In this document: positions 1 to 64,000 of the stretch, piece after piece | Position numbering within the stretch: the stretch's first letter is position 1 | Layout: each line of letters starts with the position of its first letter | IMG/VR virus record: IMGVR_UViG_3300020473_000015 | From: a virus | DNA: 64,000 nt | Reading direction: 5' to 3' (one strand) | Translations under genes and position numbers: made by a program | Notes under the pieces: generated by a model | Databases searched by the model: none | The model's input: the letters and a program-made list of their open reading frames with translations, nothing else | What the model was told of the DNA's origin: nothing

Positions 1-1
1 A

Positions 2-1264
2 AATCAAAAGAAGATCAAAGTCCTAACACTTAGTGACATGCCTTTTGCTCCATCCGGAGTGGGAACACAAACAAAATATATGATTGAGGCTATGCTAAAA
101 ACTGGAAAATATAAATTTTTTAGTTTAGGCGGTGCAATAAAACATGAAAACTACCAGCCAATAAAAACTGAAGAATGGGGTGACGATTGGATCACGATGC
201 CAGTTAAAGGCTATGGAAATCCTGATTTAATTCGTTCTATTATTAGACAAGAGAAACCTGATATTCTTTGGTTTATGACTGATCCTAGATTTTGGGGATG
301 GTTGTGGGAAATGGAAAACGAGATTAGACCATTAATACCTATGGTTTACTACCATGTTTGGGATAACAAACCCTATCCCACATATAATAAAAAATGGTAT
401 GATTCTAATGATTTTATTGCATGCATTTCTAAAGTGACGCATGATGTTGTAAAAAATGTCACTCCAGATGTTAAGTCTATTTATTTACCGCACGCAGTTG
501 ATTCTAAAGTGTTTACAAAGCATGACGAAGAAGATGTTATAGAGTTTACCAAAAGTTCTTTTGGTGATAAATATGATGAGAATAAATTTATCTTTTTCTG
601 GAACAATAGGAATGCAAGAAGAAAACAAAGTGGAAGTTTATTGTTTTGGTTTAAGACGTTCTTGGATAAAGTTGGGCACGATAAAGCTACTTTAATAATG
701 CATACCGAAGTGCACGACCCTCATGGCCAAGATCTAGAGGCTATAGTCGAGAATTTGGGCTTGACAAACAAAGAAGTGCTTTTTTCACGCACTAAAGTCG
801 ACCCTACAGTATTATCATTAATGTATAATATGGCAGACTGTACAATTAACATTTCTGATGCTGAAGGTTTTGGATTAGCAACTTTAGAATCTCTATCATG
901 CGAAACTCCAATTCTTGTAAATATGACCGGTGGCTTACAAGAACAAGTGACAGACGGAAAAGAATGGTTTGGAGTTGGCTTAGAACCAACGTCAAAAGCT
1001 ATTATAGGTTCACAAGAAATTCCATTTATTTATGAAGATCGCTTATCTGAGGAAGCTGTTGTTGGTGCAATGTTAAAAATATATAACATGACAAAAGAAG
1101 AGAGAAAAGAGCTAGGAAGAAAGGGCAGAGAGCATGTCATGAAAAATTATAATTTTGAAAACTTCTGTGAATCATGGGATAAAACACTTACGATGATACA
1201 TGAAGAGATGGGCTCGTGGGGCAACAGGCGAGGATATAAAACTTGGGAGTTGAAGGAATTATAA
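2..1264 (+). CDS. Glycosyltransferase family 4 (GT-B), 5'-truncated by window edge
   Basis: Frame is open from base 2 (NQKKIKVLTLSDMPFAPSGVGTQ), so the true start lies upstream of ATG 38. GT-B EX7E motif in SDAEGFGLATLESLSC; FFWNNRNARRKQ. Confidence 0.9.
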   Translation, partial: NQKKIKVLTLSDMPFAPSGVGTQTKYMIEAMLKTGKYKFFSLGGAIKHENYQPIKTEEWGDDWITMPVKGYGNPDLIRSIIRQEKPDILWFMTDPRFWGWLWEMENEIRPLIPMVYYHVWDNKPYPTYNKKWYDSNDFIACISKVTHDVVKNVTPDVKSIYLPHAVDSKVFTKHDEEDVIEFTKSSFGDKYDENKFIFFWNNRNARRKQSGSLLFWFKTFLDKVGHDKATLIMHTEVHDPHGQDLEAIVENLGLTNKEVLFSRTKVDPTVLSLMYNMADCTINISDAEGFGLATLESLSCETPILVNMTGGLQEQVTDGKEWFGVGLEPTSKAIIGSQEIPFIYEDRLSEEAVVGAMLKIYNMTKEERKELGRKGREHVMKNYNFENFCESWDKTLTMIHEEMGSWGNRRGYKTWELKEL

Positions 1265-2523
1265 TGAAGAAAAAAGTAATAGTCAGGGGACCAGTTTTAA
1301 CGCGGTCAGGTTATGGCGAACATGCAAGATTTGTTTTGAGATCTTTGAGACAAGTAGAAGATCAGTTAGATATTTATATTCACCCTGTTCCATGGGGAAA
1401 AACCGGATGGATTTATGAGGACAATGAAGAAAGAAGGTGGTTTGACGATTTAATTAAAAAAACTGCAATCTACCAAAATCAATCTCAAGGAAAACCTCAT
1501 TTTGATATGAGCATACAAGTGACAATACCTAATGAGTGGCAAAAGATGGCCCCTGTCAACATTGGCGTAACTGCAGGTATTGAAACTAATAGAGTGGCTC
1601 CTGTGTGGCTTGAGAAGGCCAACATGATGGATAAGGTTATAACTATCTCTGAACACTCAAAATATTCTTTTATGAATACAGTTTATGAAGGAATTGATAA
1701 ACATACAGGCCTAAAAGCAGTACTGAAATGCCGCAAGGAGATTGAAATTGTACATTACCCAGTTAAAAACTTCGAAGAAGTTGATCTAAATTTAAATTTA
1801 AGCACTGATTTTAATTTTTTAGCGGTTGCTCAATGGGGCCCAAGAAAAAATTTAGAGAATACTATTAAATGGTTTGTTGAAGAATTTATCGACAACCCAA
1901 ATGTTGGACTAGTAGTCAAAGCCTTTATGCAAGGCAACTCTATTAGAGATAGGCATGAATTAACAAAAAGATTTACAAATTTTTTAAAGCAGTATGAAAA
2001 TAGAAAATGCAAGATTTATCTTCTCCATGGAGACATGAAAGATCAAGAAATGCACTCTCTTTATAAACACCCCAAGATTAAAGCGCTGGTTTCTTTGACT
2101 CACGGTGAAGGCTTTGGTTTACCCCTTTTTGAGGCTGCTTATTCTGGACTTCCAGTACTGGCTCCTGAGTGGAGTGGTCACATAGATTTTCTTTGTGCAC
2201 CAAAAAAGAATAAAAAAACTGGTAACGAAAAACTTAAGCCTCATTTTGCTAGAATTGACTACGATTTATCTCCTATTCCAGAACATGCAGTTTGGGAGGG
2301 AGTTTTAGAAAAGGGATCTTTATGGTGCTATCCAAAACAAGGTTCATATAAAATGAAGCTTCGAGAGGTTTATAAAGAGTATGGCAGATTTAAGAAGCAA
2401 GCAAAAGACCTACAGAAGTGGGTGGCAGAAAATTTTGAAGAGAAAAAACAATATGAGAAGTTTTTCTCTTTTATAAATCCTGGGGGTGAGAGTGACGTCT
2501 CAAGCGACATTATTATATTATAA
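1264..2523 (+). CDS. Glycosyltransferase family 4 (GT-B)
   Basis: TAATG-coupled start at 1264 (MKKKVIVRGPVLTRSGYG); RKNL motif; THGEGFGLPLFEAAYSGLPV EX7E motif. Confidence 0.9.
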   Translation: MKKKVIVRGPVLTRSGYGEHARFVLRSLRQVEDQLDIYIHPVPWGKTGWIYEDNEERRWFDDLIKKTAIYQNQSQGKPHFDMSIQVTIPNEWQKMAPVNIGVTAGIETNRVAPVWLEKANMMDKVITISEHSKYSFMNTVYEGIDKHTGLKAVLKCRKEIEIVHYPVKNFEEVDLNLNLSTDFNFLAVAQWGPRKNLENTIKWFVEEFIDNPNVGLVVKAFMQGNSIRDRHELTKRFTNFLKQYENRKCKIYLLHGDMKDQEMHSLYKHPKIKALVSLTHGEGFGLPLFEAAYSGLPVLAPEWSGHIDFLCAPKKNKKTGNEKLKPHFARIDYDLSPIPEHAVWEGVLEKGSLWCYPKQGSYKMKLREVYKEYGRFKKQAKDLQKWVAENFEEKKQYEKFFSFINPGGESDVSSDIIIL

Positions 2524-3562
2524 TTGCAACTTGTTTGAAAATGAAGATTTTGTTATAACAAATAAATTTTTTGTCGAACAAGAAGAATTATTATGTAAAA
2601 ATTACACACCAACAGAATCTGTTTTTAAAAAAATATCTGTTAAATATAGCTGTGAATGGATTCAGAGCGACATGTGGGATGTTAATTTATCGGCGGTTTT
2701 AATACCTATTAAAGATAATAAAGAATTAATAAAATTTACTATTTCCAATTTGAAAGAAAACGATATACATAAAAATTCTAATATTATAATAATTGACGAC
2801 CGGTCCGAAGAAAATATTAAATCAATTGCCCTTGAAAATAACTTATCGTATTTAAGAGTTGATAATGACAAAGGATTTAATTTTTCTATGTTAAATAACA
2901 TAGCAGCAAAAATTTGTTATGAACTTGGCGTTAAAGATATTATTCTTTGGAACTCTGATCTGTGGTGTGTTAAGAAAGAATGGTTTTTGTTGCTTTTAGA
3001 GAAGCATAGAAATGAGCACTCCACAATATCTGGATCAAAACTAGTTTACCCTCCTTCTGAAATGTCTTTAAATGAAGAAGAAGATACAGAAAACATCAGA
3101 TCGTTCTTCCCTAACATGATTAATGGCAGATGGAGGGAAACAATACAATTTGGTGGATCTGGGTGGTTCACCATGGAGCCACGCACAAGTCCGGTATCCA
3201 TTTCTCCAATACATTGTTTTAGATTTTGTGATATCACAGACAATAGAGTTAATTGTGATAAAGGAGAAAGTTTTGTGACAGGAGCTTTACAAGTTATAGA
3301 TTTAAAATGGTTTATAGATGCGGGCGGCTTAAATCCAAGTTTATCAAAAAATTTTCAAGACGTTGATATATGCTTAAAGGCCATAAAAAACAATAAGAAG
3401 ATATTTTATTTTGGAAAAAACATGTATTTTTATCACGATGAATCAGCCTCTTTAGCCAAGGGGGGCAAACATGATGATCAGCTTTTTTCTGATCATGTTT
3501 TATTTGGTAAGATATGGAATAAACATATATACAAATTAGTTTTGGGTATTGATAAATTTTAG
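2486..3562 (+). CDS. Glycosyltransferase family 2 (GT-A)
   Basis: VLIPIKD, IIIIDDRS, FNFSMLNN, LWNSD, VTGALQVI, FQDVDICL and FYHDES are GT2 motifs. Start codon uncertain. Confidence 0.8.
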   Translation: MRVTSQATLLYYNCNLFENEDFVITNKFFVEQEELLCKNYTPTESVFKKISVKYSCEWIQSDMWDVNLSAVLIPIKDNKELIKFTISNLKENDIHKNSNIIIIDDRSEENIKSIALENNLSYLRVDNDKGFNFSMLNNIAAKICYELGVKDIILWNSDLWCVKKEWFLLLLEKHRNEHSTISGSKLVYPPSEMSLNEEEDTENIRSFFPNMINGRWRETIQFGGSGWFTMEPRTSPVSISPIHCFRFCDITDNRVNCDKGESFVTGALQVIDLKWFIDAGGLNPSLSKNFQDVDICLKAIKNNKKIFYFGKNMYFYHDESASLAKGGKHDDQLFSDHVLFGKIWNKHIYKLVLGIDKF

Positions 3563-3628
3563 TTTTATAATAAAAAAGAAAAGAAAAAAGTTGTGGAATG
3601 GGAATATTGCTGGGATAATTTTTTAATT

Positions 3629-4165
3629 ATGGATTTGTCACATTATAAGCTTTTTAAATTAAATAAATTTTTTGATCATCGTGGTTATTTCTTCGAAAAT
3701 TTTTCAAAGAATCTTTACGAAGTCTTTAAAGAGGAGAATATTTCTTTTGTACAAGACAACACCTCCTTCTCCAAAAAAGGAACTATTCGTGGACTACATT
3801 ATCAGTGGGACGACCCAATGGGTAAATTAATTCAAGTACTCAAGGGAGAGATAGTTGATTATATAGTGGACATTAGAGCAAATTCCTCTCAATTTGGCAA
3901 AGTTTATGACTTTAGATTAACAGAAGAAGACGAATATATACTCTGGGTACCTCCTGGCTATGCACACGGTTTTGAGGCAAAAAAAGATTCCATTGTTCAA
4001 TATAAATGCTCATCTTTCTATAATCCATATGGCGAAGGGGGGATTAACTTCTTTGATAAAGATTTAAACATTTCAAGAAAAGGTGATAAAATAATACCAA
4101 TAATGTCGGAAAAAGATACAAAAGCGCAAACGTTTGCTGAATACAAATCAAATCCGAAGTTTTAA
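3629..4165 (+). CDS. rmlC: dTDP-4-dehydrorhamnose 3,5-epimerase
   Basis: FDHRGYFFE, QDNTSFSKKGTIRGLHYQ and LWVPPGYAHGF cupin motifs. Start moved to ATG 3629. Confidence 0.93.
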   Translation: MDLSHYKLFKLNKFFDHRGYFFENFSKNLYEVFKEENISFVQDNTSFSKKGTIRGLHYQWDDPMGKLIQVLKGEIVDYIVDIRANSSQFGKVYDFRLTEEDEYILWVPPGYAHGFEAKKDSIVQYKCSSFYNPYGEGGINFFDKDLNISRKGDKIIPIMSEKDTKAQTFAEYKSNPKF

Positions 4166-4185
4166 TTTATCTTATCGAGGTCTTA

Positions 4186-5073
4186 ATGAAAATTCTTGTT
4201 ACAGGTGGTCGCGGCTTTATTGGAAGCCACTTTGTTGAAATGGCTTTAGAAAAAGGTCACACTGTCATAGATTATGACAAAATGGGTTACGCCTCAAATA
4301 AACATTTACCTTGGGACAATCACGAGAGATATTCTTTTGAAAAAGTTGATATATCAGAAGTGGAGTATATTCCATCCTGTGATATCATTGTAAACTTTGC
4401 CGCAGAAAGTCACGTAGACAATTCTATCAAAAGTTCCGAGGTTTTTGTTAAAAGTAATATTCTTGGGGTTTATAACCTTCTTGAACTTGTTAAAGGTAAA
4501 CCCTCCTATGACCGTCCTTTGTTTTTTCATATTAGTACTGATGAGGTTTATGGAGATACTTTAGATGGCTCTTTCACTGAAAAGGATATTTTAAAGCCAT
4601 CAAACCCCTATTCAGCAACAAAAGCCTCTGCAGAGATGTTAGTTTTGTCTTATGCAAGAACTTATGATATCGAATACATGATTACTAGAAGTAGCAACAA
4701 CTATGGTGAAAGGCAATTCGAAGAAAAACTAATTCCCAAATGTATCTCTTCTATCCAAAGTGGCAAATCAATTCCAATTCATGGCGATGGTAGCTATGTT
4801 AGAGATTGGACTTATGTTAGAGATAATGTAAGCGCTATTTTTGCTCTTATTGAAAGTGGATGCAAAAATGATATTTTCAATATTGCAGCGGAAAATCATA
4901 TGACCAACTTACAAGTCGCAGAGCAAGTGATTGATTGGCTTGGTGAAGGTAAATATGAGTTTGTTGAAAATCGTTGGGGCCAAGACCTTCGCTATTCAGT
5001 TTCATCTGCAAAGTTGAGAGAGAAAACAGGATGGAAACCTGTTTATGAGAGCGGCCTACACAAGTGGTTTTAA
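4186..5073 (+). CDS. rmlB: dTDP-glucose 4,6-dehydratase
   Basis: TGGRGFIGS, FAAESHVDNSI, HISTDEVYG, PSNPYSATKAS, TRSSNNYG, YVRDW, GQDLRY. Confidence 0.95.
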   Translation: MKILVTGGRGFIGSHFVEMALEKGHTVIDYDKMGYASNKHLPWDNHERYSFEKVDISEVEYIPSCDIIVNFAAESHVDNSIKSSEVFVKSNILGVYNLLELVKGKPSYDRPLFFHISTDEVYGDTLDGSFTEKDILKPSNPYSATKASAEMLVLSYARTYDIEYMITRSSNNYGERQFEEKLIPKCISSIQSGKSIPIHGDGSYVRDWTYVRDNVSAIFALIESGCKNDIFNIAAENHMTNLQVAEQVIDWLGEGKYEFVENRWGQDLRYSVSSAKLREKTGWKPVYESGLHKWF

Positions 5074-5765
5074 AAGATAAAAGTTTTTTTATCACTGGCG
5101 GCAGTGGAACTCTTGGCAGGGAATTACAAGAAGTCCTCACAGAAAGAAATCTTCCCTTTAAAGCACCATCTTCAAGAGAGTGTGATATATTAGATAAAGA
5201 TAGGCTTGAATCATTTATCAACAATTTCGAGGAGGTGGTACATTGTGCCGCAGCCACAAATGTCAGAGAAATAGAAAAAAATCCCAACAATGCATATAAA
5301 ACAAATGTAATTGGTACAATAAACGTTATAGAGGTTTGCAAAAAACTCAATAAAAAATTAATTTTTATTTCAACTGATTATGTATTTGATGGCAATAAAG
5401 GCAATTATTCTATTAATGATTTAATAAACCCTTTAAGTAAATACGCCAAAACAAAAGCCGCCGCCGAACTCTTGGTTAGAACTTATGACAACTCTCTCGT
5501 CATCAGAACTAGTTTTTTTGGACATTATTTTCCATATGAAAAGGCCTTCACTGATCAATGGAGTTCAAAAGATTATGTTGATATAATAGCGCCAAAAATA
5601 GTTGATACTATTATGTTAAATGAACTTGGCATTGCACACGTTGGTTCTCGCAGAAGAAGTATATTTGAAATTGCTAGCGAAAGAAACGAACTTGTTAAAC
5701 CGGCTGAGAGAATAGAGGTGAATATTTTAATTCCAAGAGATACAAGTTTAAATTGTAAAAAGTAA
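5064..5765 (+). CDS. rmlD: dTDP-4-dehydrorhamnose reductase-like SDR (short)
   Basis: TGGSGTLG, VHCAAATNV, ISTDYVFDG, YAKTK catalytic YxxxK, VIRTSF; adjacent to rmlB and rmlC. Confidence 0.8.
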   Translation: MVLKDKSFFITGGSGTLGRELQEVLTERNLPFKAPSSRECDILDKDRLESFINNFEEVVHCAAATNVREIEKNPNNAYKTNVIGTINVIEVCKKLNKKLIFISTDYVFDGNKGNYSINDLINPLSKYAKTKAAAELLVRTYDNSLVIRTSFFGHYFPYEKAFTDQWSSKDYVDIIAPKIVDTIMLNELGIAHVGSRRRSIFEIASERNELVKPAERIEVNILIPRDTSLNCKK

Positions 5766-5769
5766 AACG

Positions 5770-6414
5770 ATGAATATGAAAAAAACAACAATTTTAATAC
5801 CCGCTAGAAGAAACTCAAAAGGTCTTCCATTTAAGAATAGAAAACTGTTCCACTTCACTTTGAATTCAATTCCAGAAACTTATCTTGATAATGTTTTAGT
5901 ATCTACTGATGATGAATGGATCATCCAAGAGTGTGAAAATAATAATATAAAATATCACATAAGAAAATCTGAAACCTCTGGTGATCTTGCAAGCACTAAA
6001 TTTGTTATAGAGGAAATGATTGAACAATTGAGAGAAAGAGTAATTATGCTTTATCTGACCTATCCGGAAAGAACTTGGAAAAACGTTTTAGATTGCTTAT
6101 CTTTCTATGAAGAGAATAATGGCAGAAGTCTATTGTGCAAAAAACAATTAAAAACATCGCCTTTCCTTATGATGTATGATTATGGGATTAAAGGAAAGCA
6201 AATAATAGAACACGACCTCTACAGACGCCAGGATTACCCAGAATGCTTTGAAATAAGCCATTTTATTAGCATTTTTAGTAAAAAAGAACTAAAGAATTTG
6301 AATAATAACTTGTATAATAAAGATACTATTTTTTATTCAATTAACGATGTTGTTGATATTGACCTAATTCAAGATCTAGATGAGTATAATAAAAAAAACA
6401 AAAATAATCGCTGA
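5770..6414 (+). CDS. neuA: Acylneuraminate/nonulosonate cytidylyltransferase (CMP-sialic acid synthetase-like)
   Basis: ILIPARRNSKGLPFKNRK signature, VSTDD, RRQD and DID motifs; overlaps neuB. Confidence 0.85.
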   Translation: MNMKKTTILIPARRNSKGLPFKNRKLFHFTLNSIPETYLDNVLVSTDDEWIIQECENNNIKYHIRKSETSGDLASTKFVIEEMIEQLRERVIMLYLTYPERTWKNVLDCLSFYEENNGRSLLCKKQLKTSPFLMMYDYGIKGKQIIEHDLYRRQDYPECFEISHFISIFSKKELKNLNNNLYNKDTIFYSINDVVDIDLIQDLDEYNKKNKNNR

Positions 6415-7210
6415 AATAGGCATCAATCACAATGGTGATACAGAATTAGCAAAACGATTAATCGACGCTGCGATATTATCAGGATGTGATTATGCTAAAT
6501 TTCAAAAGCGAACCCCAGACATTTGCGTACCAGAAGCGCAAAAGAATAAACTAAGAGAAACGCCATGGGGAAAAATTAAATACATAGATTACAAAAAAAA
6601 GATAGAATTTGAGAAACAAGAATATGATGAGTTGTTTGATTACGTCAAAGACAAACCAATTGAGATTTTCTCATCAGTTTGGGATAAACCATCTGTCGAT
6701 TTTATGAAAAACTATGGTGGCCCTATGAAGATAGGATCTGCGCTCATTACTGATTTGGAGCTTTGTAAACATGCAAGAAACAACACCGATCTTCTGATTA
6801 TAAGCACAGGTATGAGTACCGAAAAAGAGATAGAAGACTGTATTAATGCTTGTAATCCAGATGTCGTAATGCATACAAACTCAACTTATCCGACACCGGT
6901 CGAAGAAATCAATTTAAGTTACATCAATTGGCTTCAAAACAAATGGACAAATAAGGAGATTGGATATTCTGGACATGAGTATGGTCTAGTTACAACCTTT
7001 GCGTCCGTGGCCATGGGATGTACTTGGGTTGAAAGACATTTGACATTAGATAGGACAATGTGGGGATCTGATCACCTAGCCTCTGTTGAGCCACAAGGTT
7101 TTATGAAACTTGTTAAAGGTATCAGAGACATAGAAAAGTCTATGGGGCAGAGTGGACCTAGAGTTTGCCGCGGCAGCGAATTAAGCAAGCGAGAAAGTTT
7201 GAGAAAATGA
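6380..7210 (+). CDS. neuB: NeuB-family nonulosonic acid synthase, lacking the C-terminal SAF/antifreeze domain
   Basis: IIAEIGINHNGD, KFQKRT, IISTGMST, HTNSTYP, GYSGHE, VERHLTLDR, GSDHLASVEP. Confidence 0.93.
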   Translation: MSIIKKTKIIAEIGINHNGDTELAKRLIDAAILSGCDYAKFQKRTPDICVPEAQKNKLRETPWGKIKYIDYKKKIEFEKQEYDELFDYVKDKPIEIFSSVWDKPSVDFMKNYGGPMKIGSALITDLELCKHARNNTDLLIISTGMSTEKEIEDCINACNPDVVMHTNSTYPTPVEEINLSYINWLQNKWTNKEIGYSGHEYGLVTTFASVAMGCTWVERHLTLDRTMWGSDHLASVEPQGFMKLVKGIRDIEKSMGQSGPRVCRGSELSKRESLRK

Positions 7211-7866
7211 ACTTAGAGTTAAAAGAAAACGGGTTCATAGTAATCCCAGGCGTATTTCAGTCCGAGCAAATTAAAGAAATGAGATCTTTATGCTATCAGT
7301 ACTTTAGTGACGGGGGCGGCTTTAAAAATGCTGGTGGACACGCAAAGCCGGATTGGATTAAAGAATCTAATTTAAAAAAAGTACTTGACCTTTATCAAGT
7401 TGAAAACATAAGAAATATTATAACTGAAAATGTTGGCGAAGAAGTTCATTTTATAGGACACAACGATCTTCATTTAAATAGAAGTGTAGGGTGGCACAAG
7501 GATCGTTTAAACGGCGAAACTAGAAAATTTGAAGTCAACTCACCATGGGAAAAAGTAGATGGTGAAACAATGAAGATTTATAAAGTTAATTTATATCTTC
7601 AGGATCATAGTAACAACAACGATGGCTTTACAGTAAGGGTTGGTAGCCACTCATCTCCAAATATGAATGAAGGCCATATCAAACAGATTTATCCAAATCT
7701 TGGAGATATTATCCTATTCGACCAGAGAATTACACATATGGCTAAATGGTCTGGTGGTTATAATCGCTTTTTAATTTGTATGGGGTTCGGTGTTAAAAAC
7801 TGTTTTTTTGAACAGTTCAAAAAAGGAACAGAGTTCAGACAAAATAAACAAAATGGAATTTTATAA
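7207..7866 (+). CDS. Phytanoyl-CoA dioxygenase-like Fe(II)/2OG oxygenase
   Basis: ENGFIVIPGVF start, WHKD (HxD), GDIILFDQRITH (distal His), terminal R. ATGA-coupled start at 7207. Confidence 0.75.
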   Translation: MNLELKENGFIVIPGVFQSEQIKEMRSLCYQYFSDGGGFKNAGGHAKPDWIKESNLKKVLDLYQVENIRNIITENVGEEVHFIGHNDLHLNRSVGWHKDRLNGETRKFEVNSPWEKVDGETMKIYKVNLYLQDHSNNNDGFTVRVGSHSSPNMNEGHIKQIYPNLGDIILFDQRITHMAKWSGGYNRFLICMGFGVKNCFFEQFKKGTEFRQNKQNGIL

Positions 7867-8865
7867 ATGAAGAAGGCTTTGCACATATATGCAGTGAATG
7901 GAAAAGCAAATTCTGGTGATTTTTTTCTGGGACCGGCAACAAAATTTAGATTTGAAAAGATAGTAGGAGAATCTATTACTTGGTCAAATTTTGACGTAAG
8001 GATCAAAGTCACGGAAAAGGAAATTTCACATTTTAATAAATTTGATTACATTGTCCTCGGCGGTGGAGGCTTATTTTTACCAGACACAAATCCAAATATG
8101 ACTTCATGTTGGCAATGGGCATGCCCCGCCGAAATTATGAAGAAAATAACTACAGAAGTCCACATAGTCAGTGTTGGGTGGAACCATTTTTATGGTCAAG
8201 ATATCACAATGCCAGATAGAGGCAGCAACAAAAGCAACCCTAAAAGATTACAAATTTTCAAAAATAACATAGAAACTTTACTACAAATTAGCCAAAGTTT
8301 TACTATGAGACATAAAGGTGATGTTGAAGAGTTGAAGAAGATAATCGACCCAGAATTACATGATAAAGTTCAATTTGCTTTTTGTCCTGTTGTGGAGTTC
8401 ATTGAGTCTAAATACAAAAAAGATTTTAAATCTGGAGAGTTAATCGCTTTTGAAATAAAAGATGATAGACCAAATAGGCGTTATTATAAGAAAAGTAGAA
8501 AGGAATTTTACTTAGAATTACTTCAGTTTATAAAGCATTTAATTGATTCTGGAGAGAAAATAGCTGTAATGTCTCACGACGGCAGTGCTTCTTTCGCAAG
8601 GTTTTTACAGAGTCAGAAAATTCCATTTGCTTATTTAAATAATACAGTTGCCAATCAGGATAAAATAATAGAAAATTATTCAAAGGTTAAAAAACTGTTC
8701 TGCACGGCCGGTCACAGTCAGATGACTGCTTATGCTTTAGGGTTGAATTTCTATAGTTTGATAACTCATGATAAATTAAAGTTTTTTCTTGAAGATAATA
8801 ATATGCTGTTGGAGAATAATTTTTGCTTAGTAAATGAGCAAAAATTAACTGAAAAATATAAATGA
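7867..8865 (+). CDS. Polysaccharide pyruvyl transferase family protein
   Basis: NSGD, VLGGGGLF, FTMRH, FCPV and GHSQMTAYALG match the pyruvyltransferase pattern. Confidence 0.7.
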   Translation: MKKALHIYAVNGKANSGDFFLGPATKFRFEKIVGESITWSNFDVRIKVTEKEISHFNKFDYIVLGGGGLFLPDTNPNMTSCWQWACPAEIMKKITTEVHIVSVGWNHFYGQDITMPDRGSNKSNPKRLQIFKNNIETLLQISQSFTMRHKGDVEELKKIIDPELHDKVQFAFCPVVEFIESKYKKDFKSGELIAFEIKDDRPNRRYYKKSRKEFYLELLQFIKHLIDSGEKIAVMSHDGSASFARFLQSQKIPFAYLNNTVANQDKIIENYSKVKKLFCTAGHSQMTAYALGLNFYSLITHDKLKFFLEDNNMLLENNFCLVNEQKLTEKYK

Positions 8866-9896
8866 TAAATTACGTTCAAAATAAAAGAATTGATTCCGAT
8901 TTGTTTTCTAAGTTTCTATTTGACAGCCACAAGACAAATCAATTTACGAATAATGGTCCTGCTAAATTTATTTTAGAGAAGAAGCTAGAAGAGATTCTAG
9001 AAATAGATGACGATAGGGCTGTTTTATGTACAACCAATGGGACGCTAGCATGGCATGCCATTTATCTTTTTTTGCGGAAACAAAATCATGAATATAGAAT
9101 GGTTACGCCATCTTTTACTTTTCCTTCTTGTGCTAGCACTCTTAATAAAATTAAAATCTTAGATATTGATGAAAAAACATACACTTTGCCACTAACAGAA
9201 AAAAATTTGATTGAAAATGATGTTTTTGTTATTACAAATTTATTTGGAACTTATCCAAAGAATCTTGAAGATTGGATTGGTTCTTGTAAAAAAATGAACA
9301 AAGTTTTAATCTTTGATAACGCCTCTTCTCCCATGACAAAGGTTGATGGTGTTAATATATGTAACTTTGGTGATTTTTCTTTTGGTTCGCTACATCATAC
9401 AAAATTTTTAGGATTTGGTGAAGGGGGTTTTATTGTTCTAAAAAAGGATCTCTATCAAGAGTTTGAAAAAATTCTTGGTTTTGGGTTTTCAAAAACCGCT
9501 ATAAAAAGAAAATATGATAAGTTTAGTTCAAATTTAAAAATGTCTGATATCTCTGCCGCAGCAATATTACAACATATTGAAAGATACAAAATTGAAGATT
9601 ATAAACGAGTTCAAAGTCGACTTGTTAAGGGTGTTGAAAATTTAAACAATGTCGAGATTTTTAATTTTTCCGAAGGTGTCGTTTATGGAAACTTACCTAT
9701 AATTTATAATGACAAGTTTGATATTGATTTTTTCAGGATTAATGGTGTTGAGGCACAAAAATACTACTATCCCTTGAGAGAGCATAAGAATTCTTTAAAC
9801 CTTTTTGATAGAATGATAAACATTCCACTACATTCAGATCTGAATGAGTGTCAGATTGATAAAATTGTAAATCTGGTTAAGAGATCAATAAAATGA
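8862..9896 (+). CDS. DegT/DnrJ/EryC1/StrS sugar aminotransferase
   Basis: FTNNGP, TTNGTLA, PSFTF, DNASS, SLHHTKFLGFGEGG (PLP lysine), KMSDISAA, YYYPL, IPLH. Confidence 0.9.
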   Translation: MINYVQNKRIDSDLFSKFLFDSHKTNQFTNNGPAKFILEKKLEEILEIDDDRAVLCTTNGTLAWHAIYLFLRKQNHEYRMVTPSFTFPSCASTLNKIKILDIDEKTYTLPLTEKNLIENDVFVITNLFGTYPKNLEDWIGSCKKMNKVLIFDNASSPMTKVDGVNICNFGDFSFGSLHHTKFLGFGEGGFIVLKKDLYQEFEKILGFGFSKTAIKRKYDKFSSNLKMSDISAAAILQHIERYKIEDYKRVQSRLVKGVENLNNVEIFNFSEGVVYGNLPIIYNDKFDIDFFRINGVEAQKYYYPLREHKNSLNLFDRMINIPLHSDLNECQIDKIVNLVKRSIK

Positions 9897-10558
9897 AAAC
9901 AATTGCCGTATGTCAGCCTTATTTTGCGCCACACCTTGCCTACTTTCAGTTAATAAACGCTGTTGATGTTTTTGTTTCATATGATGATGTTAATTATATC
10001 ACTAGAGGGTGGATAAACAGAAACAAATTAACTATAAACAAGAAAGAGAAGATATTTACGATTCCTGTCAAAAAACAAAGCTCGTTTAGTAAAATTAATC
10101 AAATTGAAGTAGATTGGGAAAATAGAGAAATAAATAAATTATTAAAAACTGTAAATATGTCATATAGTAAAAGCAAGTATAGAGAACAGATTTTTAATTT
10201 ATTGGAAGAGATATTTTATGAAAAACCAAGATTTATATCTGATCTTTCTCTTAAATCACTAAAGGTATTTTCTGATTACTTAGAGATACAAACTTGCTTT
10301 AAAGTTTCGTCTCATGAGAATTATGTGAAGACGGGAGACAGAGTTAAAAACTTGATAAATATATGCCATGCAGAAAAAGCTAGCAGCTATATAAATTCAA
10401 TAGGTGGGACAAGTTTATACAGAAAAGAAGAATTTGCTGAACATGGGTTGAATCTAGGATTTCTGAGTGGTTTGAGCGGCCTGTCGATAATTGATGTCTG
10501 TATGAATAACAGTATCGAAGAAATAAAAAAACAACTTCAACAATACACATTGGTCTAA
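9893..10558 (+). CDS. wbqC: WbqC-like protein
   Basis: QPYFAPHLAYFQLI, YDDVNY, GWINRN, TIPV, YSKSKY, YINSIGG, LSIIDV. Confidence 0.88.
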   Translation: MKTIAVCQPYFAPHLAYFQLINAVDVFVSYDDVNYITRGWINRNKLTINKKEKIFTIPVKKQSSFSKINQIEVDWENREINKLLKTVNMSYSKSKYREQIFNLLEEIFYEKPRFISDLSLKSLKVFSDYLEIQTCFKVSSHENYVKTGDRVKNLINICHAEKASSYINSIGGTSLYRKEEFAEHGLNLGFLSGLSGLSIIDVCMNNSIEEIKKQLQQYTLV

Positions 10559-10560
10559 AA

Positions 10561-11322
10561 ATGAAAAAATATATTCGCCCTTTGGATATGAAAAACTTAA
10601 AAGAAAACGATTTGATTCAAAAAGTCAAAAGCGCTTGGGGAGATTGTTATACAATCTATTATATTTTTAACGTTTCTAAAGAAATAGATTGGGTTTTGAT
10701 GTACGAAAATCTTGCTAGCACTCTTGGAGAGATAAGAACTTGCCACCCAGTAAACAACAAGGAAACAAAGTTTTCAAAATCAAGAGATATAAAATATGAA
10801 GCGGGGGTAAATCATTATTTTGCTTCTAACATTAGACAACCTTTGCATAATGATTATGCATATTATGAAAGTAGCCAAGCCCCAGATTGGTTAATGTTGT
10901 ATTGTCTTGAGAAACCAGACTTTGGCGGCAAGACACACATTCTGTCTCTCAAAACTTTAGTTAAAATTTTGAATAGTTATAACCCTGAGTTGCTAGAAAA
11001 AATAAAGATTGATGTCACTTGGAAATACAACGGACAAGATGGAGATAAGATTCATAAAAAGCCCATCTACAATGGTCAGTTCATAAATTGGAATTACTGG
11101 CAAATAAATCACAATCTAAATGATAAAGCTGTTGTGGAAGTTAAAGAAGAGTTCTTTAGTTTTCTTGAAAATGTTATAGTTGGAGGTTCAATGTATGATC
11201 ACTCAGTAGATTGGGCTGAAGGTGATTGTATTATTTTTAATGATAAGGTGAATTTACACTGCAGAGACGCATTTTTGGGCAACAGATGGTTAAAAGATCA
11301 TGCCTTTTTTGGCCAAACATAA
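10561..11322 (+). CDS. TauD/TfdA-family Fe(II)/2OG dioxygenase
   Basis: PLHND (HxD), LYCLEKPDFGGKT, WAEGDCIIFNDKVNLHCRDAF (distal His, Arg). Confidence 0.85.
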   Translation: MKKYIRPLDMKNLKENDLIQKVKSAWGDCYTIYYIFNVSKEIDWVLMYENLASTLGEIRTCHPVNNKETKFSKSRDIKYEAGVNHYFASNIRQPLHNDYAYYESSQAPDWLMLYCLEKPDFGGKTHILSLKTLVKILNSYNPELLEKIKIDVTWKYNGQDGDKIHKKPIYNGQFINWNYWQINHNLNDKAVVEVKEEFFSFLENVIVGGSMYDHSVDWAEGDCIIFNDKVNLHCRDAFLGNRWLKDHAFFGQT

Positions 11323-11343
11323 ATGAATAAGGAATTTTAAATT

Positions 11344-12054
11344 ATGAAAATAGATAAAAATGGACTCAAACGGACATTTGAAATTAGTGTAAATACCTCT
11401 AAAGCGATGTTGGGAAGTGATGATCCTAATTTTAAAAGAATACATCATAATAACCATCATGTTCTTTTGTATATAAAAGATTATATTATGAAAGATAAAT
11501 GCAAATCTTATTTTGAAATAGGGACACATTTTGGACATAGCTTATGTAGCCTTTTGCAAAGCAAGTACAAAAGTAAATTTGTTAGTTGTGACTTGTTCCT
11601 TAAGGGCTATTCAATTGCCAATGATTGTAAAGTGGAAAATGTTGAATCACTAGCTATAAACAATTCAAAACAATTTAATAAAAACGACTATGAATGCATT
11701 ATTTTAAAAGGTAATTCTCACTCACCAGAAATGTTAAATAGAGTCTCTGCAGAGTTTCCCAATGGTATAGATCTGTTATTTATAGATGGAGACCATAGAA
11801 AAAAACCAGTTATAGCAGATTTTGAAATGTATTTTCCTCTTGTCAACTCAGGAGGATATGTTGTTTTTGATGATTATTTGCCATTCGAATGGAATGGTAG
11901 AAAAAGAGAATGCCCTATCGCAATAGATTATCTTGTAGAAAAAAATAAAGATAAACTAGAAATTATTGGATTGATAGATGATATTGTTGGGTGTAATAAA
12001 TTGAAGGGGCTTTCCGAGACAAAAAATTGTGACTTTATTGTGAGAAAAAAATGA
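11344..12054 (+). CDS. Class I SAM-dependent methyltransferase (Methyltransf_24-like)
   Basis: FEIGTHFGHS motif I, DLLFIDGDH, GGYVVFDDY. Confidence 0.88.
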   Translation: MKIDKNGLKRTFEISVNTSKAMLGSDDPNFKRIHHNNHHVLLYIKDYIMKDKCKSYFEIGTHFGHSLCSLLQSKYKSKFVSCDLFLKGYSIANDCKVENVESLAINNSKQFNKNDYECIILKGNSHSPEMLNRVSAEFPNGIDLLFIDGDHRKKPVIADFEMYFPLVNSGGYVVFDDYLPFEWNGRKRECPIAIDYLVEKNKDKLEIIGLIDDIVGCNKLKGLSETKNCDFIVRKK

Positions 12055-12923
12055 TAAATATTATAATTCCATGTACACCGAACTATGAAAACAAGAGAAT
12101 AATAAACACTGTATCAAAAAAAATTGATATAGTGTCCCAATTTATAATCCTTTGTAATTCAATTAAAAAAAATTGGAACTTTGATTATAAAATAAATTTA
12201 TTTTACAATAAAAAATATTCTTTTAGTGATAATGATTTAAGTAGAATTACTAAATTGGATATTGATGTTTATCCTATCACTCCAGATTATAAAAAAACCC
12301 CCTATATGGTTAGGTGTAACGCCTTGTGCGAAAATCTTAAAAATAAAGGTACTCATAGATTACTCTTAGATTGTGATACTATAGCCTTAAGTAATCCAAG
12401 ATTCAATTTAAATTGCGACTGGCAAGCCATGTTTGCTGGTTCTGTAATCGACAGCGCTTTTTATAATCGCATAAATACAAGATATAACTATAATTTAGAT
12501 TTAAAAAATAAAATAAAAGGCAAGTTATTTCAAAAATATATTGAGGATGTTGAGAACAAAAAAAAATATAAATATAAAAACTTTTTTCCACATTTCAACG
12601 CAGGTGCTATTTTATTGAAAGAAGAGTTGTGTGCACACTTCAAAGAGCTTGTAGTCCCATCTTATGAGATATCTAACGACCTCGCCCTTCCAGAAAACAT
12701 TAGACACATAGGCGTTCAGTATGCCGCTTCTTTCGCTTTGATGAAGATTTCTAACAATTGGGAGCCTTTTGAGCCCGGATTTAATTATTTAGTAAAATCT
12801 TACGATGCTGATGAATTTGGAAAAGATAAAATTCAACTTTTACACTATTGTGGCACTGGGGGTTATAAAGTGGCTTATAAATACTTTAAAGAACAAATTG
12901 ATTGTTTGACTAAAATTTTATAA
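12051..12923 (+). CDS. Putative GT-A glycosyltransferase (GT8-like)
   Basis: LLLDCDT (DxD), PHFNAGAILL, Q-x-A, LLHYCG. Confidence 0.65.
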   Translation: MINIIIPCTPNYENKRIINTVSKKIDIVSQFIILCNSIKKNWNFDYKINLFYNKKYSFSDNDLSRITKLDIDVYPITPDYKKTPYMVRCNALCENLKNKGTHRLLLDCDTIALSNPRFNLNCDWQAMFAGSVIDSAFYNRINTRYNYNLDLKNKIKGKLFQKYIEDVENKKKYKYKNFFPHFNAGAILLKEELCAHFKELVVPSYEISNDLALPENIRHIGVQYAASFALMKISNNWEPFEPGFNYLVKSYDADEFGKDKIQLLHYCGTGGYKVAYKYFKEQIDCLTKIL

Positions 12924-12949
12924 TTATTTTTATAAAAAGGGGAATTGAT

Positions 12950-13591
12950 ATGGGTGAATATAACAACATTATAAGAAAAGCCAAAGTTGGTGGTTACTAT
13001 ACAAGAACCACATTGGTTTACGATGTTCATTTGGGGTGGTTAATGAGTTATGTCGCAAATCGTGGAAAAATCAAGATGATAGAGTGTGGCGTAGCAAGGG
13101 GTGGATGTTTAGCATTGTGTCATTACGCTAATCCAGAAATGGAAATTTTTGGTCTTGATTCATGGGAGCCGATGCCCAATATAACAGACAGGGATGATGC
13201 TAAAAAATGCCAGCCATGGGTGGGCACCAAGACTAGTGGAAAAATAGAAGATGTGCAAAAATCATATGATTTATTGGGCGCTTCATCTAAAAATTTAACT
13301 TTAATAAAAGGCTGGATAAAAGATACAATACCAAAAAATTTAGATCTTTTTGAGAATCTAGATATTCTCAGAATAGATACTGATTTTTACGAATCAATTA
13401 TTTTTACTTTACAAGCACTTTATCCAAAAGTTAAGTCTGGGGGTTTAATCATACTTGATGATTGGCATTTTAATCCAAAAGGCGTCCAAGGGGCAGTTAA
13501 TGATTTTTTTCAATCAAACAACATAAACCCTGCAATCAACAAACACCACACTGATAAAAAAGTCGGTCCAGCTTGGTTTTATAAAGGATAA
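12950..13591 (+). CDS. TylF/MycF/NovP-family sugar O-methyltransferase
   Basis: IECGVARGG, GLDSWE, LIKGWIKDT, LRIDTDFYES, GGLIILDDW. Confidence 0.9.
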   Translation: MGEYNNIIRKAKVGGYYTRTTLVYDVHLGWLMSYVANRGKIKMIECGVARGGCLALCHYANPEMEIFGLDSWEPMPNITDRDDAKKCQPWVGTKTSGKIEDVQKSYDLLGASSKNLTLIKGWIKDTIPKNLDLFENLDILRIDTDFYESIIFTLQALYPKVKSGGLIILDDWHFNPKGVQGAVNDFFQSNNINPAINKHHTDKKVGPAWFYKG

Positions 13592-13597
13592 AGATAT

Positions 13598-13897
13598 ATG
13601 ATTATTTATGTTGATATTGATGAAACCATTTGTAAATCACCTCCGACCATGGATTATTCCTTGGCAGTGCCAATTCCCTCTAGAATAGAAAAGATTAACA
13701 AACTCTATGACGAAGGAAATACAATAGTTTATTGGACAGCAAGAGGTACCGGATCTGGAATCGACTGGAGAGAAATAACTGAAAAACAATTTCAAGCATG
13801 GGGAGTTAAATACCACGAGCTTATCCTTAAGAAGCCTATTTATGACCTGTTTATAGATGATAAAAACATTAACTCTGAGAGGTTTTTTGATGAATAA
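13598..13897 (+). CDS. Small HAD-superfamily phosphatase (capsule-biosynthesis phosphatase-like)
   Basis: YVDIDETIC (DxD motif I), YWTARG, KKP, DLFIDDK. Confidence 0.8.
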   Translation: MIIYVDIDETICKSPPTMDYSLAVPIPSRIEKINKLYDEGNTIVYWTARGTGSGIDWREITEKQFQAWGVKYHELILKKPIYDLFIDDKNINSERFFDE

Positions 13898-14588
13898 TAT
13901 TACAGAATTTAAAAACAAACACAAAGGACAAGATATTTGGGTTATAGCTGCTGGGCCAACCATGAACTATATTGAGCCATCATTCTTTGAGAATAAAATA
14001 ACAGTAGGTCTCAACAGGGTTAGTATTAAGTTTGATTGTGATTATCTAGTTGCAAAAGACGGTAGAGGATTTGATCTCGTTAAAGAAATAATTTCTAATA
14101 AAACAAAATTAATATTTTCTAAACACGAGAGTGGCAACCCTCACCAAAATCTTAATAAGTACGATGGCGAATGCTGGTTTTTTGACCATCCAGCAAAACC
14201 AGAAGAAAAGCCTGATCTATCCTGTATAAAAGAGGGTGGAGATAGAATAGTTGTAAGTTATTCTACAATAACTAGCGCAGTGCACTTAGCGGCTTATATG
14301 GGGGCATCAAATATTATTTTATGTGGGCACGATTGTGGAACTATTGATGGAAACTCAACCATTGATGGATATTATGACAAAATTAAACCTCATCACGGAA
14401 CAGATGCGGCGTATGTTTCTTGGCTGTCTCAAATAGAAAATCACACAACTATCGTCTCTCTAGCTTTAAAACAATTTTATGGTTGTAATATTCATTCTTT
14501 AAATCCTTTCATAAATTTTAATCTTGAAGGTCACAAATATATTCCAAGTAATACATCGCACATTTTACAAAGAAACTTAACTAAATAA
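13890..14588 (+). CDS. DUF115 / Maf-like (MptE-like fold) protein
   Basis: KNKHKGQDIWVIAAGPTM, TVGLNR, STITSAVHLAAYMGASNIILCGHDC. Start reassigned to ATG 13890. Confidence 0.75.
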   Translation: MNNITEFKNKHKGQDIWVIAAGPTMNYIEPSFFENKITVGLNRVSIKFDCDYLVAKDGRGFDLVKEIISNKTKLIFSKHESGNPHQNLNKYDGECWFFDHPAKPEEKPDLSCIKEGGDRIVVSYSTITSAVHLAAYMGASNIILCGHDCGTIDGNSTIDGYYDKIKPHHGTDAAYVSWLSQIENHTTIVSLALKQFYGCNIHSLNPFINFNLEGHKYIPSNTSHILQRNLTK

Positions 14589-14605
14589 TTTTAATTATTT
14601 GCATG

Positions 14606-14635
14606 AAGATGTTATAATCTAAGATGTTATAATCT
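14606..14635 (+). repeat. Perfect 15-bp tandem duplication AAGATGTTATAATCT x2, each copy an extended -10 (TGnTATAAT)
   Basis: Read directly at 14606-14620 and 14621-14635. AAGGAG SD and ATG 14672 follow downstream. Confidence 0.9.
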
Positions 14636-14671
14636 AAAAAATCTATAAAACATATTTTAAGGAGAATAAAT

Positions 14672-14947
14672 ATGACTGAGCTACAACACACAAATTTATC
14701 AAAACAAGCTGTTGGTGCCGTAATGATGGCACTACAAAAGAGCTTGATGGAACAATCTGATATTGTCCCAGTTTTAGAGAGCTTTAAAATGACAAGCTCG
14801 CCCGAAGGATTAGTGGTATTAAACCCACCAATTGTTAAATTTAATGACGAGTTTGAAGAAAATTTACAACAAAGTCTTGAATTTGATGTAGTTGGTGAAC
14901 AACCTTCAGAGACACGCGTTGATCCATTCCAGACAAGAAAAGATTAA
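14672..14947 (+). CDS. Hypothetical protein
   Basis: 91-aa ORF with strong AAGGAG SD; no motif recognised. Confidence 0.8.
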   Translation: MTELQHTNLSKQAVGAVMMALQKSLMEQSDIVPVLESFKMTSSPEGLVVLNPPIVKFNDEFEENLQQSLEFDVVGEQPSETRVDPFQTRKD

Positions 14948-14949
14948 AC

Positions 14950-15201
14950 ATGCCCATATATCTATATGCATGTGACGATTGTTATGGCGAATGGAAAGAA
15001 AGCCATAGCATGACCGAAGAAGTAGAAGAATGCCAATGGTGTGAGTCTAAAAACATTTATAGAAAGCCTAGTTTGTTTTGCAATCTTTCAAAACAGAAAG
15101 AAAATAGAAAACAAAAAGTTGGCTCACACGTTAAAGAATTTATCAAAGATTCTAAAGACGCACTTAAAGAACATAAGAAGGAACTAGAAGAAGCAAGATG
15201 A
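14950..15201 (+). CDS. FmdB-family zinc-ribbon protein
   Basis: MPIYLYACDDC...CQWCES pattern. Confidence 0.85.
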   Translation: MPIYLYACDDCYGEWKESHSMTEEVEECQWCESKNIYRKPSLFCNLSKQKENRKQKVGSHVKEFIKDSKDALKEHKKELEEAR

Positions 15202-15494
15202 TTGAAATATTGTTAGCAGTATCTATTGTTATAATCATAATGTTAGTTTGGTATATAGTACAATTGCTTAGGCGATTTCTTAATATATCAGAAGAACTAG
15301 AGGGGTTATTTGTTAGCTTAGAAGAATACTCACAGCATGTTGACATTGTTTACAATCTAGAAAGATTTTATGGAGATACAACCTTAGAAAATCTCCTAAG
15401 ACATTCGCAAAACCTCTCCGAAAGAGCAAAGAATTTTAGGGCCACTTATGATGTTAATTATACAGAAGAGGAATACGACGAGGAAAATGAATAG
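15198..15494 (+). CDS. Small membrane-anchored protein
   Basis: N-terminal hydrophobic helix (ILLAVSIVIIIMLVWYIV), coiled-coil-like segment and acidic tail; ATGA-coupled. Confidence 0.75.
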   Translation: MIEILLAVSIVIIIMLVWYIVQLLRRFLNISEELEGLFVSLEEYSQHVDIVYNLERFYGDTTLENLLRHSQNLSERAKNFRATYDVNYTEEEYDEENE

Positions 15495-15497
15495 TTT

Positions 15498-16187
15498 ATG
15501 GCCCGAAAAAGAAAAAATCAATACTTTACCAAAGTACACGAACAAGCAATATTAGATTATTGTCTAACCAACGATCCAAAAACAAGAAATGAATTATATA
15601 ACACTCTCATTGGACCAGCCTTTAACGAGATGGTTGATAAGATAGTTTATACGTATAAATTTACCAATCTGCCTAATATAGATTACTTAAAAGAAGATTG
15701 CAAAAATTGGCTTGTAACCATATTAGATAAATATGATGCGAACAGAGGATCAAAAGCATTTTCTTATTTTAGTGTTATAACTAAGAATTGGTTTATTCAT
15801 AAGGTCAAAAAAACATCACAGCAATATAGGCGCGAAGTATTAATTGAAAAATATTGTATTTCTAACGACGAAGATATTAATAACAATCACCCTCTAGTCA
15901 TCTATAACACATCGATGCAAGATGCAATTAAAAAAGAATTTTGGGGATTTTTCAAAGAACATGTTGATGTGTGGGAAACACAAGCCACTAGACCAAATGA
16001 TAAGAAAGTTATACAGGCTGTTAAGATCCTTTTTGAAGAGTCCGAAAATATAGAAATTTTTAATAAGAAGGCTATTTACCTATATATAAGGGAAATTACT
16101 GGCTTGAATACAAAGCAAGTTGTAAGTTCTTTAAACAAGATAAGAGTTAAATATAGGGATTTTAAAAAGAAATGGGACGACGAATAG
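15498..16187 (+). CDS. Phage sigma-like transcription factor (sigma70 region 2 / T4 gp55-like)
   Basis: LDKYDANRGSKAFSYFSVITKNWFI resembles sigma region 2.3-2.4; C-terminal HTH-like IREITGLNTKQV. Confidence 0.65.
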   Translation: MARKRKNQYFTKVHEQAILDYCLTNDPKTRNELYNTLIGPAFNEMVDKIVYTYKFTNLPNIDYLKEDCKNWLVTILDKYDANRGSKAFSYFSVITKNWFIHKVKKTSQQYRREVLIEKYCISNDEDINNNHPLVIYNTSMQDAIKKEFWGFFKEHVDVWETQATRPNDKKVIQAVKILFEESENIEIFNKKAIYLYIREITGLNTKQVVSSLNKIRVKYRDFKKKWDDE

Positions 16188-16477
16188 AAGATGTTAATGA
16201 TTATATTGAAGAATCAATAAAAAATATTAGAGATGATCGATCTGTAACAAGCACCCTCTTAACTGATCTCTTACTAGAGATGAAAAAGACTTCAGATCTT
16301 GAAAACCACAGACAATTAGGCCTTATCGCCTCCAAATACGTTGAAACACTTCAGCGCTCTAATGAGCAGTTAGTTAAAATTACTGCAATATTAAACAAGA
16401 GACAAGATAATTCGGTAGAGTTAAATGATGAAGACAAAGAAGAACTCTTCAACTTAATACAAGGTGGAGAAAAATAA
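16172..16477 (+). CDS. Hypothetical helical protein
   Basis: 101-aa ORF overlapping the sigma-like gene; function not recognised. Confidence 0.7.
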   Translation: MGRRIEDVNDYIEESIKNIRDDRSVTSTLLTDLLLEMKKTSDLENHRQLGLIASKYVETLQRSNEQLVKITAILNKRQDNSVELNDEDKEELFNLIQGGEK

Positions 16478-16480
16478 CGA

Positions 16481-19400
16481 ATGGGATATGATGTTCTAAA
16501 CCTTCCACCAGGATATCTTAATGAATTTGATGTGGATGATGTGGATCAAGAGAGCATTGATTTTCAATCAGAGTCTCCCCAGTCTATACTTCAGCGTATA
16601 AAAGATAAAGTTTTTAGCACTAATAAATTTAAAAATTCCCATTCATTGATAGGAATATTGTTGAGGGCAGATAATAAATATTCAGGTCCAGATTGTACGG
16701 CACAAGATCTTGCAATACAAGGTACACTCAAACCGGGTAAAAAAAAATATAGACTAGACACTTATAAAATTAGGGTACCTGAACTACACTTTATGCTAGC
16801 AGTGCCGAGAAATCTTAAAAAACCAGACAAAAATGATAAACTTATTATTGATTCTTACCCAACGATACAAGCAATTGATACTAGAGTGCAGAAATTTGGA
16901 GTAAGCCCTGGCGACTTAGTGAGAGTTGTATTTGGAAATGCTGGTTCTATGACAAGAATATATTATGCAGGACCATTAGATCCCGGTAATGTTGGAATTA
17001 CAGCTAGGCAATATAAAGATTGTGTTGACCCTTGTATAAAAAAATATCGTGGTGGTGGCTCAACTGGTGATTGTATTGGAAAAAATATAAATTTAGCTGC
17101 TCTTGATAAAGCTACGCCGCTAGCTACAGGCCAAGGCCATACCAAAGACGAAATCATTAACGAAAGCGGATCTTCTTGGCTTGAAGAAATTTTGAAGGAT
17201 AATGCAAACGCTTTCCCTGGTTTAAAATATATTTCTAAATTTTCAGGAAATGGACACGATGACAATGTTGAGATGAAAGATGGTGTGGGGAGAAATACAT
17301 TTATTTTTATGCCTAAAGGTGTCGATCCCAAACAAAATTTAGAAATAATATACTTTTTTCATGATAATAATAAATTTTCACCAAATTCAGACACCGAGTG
17401 GAAAAAGATGGGCACCACGTTCACAAAGATGGTGAAAAAGGATAAAAAATTCAATGGTGGAAGGCGAAACATTATTTTTGTTGTCCCTGAGATGCTGTGG
17501 TCTGCTGAAAAAATGTCCAAACCGGGAATTGGTTATAAAAGAATTCAAAGTCAGTCCTCCGCATATAGGGGCGAAAAATTGGCAAGATATAAAGATCGCC
17601 ATTGTCATGCATGGGGCCTTAAACAGCCCGTCTGGGCCGATAACCACAAACTCTTTGTAGGGGGATACGAAGGTAAAGAACCAAAAGGTAAAGGAGACTT
17701 TAAACAGTTCGTCACTGAGGTTAATAAAGTACTAAAAGAAAAATTCAATGTTGATCAAGCTAAAGTACAAAAAATTACTTTAGCTGCTGAACGTTATGGA
17801 GGCGCCGCAATATCAAATCTCGCCCGAAACGGTCTATTAGGTAGTAGTGGCCCACTTGGAGACAAATTAGGAAAAATACAATTATTTCATGCTGATTATA
17901 GCGGCCATGAAAATAATCATTATCATGATAACGATTTATTAGATATTGTTAGCAATGTTAATACAAAAAACGTAGAAATTGAGGTACATCTATCATCTGA
18001 CGGAACTAATCTTGCATCTGAACTACCAAGAAAAGCTTTTGCTGCATTTTTAGGCAAAATATCTTCTCTAACTCAAGAATGGATATCAGACAATAGTGAA
18101 AATTTATCTGATACATCTAAAGCGGTAATAGATTTGCTTGATGAATATAAAGGCCAATTAAATTTCATAGGTAAACCAACAACACAAAATGTTCAAAGTC
18201 TCAAAGAACAATATAACGCTGGCCGTGAATTTATTAAGTCTAATAAAAATCGCACATTAAGACTTTCAGGCCCATGGGCATTTGTTATTTTTAGGGGAGT
18301 AGCTGCCAAACCTAGCATCGATTGGATATCCTGGTTGGAAGATACAAATGTTCCGACTGCAATTGCATCTAGCGAAATTACAAAAGAAAAGAAAAACGTT
18401 ATAGTTCTTGAAAACTCAAAATTTACCGATCAGGACAAAAAAGCTTTTTCAAAATTTAAGGGGAAAGTATTATTATATAACTCCAAGTGGGGCGCCGACG
18501 ATACAGCTCAATTAAAAGGAAAAACAGCTATTGTAGTACCACAAGGCGCCAATTTATCGGAACCGTATGAATTAATATTTTATTTTCACGGCATCACCAA
18601 AGGAAAGCCGTCTCCAACAAATTGGCGTTCACATGCAGACGGTTTTCACACCGCAATCCAAGCACAACTGAATAAAATGGTTACTGTTCAAAAAAGAAAT
18701 GTAGTGTATGTAACCACACAACATAATGCCCATACTGAGATGAAAGCAGAAAAAGCAACATTTGGAAAAGAAAACCAACATTCCCAAGACTTTAAAACCT
18801 TCCTTAAGGATGTAGTAGAAAAAATAAAAGGTAAAGATAATGTGAGTCCACAAGAAGGCTTAGGGGGCTCCGCAAACCCTGAATTTATAACTCTTAAATC
18901 ATTTTCGGGAGGATATTACCCAGTTAGGGCAATTGTTAGCGCCATGACAAACAATAAAATTGCTGGCCACACACTTCAAAGAATAGACTATTTTGATTCG
19001 TTATATGGTCCTAAAGCATATAAGGATGTTTTTGAGAAAATATTCGTTGATCAAAAAAGCTCTTTCAACCCAGGCGTCGATTTTGAAATGCAAGTATATG
19101 CTCACGATACTAGCACAACCGCTGATCCGAACGCAGGAAAGGGAACATGGCAATATGTAAAGCAATTTTATAAGAAAGATGGCTGCGGTAAATTTAATGG
19201 TTGTGCTGAGATAAAGGATGGAGAGGTAGAGGCTAAACTATCAAAACTTGATGGCTTATATTTGGAACAACAAAAAAGTAATCACAAGTACGGAATAGTC
19301 AACAAGTTTGCAGCAAAGTCACTCTTAGACGCATCAAAAACACCCAAATTTAACCCAATTAAACCCAAAAGTGCTGCAGAAACGATAAAAGCAGCTGATA

Positions 19401-20518
19401 TTCCTGTTGCTTATGATGAGGAAGGCAATGCCTTCAACCATAAAGGTGAACAATTATCCGACTCTTTTGATCTGGAAAAACCTCAATTAAAGTGTGATAA
19501 AGGGCAACTTGACAAGCACAGGCCAAAAACAAAGCCCCCCACAAAAGATGAAGATTGTAGAAAAAAATGTAAAGAAGAGTTAACAACTGGCGCCACAGGC
19601 ACAACGCCCAAGGAAACGAAAGGTGATGTTAATTGTGAAACAAATCCTCTAGGGTTGCTAGACTATGGAAGAAAGAGCGATTTTAATAAGGGCTTAAAAA
19701 TAACTGCAGCCACGACCCCCAAAAGTTGGGGTAAACCAATAATTGGAAGATTTATAAAAAATGTTCTAGAAAACGAAATTTGGACTAGTTTAAACGAGCA
19801 AAACGCCCAATATCCACAAAAAGATGGAAAGACATTACAATGGATTATTAGAGATATATCACCAAAATGGGCCAACGGCATTGATATGATACGTGGACAT
19901 GGATCACATAGAGAGGGAATTGATTTTGACATGAATTTGCCTGTCGACTGGGTGAATTCAAAACCAGGAACAAAACAGCCCAAGAGATTTCAGGAACATA
20001 CCGTCAAGGGCGATATTCGTGTAGATTATGATAAATGTATTGCTATGGCGCTATTAACCATCAAACAGCCCGGAATGGCAAATTCAATGTGTTTATGCGG
20101 AGTTAAATCTGTAGAAGGCAAACAAACGCCGCAATGGTATTTTAAAAAATATATTTTACGAAGATGTGATGAGATTATTAACGGAGTTTATGACCAATCT
20201 ATAGAAAGCGGAGGTAGTGGAATGTTACGAGAACCTAATCCAGCATTTAAGAGCTTGTTTTCAGGATTCAATGAGACAACAAAGAAAAAGATTAATAGTT
20301 TTTTCCTTTCTGAGCCTAATCACGAGGATCATTTCCACTTCAGGCTTGGCACTAAAACAGGGAGTCACCAGAAAAAATGGCCCGATAAAGCACTAGAACA
20401 ACTTAAGAACAATGGCTGCGACTATAAAGGGCCACACCCTAAATCTAGGCTGAAGTGGCGAGAGTACGTCGCGCAGCATGGTTATGAGAAACAATCATCA
20501 TTTAAAAGTAAAAAATAA
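16481..20518 (+). CDS. Gp5/VgrG-like baseplate hub-associated protein: N-terminal OB-fold-like region, two alpha/beta-hydrolase-like repeats, C-terminal MepA-like (LAS) murein endopeptidase
   Basis: YKIRVPE...PGDLVRVVF (OB-like). Repeats TFIFMPKG..IYFFHD and TAIVVPQG..IFYFHG..KSFSGG..YFDSLY. MepA-like WGKP..IRDIS..GHGSHREGIDFD..HEDHFHFRL. Confidence 0.7.
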   Translation: MGYDVLNLPPGYLNEFDVDDVDQESIDFQSESPQSILQRIKDKVFSTNKFKNSHSLIGILLRADNKYSGPDCTAQDLAIQGTLKPGKKKYRLDTYKIRVPELHFMLAVPRNLKKPDKNDKLIIDSYPTIQAIDTRVQKFGVSPGDLVRVVFGNAGSMTRIYYAGPLDPGNVGITARQYKDCVDPCIKKYRGGGSTGDCIGKNINLAALDKATPLATGQGHTKDEIINESGSSWLEEILKDNANAFPGLKYISKFSGNGHDDNVEMKDGVGRNTFIFMPKGVDPKQNLEIIYFFHDNNKFSPNSDTEWKKMGTTFTKMVKKDKKFNGGRRNIIFVVPEMLWSAEKMSKPGIGYKRIQSQSSAYRGEKLARYKDRHCHAWGLKQPVWADNHKLFVGGYEGKEPKGKGDFKQFVTEVNKVLKEKFNVDQAKVQKITLAAERYGGAAISNLARNGLLGSSGPLGDKLGKIQLFHADYSGHENNHYHDNDLLDIVSNVNTKNVEIEVHLSSDGTNLASELPRKAFAAFLGKISSLTQEWISDNSENLSDTSKAVIDLLDEYKGQLNFIGKPTTQNVQSLKEQYNAGREFIKSNKNRTLRLSGPWAFVIFRGVAAKPSIDWISWLEDTNVPTAIASSEITKEKKNVIVLENSKFTDQDKKAFSKFKGKVLLYNSKWGADDTAQLKGKTAIVVPQGANLSEPYELIFYFHGITKGKPSPTNWRSHADGFHTAIQAQLNKMVTVQKRNVVYVTTQHNAHTEMKAEKATFGKENQHSQDFKTFLKDVVEKIKGKDNVSPQEGLGGSANPEFITLKSFSGGYYPVRAIVSAMTNNKIAGHTLQRIDYFDSLYGPKAYKDVFEKIFVDQKSSFNPGVDFEMQVYAHDTSTTADPNAGKGTWQYVKQFYKKDGCGKFNGCAEIKDGEVEAKLSKLDGLYLEQQKSNHKYGIVNKFAAKSLLDASKTPKFNPIKPKSAAETIKAADIPVAYDEEGNAFNHKGEQLSDSFDLEKPQLKCDKGQLDKHRPKTKPPTKDEDCRKKCKEELTTGATGTTPKETKGDVNCETNPLGLLDYGRKSDFNKGLKITAATTPKSWGKPIIGRFIKNVLENEIWTSLNEQNAQYPQKDGKTLQWIIRDISPKWANGIDMIRGHGSHREGIDFDMNLPVDWVNSKPGTKQPKRFQEHTVKGDIRVDYDKCIAMALLTIKQPGMANSMCLCGVKSVEGKQTPQWYFKKYILRRCDEIINGVYDQSIESGGSGMLREPNPAFKSLFSGFNETTKKKINSFFLSEPNHEDHFHFRLGTKTGSHQKKWPDKALEQLKNNGCDYKGPHPKSRLKWREYVAQHGYEKQSSFKSKK

Positions 20519-20540
20519 TAATGGTATAAGGAGATTATAG

Positions 20541-21536
20541 ATGAGAGGACCACTTAGAAATCCTAAATTGGCTGGAGAAACAAAGGGCAGAAATTACGAT
20601 AAAGATGAGTTGGTATATCACATGGGTATCGACGGCGATCCAAATTATTATTATACTCCTGAATTAAATAAGCCACCATTTGGAGAGGTAAATCTGGAAG
20701 GAGTTTACGGCTCTGGTGTCCGTACTGGACCCGATAGAATGAATGAGCGAACTGATCCCTCTACTGGCGAACAGTCTCAATTTGGCGGCGGCTTTGGCGC
20801 CGTTGGCGCATATGGTTGCTCCGCGGTGGATATATATGCAGGATTGGCATCTCACCACACAGCGAGAGGAAAAGTACCAGAGACCCCAGTTAATCCAAGT
20901 TCAGAAAAAGACGCTGCCAGGGTTTATGTTTCTCAAATGTGTGATGTAGATGATATGTTTGGTTTTCCAGATGGAAATCTCGGAAATATAAAATCAAAAT
21001 CTGCAGTGGTTGCCAAGGCAGATCAAATACGAATAGAAGGTAGAGAAGGTGTTAAAATTGTTTCAGGGGTTGACATTAAAAACTCTAAAGACGAATATAT
21101 TAGATCGGTACCGCCTATTAATCTGATTGCAGGTGGAAATGTTGGAGAGGATAAAATGCACCCAATCCCAAAGGGCAACAATTTGCTTACAGCGCTAGAT
21201 GATATTGTCGACAATATTAATGAATTGAGTGCTATTTTAGATAATTTTTTAATGTTTCAGCATAAGTTTAATACTGCATTGATGTCCCACAAGCATCCTT
21301 CTCCGACTGCTATAGGCATCTCACAAGCCGCGGTAGGCACCCCTACTGCTCTGTGCGGAGGTCAGACGCTAATATCTATGGATTGCGCCGCAGCCGGTTT
21401 CAATGCGCTTGTTAGCGGCTTGTCATGCAAGAAGGATTTAATGCTGCACACAATGCGAAACCAAGGAGTGAAGGTCAGTAGACTTGCTAGATATAGCAAC
21501 AAATTTATTAATAGTAGAAGCGTTTATACAAGTTAA
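20541..21536 (+). CDS. Baseplate central spike, gp5 C-terminal-like, with HxH apex motif
   Basis: DAARVYVSQ..KSAVVAKADQIRIEGREGVKIVSG beta-strand repeats, then a helix ending SHKHP; AAGGAG SD. Confidence 0.6.
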   Translation: MRGPLRNPKLAGETKGRNYDKDELVYHMGIDGDPNYYYTPELNKPPFGEVNLEGVYGSGVRTGPDRMNERTDPSTGEQSQFGGGFGAVGAYGCSAVDIYAGLASHHTARGKVPETPVNPSSEKDAARVYVSQMCDVDDMFGFPDGNLGNIKSKSAVVAKADQIRIEGREGVKIVSGVDIKNSKDEYIRSVPPINLIAGGNVGEDKMHPIPKGNNLLTALDDIVDNINELSAILDNFLMFQHKFNTALMSHKHPSPTAIGISQAAVGTPTALCGGQTLISMDCAAAGFNALVSGLSCKKDLMLHTMRNQGVKVSRLARYSNKFINSRSVYTS

Positions 21537-21553
21537 AAAGAAAGAGGCTTAAA

Positions 21554-24500
21554 ATGGCAATTGGCAAATTAGAAAAAGAAATTGAAAAAATATGGAATAG
21601 ATTAAAAGACGAACCAGAAAAAGGCTGGGTTAAATCTGAAAAGAAATATTTTCAAGACAAGGCTGCAGAAACAATCTACAATCCAGATTTAGCTACTTTT
21701 ACAGCCAGCAGTCTCGATATAATAGATAAAAATTGGCCAAAGGAAGGTTGGCCAACTCAGGTGAGTAAATTAAAAAGCTATTATGGAATAGGCCCTTCTG
21801 TGTCAAAAAGCACGCGTGGCACCAATGCAAACGAAAATAGAAATATGGGAGAAAAGCAACATTGGTGGGAAAAAACTAATGCACACATATCAGAAGATAA
21901 TAAATATTATGTAGTACCAGTATTATTTAAAAACATTACTAGTAATAAACACTTAATTGATTACAAAGGTCCCGATGGAAAATATAAAATTGGCTCTCCA
22001 TCGGAAGAAGGAACGCTACTACACAAAGAAACAGAATTTAGTGATTTGTGTAAAAAAGTGGCGCTTAAAAAATTAAAAAAAGATTTACACAAAGCAATGT
22101 CCAATAAACAAATTGAAGATTGGTACAAACAATATGCAATAATACCATCTGACATTAATGTGCCAAGATCTGTCAACCCTCAAACAAATCAGCCCGATAT
22201 AGTTACAATAACAAATTCTTGGCGAATCGTCCCTAGAAAGCCGGAATATCAAAACTTATTTGTTAAAGTTTTATTTGATAAGGGCTGGGTAGATTCACTG
22301 CCCCCTGAAGTCGACCCAACCATAGATTATGCAAATACAAATAGAGAAGTGTTGATATTATTAAAAGATTTAAAACAATATCTTACAAATATGACAACCA
22401 TCTTATATCATTTTGACACACAGATGCACAATGCATGGATAGAGAACGGCGTAGAAAGCTCTTTCCAAGGAAAATGTGTTAGTGAACAAATTGGTAAAAT
22501 ATATGGCATATTAAGTGACCTTATGGTTAAAAATGGAAAAGCACCTTTAGAGCCGGTATTTGTTTCAAAGAGCTTGGACATGTCTGAAAACGGTGCCTTT
22601 CAATTTGGCTTTACAAAAGATTACGATCTCCAATATATAGCTTTTAGTGATGTTGCGGATTGTCTTTGCGAAGAAGATGTGAACATGAATGCATATGCCC
22701 TTAGAGAAGGCCTCTTAGAAATGAAGATGGCTGGCCCATTTGCAAACAGAACAGTTAATAATTTTATTCATAAATTACCAGATATTAATAGAAGATATTC
22801 AAAATATATAAAAGGTGTCGACAAAGTAAATAATGATTTGTTTGGAACGCAACAATCATATCTTAAGTTTATTAACACATATGTTTATCCAACGCCTGAA
22901 ACAAGCTTTCAAGGCGCTGGCGAGGCAACAAATTTTGAAAAAATGTGGCTTGGTACAATGGCTACGTTTGATGAGTTAAAAAATCCACTTTGGAAAGATG
23001 CCCTTTTTACTGGAAAATATGTAAAAGATCCCCTTCAGCTTATGAGCCCAGAGGTTAAAAACATGATTGTTGGTGCGTCAAATGCCACATATATAACCAC
23101 TGGCGATTCTGTAATGATGAAGGCACTAACGGATGATTTAAAATCAATAACGGCTTTATATGATAAATTGCTGCATAAAATACCGATATCCGAACTTTTA
23201 AAAGTGGCCGGAAAAATGATTTTTCAATGTCTAGGTCCAGACGTCAAACGAAAAATATGTAAGGTAATATTAAAGACCATTCCCATAGGTGAATTAAGGA
23301 TGGTTCTTTATCCGTGCCTTCGAAATGTTGAAAATGGAGATCTTGCAATTGCAAAATTAGAAGAAATGGTCACAGGTCGCACCGGAGAAGTTTACAAGAT
23401 CGCATCATCTAGATATCCAGATAAATTCCCTGCCAATGCTGATCAATGGACACAAGCCCAAGCGCTAGCATCCATGACTTCAATGTATTGTTCTGATCCC
23501 TATATGCAAAAAAAGCTTGGAAGATCTCCCGACGACTTTAATGATGAGTTGGCTGCTTGGGCTGATACCGAAGCTACAGATGCCATTTGCAGCTGCGTGA
23601 TACAACTATATGGGCCTATTGGTGAAATATTAGAGCAAGCGCAAGAGGTCGCAGACGATGTTATTGATGGGATGATGTCTTCTTCTAAGAAAAAGGCATA
23701 TAATCTAGAAAGAGAAGCAACTTTAGCTATAGATAGAATGTTGAATCCCATTAAACGTTATTTAGATGGCGGTAATATGATGAAAGATCTTGCTGATGCG
23801 TTTGTAAAGGGCCTTCAAGACATGGCTATGTCTCTTGTTTATGCAACTGTCATGGTGCTAATAAAATATGTTAAGGATCAAGTACTTGGTAGCTTAACTA
23901 GAGATTTGTGTAATTCTCCAAACGGTTCTCCTTTTGGATTTACAGGCCCAGGCGATTGGCTGAGAAACTCTACAATCTATAAAGATAAGGATCAACAGCA
24001 AGTTTGGGATGTTATGAAGAATTTTGAGGCAAAACATTTTTTCAATGCTGATATTCAAGGCGCCTTTGACACTAGCCGTTGGGACAAACTATCTTTTGCG
24101 TTTTCACCAAGCGAGTTTAAAAGAATGTTTGCAAATCCTTGCGCAGACACATCTTTTACTAAAGAACTTGAAATTGTTTCTGATATTTTCACACCAGACA
24201 AAACTAAAGCGGAAATGGAAGAAAACTTTCCAGGAGAATCAGTTGATGCAATTGCTGCACAAGTTGGTTACGATCCAACAAGAAAAAATCAATTTTACAA
24301 TCATGACGGTACAACAGTCAATTTAGAGGGACTCATTACTACAAACCAAGCACGCGATTTTATGGTTGAGGTTGGCTCCCATATTGATCCAAACATAATT
24401 GAGGATGCACAAGCACAATATCATCAGTATTCTAATGCATGGGCTGAATTGTGCTTGCCGGGAATTCCGGAAGAATTGTCAAAAACGATTGACCCAGAAG

Positions 24501-27500
24501 ATATTAAGAAGATAATACTTTCAGATGAAGAAGATTTAGGAAAAGATTTTGAAAAAATTATGGCACTCCTAGAGCCCGAGATGATGAAAAATAAATATCC
24601 TCCTTTATTTTGTGGCCCCTGCGCACCAAATCAAGTTGGAATGAAGCCGATAATGGATAGCCAAACTCACCCATCACAACTGTTTATGCATCAGAGATTA
24701 AATGATCATACATATCAAATAATTGATGATGTTTTTAATAACAATTTATCTGCTTACAAGCCAATCATTAATGAAGTTGGAGATATGGGAATTATTAATA
24801 CTTTGATTAGTAAAATTCCATCTAATGAAGAAATAGATCCAAAACAAGCAGCTAGTAAATATGGTGAATTTTTTGGTGATATGCTTCAATCTGTAGGAAC
24901 TGACCCTAAATATCAAAACACTCCCAACAAAAGCGTTGCAGAAAAACTTAAAAACACTATATCAAAAATTACAGCTGATAATAACTTTTTAGGACAGATA
25001 TACACTTATAATCCCGATAAAGGTATTGCTGTTTTTAATTATGATATACCTAACTCCTCTATTGAATTATTCCTAGTTATCAATCTTTCTAATGAGTCTT
25101 ATAATTTTAGAGGCGACGTTACTATTACGCCCCCGCAGATTAAACTTATTTCTTATAACGCTGGGATGAAAGAATATTCGTTCCCTCATGATGATGCTCC
25201 CATGGAAGATTATAATGAGGATGATGTTGGATTTGAGCTTTTCGATTATTGGACCGAGAATCCTTCCGGAAATCAAAGTGAAATAGTGCCAACTATGATG
25301 GCTAAGGGGCTGCTTGAGGGAACATCCCAGTCTATTTTTAATGCCGTATATCCACTTGCTGTGAGTTTAATGTTGGAAACGGTTTGGAATAATACGACAC
25401 ATAATGAATTGTTTTTATCTAAAAACTTCAATGCGATGCCACTGACTAACGAAGAAGTTAAAAGCAAGTGCGCTGAGACTAGCATTACGCCCTTATTAGA
25501 CCCAGAAGGAACTAAGCAGGATATAGATGATATGCGAAAAGTTTTGGAGTGTGTCACCAGCATGTTTGCTAAACCTGATGCTCTTCAAATTGCTAATTTA
25601 TTTGGCCTGTATAAATCATTAATAAAGGTTTGTGTTACTGAAGAAATTCTTAAAGTATTTTTTATGTACTCTTTTGCAAAGTTAAGTGACATCATTGAAA
25701 GTGATCATTATATGCGATTGTTGGTAGATAATGTTAAAAATTCAGTTGAGAGTGTAATGGCTTCAGGCTTTGAGGAGCTTAAAGAATATTGTTCTAAGTT
25801 AGTTAATGCTAGGTTAAAATTGGTAGATGAGAGCGAGCTAGAAAACAAAACAGAACAAGAGAAAGCAGAGTTCTTAAGAACTAAAGATCCTGATGAAAGC
25901 TTGAATATGATTATCACAGAATGTGCACTAGAAGTAGATAAATTATTCGATACTAGAGTAAAAGATCATATTAATGATGAGTGGAAGAATTTGTTTATGA
26001 GTTTGGATGACATCGATAGCAAAGATCCTCAATCTTACCTCAAAAATAACCTTTTTCAGTATGCTATTAATCCGCGAATGATGATGGATAGCAAATATCC
26101 TGCTAGAAAATACATTTATTCTAATGGCAACGGCCCAGCCACACTTGGATATCAACTAGAATCTGGAAAGCTGCCATCATTTGAATTGGCCTCTGATAAT
26201 TTGGACGCCTATCATTACGGGTATCCTGAACAAATATATCGCCCACTTCCAGTTAATACATTCGGCGGCCTATATTTTGAGCCATATGTACGAATGACTT
26301 CAAAACTCGAAATCAATGATTATCAAGCGCACCCTGCAGGGTCAGGCGAAAATGTTCCTAAAGATAACATGCTTACCATATGGCAAGACGGGGAAGCAGT
26401 TCAAGTTGTGGAAAAAGTTAGTTCTATATTATCAGAGAGCGAACAGGCATATTTTAAAATATTTTGGTCCCGCTTTAAATCAGCATATGCTCATTGGGAT
26501 AAAGCAACATTTCGAGACACACTGGATACCAATATTAAAGAAGCGTCGTCCCACAGTGGTGAAAGGGAGGTGTTTGATAATTTAAATTCTAATGGTCAAA
26601 CTAAAGATCTTTGGCTTCGCAATACTGATGTTGGTTCTAATCAGCAAGATCCAAATGCTAGTTGGCCGCGCGGCGCCGGAACTGCGTTTTATCAAACAAA
26701 ACATGGCATTGGCGACACAGAAACTGTAAAACACATACATCAATTTCTTGGATCACTTATAGATAAAATAGATGCTGAAATGCACGATCATAACGTTTTG
26801 GTTTTCTGGCGAGCGGACGACACTAGATCAACTTTCTTGGAATTTTTTGACCTGTTTTTTTCTGTTTGCAATATTCTTGGTACGCCATACGATGTAGCAC
26901 CAGACGACGAATCTAAGGCCCATGGTTTGAAAAATTCTATGAAGGCTTATATTGATCAAAGATCTATTTTTACAAATATTGTAAGTTCTTATAAATTTAA
27001 TCATCCTTCTCCGGACACTACAAATTCATACGCAGGGAAAGGAACATTTGGTTACGCGAACATCACAGGAGATGAAGGCTGGGCAGATGCATATTATTAT
27101 TGGCAACATTATCCATACGGAGTGATTCCAAGCGCAAGAATACATTTTTTGAATAGAGGCGTTATTAATTTCAACACTTTTTATAAATCTTATTGGGGCC
27201 TAGCTAATAATTTTGAAAAAATGAAAAAGAACAATGCTACGCTTTCAAATGCGCGTGGAACAGATGATTACCAAAGTATATCAACAATTGACTTATTTGC
27301 CAATTCTAAAAATACGATATTTGGGATTGGCGACACAATAGATGCTGGCGTAGATATTCCGACATGGGAAAGCATATCCGATAGCGCAAAAGCCGAATGG
27401 CTTAAAAAGTATGAAGAAACAGGCAACGAAGAATATGCATTTAAAGCACAAGATGGCTACGGTTATTGGAAAGGTTCAGATTTTCTCAATAACTCAAATG

Positions 27501-29008
27501 TCAATTCTAAAGAGTTTATGATCTCCATACAAGATTTTTTGGTTAAGCACAAATTTCCAGACATGGAACTCCCGGATCTTTCACCCGACAACCCCAACGC
27601 CGTCATCACAGGGTCCTGGAAAAATATGCTTATTGATAATGCGCTATCAAAGAATGCCAAACAAATTTGTTCTTTTTACAATTGGCTTAGATCGATTTTT
27701 ATTGAATCTCCTTTTGATGAATGGTTTGATTTTAATCTTGGTATGAGGCTTAATTTGGTAATACCATATGAAGACAACACCAATTTGAAAGATTATGTGT
27801 CTCAATATATTAAAAATAACATTGATTCGCTAACTGGCTTCGACAATCTTCCTGATGAACTTAAAGAAGTCGCAAAAAATGATAGAAATTATAATCTAGA
27901 TAAAGTTTTTCTCCTCTCCCAACCGAAACCCGGTTCGCCCATTGAAGATATTTCTGGAATTCGTTGGCTGTGTTTGCCACTGGAAGTGGTTGAATATAAC
28001 TTAAGAGATTATTGGCAAGAAATACATGAAAAATATGGCGTCAGCGAAATCGGCAAAACTCGACCAGGACACATAATAGCTTCGAAAATTAAAGAGGCTG
28101 AGAAAAAAACGAATGGTAAATATGACTCTACTGTTCCAGATAGTCCATGGCACATAATTATGAAAAATATTGTAGAGTTGGGCTTCGGAAATATTCAGGA
28201 TCCTGGAGTTGGGTATAAATATGATTTCTGCCGCGGCGGCGATAAAGGTCTAGAGGTTGCTGGGGCCTTACAACAGAATTTTTTCAAAAATGTGCATGCA
28301 CCTATGAAAATAAACACTTCTTTCATGTCACCTCATAAAACGACTGAAAAATATTATGTATCAGATGTAGATGAGTCTAACATTATGCGCCCAACTTTAT
28401 GGTCTGCCTGTAGATTAATTCAAACTGCATTAGCACAAGGTCTACGTACAGGCGCCACAAGCTCTGAGCCAAACCCAATAAGAAAAGAAGTGCTTGATAG
28501 ATTAAAATTTGAATTACTCAATAAGGTAATAAAGGATAATAATAAATATTTAAATGAACTGTTACCAGTTGAGGAGGCTGTTTTTACAACAGCAATGGTG
28601 TATCGCTATTCTATTGTAAGCGCATATCCGTCGCTCCAAGACTTGTTTTTGCCAACAAAAAAATTAATTAATTCTTTTATTGTTCAAATGTTAAAGACAA
28701 TAGAAGGAGACTACACATATGTTAATGAAGTACTTGAGGGCATGGACTCTCAGGAAAAATTAAATACAAGTTCTCCATCACCAGATTCTATTGCTAAAAT
28801 ATTTTTTGAATTAATAGTTCAAATGGCTGCAAACACTGTCGATCCTACTTGGAAGACTCCTTGGTTTATGCCGGGACCATTAACTCCAATTGGCGCCATC
28901 GCAAAAGGTATTTCTATGGATTGGGGTAAAGATGGAAAAAAAGAAGAAAAGGAAACACTTGCAGGTGATGAGTGTGAAGATAAAGAGGCAGCAGAAACAG
29001 AAGCTTAG
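21554..29008 (+). CDS. Very large hypothetical virion-associated protein (2484 aa)
   Basis: Long intact ORF with GAGG SD between the spike and gp25 genes; no domain recognised. Confidence 0.85.
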   Translation: MAIGKLEKEIEKIWNRLKDEPEKGWVKSEKKYFQDKAAETIYNPDLATFTASSLDIIDKNWPKEGWPTQVSKLKSYYGIGPSVSKSTRGTNANENRNMGEKQHWWEKTNAHISEDNKYYVVPVLFKNITSNKHLIDYKGPDGKYKIGSPSEEGTLLHKETEFSDLCKKVALKKLKKDLHKAMSNKQIEDWYKQYAIIPSDINVPRSVNPQTNQPDIVTITNSWRIVPRKPEYQNLFVKVLFDKGWVDSLPPEVDPTIDYANTNREVLILLKDLKQYLTNMTTILYHFDTQMHNAWIENGVESSFQGKCVSEQIGKIYGILSDLMVKNGKAPLEPVFVSKSLDMSENGAFQFGFTKDYDLQYIAFSDVADCLCEEDVNMNAYALREGLLEMKMAGPFANRTVNNFIHKLPDINRRYSKYIKGVDKVNNDLFGTQQSYLKFINTYVYPTPETSFQGAGEATNFEKMWLGTMATFDELKNPLWKDALFTGKYVKDPLQLMSPEVKNMIVGASNATYITTGDSVMMKALTDDLKSITALYDKLLHKIPISELLKVAGKMIFQCLGPDVKRKICKVILKTIPIGELRMVLYPCLRNVENGDLAIAKLEEMVTGRTGEVYKIASSRYPDKFPANADQWTQAQALASMTSMYCSDPYMQKKLGRSPDDFNDELAAWADTEATDAICSCVIQLYGPIGEILEQAQEVADDVIDGMMSSSKKKAYNLEREATLAIDRMLNPIKRYLDGGNMMKDLADAFVKGLQDMAMSLVYATVMVLIKYVKDQVLGSLTRDLCNSPNGSPFGFTGPGDWLRNSTIYKDKDQQQVWDVMKNFEAKHFFNADIQGAFDTSRWDKLSFAFSPSEFKRMFANPCADTSFTKELEIVSDIFTPDKTKAEMEENFPGESVDAIAAQVGYDPTRKNQFYNHDGTTVNLEGLITTNQARDFMVEVGSHIDPNIIEDAQAQYHQYSNAWAELCLPGIPEELSKTIDPEDIKKIILSDEEDLGKDFEKIMALLEPEMMKNKYPPLFCGPCAPNQVGMKPIMDSQTHPSQLFMHQRLNDHTYQIIDDVFNNNLSAYKPIINEVGDMGIINTLISKIPSNEEIDPKQAASKYGEFFGDMLQSVGTDPKYQNTPNKSVAEKLKNTISKITADNNFLGQIYTYNPDKGIAVFNYDIPNSSIELFLVINLSNESYNFRGDVTITPPQIKLISYNAGMKEYSFPHDDAPMEDYNEDDVGFELFDYWTENPSGNQSEIVPTMMAKGLLEGTSQSIFNAVYPLAVSLMLETVWNNTTHNELFLSKNFNAMPLTNEEVKSKCAETSITPLLDPEGTKQDIDDMRKVLECVTSMFAKPDALQIANLFGLYKSLIKVCVTEEILKVFFMYSFAKLSDIIESDHYMRLLVDNVKNSVESVMASGFEELKEYCSKLVNARLKLVDESELENKTEQEKAEFLRTKDPDESLNMIITECALEVDKLFDTRVKDHINDEWKNLFMSLDDIDSKDPQSYLKNNLFQYAINPRMMMDSKYPARKYIYSNGNGPATLGYQLESGKLPSFELASDNLDAYHYGYPEQIYRPLPVNTFGGLYFEPYVRMTSKLEINDYQAHPAGSGENVPKDNMLTIWQDGEAVQVVEKVSSILSESEQAYFKIFWSRFKSAYAHWDKATFRDTLDTNIKEASSHSGEREVFDNLNSNGQTKDLWLRNTDVGSNQQDPNASWPRGAGTAFYQTKHGIGDTETVKHIHQFLGSLIDKIDAEMHDHNVLVFWRADDTRSTFLEFFDLFFSVCNILGTPYDVAPDDESKAHGLKNSMKAYIDQRSIFTNIVSSYKFNHPSPDTTNSYAGKGTFGYANITGDEGWADAYYYWQHYPYGVIPSARIHFLNRGVINFNTFYKSYWGLANNFEKMKKNNATLSNARGTDDYQSISTIDLFANSKNTIFGIGDTIDAGVDIPTWESISDSAKAEWLKKYEETGNEEYAFKAQDGYGYWKGSDFLNNSNVNSKEFMISIQDFLVKHKFPDMELPDLSPDNPNAVITGSWKNMLIDNALSKNAKQICSFYNWLRSIFIESPFDEWFDFNLGMRLNLVIPYEDNTNLKDYVSQYIKNNIDSLTGFDNLPDELKEVAKNDRNYNLDKVFLLSQPKPGSPIEDISGIRWLCLPLEVVEYNLRDYWQEIHEKYGVSEIGKTRPGHIIASKIKEAEKKTNGKYDSTVPDSPWHIIMKNIVELGFGNIQDPGVGYKYDFCRGGDKGLEVAGALQQNFFKNVHAPMKINTSFMSPHKTTEKYYVSDVDESNIMRPTLWSACRLIQTALAQGLRTGATSSEPNPIRKEVLDRLKFELLNKVIKDNNKYLNELLPVEEAVFTTAMVYRYSIVSAYPSLQDLFLPTKKLINSFIVQMLKTIEGDYTYVNEVLEGMDSQEKLNTSSPSPDSIAKIFFELIVQMAANTVDPTWKTPWFMPGPLTPIGAIAKGISMDWGKDGKKEEKETLAGDECEDKEAAETEA

Positions 29009-29058
29009 AAATATATTAATGAGGGTGGAGATTTTATAATAAAAATATATTTTTTATT

Positions 29059-29065
29059 CTAATTA
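29059..29065 (+). promoter_or_regulatory. Candidate phage late-promoter motif CTAATTA
   Basis: Intergenic; starts 26 nt before ATG 29085, just upstream of the AGGAG SD; recurs before other genes. Confidence 0.55.
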
Positions 29066-29084
29066 CATAAAAGGAGATTCAAAT

Positions 29085-29483
29085 ATGGCAACCGGTTATG
29101 CTCCAAAATTGCCCCTACAATATGATGAAATAGACGGCTTCTATAAAATGAACAAAACAGTGGGTGATGTTATTAAGCAAAATATTAAGATGGTTGTTTT
29201 AACATCTCCTGGTGAAAGGATGATGAACCCAGAGTTTGGAGTGGGATTGCGCAATTACTTATTTAACCCAGAGGCATCAGATGTTTTCGTAAATTTAAAA
29301 GATAGGATCAACCAACAATTAGAAAAGTATGTTCCTTATGCGAGAATAATAAACATACAAAGAATAAGTTTGCAAGATATTCCAGGGGAACCAGACCCAA
29401 CAAATTCAATGGGAGTACAGCTAATATATACAGTGCCAAATGCAGGGATAAGTGATTCGCTTACTATTACTTTTAAGAATTAA
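29085..29483 (+). CDS. GPW/gp25-family baseplate wedge / sheath-initiation protein
   Basis: KQNIKMVVLTSPGERMMNPEFGVGLRNYLF signature. Confidence 0.93.
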   Translation: MATGYAPKLPLQYDEIDGFYKMNKTVGDVIKQNIKMVVLTSPGERMMNPEFGVGLRNYLFNPEASDVFVNLKDRINQQLEKYVPYARIINIQRISLQDIPGEPDPTNSMGVQLIYTVPNAGISDSLTITFKN

Positions 29484-29488
29484 ATTAT

Positions 29489-29495
29489 CTACTTA
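29489..29495 (+). promoter_or_regulatory. Candidate late-promoter motif CTACTTA
   Basis: Intergenic; starts 32 nt before ATG 29521, upstream of the GAGG SD. Confidence 0.5.
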
Positions 29496-29520
29496 TTTAT
29501 AAAGAGGATTTGTTAAAAAT

Positions 29521-31317
29521 ATGGCAACAAAAAAACCAGCAATAAATTATACAAATAGGGATTTTCAATCAATACGGGCTGATCTAGAATCTTATGTTAG
29601 GAGATATTATCCGGACAATTATAGGGATTTTACCGAAGCATCTTTCGGGGCAATGATGCTGGACACAGTTGCTTACGTTGGAGATATGTTGTCTTTTTAT
29701 ACCGATTACCAAGCAAATGAATCTTTTCTAGATACAGCAATTGAATATGACAATGTATTAAAATTAAGTCGCCAGATGGGTTATAGATATAGTCCTTATC
29801 CATCTTCTTTCGGCGTATGTGATTTTTATATCACAGTCCCTGTAGAAGCTGGCTCACAGTCTCCAGATGAAAATTATATGCCCATACTTCGAAAGGGTTC
29901 AACCTTTCTTTCATCCGGTGGTTCTGTTTTTTCACTCTTAGAAGATGTGAATTTCGCACTTAGTGAAAATCCAATAGTTGTGGCAAATCAAGATGTGGAT
30001 ACGGGCAATCCCTCTACATATGCCGTCCGCGCTGCAGGCCAAGTTGTTTCTGGGGAGTTGGCAGTACAAGAAGTACAGGTATCGTCATATACTCCATTTT
30101 TAAGAATAGGGCTCGTTGGCGAAAATATAAGTGAAGTAGTATCAGTATTTGATGATAAAGGAAATCAATATTTCGAGGTAGATTACTTAAGTCAAGATGT
30201 TTTATACGTTTCTGTTATAAATAGAAACTCTAATAATAGTACAGTACCTTATATTCTTAAACCTGTGTCTGTTTCCCGTCGCTTTAGAGTTGATTCAACG
30301 CCTGACGGCCTTTATTTACAGTTTGGCCAAGGAAGCGAAGAAACTCCTGTTGAAGTGAAAGATCCATCAGAAGTAATATTACAATTGCACGGTAAAGACC
30401 ACGTTTCAGACACTTCATTTGACCCTTCAATTTTAAATCAAACTGATAATTTAGGTGTAGCTCCGTCAAACACAACCTTGACGATCATTTATAGAATAAA
30501 CAGGGAAGAAAATGTAAATGCAGCTGCACAAACAATAACGAGAATTGGTACTGTAGACTTTTCCTTTCCAGCAGACCAGCAAGGCCAATTAAGTGAAACA
30601 AAGATTGACGACGTTACAACTAGTTTGGCTGTATTAAATGAAGATCCTATTATTGGCGATGTGGGTGTTATAAGCACTGATGAAATTAAAGAGCGCGCCC
30701 GAGCCAATTTTGCATCTCAATATAGAGCAGTTACCAAACAAGACTACATAGGCATTGCTTATAATATGCCGTCAAAATATGGGAAATTTAAAAGAGTCGC
30801 TTTGGAATTAGATTCAGACTCTTATAATCAGAGAAATTTAAATTATTATGTCATATCAGAGGACATTGATGGATTTTTAGCTACTTCAAACAACACTCTT
30901 AAAAACAATTTAAAAACGTGGATAAATCAATATAAGATGATAAATGATACGATTGATGTTTTGGATGCTAAGATATGTAATGTTGGCATAGAATATAAAA
31001 TTGTTCCATTTCCTGGTACAAACAAATATGATCTTCTTGTTGAGGCGAATACAACTTTAAGAGATGCCTTCACTAAAGATTTTTATATCGGGGAACCAAT
31101 AATAGTTACTGATATATACCAAATATTAAAATCGGTACCTAATTTGTTAGATGTTGTTGATGTTCAATTAACTGTAAAATCTGGTGCAAATTATGCCGAC
31201 TCTCCAATATCTATAGGAGACGCACTTTCTGCAGATGGAAGATTTTTATTCCCCCCTTCAGATACTATTTTTGAATTTAAGTATCCAGATTTAGATATTG
31301 GAGGCACGATACAGTAA
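29521..31317 (+). CDS. Baseplate wedge subunit (T4 gp6 / baseplate J-like)
   Basis: INYTNRDFQSIRADL..DFTEASFGAMMLDTVAYVGDMLSFYTDYQANESFLDTA..LSRQMGY; RAVTKQDY. Confidence 0.92.
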   Translation: MATKKPAINYTNRDFQSIRADLESYVRRYYPDNYRDFTEASFGAMMLDTVAYVGDMLSFYTDYQANESFLDTAIEYDNVLKLSRQMGYRYSPYPSSFGVCDFYITVPVEAGSQSPDENYMPILRKGSTFLSSGGSVFSLLEDVNFALSENPIVVANQDVDTGNPSTYAVRAAGQVVSGELAVQEVQVSSYTPFLRIGLVGENISEVVSVFDDKGNQYFEVDYLSQDVLYVSVINRNSNNSTVPYILKPVSVSRRFRVDSTPDGLYLQFGQGSEETPVEVKDPSEVILQLHGKDHVSDTSFDPSILNQTDNLGVAPSNTTLTIIYRINREENVNAAAQTITRIGTVDFSFPADQQGQLSETKIDDVTTSLAVLNEDPIIGDVGVISTDEIKERARANFASQYRAVTKQDYIGIAYNMPSKYGKFKRVALELDSDSYNQRNLNYYVISEDIDGFLATSNNTLKNNLKTWINQYKMINDTIDVLDAKICNVGIEYKIVPFPGTNKYDLLVEANTTLRDAFTKDFYIGEPIIVTDIYQILKSVPNLLDVVDVQLTVKSGANYADSPISIGDALSADGRFLFPPSDTIFEFKYPDLDIGGTIQ

Positions 31318-32810
31318 TGGCGATTAAAAGATACTTTGCAGACGCAGACAATACAATAACCAACGCATATAAAGCCAATTTAACCGAACGTGGTGTTAGT
31401 GGAAATATGGGGCAATCTGATATTTTGGAAACTTTTTCCATTTATGCTCAAGCATCAACAGCATCATCTGAATTCTCAAGAATATTAATTAAGTTTCCAG
31501 CAACTGGGTCAACGTCTGAATATATGTCATATGATAGAGAGCAGGGAAACATTCCTGCTTCTGGAAGTGTTTCATTTTATTTAAGAATGTTTAATGCTAG
31601 ACACTCTCAAACAACTCCTAAGAATTTCGACTTAATTGTTTCTGCTGTGTCACAATCATGGTCTGAAGGTGATGGCCTAGACATGGAAAACTATTCAGAC
31701 GAGGATGAATCTAACTGGATATCAGCAGTTGCATCTAGTAGTGCAGGAGCAGGCACCTGGACTACGGAAGGTGGAGATTATTTAACAGACTCTTCTTCAT
31801 CCTTTACAGCATCTTTCGACAAAGGTTTTGAAGATATGGAATTAGACATCACTCCTCTAGTTGAACAATGGATTAATAGTTCTGGAAATGTTCTGGGTTC
31901 AAAGTCAAATTATGGCGTCGGGGTGAAACTATCTTCCGCAGAAGAAGATGCAACTACTTCATATTATACTAAAAAATTCTTTGCAAGGGGATCTCAATAC
32001 TTCTTTAAAAGGCCATATATTGAAGCACGGTGGGACTCATCCAAAAAAGACGATAGAGGAAACTTTTATTACAGTAGCTCATTAGCTCCTGCTGCCGATA
32101 ATTTGAACACTCTTTATCTCTATAATAATGTTAGAGGTCAATTAAAAAATATTCCTGCAATTGGAACTGGCAGTATTTTAGTGAGTTTATATTCTGGATC
32201 TGCTGACAACACTGAGCCTTATGGATCAAAATTGGTATTATCTGGAGACGCCACCAATGCTACGGGAAGTTATAATTCTACTGGAATATATGAATGTTCT
32301 TTAGCATTTACTGGATCCACCTCTTTAACCAAAGTTTTTGATGTGTGGCACAGCGGCGGCGTTGAATATTTTACCGGCACTATTGAGCCAAAAAGCTTAA
32401 CTCAATATTGGCCCGGAGAATCTACAAACCCAAATAAACAATTTGTTAGTCATATATCTAATTTAAAGCCAGTTTATTCTGTACAAAATACGAATGCTAG
32501 ATTTAGGCTTTATACTAGAAAAAAAGATTGGAGCCCAACTATTTACACAGTGTCCTCAAATGAGGCACAGGTAGATTTAGTGGAGGATGTTTACTATAAA
32601 GTCTATCGAGTACATGATGACCTAGATGTAATCACTTATGGTACGGGAAGCGATAATCACACTAGAGTTTCATTTGATGCCAATGGAAGTTATTTTGACT
32701 TAGATATGTCTTTATTAGAAGCAGATAACGTATATGCAATACAGTTTGTATATTATTTAAACTCCCAATATGTTGAGCAGTCTGAAGAATTTAAGTTTAG
32801 GGTAGAATAG
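31317..32810 (+). CDS. Virion protein with DNRLRE-like beta-sandwich domain
   Basis: SRILIKF, WSEGDG, WTTEGGDY, LDITPLVEQW, NYGVGVKL, KRPYIEARW pattern. Confidence 0.6.
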   Translation: MAIKRYFADADNTITNAYKANLTERGVSGNMGQSDILETFSIYAQASTASSEFSRILIKFPATGSTSEYMSYDREQGNIPASGSVSFYLRMFNARHSQTTPKNFDLIVSAVSQSWSEGDGLDMENYSDEDESNWISAVASSSAGAGTWTTEGGDYLTDSSSSFTASFDKGFEDMELDITPLVEQWINSSGNVLGSKSNYGVGVKLSSAEEDATTSYYTKKFFARGSQYFFKRPYIEARWDSSKKDDRGNFYYSSSLAPAADNLNTLYLYNNVRGQLKNIPAIGTGSILVSLYSGSADNTEPYGSKLVLSGDATNATGSYNSTGIYECSLAFTGSTSLTKVFDVWHSGGVEYFTGTIEPKSLTQYWPGESTNPNKQFVSHISNLKPVYSVQNTNARFRLYTRKKDWSPTIYTVSSNEAQVDLVEDVYYKVYRVHDDLDVITYGTGSDNHTRVSFDANGSYFDLDMSLLEADNVYAIQFVYYLNSQYVEQSEEFKFRVE

Positions 32811-32811
32811 T

Positions 32812-35800
32812 ATGCCTATAGATTATAAAAAACTTTACCAAAGTCATGACATAATTTTAACAAATGCAAATCCGGATAATTTAGTCGAAAATGGCACTTT
32901 AGAGTCAGTTGATTATTTAAGAAATTATTTTAAAAGCAGAGAGCGTTATAAGCCCCCTGTAGACTTTTCCAAGCTTAAGAATTTTGCAAGATTTGGCTCT
33001 GCAAAGAAATATTATGTTGACGCTTTTGATAGAATTGCAGAAACTTATCCCTATGACGGATCCCTAAAAGAGAGAATAGATTGGGAATTAAGTTCTTCAT
33101 ATTTTGATCTATATGTTTTTGATCAAGTATATCCTAGAAGCAATGGATATGTCACCATTTCGGCTGAAGGTTGGGGAACTCAAGCTGCATCTTCAGATCA
33201 CTATGGCGCCACCGCAACCTCTTCATATGAATATATTTTTATAAAAGGTGGGCCTCACGGATCACAAAGATCAAAAGATAAAGATATCACTGATATAACT
33301 GGCGATTATAAGAGTGGCTATGCCAACATTTGGGAGCCTGCAAAAAACAGAGAATCGAATTTAAAAATTGGTGGCATCGACGGAAATACAGTAGAATTCT
33401 GGATGAAAAAATCAGAGTTTGTTACTTCTAAAACCGGACGAGAAGTTATATTTGATGCCGCTACTTCTGATTATGATTATACTAGTTCAAACTACGGACG
33501 ACTGAGAGTTGAATTAACCGGTACAACTTCGGATTGCCCCATTGCCGTTACGTGGTTATCGGGTACCACCGGACCTAACCTTAGTGGTTTCCAAGGATCC
33601 ACCGTAACAACAAGTTCTATTGCTGATGGTAATTGGCACCATTATGCGATTACGCTTGAAAACAGCGGCACTTCAGCTGTTATGAAATTATATTTCGATG
33701 GTGTTTGCAACGGCGAACGCACACTTCCCAATTCTGCAATTGGTGACGTTAATGGTAATATTAATGCCACGATTGGCTCTTTGATTACTAACCCTTCCGG
33801 GACTACACAGCCAACAAAAGGTTGGGGTAAATTATCGGGATCATTAGACGAATTTAGATTTTGGAAGGACACAAGAACCTCTCCAGAAGTCTTAAGATAT
33901 ATGATTGAGCCGGTCGGAGGTGGTACAAACACTGATGACGCAAATACTTCTTTAGGAGTATATTATAAATTTAATGAGGGTATAACCTCAGTGAACTCAA
34001 CAGACCAAACTGTTTTAGATTATTCTGGAAGAATTAGTAATGGTACATTTGTTGGATACAATTCTTCAGCAAGAAATGTTGGTTCTGCGATGGTCAGTTC
34101 TGGGTTGGTAGATACAGAATTTAAAGATCCTATTTTATATACTACTCATCCAGATGTAGAGTCGATCTTAGAAACAAAAAAGAAAGAGGGAGAAATTCAT
34201 GACTTTGGTAATAATGCAGCCATATATCATTCGTTACCTGCGTGGATTACCGAAGAAGACGAAGATAAACAATATTCACCTCTCAAAAATTTAACTCAAA
34301 TTGTAGGCTCTTATTTTGATTCATTAGCTGAACAAATTAATTCTATACCACAACTTAAGCACAAAACATATTTAAGTTCAAGCCACAAACCTGCACCATT
34401 TAACGACAGACTTTTAAATTCAATAGGGTTTGATTATTTTCCAGAACTTTTTTCTGACGCAACTGAATTAGAATATTTTAGAAGTAGAAACGATAGATCT
34501 CTATTTGAGAAAAAACTATATGATGTTAAAAACAGAATTTATCAAAACATTTATAACAACATCATTTATATTAACAAAACGAAAGGTACAGAAAAATCTT
34601 TTAGAAACTTAATCCATTGTTTTGGCTTGGGCGATGAAATATATCGTATCAATACATATGGTAATCGCGTCACATATACTCTCAAGGACAATTATAAGTC
34701 CATAGCTGAGTTTAAAAAATATGTAAACTTTGGTTTAACAGGAAGCTCAGAAGCTACAGTTTTCCCACACTCTGCGAGTTCAAATTCTAACTCTAAAGCA
34801 ATTATATCCGCTTCATATGGCACAACTGATTATTTAGGCTTTACGATGGAGTCTGAAGTTCATTTCCCAATTAGGCATTCATTAGCCGACTCAAACACCG
34901 TTGCAACGACAGACGAGGGCCCAAGTCGACAATTTAGAACTTATATACCATTTACTACTGCTTCTCTGTTTGGTATGCATCAAGTCGGTGATTCTGCCAC
35001 TGGAAACAATTTAACTTGGGCTTCAACCGATCAGGCAAACTTTCAAGTTTTTGCTGTAAAAGCTAGCGATTATTCACAGCGCGCCCAATTCGTTTTAACT
35101 GGAACTAGTGATTCTGTTATCGGCGCCCTTAATTTAACAAGTAGTTATATTGATGATGTATTCGATGATACTCGTTGGACATTTTCTGTTTCAGTTAAGC
35201 CAAACTCAAATACCACTGCGGATTTGGCTGTTGGGTCTTCTGCATCTTTTGCCACGATGGGTTACACAGTAGAATTTTATGGCGTAGAAAAAATAGTAGA
35301 TTATGTTAAAAATGAATTTCATGTATCTGGAACTATCACCGCTGATCAAGGAAGTAAATTTTTAAATTATCCGAAAGCTCCATATATTGGAGCCCACAGA
35401 ACAAACTTTTCTGGTACGCTATTAAAAAAAGCTGATGGAAATATTTCATCAACTAGAGTTTGGTATAGTCATTTACCGACTGGCACCATAAAACAACATC
35501 ATCAAGATGTAAAGAACTTTGGTGTCGATCACCCATATAGAAGTACATATTTATATCCAACTCAACTAGATGGTATAAAAATACCTACAATTGATACACT
35601 AGTTCTAAATTGGACTTTTGATACTGTTACTGGCTCTGACTCTAGCGGAGAATTTATTGGCGAAGACTATTCTTCCGGCTCTGCAGAAAAAGTGTCTAAA
35701 TACGGCGAGTTTGGAGAACTAGTTGGCAAACAATATTTACCGAAAGGATTTAATTTTCCAGCGAGTTCGGCTCTTCCAATAAATAAGAAATTTATTAGCT

Positions 35801-38800
35801 CTGGTAAAAAGCAATTACCAGAAATGATAAATAGCTCAGATATGGTCAATATATTAACAGACGACGACAGGTTCTTTAATAAAGTTGACTTATTGAGGCC
35901 CACAAATTATTACACTTCAATTGAAAAGAGTATGTATCAAACTATCTCTGATGAGATGGTGAAGATGTTCTCATCTATTAAAGATTTCAATAATCTTGTC
36001 GGAGAACCTGTTAATAAATATCGCCATGAATATAAAGATATGGAAAAGCTTCGCCAATTGTTTTATGAAAGAGTTGGTAATACTCCAGATTTAGATAAAT
36101 ATGTTGATTTTTACAAGTGGGTTGACATAACATTAGATACACTTTTGGGTTATTTAGTGCCAGCATCTTCTGATATGGGAGATAGATATGGTTCAAATAT
36201 TCGTACAATGGTGGAAAACACAGTACTTCACAGAAATAAATATAAGTGGCAATATCCAACTTTTGAAGACAAAACACCAGATATTGAAGGAAATATTCTT
36301 GGAATCAACGAGCTTCTTTATAATTGGGAATTTGGCTTTCATCCATTAAATTCTGAGGACAATAAATGTTTGTGGTGGAAAGAGCGCGCCGAACGAGGCG
36401 ATGCCCTAACTAGTGGTGACACAAATGTCGACAGCAACAAGCAAACAATGCTCGATTCTATTATCAATGAAACAAATGCGACTGCTCCAACGTTGGGCTC
36501 TAGAGACACCTCTACAGGCGCAATTAGCACTTATCAAGGCTCTACATACGTTACTAGAAGATTAGCAAAGCCGCTAAGATTAAAAGTAGACGAATCACCA
36601 GTATATAAACAAAGCCCAAGTATGTATTCGAATAAGAATCCTGGCTTTTTTGATGCTATTAATAAGTTTAAAGAAGGGGATGAATACGGAATTGTACAAG
36701 TAAACAGCGAAGACGTGGAGAGCTTCAAGGATTGTAATGACGACCTTGCACTAAACAATGGAAAGAGAAAATACACATTTGCAGCAAAAAGTAAAATTGG
36801 TGGTGGTACGTTCTCAGATAGTGACAACTACAAGGGCCAAAAAATATTACCATTTAATTTATATAGTGGATCATTTACTGGTGGTGTGAAAGACACAATA
36901 AGTGATGGCTTTATGGAAGGTGCAGATATTACGAATCTCCATATGGACATATATGGCCCAGATTATGAAGTGCCAGTACAGGGCGCATTTACAGAGAAAT
37001 TTGTTGGTGGGCGCCCCCATAGGCACATATTCAGTAATCTTAGGCCCAACAATTCATCACCAGATGGAATTGATGATCGACCAGAAGGTTGGAAATTGAT
37101 TTTATCTTCCAGTATTTTAAAACTTGTAAATTCTGATTCTGGTAGCGCTAACACTCCGAAATCTCCATATTTTAGAGAAGAATATGCAAAACGCCCTGTA
37201 AATATTAAAAATATTAAGATGACAACCGGCTCATCAGCTGATGTTGCAGGTCGACCCGATATTGTTTTAAACACAACCAATATAGGAAATTATACGGACA
37301 ATTATGAAGTTGTTATGACCAATGGCCGATCTATAAACAATAGATATCTTGCAGAAGCTCCGGATGGTCTTCCAACAACATATACTGATTCTACTGCAGT
37401 TTCTGGTGTTGTTGACTTCGCTATGCCACGAAGAGATTTAACAGGAAGTTCAAAGTCGATTATAGTTAACCGTTTTTCTGCCCCTGGAGATCCTGCAACA
37501 ATGGGTCAAGGAATGCTTGATCCCGCCGCAGGTGAATACAGTGTATATAATTCCTTGATATGGAGAAACCTAAGTGTGAGAATGCCACTAGATGAGTGGT
37601 ATACCAATCATGCAAATCAATTTGGCTTTTATAGTGACACACAAGTGTCTTCAGCATATGTTCTGGCTGGCGAAACTTATCCTGGTGGAAATAGTACAGT
37701 TTCTTCTGCTGACTATAGCGGAACAGGGTCATTTCACAAAGTTAATAGAAATCCGAAAAAAGTAAAGAAATATTCTTCTGCCACTAGTACAAGCAGTTTC
37801 GCTGATGATACTGTTTATGATAACTGGTTTGTACAACATCCAATCCCAAGAACAGACTTGCAGTATGCATGGATCACCGCGAGCGTTATTAACGGCTATA
37901 GTGGCGCCGCCCTATATGATTATGAGCAACCAGACTTTAGCAATGCAAGCCTAGCTTCTACAGACATTACATTTTGTAGCGCAAGTGATGTAGTTTCTAT
38001 TGCTGAAACTGGCTCCAGCATATATCGTTATTTTGGTCAAGATAAGAATTCTAATTTTCCACTATCTGATCAGTCTCCATATACGGGCACTATATTTACT
38101 GATTTTGTCGGCTTAAATACCATTGTGTATGAGCCCATCACGTCATCTGAAAATAACCTAGGTTGGCCTCATAATAGTTGGGATGGTGCCAACTCAACTT
38201 ACATAAACCCAAACACTCCCAAGTCTGCAAGCTCCGGCCTAGGTCAGTATGTTCCAAGGGCTGCGAGCAATGCCGCAGTTTTAAACAGCATTATCCTAAA
38301 TCGTCAAGGCCCTTACGGCTGGCCATCATGGAAACAAATTAGAGGCGCTCAACATCCTGTAATGCGCTATAATTACAAAAATAATTTACAAACGTTTAAG
38401 AAATTAGGAACTATTGTTGAGAACAATGGCGCTATAGCAGCATCTTGGACAACTATATCTCAAAGTGAGCCGCCAATCACTTCGAAGTTCTGGCCACTTA
38501 AATATAATTTTGATTACAAGACTTCGCTGGGTAATGTCGGCACAACTAATATGTGGACTTCATATGGCAATGAAAAATCATATTTCACCTCACCACCAGA
38601 TCCGAACATTACAGGCCTCACTAATTTGAATAATTCGAATTTAGTATGGTCGAAAGCTGGCCAAGTTGGAGAAACTTTGCAAGATGCTGATAATCAAATA
38701 TTGGCATATGATACCATGAAAAAATATTTATTGTGGAACACTCCAGAATATATCAATGGAAGTGCAAACCCGATAGAAACATTTCACAAATTAGAGATAG

Positions 38801-41800
38801 TCGAAACGGTTTTCCCAAGAGAGCACTACACTTATAGAGCGATTGTGCGACAACGTGAAAACTTTTCTAATAATTTCTGGAGAGATTCACGTTCAGAAAG
38901 AAATACGACTACAATCAACTCTCAGGGTTTCGAAGCAACAGCTTCAGGCAAGGATCCAGCTAGCATGTGGAGCTTAGATAGTCGAGCAGATCTTAGCAGT
39001 ACTAGTGCTGTTCCTGTAGGCTCGGGATCAGAAGGAGAGCTTCAGAATTCTTATAGTATTTTTTATAGCGGAAGCGATAAAAGCACTGTTCGAGCCGCTG
39101 CCACATATAACAGAAGAATACAAGAAAAAATAGATGGAGTTACATACTTTCTGGGCGACACACAATGGGAGGCTGGCGAACAGTCTGGTTATAACCCTTC
39201 TTATGACACTTATTCAGAATTTGTTCAAGATGTTCGAACCTTGGGTAAAGATTATGGTATAGTTCCGGAATATAGATTGAGCGAGCACATGGAATACCAT
39301 GTTGTTGACAAGGCTTCTGATGGCGGCTTTTTTGCAAAAAATCCAAGCTGGCTGTCTCTTGCTGGCGCGACAATTTCAAGCAGTAATGATCCGGATCATG
39401 ACAATATATATGGAGAGGGCTCATTTTATACGGTATATGCGAACAGTGATTTCATGAAATATTTTGAGCCAATTAACACAGACTTTAATGCTGTTGGTAT
39501 GCCAACCCGACTTAAGCTTAAATGCAGTGCAATTACTAAATTTCTTCCATATGATGGGTTTTACCCTTCAGAGAGAACGGTGCAATTGGCAGAAATATTT
39601 AGTCAATCTTTTGGCCCAAATGCGACATTAATGGGAACAGACGCAAACTGGAAAACTCTTCTTACTCCATTTTTTGCTCCTGGTATAATGTACAATTCAA
39701 TCAAATCTGGTATAGCTGTTGATTATCCAGTTTTTGATGAACCCCCGTCTAGCGTTTCTAGGGTAATTTTATCTGATTTTGATAAGCGTATTCCATTTGA
39801 GGCGATAGTTGATCCTGATTATTGGTTGTCTGGTTTAGGAACAATACACGATACAGAGCCCGATTCGAACCATGGTGCAATAGTTAGTAGTGGAAGTTTC
39901 GGAGCTTCCTCAAATAACCTTTTTAAATATGCGATTAACAACTTCATGGCTGAAGCGCCCCGCTTTTTCTTAGGCGGTACGGACGGTTATAATGGTAATC
40001 CATATGGACCACTAACCACTTTTGCTTCAAAGCCGACACAAGAAGGAACGGTCGAAGGGGTCGAAATGGATCCTCTAGGCGGCAAAGCAGAAGGAAATTT
40101 CATTTACTTCGAAGCAAATAAGTCTTATAAAATGAGGATAGTTTGCAGACATTCAAAAATAAACACTTTAGAGGCCATTAATAAAAATCCTGACTATCTA
40201 GACGGCACTGCTTCATATATATGGAACGAGCCAACTATTATGATGTATAACAGAGCGTTTAACCGCTCAGATACATCAGAATATGCGGATTTATACTATG
40301 ATCTTAATAGTGGAGATCCTGAATCAGCAATTGGCATGCACCACGCACCTATTTATGGGTCGTCTTTTGGTCCACCGGTTTCGCAAGTCACCAGCTCTAC
40401 TGATGGAAGTCAGACGGCTGGAGGATTTGAACCATATACTCCACCATATTATAATGGTTATAGCCATATAGAAATAACATATACACCAGAATATGCAGGC
40501 TACAAAACAATATCTGACGTCTTATCAGATGTTTCAGCCTCATACCACAGGGTGACTTTGCAAAGTGGTTCTAACGCTTCAAGGGCCCGTGACCAAGCAA
40601 TGCACCTCTCTTCATCAGTTAATTGGAGACAAGTAGTAACAGAAGGGGGCAAAACTAGGTGGGTTATTCAACCAAAATGGGAGTCTCCAATATTGGACTT
40701 TAAAGAAAGTTCAATTACATTGCCAACAGTTGGTTCTGGTTCTGTAGCTAAGGGGATGTGGCATCAATACGGCTCATTGCCTCGTGCTGGCGCAGGAGTG
40801 TTTCTTGAAATACAATCACCTTCAAACACCGAAATTGGAGATAGCGTTGGAGATCTCGCTGATAAACTAGGTTTCAGCACAAATACGTCGAAACAATTAG
40901 GCCAAATTCCATCTAGTGGAAAAACTGTGAAGGAAGCAGTTGTTGCTATTCCATTTTATAAAAATTTCTGGGGCCAGAGAACGTTCTTTCATTTGAATAG
41001 AAAAACCATTAACTGGGCAATTGCAAAAATGGGCGGTGGTTATACAACAGATGAAGACTACATGTCAGCGAATAGTTTAAATGATTATGATTGGGTGTAT
41101 AAACCATCCGGAACGGTTGTTGATATGGTCAAATCAATGTATAAATATTCTCTTCCTCCAAGCATTAATTTCTTGTTGCAGAAAGATAAGGCGCCATTTT
41201 CCATGGTCTTCTTTGAGTTTGATCACCATTTCACACAAGATGATCTGGTAAAAATGTGGCAGGGTATATTACCATCAGAAGATAGAAAAGATGCTGCTAG
41301 TGGCGTGCAGCACGCAGTTTCTGAAATTGAATTTGATATGAACTTATTATCCGGTCGCGAAGCTCTATATAGTGAGAACCCCGATCCAAGTACTTATAAG
41401 GGGTGGGACTTATTAAATGCCGTACCTGGAAATAAAACTGGAGATTTAGGATTTCCAACAGACATTCAATGGATGGTTTTTAAAGTTAAACAAAAAGCGG
41501 CATCGCACTACTATAGCTTAACTGCAGATAGAATGGATGATTATGGAAGCCCAACATTGAATTATTTATTAGACCCAACTCCTTTGTCATTCCTTCCACA
41601 ATTTAAGTTTTGGGAAACTGGCGCCATGAGTTTATTGTCTACAGTTGAAAAAGCAGAAAATATTTATCGATATAATTGGCCTTACGATTTCTTCTCTCTA
41701 GTTGAGTTGGCAAAAATTGATAAAACAATTGTTATGGAACAAAGAAAAGAAATTCCTGACACTTTCCCAAATATAGGAAGTTTAGTTGATCTACTTCCAG

Positions 41801-42189
41801 ATTTGAATATGAATTTTATACCATTTTTTGATAGTGTAACGTCAGTTGATCCAAATATTTTAAGAGGGCCATATCCTACTGAAGATTTTATGGATGGATC
41901 AGGTTTACCGGGATGGACTAAATTTCCTGAATGGGTACCCGATATCAGCCCTGTAGATTTAGGTCGAAACCCTGAACGTACACAGGCAGAAAGAAATAGG
42001 CAAAATCGAGAAAACACTTTTGATCAAAACATACTGCAATCGTTTTCAGCTACTCAATTTGTGAGTTTACAGGCTCAAAATATAGCAAATAGTGCTTTAC
42101 AGCCAAATTATCTACAAGGCACAATAGATAAGAGCATTGATATCAATACTGCTAAAGGCACACAAAAAAAAGATAAGCCTAATTATTAA
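32812..42189 (+). CDS. Giant baseplate/fibre protein (3125 aa) with LamG/concanavalin domain and a P2 gpI / gp7-like wedge motif
   Basis: TVEFWMKK..WHHYAIT..LYFDG..GSLDEFRFW (LamG); KTKGTEKSFRNLIHCFG (tail-I-like); Ser/Thr/Gly-rich. Confidence 0.7.
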   Translation: MPIDYKKLYQSHDIILTNANPDNLVENGTLESVDYLRNYFKSRERYKPPVDFSKLKNFARFGSAKKYYVDAFDRIAETYPYDGSLKERIDWELSSSYFDLYVFDQVYPRSNGYVTISAEGWGTQAASSDHYGATATSSYEYIFIKGGPHGSQRSKDKDITDITGDYKSGYANIWEPAKNRESNLKIGGIDGNTVEFWMKKSEFVTSKTGREVIFDAATSDYDYTSSNYGRLRVELTGTTSDCPIAVTWLSGTTGPNLSGFQGSTVTTSSIADGNWHHYAITLENSGTSAVMKLYFDGVCNGERTLPNSAIGDVNGNINATIGSLITNPSGTTQPTKGWGKLSGSLDEFRFWKDTRTSPEVLRYMIEPVGGGTNTDDANTSLGVYYKFNEGITSVNSTDQTVLDYSGRISNGTFVGYNSSARNVGSAMVSSGLVDTEFKDPILYTTHPDVESILETKKKEGEIHDFGNNAAIYHSLPAWITEEDEDKQYSPLKNLTQIVGSYFDSLAEQINSIPQLKHKTYLSSSHKPAPFNDRLLNSIGFDYFPELFSDATELEYFRSRNDRSLFEKKLYDVKNRIYQNIYNNIIYINKTKGTEKSFRNLIHCFGLGDEIYRINTYGNRVTYTLKDNYKSIAEFKKYVNFGLTGSSEATVFPHSASSNSNSKAIISASYGTTDYLGFTMESEVHFPIRHSLADSNTVATTDEGPSRQFRTYIPFTTASLFGMHQVGDSATGNNLTWASTDQANFQVFAVKASDYSQRAQFVLTGTSDSVIGALNLTSSYIDDVFDDTRWTFSVSVKPNSNTTADLAVGSSASFATMGYTVEFYGVEKIVDYVKNEFHVSGTITADQGSKFLNYPKAPYIGAHRTNFSGTLLKKADGNISSTRVWYSHLPTGTIKQHHQDVKNFGVDHPYRSTYLYPTQLDGIKIPTIDTLVLNWTFDTVTGSDSSGEFIGEDYSSGSAEKVSKYGEFGELVGKQYLPKGFNFPASSALPINKKFISSGKKQLPEMINSSDMVNILTDDDRFFNKVDLLRPTNYYTSIEKSMYQTISDEMVKMFSSIKDFNNLVGEPVNKYRHEYKDMEKLRQLFYERVGNTPDLDKYVDFYKWVDITLDTLLGYLVPASSDMGDRYGSNIRTMVENTVLHRNKYKWQYPTFEDKTPDIEGNILGINELLYNWEFGFHPLNSEDNKCLWWKERAERGDALTSGDTNVDSNKQTMLDSIINETNATAPTLGSRDTSTGAISTYQGSTYVTRRLAKPLRLKVDESPVYKQSPSMYSNKNPGFFDAINKFKEGDEYGIVQVNSEDVESFKDCNDDLALNNGKRKYTFAAKSKIGGGTFSDSDNYKGQKILPFNLYSGSFTGGVKDTISDGFMEGADITNLHMDIYGPDYEVPVQGAFTEKFVGGRPHRHIFSNLRPNNSSPDGIDDRPEGWKLILSSSILKLVNSDSGSANTPKSPYFREEYAKRPVNIKNIKMTTGSSADVAGRPDIVLNTTNIGNYTDNYEVVMTNGRSINNRYLAEAPDGLPTTYTDSTAVSGVVDFAMPRRDLTGSSKSIIVNRFSAPGDPATMGQGMLDPAAGEYSVYNSLIWRNLSVRMPLDEWYTNHANQFGFYSDTQVSSAYVLAGETYPGGNSTVSSADYSGTGSFHKVNRNPKKVKKYSSATSTSSFADDTVYDNWFVQHPIPRTDLQYAWITASVINGYSGAALYDYEQPDFSNASLASTDITFCSASDVVSIAETGSSIYRYFGQDKNSNFPLSDQSPYTGTIFTDFVGLNTIVYEPITSSENNLGWPHNSWDGANSTYINPNTPKSASSGLGQYVPRAASNAAVLNSIILNRQGPYGWPSWKQIRGAQHPVMRYNYKNNLQTFKKLGTIVENNGAIAASWTTISQSEPPITSKFWPLKYNFDYKTSLGNVGTTNMWTSYGNEKSYFTSPPDPNITGLTNLNNSNLVWSKAGQVGETLQDADNQILAYDTMKKYLLWNTPEYINGSANPIETFHKLEIVETVFPREHYTYRAIVRQRENFSNNFWRDSRSERNTTTINSQGFEATASGKDPASMWSLDSRADLSSTSAVPVGSGSEGELQNSYSIFYSGSDKSTVRAAATYNRRIQEKIDGVTYFLGDTQWEAGEQSGYNPSYDTYSEFVQDVRTLGKDYGIVPEYRLSEHMEYHVVDKASDGGFFAKNPSWLSLAGATISSSNDPDHDNIYGEGSFYTVYANSDFMKYFEPINTDFNAVGMPTRLKLKCSAITKFLPYDGFYPSERTVQLAEIFSQSFGPNATLMGTDANWKTLLTPFFAPGIMYNSIKSGIAVDYPVFDEPPSSVSRVILSDFDKRIPFEAIVDPDYWLSGLGTIHDTEPDSNHGAIVSSGSFGASSNNLFKYAINNFMAEAPRFFLGGTDGYNGNPYGPLTTFASKPTQEGTVEGVEMDPLGGKAEGNFIYFEANKSYKMRIVCRHSKINTLEAINKNPDYLDGTASYIWNEPTIMMYNRAFNRSDTSEYADLYYDLNSGDPESAIGMHHAPIYGSSFGPPVSQVTSSTDGSQTAGGFEPYTPPYYNGYSHIEITYTPEYAGYKTISDVLSDVSASYHRVTLQSGSNASRARDQAMHLSSSVNWRQVVTEGGKTRWVIQPKWESPILDFKESSITLPTVGSGSVAKGMWHQYGSLPRAGAGVFLEIQSPSNTEIGDSVGDLADKLGFSTNTSKQLGQIPSSGKTVKEAVVAIPFYKNFWGQRTFFHLNRKTINWAIAKMGGGYTTDEDYMSANSLNDYDWVYKPSGTVVDMVKSMYKYSLPPSINFLLQKDKAPFSMVFFEFDHHFTQDDLVKMWQGILPSEDRKDAASGVQHAVSEIEFDMNLLSGREALYSENPDPSTYKGWDLLNAVPGNKTGDLGFPTDIQWMVFKVKQKAASHYYSLTADRMDDYGSPTLNYLLDPTPLSFLPQFKFWETGAMSLLSTVEKAENIYRYNWPYDFFSLVELAKIDKTIVMEQRKEIPDTFPNIGSLVDLLPDLNMNFIPFFDSVTSVDPNILRGPYPTEDFMDGSGLPGWTKFPEWVPDISPVDLGRNPERTQAERNRQNRENTFDQNILQSFSATQFVSLQAQNIANSALQPNYLQGTIDKSIDINTAKGTQKKDKPNY
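42179..42185 (+). promoter_or_regulatory. Candidate late-promoter motif CTAATTA
   Basis: Lies in the last codons of the upstream gene; starts 24 nt before ATG 42203, followed by an AAGGA SD. Confidence 0.4.
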
Positions 42190-42202
42190 GAAGGATATTT
42201 AG

Positions 42203-43264
42203 ATGACATTTGCAAACCAAAAAGAAGAAACACTTAATTTAGAACTCACATCTTATGGTAGGTATCTATTATCTCTTGGGAAGTTTAAGCCACATCAATA
42301 TGCCTTCTTTGACGATGATATTATATATGATAGGCAGTTTGTTGGCACCGGCTCATCAGATAAACCAACGGAATTACAAAACGACATTGAGGGTAGAATA
42401 CAAGAAGAAACCCCCAGGCTTAAGCCACAGAGCATATATAGGGGCGCTGAAGTTGGAGTGTTTTCTGAAAATGCAGCCCACGTAAATAATTTGATGCCCG
42501 GTGTTGTAGCTGCGTCGGAGAAAAAGTCAGCCGACTTTTTATTGGAGACTGCAGACTCTTCTTATATATATTCTGAGCCTCTTGGCAACTCTGCCTTTAA
42601 TTCAAATAATGTAGCAGCTTGGGACATAGCTTTTTATAAGAATTATTTGAATAGCGCAACGATGGCATGGACAGGCTCAAATGATGTTATACCCACGACT
42701 TTCATTCCGCAGTTAAATTCAAACATACAATATGAAGCACACTTTTATCCACCTGATCCAGATTACAAGTGGGAAGATGAGCCACCGCAATATTTATATG
42801 ATTTTGCAGACGAAAATGTGGCTGGAAATTTAGAAATTTATGATAATTTGAATATTCCATATAAGTTAGATGGGAATAGTGGTTATATAACTGTTTTTGA
42901 TGATTACGCTGTATTAAAAGTGGAAGAGGCAAATACAGATTTTGAAAAAGAAAACTTTGAGGTAGAAGTTTTTTTAGTAGAATCTGAAGCTGTTAATAAC
43001 AACCCGGAAGTGCTTTCTAAATTGTATTTTTATGATGGTCTTGGTGATCCAACTAAAAAGCATATTGAATATTTTTTCCAAATAGAGGTTGATTTCGAAA
43101 TCGATGAAGAAGAATTTTGCGACCTTCGCGGAAATAAAGAAAAAGTTAAAAATATTTACACAGATAATATATTTAATTGTTCTGGTGAAGGTACATTAGG
43201 TTTAGGTCAAGCAAATATTTATGGTACTGCGGAAAATCAAGAGATAGGAGATGTGTGTGACTAA
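42203..43264 (+). CDS. Putative virion structural protein (N-terminus paralogous to 51317..52303)
   Basis: LELTSYGRYLLSLGKFKPHQYAFFDDDIIY aligns with VLTDAGRKRLAEGDGSFRITKYAFGDDEIDY. Confidence 0.7.
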   Translation: MTFANQKEETLNLELTSYGRYLLSLGKFKPHQYAFFDDDIIYDRQFVGTGSSDKPTELQNDIEGRIQEETPRLKPQSIYRGAEVGVFSENAAHVNNLMPGVVAASEKKSADFLLETADSSYIYSEPLGNSAFNSNNVAAWDIAFYKNYLNSATMAWTGSNDVIPTTFIPQLNSNIQYEAHFYPPDPDYKWEDEPPQYLYDFADENVAGNLEIYDNLNIPYKLDGNSGYITVFDDYAVLKVEEANTDFEKENFEVEVFLVESEAVNNNPEVLSKLYFYDGLGDPTKKHIEYFFQIEVDFEIDEEEFCDLRGNKEKVKNIYTDNIFNCSGEGTLGLGQANIYGTAENQEIGDVCD

Positions 43265-46200
43265 TGGCAAACTTTAATTTCAATGGAATAACAGACCCTA
43301 TATTACCAAGCGTATACATCAATAAGATCACTTTAGATGGTGCCGAAGCAGCGCTTAATAAAATAGCTGCTAACAAAAATTCTGTAATAGATGCACATAT
43401 TGCAGAGGAAAACGTTGCGGGTTATGTAGCAAAGGAAGGAGATTATTCTGCTCCAAAATTAATTGTTACATATGATTTGCTTCTAGAAGTTGAAGATATA
43501 TATGATGATATTATTGAATCATCATTTGTCAGCGATATTTTTAAGCACATCAATTTACATGTTGTAACTCTCAAGGGGACAAGAGGCAAACAAGCGTATA
43601 GACATCTCTTAAAGACTGATACCGGTAAATTTAGCGAAAAGTTAACCATAAGTCGCTTGATTCATGGCGCTCCAGGTTTTCTGGGATTAAAGAACACTGG
43701 CATATGGCCAACAATCGGCGCTGGCACAAAGTTGATTTCAGACACAGACTTTAAATATAGTAAAAAAACCTTAGACAATATTATTGAAAACCAGCATATA
43801 CCAGCCAATAAAGACACTTTGGCGACAAGCCTGCAATATGGGCGAGATTTTATTAAACAGAAATATCAACATATTATGCCAGATGGCAGAACAATTTATA
43901 AAATTCCAGTTAAAGTTAAACAAGAAATTTCTGGACATTCTTTTCCAAATGATCTGGCGGCAATTGTAGTGTGTTCTCTAGATACAACCAGCATGCTTGA
44001 AGACTATGAGGGCTTTGATTCACTTGACCCTAATGTGGTCGACCACGATCCATATGAAGCTTCCTGGGGTAGAGTTGCCACTGAGGTAATTCTTAAAAAT
44101 GGGGCCCCGCCAAAGCAAGGAATGATATTTTTTATCTCCACCGACCAAGGAAATAATACAGAGTTTGATCATATAAAAGGCACATTATGGATGGGAGGAG
44201 TACATAAACACAAAGATAGGTTCATGGCCGGGAACGAACACGACCCAGAAACTAATCACCCTTATTTAGATTATGTAATGGTAGAAAATTCTCGTGTACA
44301 TGATTTTAGACAACTAGCAGTAATAAAAAAACAAATACTCAATTTTGAATCTCAAAAAAATAAGTTTGCTGGACAGAAGTATATTAACAATCAATTACAC
44401 AAAATTGTCACTGCCGATTTTAGCGAACCGGCATGTTTTTCAAATCTTATATCGACAATCAACGACAATAGATTAGTTAAATTGGCATTTTCTATTGATT
44501 GGGGTAAGCTGTTGAAAAAACATTGTATTATGCCGAGTGTACTAGACAGGCTAGCCACTGAGAACCCCGGTCTTTTAAAAACATTTTTTGAAAGTTATGC
44601 CTTTCCCAACATATTATCGTTTAAAATTTATAGAGAAAGGATAGATACCACTCATGATATAATAAATGATACCGGAAAAAAAATAATATATGATGGATTT
44701 CCCAATATTTATTATACTGGCAATACACAAAAAGGCTTAGACAGCCCAGATAAAAAGTTTTCAGATCCTGAAATTCTTTCTGCACTGGTCCCATTAAAAG
44801 TATTTTATCCGACTCCGGGAGTTGAAAATACTAGTTTTTTGGGTCATATGACAAATTTTACTTTTACTGATTATGATATTGAGCGCACTAGCCGCGGCCA
44901 GTTTCGATATTCTATAGAAGCGGAAATGGTTGATCCAACTTTAAATTATATTGTAGATGTTTTTAATACAATAAATCCAGCTGTGCAAGCCTTAAAACCA
45001 TTTGTGTCCTTTGTTAATGGGGATTTTAATACCACAACAAGCTCGAAAACACCTCTTGAAATATTTGACCCCACAAAAGGTGCTTTTACTGAGGCAGCAA
45101 TTGCAATCATGAACAATGAATATTATTTGGAAAAACTTTACAAAGTCCCCGGCAATCCAGTTGTTAAAGCACTATCCGCAATGTCTGTATTTGTATTTTT
45201 TGAAGAAAAAGGTGACTTTCAGCCGGGTTTGCCATCTTTGAGGGCTCTTATAGATATTGAAAATGGTGCAACTCCGGACTCAATTAATGTTTTTAATGAT
45301 ATTTTGGTTACCATGCTCAACAAGCTAAGATCGATTATTGAATCACACAGCACCACAAAGATTCCAAAAATAGAATCCTTTGGAGAGGGCGGTATTAAAG
45401 AGCGAGCGCTATCTAGTACGCCGGTTGTAGCTACAATCCCTCAGAAGAAAATACAAATAAAACACACATTTAAAAGTGTAGATGAATTAGTAAATACTTT
45501 TCAGTCAGAAGCAGGATATGATTTTTTTGGTGGCACCCCAATAGTCGACTCGGATGGAATCTTTCAAGCCGGTATAGATAAAGAAACCATGGGGATATCA
45601 AACCAAACTAGTGTGAGCATTGGCTTAAAATCAATTGATTTCGAACATTTAAGCCTACGCGCTTCTAAAGAAGCAAGCTTTTATTGGCCTCTTGGCGCCG
45701 ATCCAGCTTCTAATGTGTCGTTGCCACTACCAGATGAATTGGGCTCTATGGAGATGGCTCACCTATCACTTTGGGCTACGACAGGAAGATACTTTACTGT
45801 GCCTATTGGTGGCACCTATCTGCCTAAATATGTTGTAAATCACAGTTCTGGCGATGAACAATCCTACCATATGGTTGTTAATAATATATTGCGCTTTAAG
45901 TCGGGCCTTTATGGAGATTATAACAAAAAACATAAGTTAGGTTACGGACCTACTGATAAAATAGCGGTGGGAAGTTTAGGCATTAGTGAGCAGATGGAAA
46001 GAATACTTAAAGAATATCAAACACTTGCATCCATAGGTGTCTATTTTCCCCAAGATTCAATAGTTGAAGGCTTCGGCGCCCATCAAACCATAAGCTCAAA
46101 TGATTCTGACAAAAATCTTGGAAATAATTCTTTTCCGTGGGATGGTATTAATAATCCCCTCGGAGACAATCTGGACATGATCCCTCTAGAAACTAAAAAG

Positions 46201-47169
46201 AATATGGAGGACAGCTTGGAGCTTCTAACTAAGATGCGCGTCCCATGGGCAGAAAATTGGGATATGGAACAATTATTAATGTCTTTGATAGTTGGGACAC
46301 TAATAACTCCGACAGTATTAGATTTGAAGCTTGGAGCATTTGATCCACTCCTTAAGGGAAGTAAATTTAATAAATTTATTAGAGATTTTTATAATCAATA
46401 CGGACCAGGGAATACTGCAACTTGGCTTCAGTATAATCTTCCACATCAGTTGTTGGCATTAATAGCGAATCTCAATTGGCAAAGTCGGTATCATTTAGAC
46501 GCACATGTGCAAAATACGCCTATGAAAAAGGGCAATTTTATATACTATGAAGATGGAGGAAAGCCACAGCTTTATGAGGTTCCAAAAAGTTTTCCGGATC
46601 CTATAAAGCCCGGAAAAAAACTCATACTCCAAGAACACATTCAAGATCAAGATATGAAAATTGATAAATTTGGGCAATTTTGGTTTAACCACATGAATAT
46701 AGCAGAAGTTCAATATTTACATGGTTACGAGCGTACCACTGTACCTACAGGGAAAAAAATCACACAATATGAAGAAATATATAGTAGTGCACTTAACTCT
46801 CCCATATGGTACCCTTTAGATCAAGCTAACTTAAGTAAGATGATATATTCAATGGATCAAGAAAATGACGCAGCGCAATGGCACATAATGTGCCGCCTTG
46901 TTAAAAAGAAATTTCCATTTTTCAATCCCAAGGCGTATGAAGTTTTAGATTTGCCCATTGTGGATGAATATTTTCTTATTACGACCAAGAAGCAAATGGG
47001 AACTATGACACAAGGGCCATGGTATAATGCTTATATACATGAAGTACCAACTTCACAAAAGGGAGCAGATGATAGCACTTTACAGATGATTATGGATACA
47101 GATAAACTTTGGAGTTTTTATAGTGAAGCAGTGGAACTAAATATTGAAGTTGGTGACGTTGGTGAATAA
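43264..47169 (+). CDS. Large hypothetical virion protein (1301 aa)
   Basis: TAATG-coupled ORF in the structural module; His-rich WMGGVHKH..MAGNEH..HPYL motif. Confidence 0.8.
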   Translation: MANFNFNGITDPILPSVYINKITLDGAEAALNKIAANKNSVIDAHIAEENVAGYVAKEGDYSAPKLIVTYDLLLEVEDIYDDIIESSFVSDIFKHINLHVVTLKGTRGKQAYRHLLKTDTGKFSEKLTISRLIHGAPGFLGLKNTGIWPTIGAGTKLISDTDFKYSKKTLDNIIENQHIPANKDTLATSLQYGRDFIKQKYQHIMPDGRTIYKIPVKVKQEISGHSFPNDLAAIVVCSLDTTSMLEDYEGFDSLDPNVVDHDPYEASWGRVATEVILKNGAPPKQGMIFFISTDQGNNTEFDHIKGTLWMGGVHKHKDRFMAGNEHDPETNHPYLDYVMVENSRVHDFRQLAVIKKQILNFESQKNKFAGQKYINNQLHKIVTADFSEPACFSNLISTINDNRLVKLAFSIDWGKLLKKHCIMPSVLDRLATENPGLLKTFFESYAFPNILSFKIYRERIDTTHDIINDTGKKIIYDGFPNIYYTGNTQKGLDSPDKKFSDPEILSALVPLKVFYPTPGVENTSFLGHMTNFTFTDYDIERTSRGQFRYSIEAEMVDPTLNYIVDVFNTINPAVQALKPFVSFVNGDFNTTTSSKTPLEIFDPTKGAFTEAAIAIMNNEYYLEKLYKVPGNPVVKALSAMSVFVFFEEKGDFQPGLPSLRALIDIENGATPDSINVFNDILVTMLNKLRSIIESHSTTKIPKIESFGEGGIKERALSSTPVVATIPQKKIQIKHTFKSVDELVNTFQSEAGYDFFGGTPIVDSDGIFQAGIDKETMGISNQTSVSIGLKSIDFEHLSLRASKEASFYWPLGADPASNVSLPLPDELGSMEMAHLSLWATTGRYFTVPIGGTYLPKYVVNHSSGDEQSYHMVVNNILRFKSGLYGDYNKKHKLGYGPTDKIAVGSLGISEQMERILKEYQTLASIGVYFPQDSIVEGFGAHQTISSNDSDKNLGNNSFPWDGINNPLGDNLDMIPLETKKNMEDSLELLTKMRVPWAENWDMEQLLMSLIVGTLITPTVLDLKLGAFDPLLKGSKFNKFIRDFYNQYGPGNTATWLQYNLPHQLLALIANLNWQSRYHLDAHVQNTPMKKGNFIYYEDGGKPQLYEVPKSFPDPIKPGKKLILQEHIQDQDMKIDKFGQFWFNHMNIAEVQYLHGYERTTVPTGKKITQYEEIYSSALNSPIWYPLDQANLSKMIYSMDQENDAAQWHIMCRLVKKKFPFFNPKAYEVLDLPIVDEYFLITTKKQMGTMTQGPWYNAYIHEVPTSQKGADDSTLQMIMDTDKLWSFYSEAVELNIEVGDVGE

Positions 47170-47188
47170 TATTATTTTTAAAAAACAT

Positions 47189-47195
47189 CTAATTA
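47189..47195 (+). promoter_or_regulatory. Candidate late-promoter motif CTAATTA
   Basis: Intergenic; starts 27 nt before ATG 47216, upstream of the AGGA SD. Confidence 0.55.
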
Positions 47196-47215
47196 TAAAA
47201 AAAGGATTTTAAATT

Positions 47216-47452
47216 ATGGCTTTAAATATAGTAGATTTATATAGTCAAGAATATATTTCAAAATTGGGAACAGAATATATTTGTACAGGATATATGTTTG
47301 AGATATCTGAAACTAAAAAAACTCTAGGAGAACAAGTGGCTAGTTTTGATCTTGTTGGTGTTTCTGGAGAGGACGAATACAATATGTCTCCATCGGGACA
47401 GCAAACTGATTACTCGGCTGGCGGCCAAACCGGTGGAATGGGTGGATATTAA
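47216..47452 (+). CDS. Small hypothetical protein with Gly-rich tail
   Basis: AAGGA SD; fills the intergenic space; ends GGQTGGMGGY. Confidence 0.7.
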   Translation: MALNIVDLYSQEYISKLGTEYICTGYMFEISETKKTLGEQVASFDLVGVSGEDEYNMSPSGQQTDYSAGGQTGGMGGY

Positions 47453-47457
47453 TTAAA

Positions 47458-50400
47458 ATGGCGTGGTATAAAGATCCAGTAACAGGTGAAGTTATAGAAG
47501 TTAATCTTTTTGAGAAAAAATATACTGACTCTGGCATGCCAGTACAAAAGTCAGTTCAATCTCAGATGTTGGTTGTGCCGTTTTCTGTGCCCTATAAAAC
47601 CGAAAACCCTGAAAAAATGCTTGATTGGGATAGTTTATATGGCGTCACACCACCACCCGGAAAGGGTTCTGCAACTTGGGTTGCAGAGAAAAAAGGCTAT
47701 GATGCGCTCTGGGTCGATCCAGATGATAAAAAAACTGTGTGGGGATCATGGATGCCATGGAACATAGCACAAGCAAAGACTTTTGATGTCTTTTTCAATG
47801 CATGGACTCGACCCTATGTTACACTTGATTCAACAATGGTGCACTTGTGGTCAAGCATAAACATGCAAGCTAATGTAGTTACTCCGCAGCAATATAATAT
47901 TACAAAATTTTCTGATGACACGGAACATAAATTTACTGAGAACGTAACGGATATTAACGCTGATCCATTCCGCGCATTAACGCACTTGGGGTGCCTAGTT
48001 GAAGAAGCACCCAAAGGAAGTGGATATTTTCATGAGAATGCCCAATACAGTTCTAATAGATATAGGATTGACTCACAAGAGGATTTTAAGATCCATAAAT
48101 CCAATTCTCTTTTTAAGAGTGAGATTGTTGACTACGAAAAACAATATAAAAATAGGCTAAAATTAAGAAAAAACAAAGTACGGTTTTTAGGCGGCCCAGC
48201 TGGCACAACCCACCCATTGTACAATCCAATATTTAATAGAATGTGGCTTGGGCAGGATGGTTCAAAGTGGGATTCATTAAATGGCAATGGGAGTTTGAAG
48301 TCAATATTCTTTCAATCAACAAATAAACCATACCTAAATAAACATTCCCATTTAGCATTTCCATTAAATTATAAGGGAGTCTCTTATAAAGATTCAACTT
48401 TTGAAATCGTGAAACCAAGCTTGGAGAGGGCATATCAATCTAATGTTGGTGAAGAAATGGGCCTGTCCACACCGGTAAAGGTTCAAGCACATTATAATTA
48501 TTATTTGGTACCCTATGAGAAAGCAATATCAGACTATCAAGCAAAAGGCGAAATGCAAGTTAGAATTCCTCATGAGTTTAAGCCATATAAAGATCAAACT
48601 TTAATACCAATCCCCGAACAGCTGCTTCCAAACATATATGCTTTAGTATATGATCAAATGTCTGAAGAGCCATATTTTCGCTATGGTGATCAGGGCTCTT
48701 GGATACCCCCTTTGGCACTTAAGAATATTGAAAAAGAAAACGGCTCTTTAAAACTTAAAGCCGGTGACGACATCCAATACGGTAATCACCAGTTTCTTGT
48801 GGAGACTTTGGGACAATTTTTATCCGTAACCACTAAGAAAAATAATATAAATGAGACACCGGTCAAAAATATTCCAGAATATTTAAACTCATGGGCGAAC
48901 ATGTTGGGTATTTTAAACAGTGACACCCCTGATAAAGCCGCGACATATGGTAGTCATTGGGCCCCAGCATTTGATAGGTTTGGCCATAGAGCAAAAAGCG
49001 CAGCTGCCCAAATCATGGAAAAGAAATATAATGTTGTTGGAGTGTCTGCATACAAATTAAAAGATTTGAATGATGAGGCAGAGAAATTAAAGAAACAGTT
49101 TCCTTTTTATGTGGATATAGATATTCCAATGTCAAATGAGGGTGTTGTAGGTCAAACGCTATATGAATCCGGCTTAACTGATATTTTTATGCAAAATTGC
49201 ATGGCAGCATATTTTACAGTCTATAACAAGAAAGACGATGATAATAAAAGCTATCAGGAGGCCTCCGAAACGAATTGGCCAATTCACCCAAATATAGTTC
49301 AATCATTTTACAAAGATATTAAAGTGGGCATAGCAGACAGTCATGCCAATGTATGTATGATACGGAAAGACATGGCACCAGAAACACAGGACGGAGTTCT
49401 TAAAATAGCTGGACAACAACATACGATGTTTAATGAAACGTTGTTACAGCTTTGGTTAAATCCCCTGCTGGAGAGCAAACACTTATTAGACCTAGATCAA
49501 GCACCTGCAGTAGATATAGATAAAAACAACGATGGCGACAAAAATTTTCTTGCCGAGGCTTATTCTGGATTGCCGCCACACCTTTATGAGTGGATAAACT
49601 ACTTCACAGCATCAGATTATGTTAAACAAATTATAAAATTAAAAGGGCATTCTGGCGCTGGATCCGGACAGTGGTACCATGGCGGCAACAAACTCAACAT
49701 ATTAAAGCCAGTAATTTTTGGAAAAAAAGCGGTAGCCTCCAATGCGCAGTCTATAGTGAAGTGGCACCACGCCAAAAAGACAATAAACAAGTTTATTAAT
49801 GATAGAGTGCGAAGCGTTGATGACATTTTTCGGGGCAAAAAAGCATATTCAGAGGTCTTATTTTATGAAGTTGTTAAATATGCCTCTATTGGTGTCTCCG
49901 AAACAAAAACGAGCAACCAGTGGGGCAATAAGCCGATTAATCATCCAGTACCCCAACAAATAGGATATGTGCCTGATTGGTCTGTAGGGCATGGACAGCC
50001 TATAGATCATAGTCAAAATGTAACGTCAGAAAATGTAAACCCACCAGACGGTGGCCCAAGCAAACCAGCTGGACAACAGGGGTGGATCCAAAGCTTTTTT
50101 GTACCTAATGTGCCTGGGATGGATATAGCCAAATATGTTGATACGCAAGTTAAGAATGATAAGGGATATTATTATCAAGTTTATGCCCATACATTTGTTA
50201 TAGGAACTAAGTATCAAAATACAAATTGGTATGGTGATTGTAATTGGGATAATAATGATAAAGAGCCATTTTTTGATTTAATGATGGAATATGACTATAA
50301 ACCAGATGTACAATTATTTAGAGTGCCTTTCTATAATACAATTGCAACTTCAAACAACTCAACAGTCCCCACAAAAGACCCAAACCAAACATATAATATA

Positions 50401-51258
50401 GATATTCCCGTCTGGGGTTCATTAGAAACAACATTGGTTTGGGATAGTCCACCTATTTTTCCTGATGCGGTTTTCATTCCATTTTATGGAGAGAACGATA
50501 GGGTTTTAATAAATTGTAATTTTAATTCTGGTCAATATGAATTAACCCCCGTTGATTTAGAAACGGTAGAGTATTTGGGTGGCCGCGCCAAGGCAAGAAT
50601 AAGTCAGAAAAAATTAAATGGACCAATCACTTTTGCTAGTGATGATTTTTGCGGCGAGATTGAAATACTTAGAATCGATAAAAAGCCGAATTCCTACGAA
50701 GATTTCACACCAGTATCTGAAACTAAGATAGCATCTGTAGGTGGCGGGAAATCAAATTTTGGTTTTATTGATAATGCTTTGGTACCTAATAAAGATTATT
50801 ATTATATTGTTAGAGAAAAAGATGTACATGGTAATTATTCAAACCCTTCCCCAGTTTATTATGCTAGGATCGTCCACAAAGAGGCAGAAGCGCCTTACAC
50901 GATATTTAAAATGTATTTTATGGAAGAATTGCAGGATAAAAAGTTAACATCTACTAAAGAGTTTATGAAATATATTAAGATCAAGCCTTCATTAAAACAA
51001 AGGATTCTCAACGACGGAGAAATCACAGAGTATTCATATGTGAATCTTCTTGCACCGAATGACAATTTAAATGAAATGGTCGGTAAGCTCAATCTTGATA
51101 AAAATATATGGGGCCAAAAATTTAAATTTAGATTCACCAGTAAGAAGACAGGAAGAAAATTTGATTTGAACTTGACCGTAAAGGACATTAAAAAGATTGA
51201 AAAAGAAACAAAGCACGTTGCAGGTGAGCCTGATACATTTAGTTCAGGAAAATGTTAA
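47458..51258 (+). CDS. Large hypothetical virion protein with FN3/Ig-like C-terminal segments
   Basis: YVDTQVKNDKGYYYQVYA and FIDNALVPNKDYYYIVREKDVHGNYSNPS resemble FN3 strands. Confidence 0.7.
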   Translation: MAWYKDPVTGEVIEVNLFEKKYTDSGMPVQKSVQSQMLVVPFSVPYKTENPEKMLDWDSLYGVTPPPGKGSATWVAEKKGYDALWVDPDDKKTVWGSWMPWNIAQAKTFDVFFNAWTRPYVTLDSTMVHLWSSINMQANVVTPQQYNITKFSDDTEHKFTENVTDINADPFRALTHLGCLVEEAPKGSGYFHENAQYSSNRYRIDSQEDFKIHKSNSLFKSEIVDYEKQYKNRLKLRKNKVRFLGGPAGTTHPLYNPIFNRMWLGQDGSKWDSLNGNGSLKSIFFQSTNKPYLNKHSHLAFPLNYKGVSYKDSTFEIVKPSLERAYQSNVGEEMGLSTPVKVQAHYNYYLVPYEKAISDYQAKGEMQVRIPHEFKPYKDQTLIPIPEQLLPNIYALVYDQMSEEPYFRYGDQGSWIPPLALKNIEKENGSLKLKAGDDIQYGNHQFLVETLGQFLSVTTKKNNINETPVKNIPEYLNSWANMLGILNSDTPDKAATYGSHWAPAFDRFGHRAKSAAAQIMEKKYNVVGVSAYKLKDLNDEAEKLKKQFPFYVDIDIPMSNEGVVGQTLYESGLTDIFMQNCMAAYFTVYNKKDDDNKSYQEASETNWPIHPNIVQSFYKDIKVGIADSHANVCMIRKDMAPETQDGVLKIAGQQHTMFNETLLQLWLNPLLESKHLLDLDQAPAVDIDKNNDGDKNFLAEAYSGLPPHLYEWINYFTASDYVKQIIKLKGHSGAGSGQWYHGGNKLNILKPVIFGKKAVASNAQSIVKWHHAKKTINKFINDRVRSVDDIFRGKKAYSEVLFYEVVKYASIGVSETKTSNQWGNKPINHPVPQQIGYVPDWSVGHGQPIDHSQNVTSENVNPPDGGPSKPAGQQGWIQSFFVPNVPGMDIAKYVDTQVKNDKGYYYQVYAHTFVIGTKYQNTNWYGDCNWDNNDKEPFFDLMMEYDYKPDVQLFRVPFYNTIATSNNSTVPTKDPNQTYNIDIPVWGSLETTLVWDSPPIFPDAVFIPFYGENDRVLINCNFNSGQYELTPVDLETVEYLGGRAKARISQKKLNGPITFASDDFCGEIEILRIDKKPNSYEDFTPVSETKIASVGGGKSNFGFIDNALVPNKDYYYIVREKDVHGNYSNPSPVYYARIVHKEAEAPYTIFKMYFMEELQDKKLTSTKEFMKYIKIKPSLKQRILNDGEITEYSYVNLLAPNDNLNEMVGKLNLDKNIWGQKFKFRFTSKKTGRKFDLNLTVKDIKKIEKETKHVAGEPDTFSSGKC

Positions 51259-51287
51259 TGAAAGAATTGAAAAACAACAAAAAGCAA

Positions 51288-51294
51288 CTATTTA
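51288..51294 (+). promoter_or_regulatory. Candidate late-promoter motif CTATTTA
   Basis: Intergenic; starts 29 nt before ATG 51317, upstream of the AAGGAG SD. Confidence 0.5.
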
Positions 51295-51316
51295 ATTAAG
51301 ATAAAGGAGTATTATT

Positions 51317-52303
51317 ATGGCGTACTTGGATAATAGTGGTGATATTATATTAGATGCAGTACTAACAGATGCAGGAAGAAAGAGGCTAGCGGAAGGCGAT
51401 GGATCCTTTAGGATTACAAAATATGCTTTTGGGGATGATGAAATTGACTATTCAAACTATAATGCTTCACATTCTTCAGGAAGTGCTTATTACGACTTAG
51501 AAATTCTTCAGACACCGGTACTTGAAGCATTTACAAATAATACTGCTAACATGAAATCTAAATTAGTTACTTTAACTAATAATAATATTCTTTATATGCC
51601 AGTCATCAAACTTAATCAACAAATGAACTTTTGTCAATGGAATAGTAACGTTGGCTCAGGCTCATTTGTTGTAACAGTCGATAAAACCACAACAGTTACA
51701 TTTGGCAACAGTGAATTAGGAACATATATTCCTGGAGACGAACCAAGTAAGGCATTCGGGGCTCAAACTGACATTACTCAAATTCGCGTAGACCAGGGTC
51801 TAGACACTCTGGAAATATCCGATGCATATAAAATCGATGCAGAATTGGCAGAAAATCAGTATATAGTTGAGCTAGACAATCGCTTTGGTTCTCTTTGCAC
51901 AGCCGATTCAAATGTGATGCCAAAAAGCAAGACTGTTCCTGGAAAACCAGCAGCGTTTTCTTTTATAGATGATGACAACATTGCTAGCTATTACTTATCA
52001 ACAAGTGATTTTGTTGAAGTTACGGATGCCACACCGGTTGATGCTGATGGCAAAACTGTCGCTGGAAACAAGTTAGATTCCGTCATTCAGGGTCCGCATG
52101 GCACGCATTGTGCATTTAGAATTAAAGCATCTACAAACTTAAGAACGAGCACATATTTGTTTGAAAGGCTCGGAGGGACGTTTAGTGCGACCACTTCAGA
52201 TGGCGCCAAAACGTTTTATTATCTTGACACAATTGTGAGGGTGACTGGCGCAACAACGGGTTATAAGATTGATATACCGGTACGCTTTGTGAAACAACAG
52301 TAA
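51317..52303 (+). CDS. Virion structural protein; N-terminus resembles the tail-collar fibre (DUF3751) N-half
   Basis: ILDAVLTDAGRKRLA..ITKYAFGDD; strong SD. Confidence 0.65.
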   Translation: MAYLDNSGDIILDAVLTDAGRKRLAEGDGSFRITKYAFGDDEIDYSNYNASHSSGSAYYDLEILQTPVLEAFTNNTANMKSKLVTLTNNNILYMPVIKLNQQMNFCQWNSNVGSGSFVVTVDKTTTVTFGNSELGTYIPGDEPSKAFGAQTDITQIRVDQGLDTLEISDAYKIDAELAENQYIVELDNRFGSLCTADSNVMPKSKTVPGKPAAFSFIDDDNIASYYLSTSDFVEVTDATPVDADGKTVAGNKLDSVIQGPHGTHCAFRIKASTNLRTSTYLFERLGGTFSATTSDGAKTFYYLDTIVRVTGATTGYKIDIPVRFVKQQ

Positions 52304-52322
52304 AAAAGGAAGGTAACAAAAT

Positions 52323-53426
52323 ATGGCAACCACATATAAAACATTTTTGAACAACGACATAGCAACGACTAGAACGCTACTTCACGAGGCAATTCCAATT
52401 ACTGGAACGATTGTTTCTGGTACATATAGTGATAATAATATTAAAACATATGGCCATGGAATGTTTCAGTCGGTTTATGACTATCCATATCTAAGTTCTT
52501 CCGCAAATCATATTTTTGATATTACTGTTGGTATTGCTGCTTCTTCTTCTGATGGAGCAGGCTCACATTGGGGAGAATCTGATTTTGCCACAACCGCACA
52601 GTATTCTAAAAAGAGAAATATATATGATCAGATGGCACAAGTTTTAATTCCTTACGATATTAGTGGTAATGTTAGACCCTTTGATCAAAATGGAAATTTA
52701 AATGAAGCTGGTGACGATTCATATCCATCAAAATGGTATGAAACTATTTTTGTTAACTTTTCTAGACTTCTCACTAAAGATGAAATTAAGAAAGGTACAT
52801 TCTCAATGACATTTTTGACTGGTGGTACCACGGCATCACCAGCTAGTGCCTCTACTTTATCTGACTATGGAGCAGATAGTAGCTTTTTACCAAACTCCCC
52901 TACTGGAGAATATGGTTTATTATACACTGGCTCTGGAGATGCAGGAGATACCTCGAAAGCAGTTGGTCACATTTATTATCAAGCCGGTATTGCAGTAATT
53001 AGCCCATACATTTTTACTGCGGACCCCTTAAATGCTGCTGCCGGTGGCGATGCGACTTTTGGTATTCCTGGCACCTCAGATACCGTTTTTCATGTTTTAA
53101 CCGCTTCTACTGTTGATACATTTGCAAACGGAGTCAGAAACAGATTACAAAACATTGAATTCAACAACACTACAGAATTAAATTCAACAATCTATTTCTG
53201 TCGAGCAAACACTGGAGACTATAACTATTCTGCCAATCCAACATATTTATCTGCTAGCAAGATCAGAGTTAAAGGAGATAATCCTTTCGCGCAACCAGTA
53301 TCTTATATGACAACTATTGGTCTTTATTCACCAAACAATGAGTTATTAGCAGTGGCTAAGTTATCAGAACCACTTAAGAAAACTCCAAGTAATGAGTTGA
53401 CTTTGCGTGTAAGGTTAGATTACTAA
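52323..53426 (+). CDS. Virion structural protein; C-terminus resembles the tail-collar fibre C-half
   Basis: IKKGTF..GHIYYQAG domain; C-terminal TTIGLYSPNNELLAVAKLSEPLKK. Confidence 0.65.
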   Translation: MATTYKTFLNNDIATTRTLLHEAIPITGTIVSGTYSDNNIKTYGHGMFQSVYDYPYLSSSANHIFDITVGIAASSSDGAGSHWGESDFATTAQYSKKRNIYDQMAQVLIPYDISGNVRPFDQNGNLNEAGDDSYPSKWYETIFVNFSRLLTKDEIKKGTFSMTFLTGGTTASPASASTLSDYGADSSFLPNSPTGEYGLLYTGSGDAGDTSKAVGHIYYQAGIAVISPYIFTADPLNAAAGGDATFGIPGTSDTVFHVLTASTVDTFANGVRNRLQNIEFNNTTELNSTIYFCRANTGDYNYSANPTYLSASKIRVKGDNPFAQPVSYMTTIGLYSPNNELLAVAKLSEPLKKTPSNELTLRVRLDY

Positions 53427-53430
53427 TGTT

Positions 53431-54645
53431 ATGCCATATTATAAGTTTGAAGACAAAGACATACTTCGCAACACTTTAAAGGCACACCCTAGATATGTTT
53501 TCGATATTATAAGTGGAAGCATATATTTAAATTCCTTAAGTGCAATAAGTGGTGCCCACAACAATAATGTCACCATGGTCCCTACTGGGCATCTAAGTTT
53601 ATATGAATTAAATATTGACAGAAAATCTAGTGATCATACATATGATCCTGATACTGGTGGTGGTGTTAAAGCTCTCATATATCCATTTACTACGAAAGAC
53701 GGCAGCTTAAACTCTATGGGCACAGTTACTGATGCGACGTTCAACACTTCCTACGAATATGGAGATATTATAACCGGCTCTTACCCTATGTCTGCTAGCA
53801 TTACTAGAGAAAGGTTTGCTTCAGGGGCAGGCACTTCAAAGCCTCATGTCACTGCTCTTAAAAATGTTTTAAACCATTATACTTATTTGAGTGAACATTA
53901 TGCTTTCTCTTCTTCTCACGGCGACAAAAACTCCCAGGAGAGTAACCTTATAAGCATTCCATCAATTTTCTTTGATAGCGGAATTAAGCCTGGATCTGTA
54001 AATCTAGAATTTTATATTTCTGGATCTCGTGTTGCTCAATTAACAGATAAAAATAAAAATGGAGAGCTAATTCAAACAGATGGGGACTCATATGCACAAA
54101 CCAATGGATCAGATTCTGTTGCGGGTGTAGTATTATATAATGAGGGTTTTGTTTTGTTAACTGGCAGCTGGAATCTAACACCAGCTTCATATAATTTTAC
54201 TTATGCAACCCGTCAAGCAAGATGGTGCGATTTTGGTGCAGGTGCAAATGATAGCGGGGATAGCAATTTGGCACCATCTGCAAGCTTTAGAATGGAATTT
54301 AAGGGCACAAATGAAGTTACCACACTAGACATGCATATGATTGCACCAAAAGGACTATTAAACCATTCTAGCAATCCGACTTACAGACTATATAACAGTT
54401 CTTCTGTATTGCCAATCTACACATATAATAGCTCTTCATATTCTGAAAATTCAGATATACCAATAAAAAACACCATTAGCGGCTCTATATGTAATCATTC
54501 TTCTTCCTTTAAAAAACAAACATTTATTAGTACAATAGGTATATTCGATGATCAAAAAAAATTAATTGGTACTGTTAAGTTGGCTACACCTGTCAAAAAA
54601 ACCGAAAATCGAGCGTTCACATTTAAAGTAAAATTGGATATTTAA
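53431..54645 (+). CDS. Virion structural protein, paralog of 52323..53426
   Basis: IKPGSV..GVVLYNEG domain; C-terminal STIGIFDDQKKLIGTVKLATPVKK. Confidence 0.65.
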   Translation: MPYYKFEDKDILRNTLKAHPRYVFDIISGSIYLNSLSAISGAHNNNVTMVPTGHLSLYELNIDRKSSDHTYDPDTGGGVKALIYPFTTKDGSLNSMGTVTDATFNTSYEYGDIITGSYPMSASITRERFASGAGTSKPHVTALKNVLNHYTYLSEHYAFSSSHGDKNSQESNLISIPSIFFDSGIKPGSVNLEFYISGSRVAQLTDKNKNGELIQTDGDSYAQTNGSDSVAGVVLYNEGFVLLTGSWNLTPASYNFTYATRQARWCDFGAGANDSGDSNLAPSASFRMEFKGTNEVTTLDMHMIAPKGLLNHSSNPTYRLYNSSSVLPIYTYNSSSYSENSDIPIKNTISGSICNHSSSFKKQTFISTIGIFDDQKKLIGTVKLATPVKKTENRAFTFKVKLDI

Positions 54646-54651
54646 TAAAAA

Positions 54652-55173
54652 ATGATATTAGCATTAGACGTTTCAACCAGCATTACTGGTTATACAATAT
54701 TGGATTATGAGGGAAAGCTCATCCGTTGCGCCGCATGGGACATGCGAAACAAGAAAAAGTTTACTGACCATTTCAGCAAAGCTCAACACATAAAAGATGA
54801 AATTTTATCAATAAAGGCTCAGATACCAATTGAACATGTTTGCGTTGAACAGCCATTTATGTTTTTTAATTCTGGAGGTTCTTCAGCAAAAACAATGGCA
54901 GCACTTCAGAGATTTAATGGTATAATTTCTTGGATCTGTTGCGAGGCATTTGGCTCTCCACCAAGCTATCTTACTGCAGGGGAAGCAAGAAAATTGTGTG
55001 GAATAAAAGTGCCAAGAGGCGAAAAAGCTAAAAAAGTTATTATGCAGTGGGTACTTGACAACGAGAGTGATTTTAATGTAGAATACACTGCAAAGGGAAA
55101 TCCAAAGCCACATTTTTTTGATATGGCCGATTCTCTGGTTTTGGCTCGTGCAGCCCTCGCAAAAATTTCTTGA
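54652..55173 (+). CDS. RuvC-like Holliday junction resolvase
   Basis: ILALDVSTSITGY (catalytic D), VCVEQP (E), DMADS (D..D). Confidence 0.8.
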   Translation: MILALDVSTSITGYTILDYEGKLIRCAAWDMRNKKKFTDHFSKAQHIKDEILSIKAQIPIEHVCVEQPFMFFNSGGSSAKTMAALQRFNGIISWICCEAFGSPPSYLTAGEARKLCGIKVPRGEKAKKVIMQWVLDNESDFNVEYTAKGNPKPHFFDMADSLVLARAALAKIS

Positions 55174-55198
55174 CTATTTAAATTATCTATGTTAAGGT
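55170..55198 (+). promoter_or_regulatory. Sigma70-like promoter TTGACT-N17-TAAGGT with extended TG
   Basis: -35 at 55170-55175, TG at 55190-55191, -10 at 55193-55198; predicted +1 near GTG 55205. Confidence 0.5.
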
Positions 55199-55204
55199 TG
55201 TTGA

Positions 55205-56137
55205 GTGGATTCTGAGAAGATAGAAATATTAGAAGAGGTTTTAGGGAGCTTTTATCGTTCAAACGATGAGTGCTTATTCACTTGCCCTTTCTGCAATCAT
55301 CACAAAAAGAAGTTATCTGTCAATGTATCTAAAAATTCTTACAAATGTTGGGTATGTGACTCAAGCGGTAGGAACCTATATTATTTAATAAGAAAATTTG
55401 GCAACTACAACCATAGGAAAGTGTGGAATAGTTTTTCTGAGAGCGTAGATATATCAGAATTTGATAATCTTTTTGATACGATAGAAGTCAAAGAACACAG
55501 TCAGAGAATCAACCTTCCAAATGAATTTGTATGCTTGGCTAATAAATCTCTACCCTCTTCAGCTAAAGAAGCATTAAACTACCTTAAAGAACGTGGAGTT
55601 AATAGTTATGATATACTTAGATGGAAAATTGGATATTGTGAAACGGGCGAATATAGAAATAGAATTATTATACCCTCTTTTAATATGGATGGATATTGCA
55701 ATTATTTTATTGCTAGAACTTATAAGCAGGATTGGTTAAAATATAAAAACCCTCCAGCATCAAAAGATATTGTTTTTAATGAATTGTCAATTAATTGGAA
55801 TAAACCAGTAACTTTAGTAGAAGGTGTTTTTGACGCATTAAATGCTGAAAATTCTATACCTTTATTGGGGTCCACTTTGAATACCCGCTCTAAGCTCTTT
55901 AGAGCCATTCTGACGCACTCTACGAAAGTTTTCATAGCATTAGACCAAGATGCTGAAAAGAAGGCTTTAAACATAGTTAACGCGCTTAATTCATATGGTA
56001 TTGATGTTTATAAAATAGATACTTCAAATTGTGAAGATGTTGGTAGTATGACAAAAGAAGATTTCGAAAGCAGAAGAAAAGATGCAATGTTGTTTGATGA
56101 ATCAACTCTCTTAATACAAAAAATATTACAAATCTAA
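55205..56137 (+). CDS. DNA primase (zinc-binding + TOPRIM)
   Basis: CPFCNHHKK..YKCWVCD zinc finger; YLKERG, RIIIP, KYKNP, LVEGVFDA, ALDQDA TOPRIM motifs. Confidence 0.92.
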   Translation: MDSEKIEILEEVLGSFYRSNDECLFTCPFCNHHKKKLSVNVSKNSYKCWVCDSSGRNLYYLIRKFGNYNHRKVWNSFSESVDISEFDNLFDTIEVKEHSQRINLPNEFVCLANKSLPSSAKEALNYLKERGVNSYDILRWKIGYCETGEYRNRIIIPSFNMDGYCNYFIARTYKQDWLKYKNPPASKDIVFNELSINWNKPVTLVEGVFDALNAENSIPLLGSTLNTRSKLFRAILTHSTKVFIALDQDAEKKALNIVNALNSYGIDVYKIDTSNCEDVGSMTKEDFESRRKDAMLFDESTLLIQKILQI

Positions 56138-56140
56138 TTA
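56134..56140 (+). promoter_or_regulatory. Candidate late-promoter motif CTAATTA before kamA
   Basis: Starts 29 nt before ATG 56163. It overlaps the primase stop codon, so it could be coincidental. Confidence 0.35.
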
Positions 56141-56162
56141 AAATAAAAAGTAGGATAAAGTA

Positions 56163-57458
56163 ATGAATTTTATAAAAAAAGAATTTTGGAAAGCCATCCC
56201 AATATGGAAAGATGTTGATTATAATACTTTTGTTAGTACGAAGTGGCAGGAAAAAAATGCAGTATCAAGCTTTAAGAAATTAATTAAAATAGTTTCTGAT
56301 GTCGCTGACCCTTCTTTTCTTAAAGACGCACAGGAAGGATTTAATAATGCACCGATGGCAGTTCGCATTTCTCCATATCTTCTATCTTTGATGAACTGGG
56401 AAGATCCCATCAATTGTCCTATTCGACGACAATTTTTGCCCATGGCGTCACAACTTCTACCAGACCATCCTATGTTAAAGTTTGATAGTCTGGGAGAACA
56501 ACAAGACGCACCAATAACTGGTTTGACTCACCGTTATCCTGATAAAGTTTTATTTTTAGCATTAGATACATGTCCGGTTTATTGCCGATTCTGTACACGA
56601 AGTTATGCTGTAGGTAGCAAAACAGCTACTACCGAAAAAGTTTCTATAACAGTTTCTCAGAATAGATGGGAAGAAGTGTTTCAATATCTTAAAGATAACA
56701 AAGAGATAGAAGACGTTGTTATATCTGGTGGTGATAGTTACCGACTCAAAGCAGAACAAATAACAAAAATTGGAGAAACGTTACTTTCTATTGACCACAT
56801 TAGGAGATTTAGATTTGCGACTAAAGGCTTATCTGTAATGCCTATGAAGGTTTTTGATGATATTAGGTGGACTGATGCTATTACAAAAATATCTGATAAG
56901 GCTAGAAAACAGCACAAAGAAGTTTGTATTCATACGCACTTCAACCACACCAGTGAATTAACCTCAATCACTAAAGAAGCAATGGATTTACTATATGAAA
57001 GAGGAATCAAAGTCCGCAATCAAACTGTTTTTCAAAATAAAGTTAATGACACCCCCGAACAAATGATTAAGCTTGTTAAAAAAATGAGTTATATAAATGT
57101 CCAGCCGTATTATGTGTATGTGCACGATTTGGTTAAAGGCACTGAAGATATGAGAACCTCAGTGCAAACTGCAATGAAGGTGGAAAAGCACACACGCGGA
57201 GTGACAGCAGGGTTTAATACTCCGCTGTTTGTGGTCGATGCACCAGGAGGCGGTGGTAAAAGAGATGTACATTCATGTGAATGGTATGATTCTTATACTG
57301 GTATCAGTGTGTGGGAAGCTCCCAGCGTTAAGCCTGATCAGCAGTTTTTATATTTTGATCCTCTCCACTCTTTAGAGCCAGAAATGCAGCAGATTTGGAA
57401 AAATGAGGGACTGCGCAAGAGAATGATTGAGTCTGCTCTGGAGTATAAATATTTTTAA
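56163..57458 (+). CDS. kamA: KamA-family radical SAM aminomutase (lysine 2,3-aminomutase-like)
   Basis: THRYPDKVLF, TCPVYCRFCTR (CxxxCxxC), VVISGGD, THFNH, NQTV, QPYYVYVHD, VDAPGGGGK (PLP lysine). Confidence 0.93.
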   Translation: MNFIKKEFWKAIPIWKDVDYNTFVSTKWQEKNAVSSFKKLIKIVSDVADPSFLKDAQEGFNNAPMAVRISPYLLSLMNWEDPINCPIRRQFLPMASQLLPDHPMLKFDSLGEQQDAPITGLTHRYPDKVLFLALDTCPVYCRFCTRSYAVGSKTATTEKVSITVSQNRWEEVFQYLKDNKEIEDVVISGGDSYRLKAEQITKIGETLLSIDHIRRFRFATKGLSVMPMKVFDDIRWTDAITKISDKARKQHKEVCIHTHFNHTSELTSITKEAMDLLYERGIKVRNQTVFQNKVNDTPEQMIKLVKKMSYINVQPYYVYVHDLVKGTEDMRTSVQTAMKVEKHTRGVTAGFNTPLFVVDAPGGGGKRDVHSCEWYDSYTGISVWEAPSVKPDQQFLYFDPLHSLEPEMQQIWKNEGLRKRMIESALEYKYF

Positions 57459-57466
57459 AAAACTCC

Positions 57467-57494
57467 TTGACAAATACATTAATTGTAATATATT
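57467..57494 (+). promoter_or_regulatory. Sigma70-like promoter TTGACA-N16-TATATT for hsp20
   Basis: Perfect -35 at 57467-57472 and -10 at 57489-57494; predicted +1 near 57501, where the leader hairpin begins. Confidence 0.6.
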
Positions 57495-57500
57495 TACAAC

Positions 57501-57563
57501 AAGTTGAATATTGCCTTTGGGATGTTCAACTTTTACTTGCTTATATAAGGAGAAAATATTATG
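57501..57563 (+). ncRNA. ROSE-like RNA thermometer in the hsp20 5' UTR (two hairpins)
   Basis: Hairpin 1: AAGUUGAAUAU..AUGUUCAACUU (57501-57532). Hairpin 2: UUUUACUUGCUU-AUAU-AAGGAGAAAA (57531-57556), in which UUGCU pairs with the SD AGGA leaving a bulged G. Confidence 0.75.
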
Positions 57564-57998
57564 ACAAATACAGCAATTACTATTCATCGCCCCAGCCTTT
57601 TGGGGAGAAACGTCTTCGATGACGTTTTTGATAACTTTTTTACAGACTTTCCAAGATACTTAAAACAATCAACTCAAGGATATCCTGTTGTGGATATCTA
57701 TAGAGAAGACAACGGAGATACAGTAATGGAATTTGCCTTGGCTGGTTTTACTAAAAATGATCTTTCTATAGATGTACAGCCAGATAAACGATCCATTACG
57801 GTTGCTGCAGATTCTGGTATTGAAGGGGGTGAAGAATCTAGCCGAAGAATCGCACGCCGAAGTTTTAAGAAGACGTATGTCAACTATGATGACAACTTGG
57901 ATCTCACTAAAATAAGTGCGAAATTTGAAAATGGTTTACTGTGTATTACGGTACCGCAAAGACCGGAAGCAAAACCAGTTTCAATTAAAATTAGTTAA
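57561..57998 (+). CDS. hsp20: Small heat shock protein (Hsp20/alpha-crystallin)
   Basis: YPVVDI, MEFALAGF, GIARRSF-like RIARRSFKKTY, AKFENGLLCITVP. Confidence 0.95.
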   Translation: MTNTAITIHRPSLLGRNVFDDVFDNFFTDFPRYLKQSTQGYPVVDIYREDNGDTVMEFALAGFTKNDLSIDVQPDKRSITVAADSGIEGGEESSRRIARRSFKKTYVNYDDNLDLTKISAKFENGLLCITVPQRPEAKPVSIKIS

Positions 57999-58005
57999 TT
58001 TTGTT

Positions 58006-58034
58006 TGGCGGGTAGATTTTCTACCCGCCATTGT
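58006..58034 (+). terminator. Intrinsic terminator-like hairpin after hsp20
   Basis: Perfect 11-bp stem TGGCGGGTAGA-TTT-TCTACCCGCCA (58006-58030). The following U-tract (TTGT) is weak. Confidence 0.7.
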
Positions 58035-58044
58035 AAAAAAACCC

Positions 58045-58073
58045 TTGACAATTAAAATTATACCTGTTATTAT
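58045..58073 (+). promoter_or_regulatory. Strong sigma70-like promoter TTGACA-N17-TATTAT with extended TG
   Basis: -35 at 58045-58050, TG at 58065-58066, -10 at 58068-58073, immediately after the terminator. Confidence 0.75.
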
Positions 58074-58082
58074 CTTACCTGT

Positions 58083-58355
58083 ATGTTTACCAAACCTTTA
58101 ATGAAAATAATCTATAATCCTAAACCTCCTTTTAAAAAAGGAGATGTGATTGATTGTTATGATGAAATGTTGGGAAGAACAATTACTGGATACATTATTA
58201 ATGTTGTGCGTGCTAGCGATGGCATATATGACTTAGTGATTCGCTGGAACGATTTATTTGTTGCAGTGGAGAAATGTAGCGTACCAGAGGCCAAAAAAAG
58301 AATCAAAATGAAACTATGGAGATTTAGGCCGACCTTAGACTATAAAGCGAGATAA
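58083..58355 (+). CDS. Hypothetical protein (possible SH3/KOW-like barrel)
   Basis: FKKGDVI..TGYIINV pattern; lies directly after the promoter. Confidence 0.6.
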   Translation: MFTKPLMKIIYNPKPPFKKGDVIDCYDEMLGRTITGYIINVVRASDGIYDLVIRWNDLFVAVEKCSVPEAKKRIKMKLWRFRPTLDYKAR

Positions 58356-58356
58356 A

Positions 58357-61300
58357 ATGAAGTTTGCACACATTGCCGATACACACATAAAAAATTTAAA
58401 ATATCACTATGAATACCGAGAGGTGTTTAAAAAGCTTTACGAAAAACTTCGTGAAGAGAAAGTAGATTATATTATTCATTGCGGAGACATAGCGCACACA
58501 AAGACGCAGCTATCACCTGAATACTTTGATCTCTGTTCCAGCTTTTTGTCGTCATTGGCGTCAATAGCACCTACTTATGTAATTCTCGGGAACCATGATG
58601 GTAATCTGAAGAACAGCAGTCGGCAAGATGCCATTACACCAGTAGCGGAAGCTTTAGACGATCCAAATCTGTTTTTACTTAAAGACAGTGGGGAGGTAAA
58701 TTTAAATGGAAACTTTACACTTAACGTTCTTAGTGTTTTTGATAGGGATAATTGGATTAGCCCTTCCGATAATAGAAAAATCAATATTGCTCTTTATCAC
58801 GGCGCTATTAGTAATAGTAGGACTGATTTGGGTTGGATTATGGAGCACGGCGAGGATAATTTATCAATATTTGAGGAATTTGATTATGCCTTCTTGGGCG
58901 ACATTCACAAAACAAATCAAATATTAGATCATAACGGTAAAATAAGATATGCTGGTTCAACCGTACAACAAAATCACGGCGAAACAAATGATAAAGGATT
59001 TTTAGTTTGGGAAATTGAAGACAAAGATAACTATACTTGTCGCCATGTGGAGTTAAAAAATCCAAAACCCTTTATAACAATTGAGTTAACGCCAAAAGGC
59101 AGAATGCCCAATAAATTAAAAATTCCAGTTGGTGCACGAGTGCGCCTAGTATCCAATAATAACTTGCCACTTAGTACAATGAAAAAGGCTGTGGAAGTTG
59201 CGAAACATAGATTTAAGCCTGAAAGCATCACATTCTTAAACAGAGCGGCAGGAGAAAGAGGCAACGTTGACGAATTTACAGATGGGTTAGAAAACGATAA
59301 TCTGAGAGATGTTGCAGTACAAGAAGAGTTGATAAGAGAATATTTAAAAGACTTTCAGGCTGACGAAGAATTAATAGAACGTGTCTTAAAGTTGAACTCC
59401 AAGTACAATACGGCTGTTGAAGAGAATGAGGAGGTTAATAGAAATGTTAATTGGAAACTCGATAAGATAGAATGGGACAATCTATTTAATTATGGAGAGG
59501 GGAATTCTGTTGATTTTCATAAAACTACTGGAATGGTTGGTGTTTTTGGAAAGAATTTTTCTGGTAAGTCTAGTATTATCGACAGTATGCTTTTTACTAT
59601 GTTTAATTCTACTAGCAAAAATGAACGAAAAAACCTCAACATCATCAATCAAAACAAAGATTATGGACAAGGGAAACTCCAAATTTCAGTCGGAAATAAA
59701 CAATACACCATTGAGCGAAGAGCAGACAAATATACGAAAAAGCTAAAAGGCGAGGAAACTCTAGAGGCTAAAACAGATTTAAATTTTGAATGCTATGATG
59801 CTGCGACAGGTGAAACCACTAGCTTAAATGGAACCACAAGAAACGAAACAGACAAAATCATAAGAAAACATTTTGGCACAATGGAAGATTTCTTAATGAC
59901 TTCAATGTCTTCTCAGCTTGGCGCCCTACAATTTATTAGTGAGGGTTCGACAAAGAGAAAGGAAATCCTTGCAAAATTTCTTGACTTGGAAATGTTTGAT
60001 AAGAAATTCAAGTTGGCAAAAGAAGATGTAACTGATCTAAGAGGGGCACTTAAAAGACTTGAGGGAAAAGAATTTGATGATGATATCTTTAATGCAGAAA
60101 AAGAAATTATATTAAATGAAGCTGCAACTCGTGAACATTCTGAAAATTGCGAGAATATTAAGAAAGAGCTTTCAGAGATACAATTTAATGTTGATGAAAT
60201 ACAAAAGTCTATCGATTCCATTCCAGCAGAGCTAATTGATATCAATGCTGTTATTAATATGACTAGTGAGAAAGAAAAACAGTCTGCAGATTTTATTGTT
60301 GATATCATGAACTTTCAAGAAAATCTTGTAGAAAAAGAAAATCTTGTCAAGAAAATTGATAGTTTTATTAGTGGATTTAATACAGAAGACTTATATGAAA
60401 AGCAAAGTAAAGTTGCTGAAAAATTACTAACACTTAGGGGGCTTTCTGATGAGTTGGCTTTCTTGGAAAAAGAAAAAGAAACCAAAGAAAAAAGAATTGG
60501 TTTATTAAAAGAAGTTCCATGCGGAAGTCAATTTCCTAATTGTAAGTTTATTTGTGATGCACATAACGCTTCTGATGGAATGGTAGATCTCTTATCAAAA
60601 GTAGAATCATTAAATAAGCAGTCTGGCAATGTTAATGCAGAGATTGAGGAGTTAAACCCAGAACAGATTGAAGATTACCTTAAAAAATATAAAGAAGTAT
60701 TAAGTAAGAAGGAAACTACTGAACTTGACATATCTAAAATAAAAGTTGAGATTGAGCGAGGCGAAGTTAATTTAAAAAGCCTAGAGAATGAAATTAAAGA
60801 GTTAGAAGAGAAAAAACAAATTTATTATGAGAACAAAGATGTTATTGAAAATAAAGGATCATTCATTAAACAACTGGCAAAAGAAAAGAAATCTTACTTA
60901 GCAAAAGAAAAAGAGTTGAAAAAATGCCAAGATGCAATAATGGAATTTTATAGAGAGCACGGATCTCTAGAGCAGAAGCTAAACTCCCTCAAAGAACAAA
61001 AAGAGGAGCTACAAAGCCTCAGAGAAGATTATTCAGCTTATGATTTGTTTATGCACTGTATGCATGCAAATGGAATTTCATATGATATTATTAAAAAGAA
61101 GTTGCCAATAATCAACAATGAGGTTGCAAAAGTTATTGCTAACGTTGTTGACTTTGAGGTTTTCTTTGAGAATGATGGAAAGCACATGAAGATCTTTATT
61201 AAACACCCCAAACACGAACCTCGACCTATTGAAATGGGTAGCGGTGCAGAAAAAACAATTGCTGCAATGGCAATTCGTTTAGCGCTGCTGTCTGTTTCAA

Positions 61301-61509
61301 GCCTTCCAAAAAGTGACATATTTATCTTAGATGAACCAGGAACTGCTCTGGATGCAGACAATATGGATGGTTTTATTTCTATTTTAGAACTAATTAAAAC
61401 ATACTTCAAAACTGTTATTTTGATTTCTCATCTTGACAGTCTGAAGGATTGTGTAGACCAACAGATTGTCATTGACAAGAAAGAGGGGTTTGCACATATA
61501 ACAGTGTAA
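58357..61509 (+). CDS. Fused SbcD-SbcC (Mre11-Rad50; T4 gp47-gp46-like) nuclease-ATPase
   Basis: Phosphoesterase motifs ADTH, HCGD, GNHD, YHG, GDIH; Walker A GKNFSGKS; long coiled coil; signature GSGAEK; Walker B ILDEP; H-loop ISH. Confidence 0.93.
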   Translation: MKFAHIADTHIKNLKYHYEYREVFKKLYEKLREEKVDYIIHCGDIAHTKTQLSPEYFDLCSSFLSSLASIAPTYVILGNHDGNLKNSSRQDAITPVAEALDDPNLFLLKDSGEVNLNGNFTLNVLSVFDRDNWISPSDNRKINIALYHGAISNSRTDLGWIMEHGEDNLSIFEEFDYAFLGDIHKTNQILDHNGKIRYAGSTVQQNHGETNDKGFLVWEIEDKDNYTCRHVELKNPKPFITIELTPKGRMPNKLKIPVGARVRLVSNNNLPLSTMKKAVEVAKHRFKPESITFLNRAAGERGNVDEFTDGLENDNLRDVAVQEELIREYLKDFQADEELIERVLKLNSKYNTAVEENEEVNRNVNWKLDKIEWDNLFNYGEGNSVDFHKTTGMVGVFGKNFSGKSSIIDSMLFTMFNSTSKNERKNLNIINQNKDYGQGKLQISVGNKQYTIERRADKYTKKLKGEETLEAKTDLNFECYDAATGETTSLNGTTRNETDKIIRKHFGTMEDFLMTSMSSQLGALQFISEGSTKRKEILAKFLDLEMFDKKFKLAKEDVTDLRGALKRLEGKEFDDDIFNAEKEIILNEAATREHSENCENIKKELSEIQFNVDEIQKSIDSIPAELIDINAVINMTSEKEKQSADFIVDIMNFQENLVEKENLVKKIDSFISGFNTEDLYEKQSKVAEKLLTLRGLSDELAFLEKEKETKEKRIGLLKEVPCGSQFPNCKFICDAHNASDGMVDLLSKVESLNKQSGNVNAEIEELNPEQIEDYLKKYKEVLSKKETTELDISKIKVEIERGEVNLKSLENEIKELEEKKQIYYENKDVIENKGSFIKQLAKEKKSYLAKEKELKKCQDAIMEFYREHGSLEQKLNSLKEQKEELQSLREDYSAYDLFMHCMHANGISYDIIKKKLPIINNEVAKVIANVVDFEVFFENDGKHMKIFIKHPKHEPRPIEMGSGAEKTIAAMAIRLALLSVSSLPKSDIFILDEPGTALDADNMDGFISILELIKTYFKTVILISHLDSLKDCVDQQIVIDKKEGFAHITV

Positions 61510-61522
61510 GGAGAGCAACATA

Positions 61523-61762
61523 ATGTCAGGAGGTTTTTCATTTGGTGGCGGCGAAGAAGAGGGCGGCTCTGAAAGCGCCCTCAACGAACAGACGCCAACC
61601 AAAATAGATGGTAAGTTTACCATTTATGCAATTCAAAATTTAACTGCAAATCATGATCATAGTGATGATGTTGATCAAGTTCCTTTTTTCTTAAACACTG
61701 TTGGAGTTCCTACGTTAAGGGGCAGAACTGAAACAACAGGGCCCTATAAAGCAGAGACTTAA
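61523..61762 (+). CDS. Hypothetical protein
   Basis: AAGGAG SD; 79 aa with a Gly/Glu-rich N-terminus. Confidence 0.7.
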   Translation: MSGGFSFGGGEEEGGSESALNEQTPTKIDGKFTIYAIQNLTANHDHSDDVDQVPFFLNTVGVPTLRGRTETTGPYKAET

Positions 61763-61775
61763 GGGGGATTAAAAT

Positions 61776-61967
61776 ATGACAAGGCAAATAATTGATAAAG
61801 GTTTAAGTAAACTATTATCTAGAAAACTTATGGTTTGGTCGACAGCAACATATTTGATGTTGTTTACCACTTCGCTGGAAAGCAGCGATTGGGTTGCTAT
61901 TTCACTAGCCTATATCGGAATTCAAGGGTTGGCAGATATTGCCACGCGCTGGAGACATGGAAAATGA
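61776..61967 (+). CDS. Putative holin (two transmembrane helices)
   Basis: 63 aa; KLLSRKLMVW + TM1, short loop, TM2, basic C-terminus; GGGGGA SD. Confidence 0.55.
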   Translation: MTRQIIDKGLSKLLSRKLMVWSTATYLMLFTTSLESSDWVAISLAYIGIQGLADIATRWRHGK

Positions 61968-62368
61968 TGACATTGTTGGCCATAAAAACTTTTTTAAAGA
62001 AAAGTTGGGTGTGGCTTAAACATAATTGGAAGGCACCAGCAGTTGTTTTGTATACTATAGTTTTGTGGCTTTTGTTTAGGCAAAAAGATAAAGCTAGCAA
62101 AGTTCTAGAAGTGAGAGCAGATAGTTACAAGAAGCAAATAGATGCCATCAATGAAATTCATAAAGAAGAAATTAATAAAAAGAATAAAATATTAGAAAAG
62201 TATGGTAATATCTTATTTGAGCTAGAAGAAAAATATGAAAAAGAGAGCTTAAAATTAGATAAAGAAAAGAAAAAAGAAATTAAAAAACTTGTAGAAGACT
62301 ACAATGAAAAACCAGATGAATTAGCAAAACTTCTGGCAGAAAAATATGGATTAGATTATGTTGAATAA
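61964..62368 (+). CDS. Membrane-anchored coiled-coil protein (i-spanin-like)
   Basis: ATGA-coupled start at 61964; TM segment PAVVLYTIVLWLLF followed by a charged coiled coil. Confidence 0.6.
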   Translation: MMTLLAIKTFLKKSWVWLKHNWKAPAVVLYTIVLWLLFRQKDKASKVLEVRADSYKKQIDAINEIHKEEINKKNKILEKYGNILFELEEKYEKESLKLDKEKKKEIKKLVEDYNEKPDELAKLLAEKYGLDYVE

Positions 62369-62819
62369 ATTGACAGCTTTATTATTGTCGGCCTGTTTGA
62401 TATTTTTGCCTGTCGTGGCGATGGCTGAAATTTCATTGCCACCTAAAGGAAAAATAACAGGACTTCGTTATAAACAGCCAGCACCATATTCTGGAGTGCT
62501 TTTGAATAGTGTTGCCGCAGCCAAACTTTTGACAGATAGTAAATATTCAGACAAGCAGTGGGAACTTAGACTACAATATGAATTAGCAAAAGAATCTGCT
62601 CGCTTAAATTTGATTATAGAAACTCAAAAGGTTTCATACGTGTCTCTTCAAGAAAAACACAAAACATTATTAGATATTAAAAATAAAGAAATTGAAAGAT
62701 TGAGCACAATTGCCAGTAATACAAACGATCATTCAAAATGGTGGGCAACAGGCGGTGTTGCAGTTGGTATTGTATTAACTATAGCAGTAGTCTTTGCTGT
62801 CAACGAGGGGACAAAATAA
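62358..62819 (+). CDS. Exported protein with signal peptide/lipobox and C-terminal TM (spanin-like)
   Basis: MLNKLTALLLSAC (LSAC lipobox) or AMA|E SPI site; coiled coil; C-terminal TM GGVAVGIVLTIAVVFAV. Confidence 0.6.
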   Translation: MLNKLTALLLSACLIFLPVVAMAEISLPPKGKITGLRYKQPAPYSGVLLNSVAAAKLLTDSKYSDKQWELRLQYELAKESARLNLIIETQKVSYVSLQEKHKTLLDIKNKEIERLSTIASNTNDHSKWWATGGVAVGIVLTIAVVFAVNEGTK

Positions 62820-63250
62820 TGCCAAGAGTTGGTAATTTATCTTTAAACCAATTAATAGAATTAATTAAGTTATATGGTGGAGGCTCTGGCGGCGGCGGTG
62901 GTGGATCTGGTGATGTAACTGGTCCCGGCTCCAGCACAGGCAACGCAGTCGCGCGCTTCGATGGTACTGGAGGCAAAACACTTAAAAACTCCGGAGTTAC
63001 CGTCGATGATAGTAATAATATGACAGTTGCTGGCGACATTACAGTAGAAGGTTCTGATGTTGTAATAAAAAATGGAAGCAACACTGCGACTATTTCAATC
63101 GATTCTGACGGAAATGTGACAATAACACCATCAGTGGCAGATGGCAGAATTAGATTAGACACAAATATAATAGAAGATAAAGGTGGCGGCGTTATTGAAA
63201 AAATTGATGGCGAGTCCGCACGCGTAGCAAGCGAAGTGTTGGGAGGCTAA
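62819..63250 (+). CDS. Tail-fibre-like / virion protein
   Basis: TAATG-coupled start at 62819; poly-Gly linker, then GDVTGPGSSTGNAVARFDGTGGKTLKNS, a motif typical of phage fibre proteins. Confidence 0.6.
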   Translation: MPRVGNLSLNQLIELIKLYGGGSGGGGGGSGDVTGPGSSTGNAVARFDGTGGKTLKNSGVTVDDSNNMTVAGDITVEGSDVVIKNGSNTATISIDSDGNVTITPSVADGRIRLDTNIIEDKGGGVIEKIDGESARVASEVLGG

Positions 63251-63252
63251 TC

Positions 63253-63699
63253 ATGGCAACATTTAGTAAACAATTTTTCAGCAGTTCCCTTAGCCCTGGA
63301 TCTGGGAGTTATTTTGGACTGCCAATAGAAGTTTTACAAACTGCTAGCTATCCAGCAATTACAGAATACGGAACTGTAATTCACACTCCACCTGAAGGGT
63401 CAACTGAAATTGATGAAGTGTGGATGTATGCAACTAATGTCGGCACAGCCCCAAAAACCTTAGTGGTACAATTTGGAAATTCTGGGAGTGCTTATGAACT
63501 GGTTCAAGAGGTGCCTTCCAGAAGTGGATTGACATTGGTGGTGCCAGGATTAGTAATAGGAAAAACAGGGAGTTTAGCAGGTACCCCAAGCTTACCTCAA
63601 GGTGCTCAAATTGCAGCATATGCCGGTGCATCTTCTGACGATGATCATTCCGATATATTAATAACTGGCTATGTCAACAGAATTAGTGGGAGTGCCTAA
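63253..63699 (+). CDS. Hypothetical phage structural protein
   Basis: MATFSKQ..GTVIHT..IDEVWMYATN..GYVNRI beta-rich pattern. Confidence 0.65.
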   Translation: MATFSKQFFSSSLSPGSGSYFGLPIEVLQTASYPAITEYGTVIHTPPEGSTEIDEVWMYATNVGTAPKTLVVQFGNSGSAYELVQEVPSRSGLTLVVPGLVIGKTGSLAGTPSLPQGAQIAAYAGASSDDDHSDILITGYVNRISGSA

Positions 63700-64000
63700 T
63701 GGCCTCTAAGGATACGAGAAGATTAAATCCGGGCATTCAAGTTAAGAATATGTTCGTTGGCCCCGGCACAAAAGTTAACCCGCACTTAGTACCAGAAACA
63801 TCAAATGCTCAGGTAGTCTCAATGAAGGGTCCCAAACTTGATGTATCTGGAGCGGCACCTTCGTTGTGTTTTGCTTTTAATACGTCTGGGGCGTTTAATC
63901 GTGAAACTCCTGGAGACTGGTTATCAGCTAGCGCCATCGATCTTGACGGTTCTAACGAATATCTTAACATGAGTGATCATGGCGATATTCTAACGAATAT
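63699..64000 (+). CDS. Partial CDS, probable LamG-domain virion protein (3'-truncated)
   Basis: TAATG-coupled ATG 63699, open to the window end: MASKDTRRLNPG...SAIDLDGSNEYLNMSDH; the FDGxxxY-like motif begins LamG domains. Confidence 0.6.
   Translation, partial: MASKDTRRLNPGIQVKNMFVGPGTKVNPHLVPETSNAQVVSMKGPKLDVSGAAPSLCFAFNTSGAFNRETPGDWLSASAIDLDGSNEYLNMSDHGDILTN

Follow-up and report, generated by a model that had tools for sequence, protein, structure and literature searches.

A conserved ROSE-like leader upstream of hsp20 genes in marine phages, a probable translational RNA thermometer

The leader of the phage hsp20 gene described here is, by analogy with known elements, probably a two-hairpin ROSE-like translational RNA thermometer that belongs to a phage subfamily, a reading to which we give a probability of roughly 70%. 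In rhizobial ROSE elements, which stand before small heat-shock protein (sHsp) genes, U(U/C)GCU pairs with the Shine-Dalgarno sequence (SD) around a bulged G. The ROSE-like class as a whole comprises sHsp 5'UTRs with 2–4 hairpins, of which the 3' hairpin has U(U/C)GCU imperfectly paired to the SD around a bulged G (PMC3669281; PMC11182007). Such thermometers are already well known in alpha- and gamma-proteobacteria. The phage RNA thermometers on record number three, none of them ROSE-like (PMC11182007), and no paper combining cyanophage, hsp20 and thermometer was found in the literature searched; this fits the preliminary description of this DNA, which took such control to be uncharacterized in phages. 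The gene lies in a 64-kb stretch of DNA from an uncultured marine phage (64,000 nt, hereafter the window), where the following features were placed:

57467–57472, + strand: -35 hexamer TTGACA, its CTTGAC box kept at the same place in relatives (alignment A1)
57489–57494, + strand: -10 hexamer TATATT, a 16-nt spacer away from the -35 hexamer
57501–57532, + strand: hairpin 1, with an outer stem of 12 bp and an apical module
57536–57552, + strand: hairpin 2 (ROSE module), with anti-SD UUGCU (57537–57541), loop AUAU (57543–57546) and SD AAGGAG (57547–57552)
57561–57998, + strand: hsp20, encoding a 145-aa small heat-shock protein with an alpha-crystallin domain (Pfam PF00011, phrog_432)
58006–58030, + strand: strong 3' hairpin after the hsp20 stop codon (11 bp, -20.2 kcal/mol, z -5.5)

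The 102-nt gap between the preceding KamA-like radical-SAM gene, which ends at 57458, and the hsp20 ORF holds a promoter and a 60-nt leader. The promoter (57467–57494) is near-consensus and sigma-70-type: it agrees with the consensus at 11 of 12 positions in a promoter scan, which bears out the TTGACA-N16-TATATT element of the preliminary description. Sites of the form TTGACA-N15-18-TATWWT occur twice in the window, upstream of hsp20 and at 58045 before the next gene, and in 80 relatives a TATAAT-like box ends 5–9 nt 5' of the foot of hairpin 1. Judging from the position of the promoter, transcription of hsp20 is predicted to start at about 57500–57502; an early-looking promoter of the host sigma-70 type would then yield an hsp20 transcript from about 57501. 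With this predicted start, the leader (57501–57560) lies between the promoter and the Pfam HSP20 ORF, as the 5'UTR of an sHsp gene should, and its two hairpins (the leader of phage S-PM2 has three) are within the range of the ROSE-like class.

A T4-type late-promoter motif, TATAAATA, is also present at 57444–57451, within an inverted repeat GGAGT...ACTCC (57440–57466) at the end of the KamA-like gene. It stands 16 nt before the -35 box, and a transcript begun there would still carry the whole leader. A T4-type late promoter was rejected, as the 11 occurrences of TATAAATA in the window against 9.3 expected are at the level of chance. In two relatives (L059 and L005), the loop of hairpin 2 is UAUAAAUAA, which contains TATAAATA; a late transcript begun in this loop would lose the anti-SD and so escape the thermometer.

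All folds were computed at 37 C. Hairpin 1 (A57501-U57532) has a predicted energy of -12.5 kcal/mol (z -4.9), a value as good being reached in 1 of 200 shuffles, which agrees with the stable 11–12-bp hairpin from about 57501 noted in the preliminary description. Its apical module consists of U57511-A57522, U57512.G57521, a bulged G57513, C57514-G57520, C57515-G57519 and a UUU loop, which gives hairpin 1 a ROSE-like apex and the leader a second bulged-G module. In hairpin 2, the pairs able to form are C57536-G57552, U57537-A57551, U57538.G57550, C57540-G57549, U57541-A57548 and U57542-A57547, with G57539 bulged; UUGCU (57537–57541) can thereby pair with AGGA (57548–57551), the pairing by which the class is recognized. 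By nearest-neighbour energies, the SD region of the window amounts to about -0.3 to 0 kcal/mol at 37 C, in a shifted register and no better than shuffles. The hairpin 2 pairs listed in the preliminary description, to which U57542-A57547 is an addition, can form, in a register other than that of the 37 C fold of the window, and the UUUU/AAAA helix proposed to close them is formed in no fold, U57531-57532 belonging to hairpin 1. Hairpin 1 and the U-run after it were also considered as a transcription attenuator, which was rejected because the U-run is not kept in relatives. The motif TTGCT-N3-9-AGGAG occurs once in the window against 0.93 expected, which is chance level, and its significance therefore rests on its position and on its conservation in relatives.

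That conservation is extensive. U(U/C)GCU-N3-10-AGGAG stands directly before the hsp20 start at all 93 loci with upstream DNA (77 with TTGCT, 16 with TCGCT), at protein identities down to 56%; of the 94 loci fetched, only L012, for which upstream DNA is missing, is without the motif. When 80 leaders are aligned with MAFFT, C-U-(U/C)-G-C-U never changes, and this holds for the bulged G too (C, U, G, C and U at 57536-57537 and 57539-57541); G57513 and C57514 of hairpin 1 are nearly invariant, while the leaders differ from one another, both in sequence and in length, in the spacer, the loops and the outer stem of hairpin 1. Nine leaders that were aligned by MAFFT without internal gaps in either hairpin have two-sided changes in hairpin 1 at 9 of its 14 pairs, with 96% of cells paired, a score that was reached in none of 500 shuffles.

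A covariance model built from these nine leaders (R1) recovered the leader in every locus and found exactly one site in the window. In the model-fitted alignment (77 distinct rows, from the 80 leaders and two spurious matches), 93.6% of cells are paired, compared with 68.8% when shuffled and 50–66% when partners are slid, and two-sided changes occur at 15 of 20 pairs; this alignment favours pairing counts, since it is fitted to the R1 structure, a bias from which the MAFFT-only subset and the raw motif counts are free. Hairpin 2 has 99.6% of its cells paired in these 77 model-fitted rows. Its second pair is U.G in 60, C-G in 12 and U-A in 3 sequences, which corresponds to the U(U/C) of the ROSE consensus, and its apical pair is U-A in 67, A-U in 6 and G-C in 1, the 7 switches spanning at least two groups. 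The pair before the bulge of hairpin 1 likewise varies as U.G, C-G or U-A. Hairpin 2 has few two-sided changes, all of them at a single pair and in 8 sequences, and its SD strand would be conserved regardless of pairing. Covariation across phage hsp20 leaders, which the preliminary description had suggested checking, is thus found, heavily in hairpin 1 and sparsely in hairpin 2. RNAalifold predicts both hairpins with the bulged G unpaired. R1 matches at L019 1950-2020 and L023 1942-2017 (a terminator plus the next promoter), in P-SSM3 at 93952-94019 (inside a CDS) and in Mel-JY01 at 92863-92926 (a terminator plus the SD of a chitinase gene) were discarded as spurious.

Of 15 cultured phages checked, 13 have this leader before hsp20: S-CRM01, S-SM2, S-PM2, Syn1, P-SSM3, P-HM2, S-RIM2, S-CAM7, P-RSM6, S-SKS1 and C48C1, and the Pelagibacter phages HTVC008M and HTVC115P. 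It was not found in the remaining two, Vibrio phage PWH3a-P1 and Pseudomonas phage Callisto. In S-PM2, the additional hairpin is at the 5' end of the leader. When the S-PM2, P-SSM3, S-SM2 and HTVC008M leaders are folded without constraints, both bulged-G hairpins appear in the MFE and centroid structures; the G at 57539 is invariant in 80 leaders and unpaired both in RNAalifold and in the MFE folds of cultured phages. In each of five whole cyanophage genomes, the top R1 match is the hsp20 leader.

The leader of S-PM2 also bears on a reading at the level of DNA, in which the conserved CT(T/C)GCTTAA box would be a Pho box or part of a sigma-32 promoter. The sequence ATTCAAACTCGCTTAAATA upstream of S-PM2d130 (hsp20) has been given as a putative Pho box (PMC10976474), and CTTG is the core of sigma-32 -35 boxes (PMC3669281). 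However, the S-PM2d hsp20 fragment did not bind PhoB and hsp20 was unresponsive to low phosphate, published data on which the Pho box reading was rejected (PMC10976474). Moreover, the box lies downstream of the -10 hexamer, in the transcribed leader and 20 nt before the ATG, its variation obeys RNA pairing rules, and it is found in SAR11 phages as well. We give a DNA-level site hardly any credence. The thermometer reading, on the other hand, explains the conserved S-PM2 box that was once tentatively taken for a Pho box and failed that test (PMC10976474).

How the phage leaders relate to the described ROSE families was examined with Rfam models. No Rfam family reaches its gathering score anywhere in the window. 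At relaxed thresholds, ROSE_3 (RF02523) is the only thermoregulator family that matches phage leaders; it aligns to hairpin 2, with 16.8 bits in the window and 20.7–21.0 in relatives, the gathering score being 43 bits. ROSE_2 (RF01832) and ROSE (RF00435) gave no match to phage leaders at E up to 10. The scan with Rfam ROSE models proposed in the preliminary description therefore gives an alignment, to ROSE_3 and below threshold; of the "textbook" ROSE claimed there, the defining sequence features stand, in about 80 leaders and 13 cultured phages, and the word "textbook" does not, as no Rfam model reaches threshold.

A Salmonella ibpAB locus, found in the phage collection, served as a control. 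Its ibpA leader, a verified thermometer, scores 95.2 bits with ROSE_2 and only 21.3 bits with ROSE_3. Because ROSE_3 gives this authentic ROSE_2 element 21.3 bits, a score of about 20 is what an authentic ROSE subfamily obtains with the model of another. In the reverse direction, the phage model R1 matches both Salmonella leaders, that of ibpB at 21.3 bits (E 6e-4) and that of ibpA at 12.1 bits, and hairpin 2 of one relative (L072, CUCGCUG-AAA-CAGGAG) is almost identical to the ibpA hairpin. The verified SD hairpin of Salmonella ibpA has -6.0 kcal/mol and a z of -0.19, no better than shuffles, which indicates that weak energy is normal for the ROSE class; values for the phage SD hairpins run from about -0.3 (window) to -3.9 kcal/mol at 37 C.

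These energies invite a simpler explanation, namely that the structure is constitutive: hairpin 1 would shield the 5' end from RNases, the weak SD hairpin would fix a modest rate of translation, and temperature would be irrelevant. Hairpin 1 is very stable and stands at the predicted 5' end, and the predicted folds leave hairpin 2 of the window practically open at 37 C, as this explanation would have it. Yet it leaves unexplained the exact ROSE anti-SD and the invariant bulged G in all leaders examined, as well as the restriction to a heat-shock gene (a single match in the window, and the top match in five phage genomes). Furthermore, verified enterobacterial ROSE hairpins are also no better than shuffles, so that weak energy is typical rather than telling. 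We consider a purely constitutive role improbable.

In the thermometer reading, hairpin 1 would fold stably and set the fold of the leader, and the anti-SD UUGCU of hairpin 2 would pair with AGGA around the bulged G and keep the 30S subunit off at low temperature. As the helix of hairpin 2 is short and rich in A-U and G.U pairs, it would melt on warming, exposing the SD and allowing Hsp20 to be translated. Both the occlusion of the SD in vivo by hairpin 2 and, by analogy with ROSE elements, the response of the leader to temperature are expected on this model. Since the sensor lies within the mRNA, the phage would raise its chaperone output without host transcription factors. According to the energy model, hairpin 2 of the window may repress little, unless at sea-water temperatures or aided by non-canonical pairs; the weak phage SD hairpins would fit lower operating temperatures, and their very weak, A-U-rich composition suggests, as far as folding predictions go, thermometers set for sea-water temperatures.

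The protein encoded downstream belongs to the Hsp20/alpha-crystallin family, its match to Pfam HSP20 (PF00011) scoring 44.3 bits (cut-off 20.8, E 2e-11), and it is assigned to phrog_432. Against the IbpA equivalog (NCBIfam NF008013), it scores 24.3 bits, far under the curated cut-off of 212; in terms of sequence, the Hsp20 of the window is a member of a phage clade and not an IbpA orthologue. The protein has >1,300 relatives in metagenomes, and a relative is encoded on 212 IMG/VR viral contigs. A search of 185,579 species genomes (one each) with two peptide patterns, and hence limited to closer relatives, returned 2 MAG contigs only, both of which have this leader and probably represent binned phage DNA. 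An arginine-rich stretch of the alpha-crystallin domain, RRIARRSFxKTYVNY, is invariant in the phage clade (alignment A2).

This stretch is relevant to another explanation, in which the leader is mainly a protein-binding operator. Free Hsp20 oligomers would bind the leader and repress translation, and translation would resume when unfolded proteins titrate Hsp20; the leader would then be an aggregation sensor, with the bulged-G modules as its binding platform. There is precedent in E. coli IbpA, which represses itself via its 5'UTR and for this needs R93 and the cationic R97/K98 in the alpha-crystallin domain (PMC10474464). The invariant phage stretch is in the same part of the domain, any match to R93 itself being conjectural. 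In addition, the bulged-G module of hairpin 1 (U/C-G-C with G-G) is near-invariant, which is more than a plain stabilizing stem needs, and the penultimate hairpin of the ROSE_2 consensus also has a bulged G. Against this, the phage protein is not an orthologue of IbpA (24 bits against the cut-off of 212), and arginine-rich beta6-beta7 regions are common in sHsps. A leader that acts mainly as an operator is possible, if somewhat doubtful, and could coexist with thermosensing.

If the two functions were combined, the two bulged-G modules would make up a dual sensor, that is, a habitat-tuned thermometer together with an operator for the phage Hsp20 oligomer. This idea is speculative, and we hold it only tentatively. 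Were it true, marine phages would have a heat and proteotoxic-stress response of their own that is independent of host transcription, and that would work after the shut-off of host transcription, and in hosts (cyanobacteria, SAR11) without known ROSE elements.

Several observations concern the gene itself and its surroundings. The preliminary description had the gene insulated by its own promoter and a downstream terminator; the promoter holds, as does a strong hairpin at 58006-58030, which is followed by AUUGUAAAAAAA in place of a U tract and is not called in a terminator scan, so that it is no canonical terminator. It is possibly a weak terminator or a stem that protects the 3' end. In L019 and similar relatives, a canonical hairpin and T-run are located 3' of hsp20. 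Directly 3' of the window hairpin is the second consensus promoter (58045-58073; TTGACA-17-TATTAT, with TG before the -10), and downstream of it a 90-aa ORF (58083-58355) with no Pfam or PHROG match. Further on, 58357-61509 encodes a single-chain SbcD-SbcC fusion, which is Mre11-Rad50-like. Full-length relatives of this fusion are limited to Microcystis phage Mel-JY01 (30.5% identity), the nearest cultured one, and the 484-kb uncultured huge phage LR756508 (28.6%); T4-like cyanophages match its SbcC-like part only.

Elsewhere, one 190-kb IMG/VR contig (L033 and L061) has two hsp20 paralogues that have diverged and lie about 170 kb from one another, both with a ROSE-like leader of their own. 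A tmRNA gene (L056 481-841, 120 bits) is found about 700 nt upstream of hsp20 in one relative, and tRNA gene arrays adjoin hsp20 in several others (L022, L032, L086, L023). The gene regA, for a translational repressor, is directly upstream of hsp20 in the cyanomyoviruses S-SM2, S-CRM01, S-PM2, P-HM2 and S-CAM7 (L095, L096, L097, L101 and L108). In L051, L067, L071, L073 and L091, the SD-to-AUG spacer is AAAAUUGUUAUG, which we take to resemble the target consensus of T4 RegA. RegA might thus put a second translational control on hsp20.

The leader also flags wrong start codons in phage hsp20 annotations. In P-HM2 (L101, 175-252), the annotated start at locus position 175 is upstream of the ROSE-like leader, and the true start is likely the ATG that follows the SD by 8 nt, at about 247. 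The 164-aa metagenomic Hsp20 forms P0001 and P0004 likewise read through the leader.

The 25 genes that make up the core of T4-like cyanophages include hsp20, the role of which has only been guessed at (Sullivan et al., PMC3037559). A conserved translational thermometer before it would tell when the phage wants the protein and would make its role experimentally accessible; because S-PM2, P-HM2, P-SSM3, Syn1 and HTVC008M carry the leader, the thermometer is testable in established phage-host systems. If the reading is right, viruses would here have their first ROSE-like thermometers, which would also be far more widespread than any other phage thermometer, and thermometers set for sea-water temperatures could tie the physiology of phage infection to ocean warming.

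Among known systems, the Pseudomonas ibpA ROSE_3 element (PMC3669281) is alike in its two-hairpin leader of about 60 nt with the SD in the 3' hairpin, in the U(U/C)GCU pairing, in the unpaired AUG and in preceding an sHsp gene. In contrast to it, the phage leader is carried by a phage and is under a sigma-70-type rather than a sigma-32 promoter, it has weaker stems with a much higher share of A-U pairs, and the downstream protein is not IbpA. Enterobacterial ibpA/ibpB (ROSE_2, RF01832) share the build of the SD hairpin, CUCGCUG-loop-CAGGAG with a bulged G, and the ROSE_2 consensus has a bulged G in its penultimate hairpin too, so a second module of this kind is not unique to phages; on the other hand, enterobacteria have the more stable SD hairpin (-6.0 kcal/mol), and one more hairpin is present at the 5' end of the ibpA leader. 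Rhizobial ROSE (RF00435) likewise stands before sHsp genes and pairs U(U/C)GCU with the SD around a bulged G (PMC11182007), whereas it is 70–120 nt long with 3–4 hairpins, and the Rfam ROSE model does not match the phage leaders. IbpA self-regulation (PMC10474464) offers a parallel, since there too an sHsp gene has a ROSE-like leader and its protein a cationic cluster within the alpha-crystallin domain, but the phage Hsp20 is only a distant relative of IbpA and its binding to RNA is hypothetical. Finally, the known phage thermometers are likewise 5'UTR structures that gate translation by temperature (PMC11182007; PMC10586365). Those of lambda cIII, SPbeta blyA (fourU) and gut Caudoviricetes sigma-70 (fourU) are, however, not ROSE-like, do not control a chaperone and occur in one or a few phages each, whereas the phage hsp20 leader, to which a thermometer role is ascribed here by analogy, is a family that extends over hundreds of marine phage genomes.
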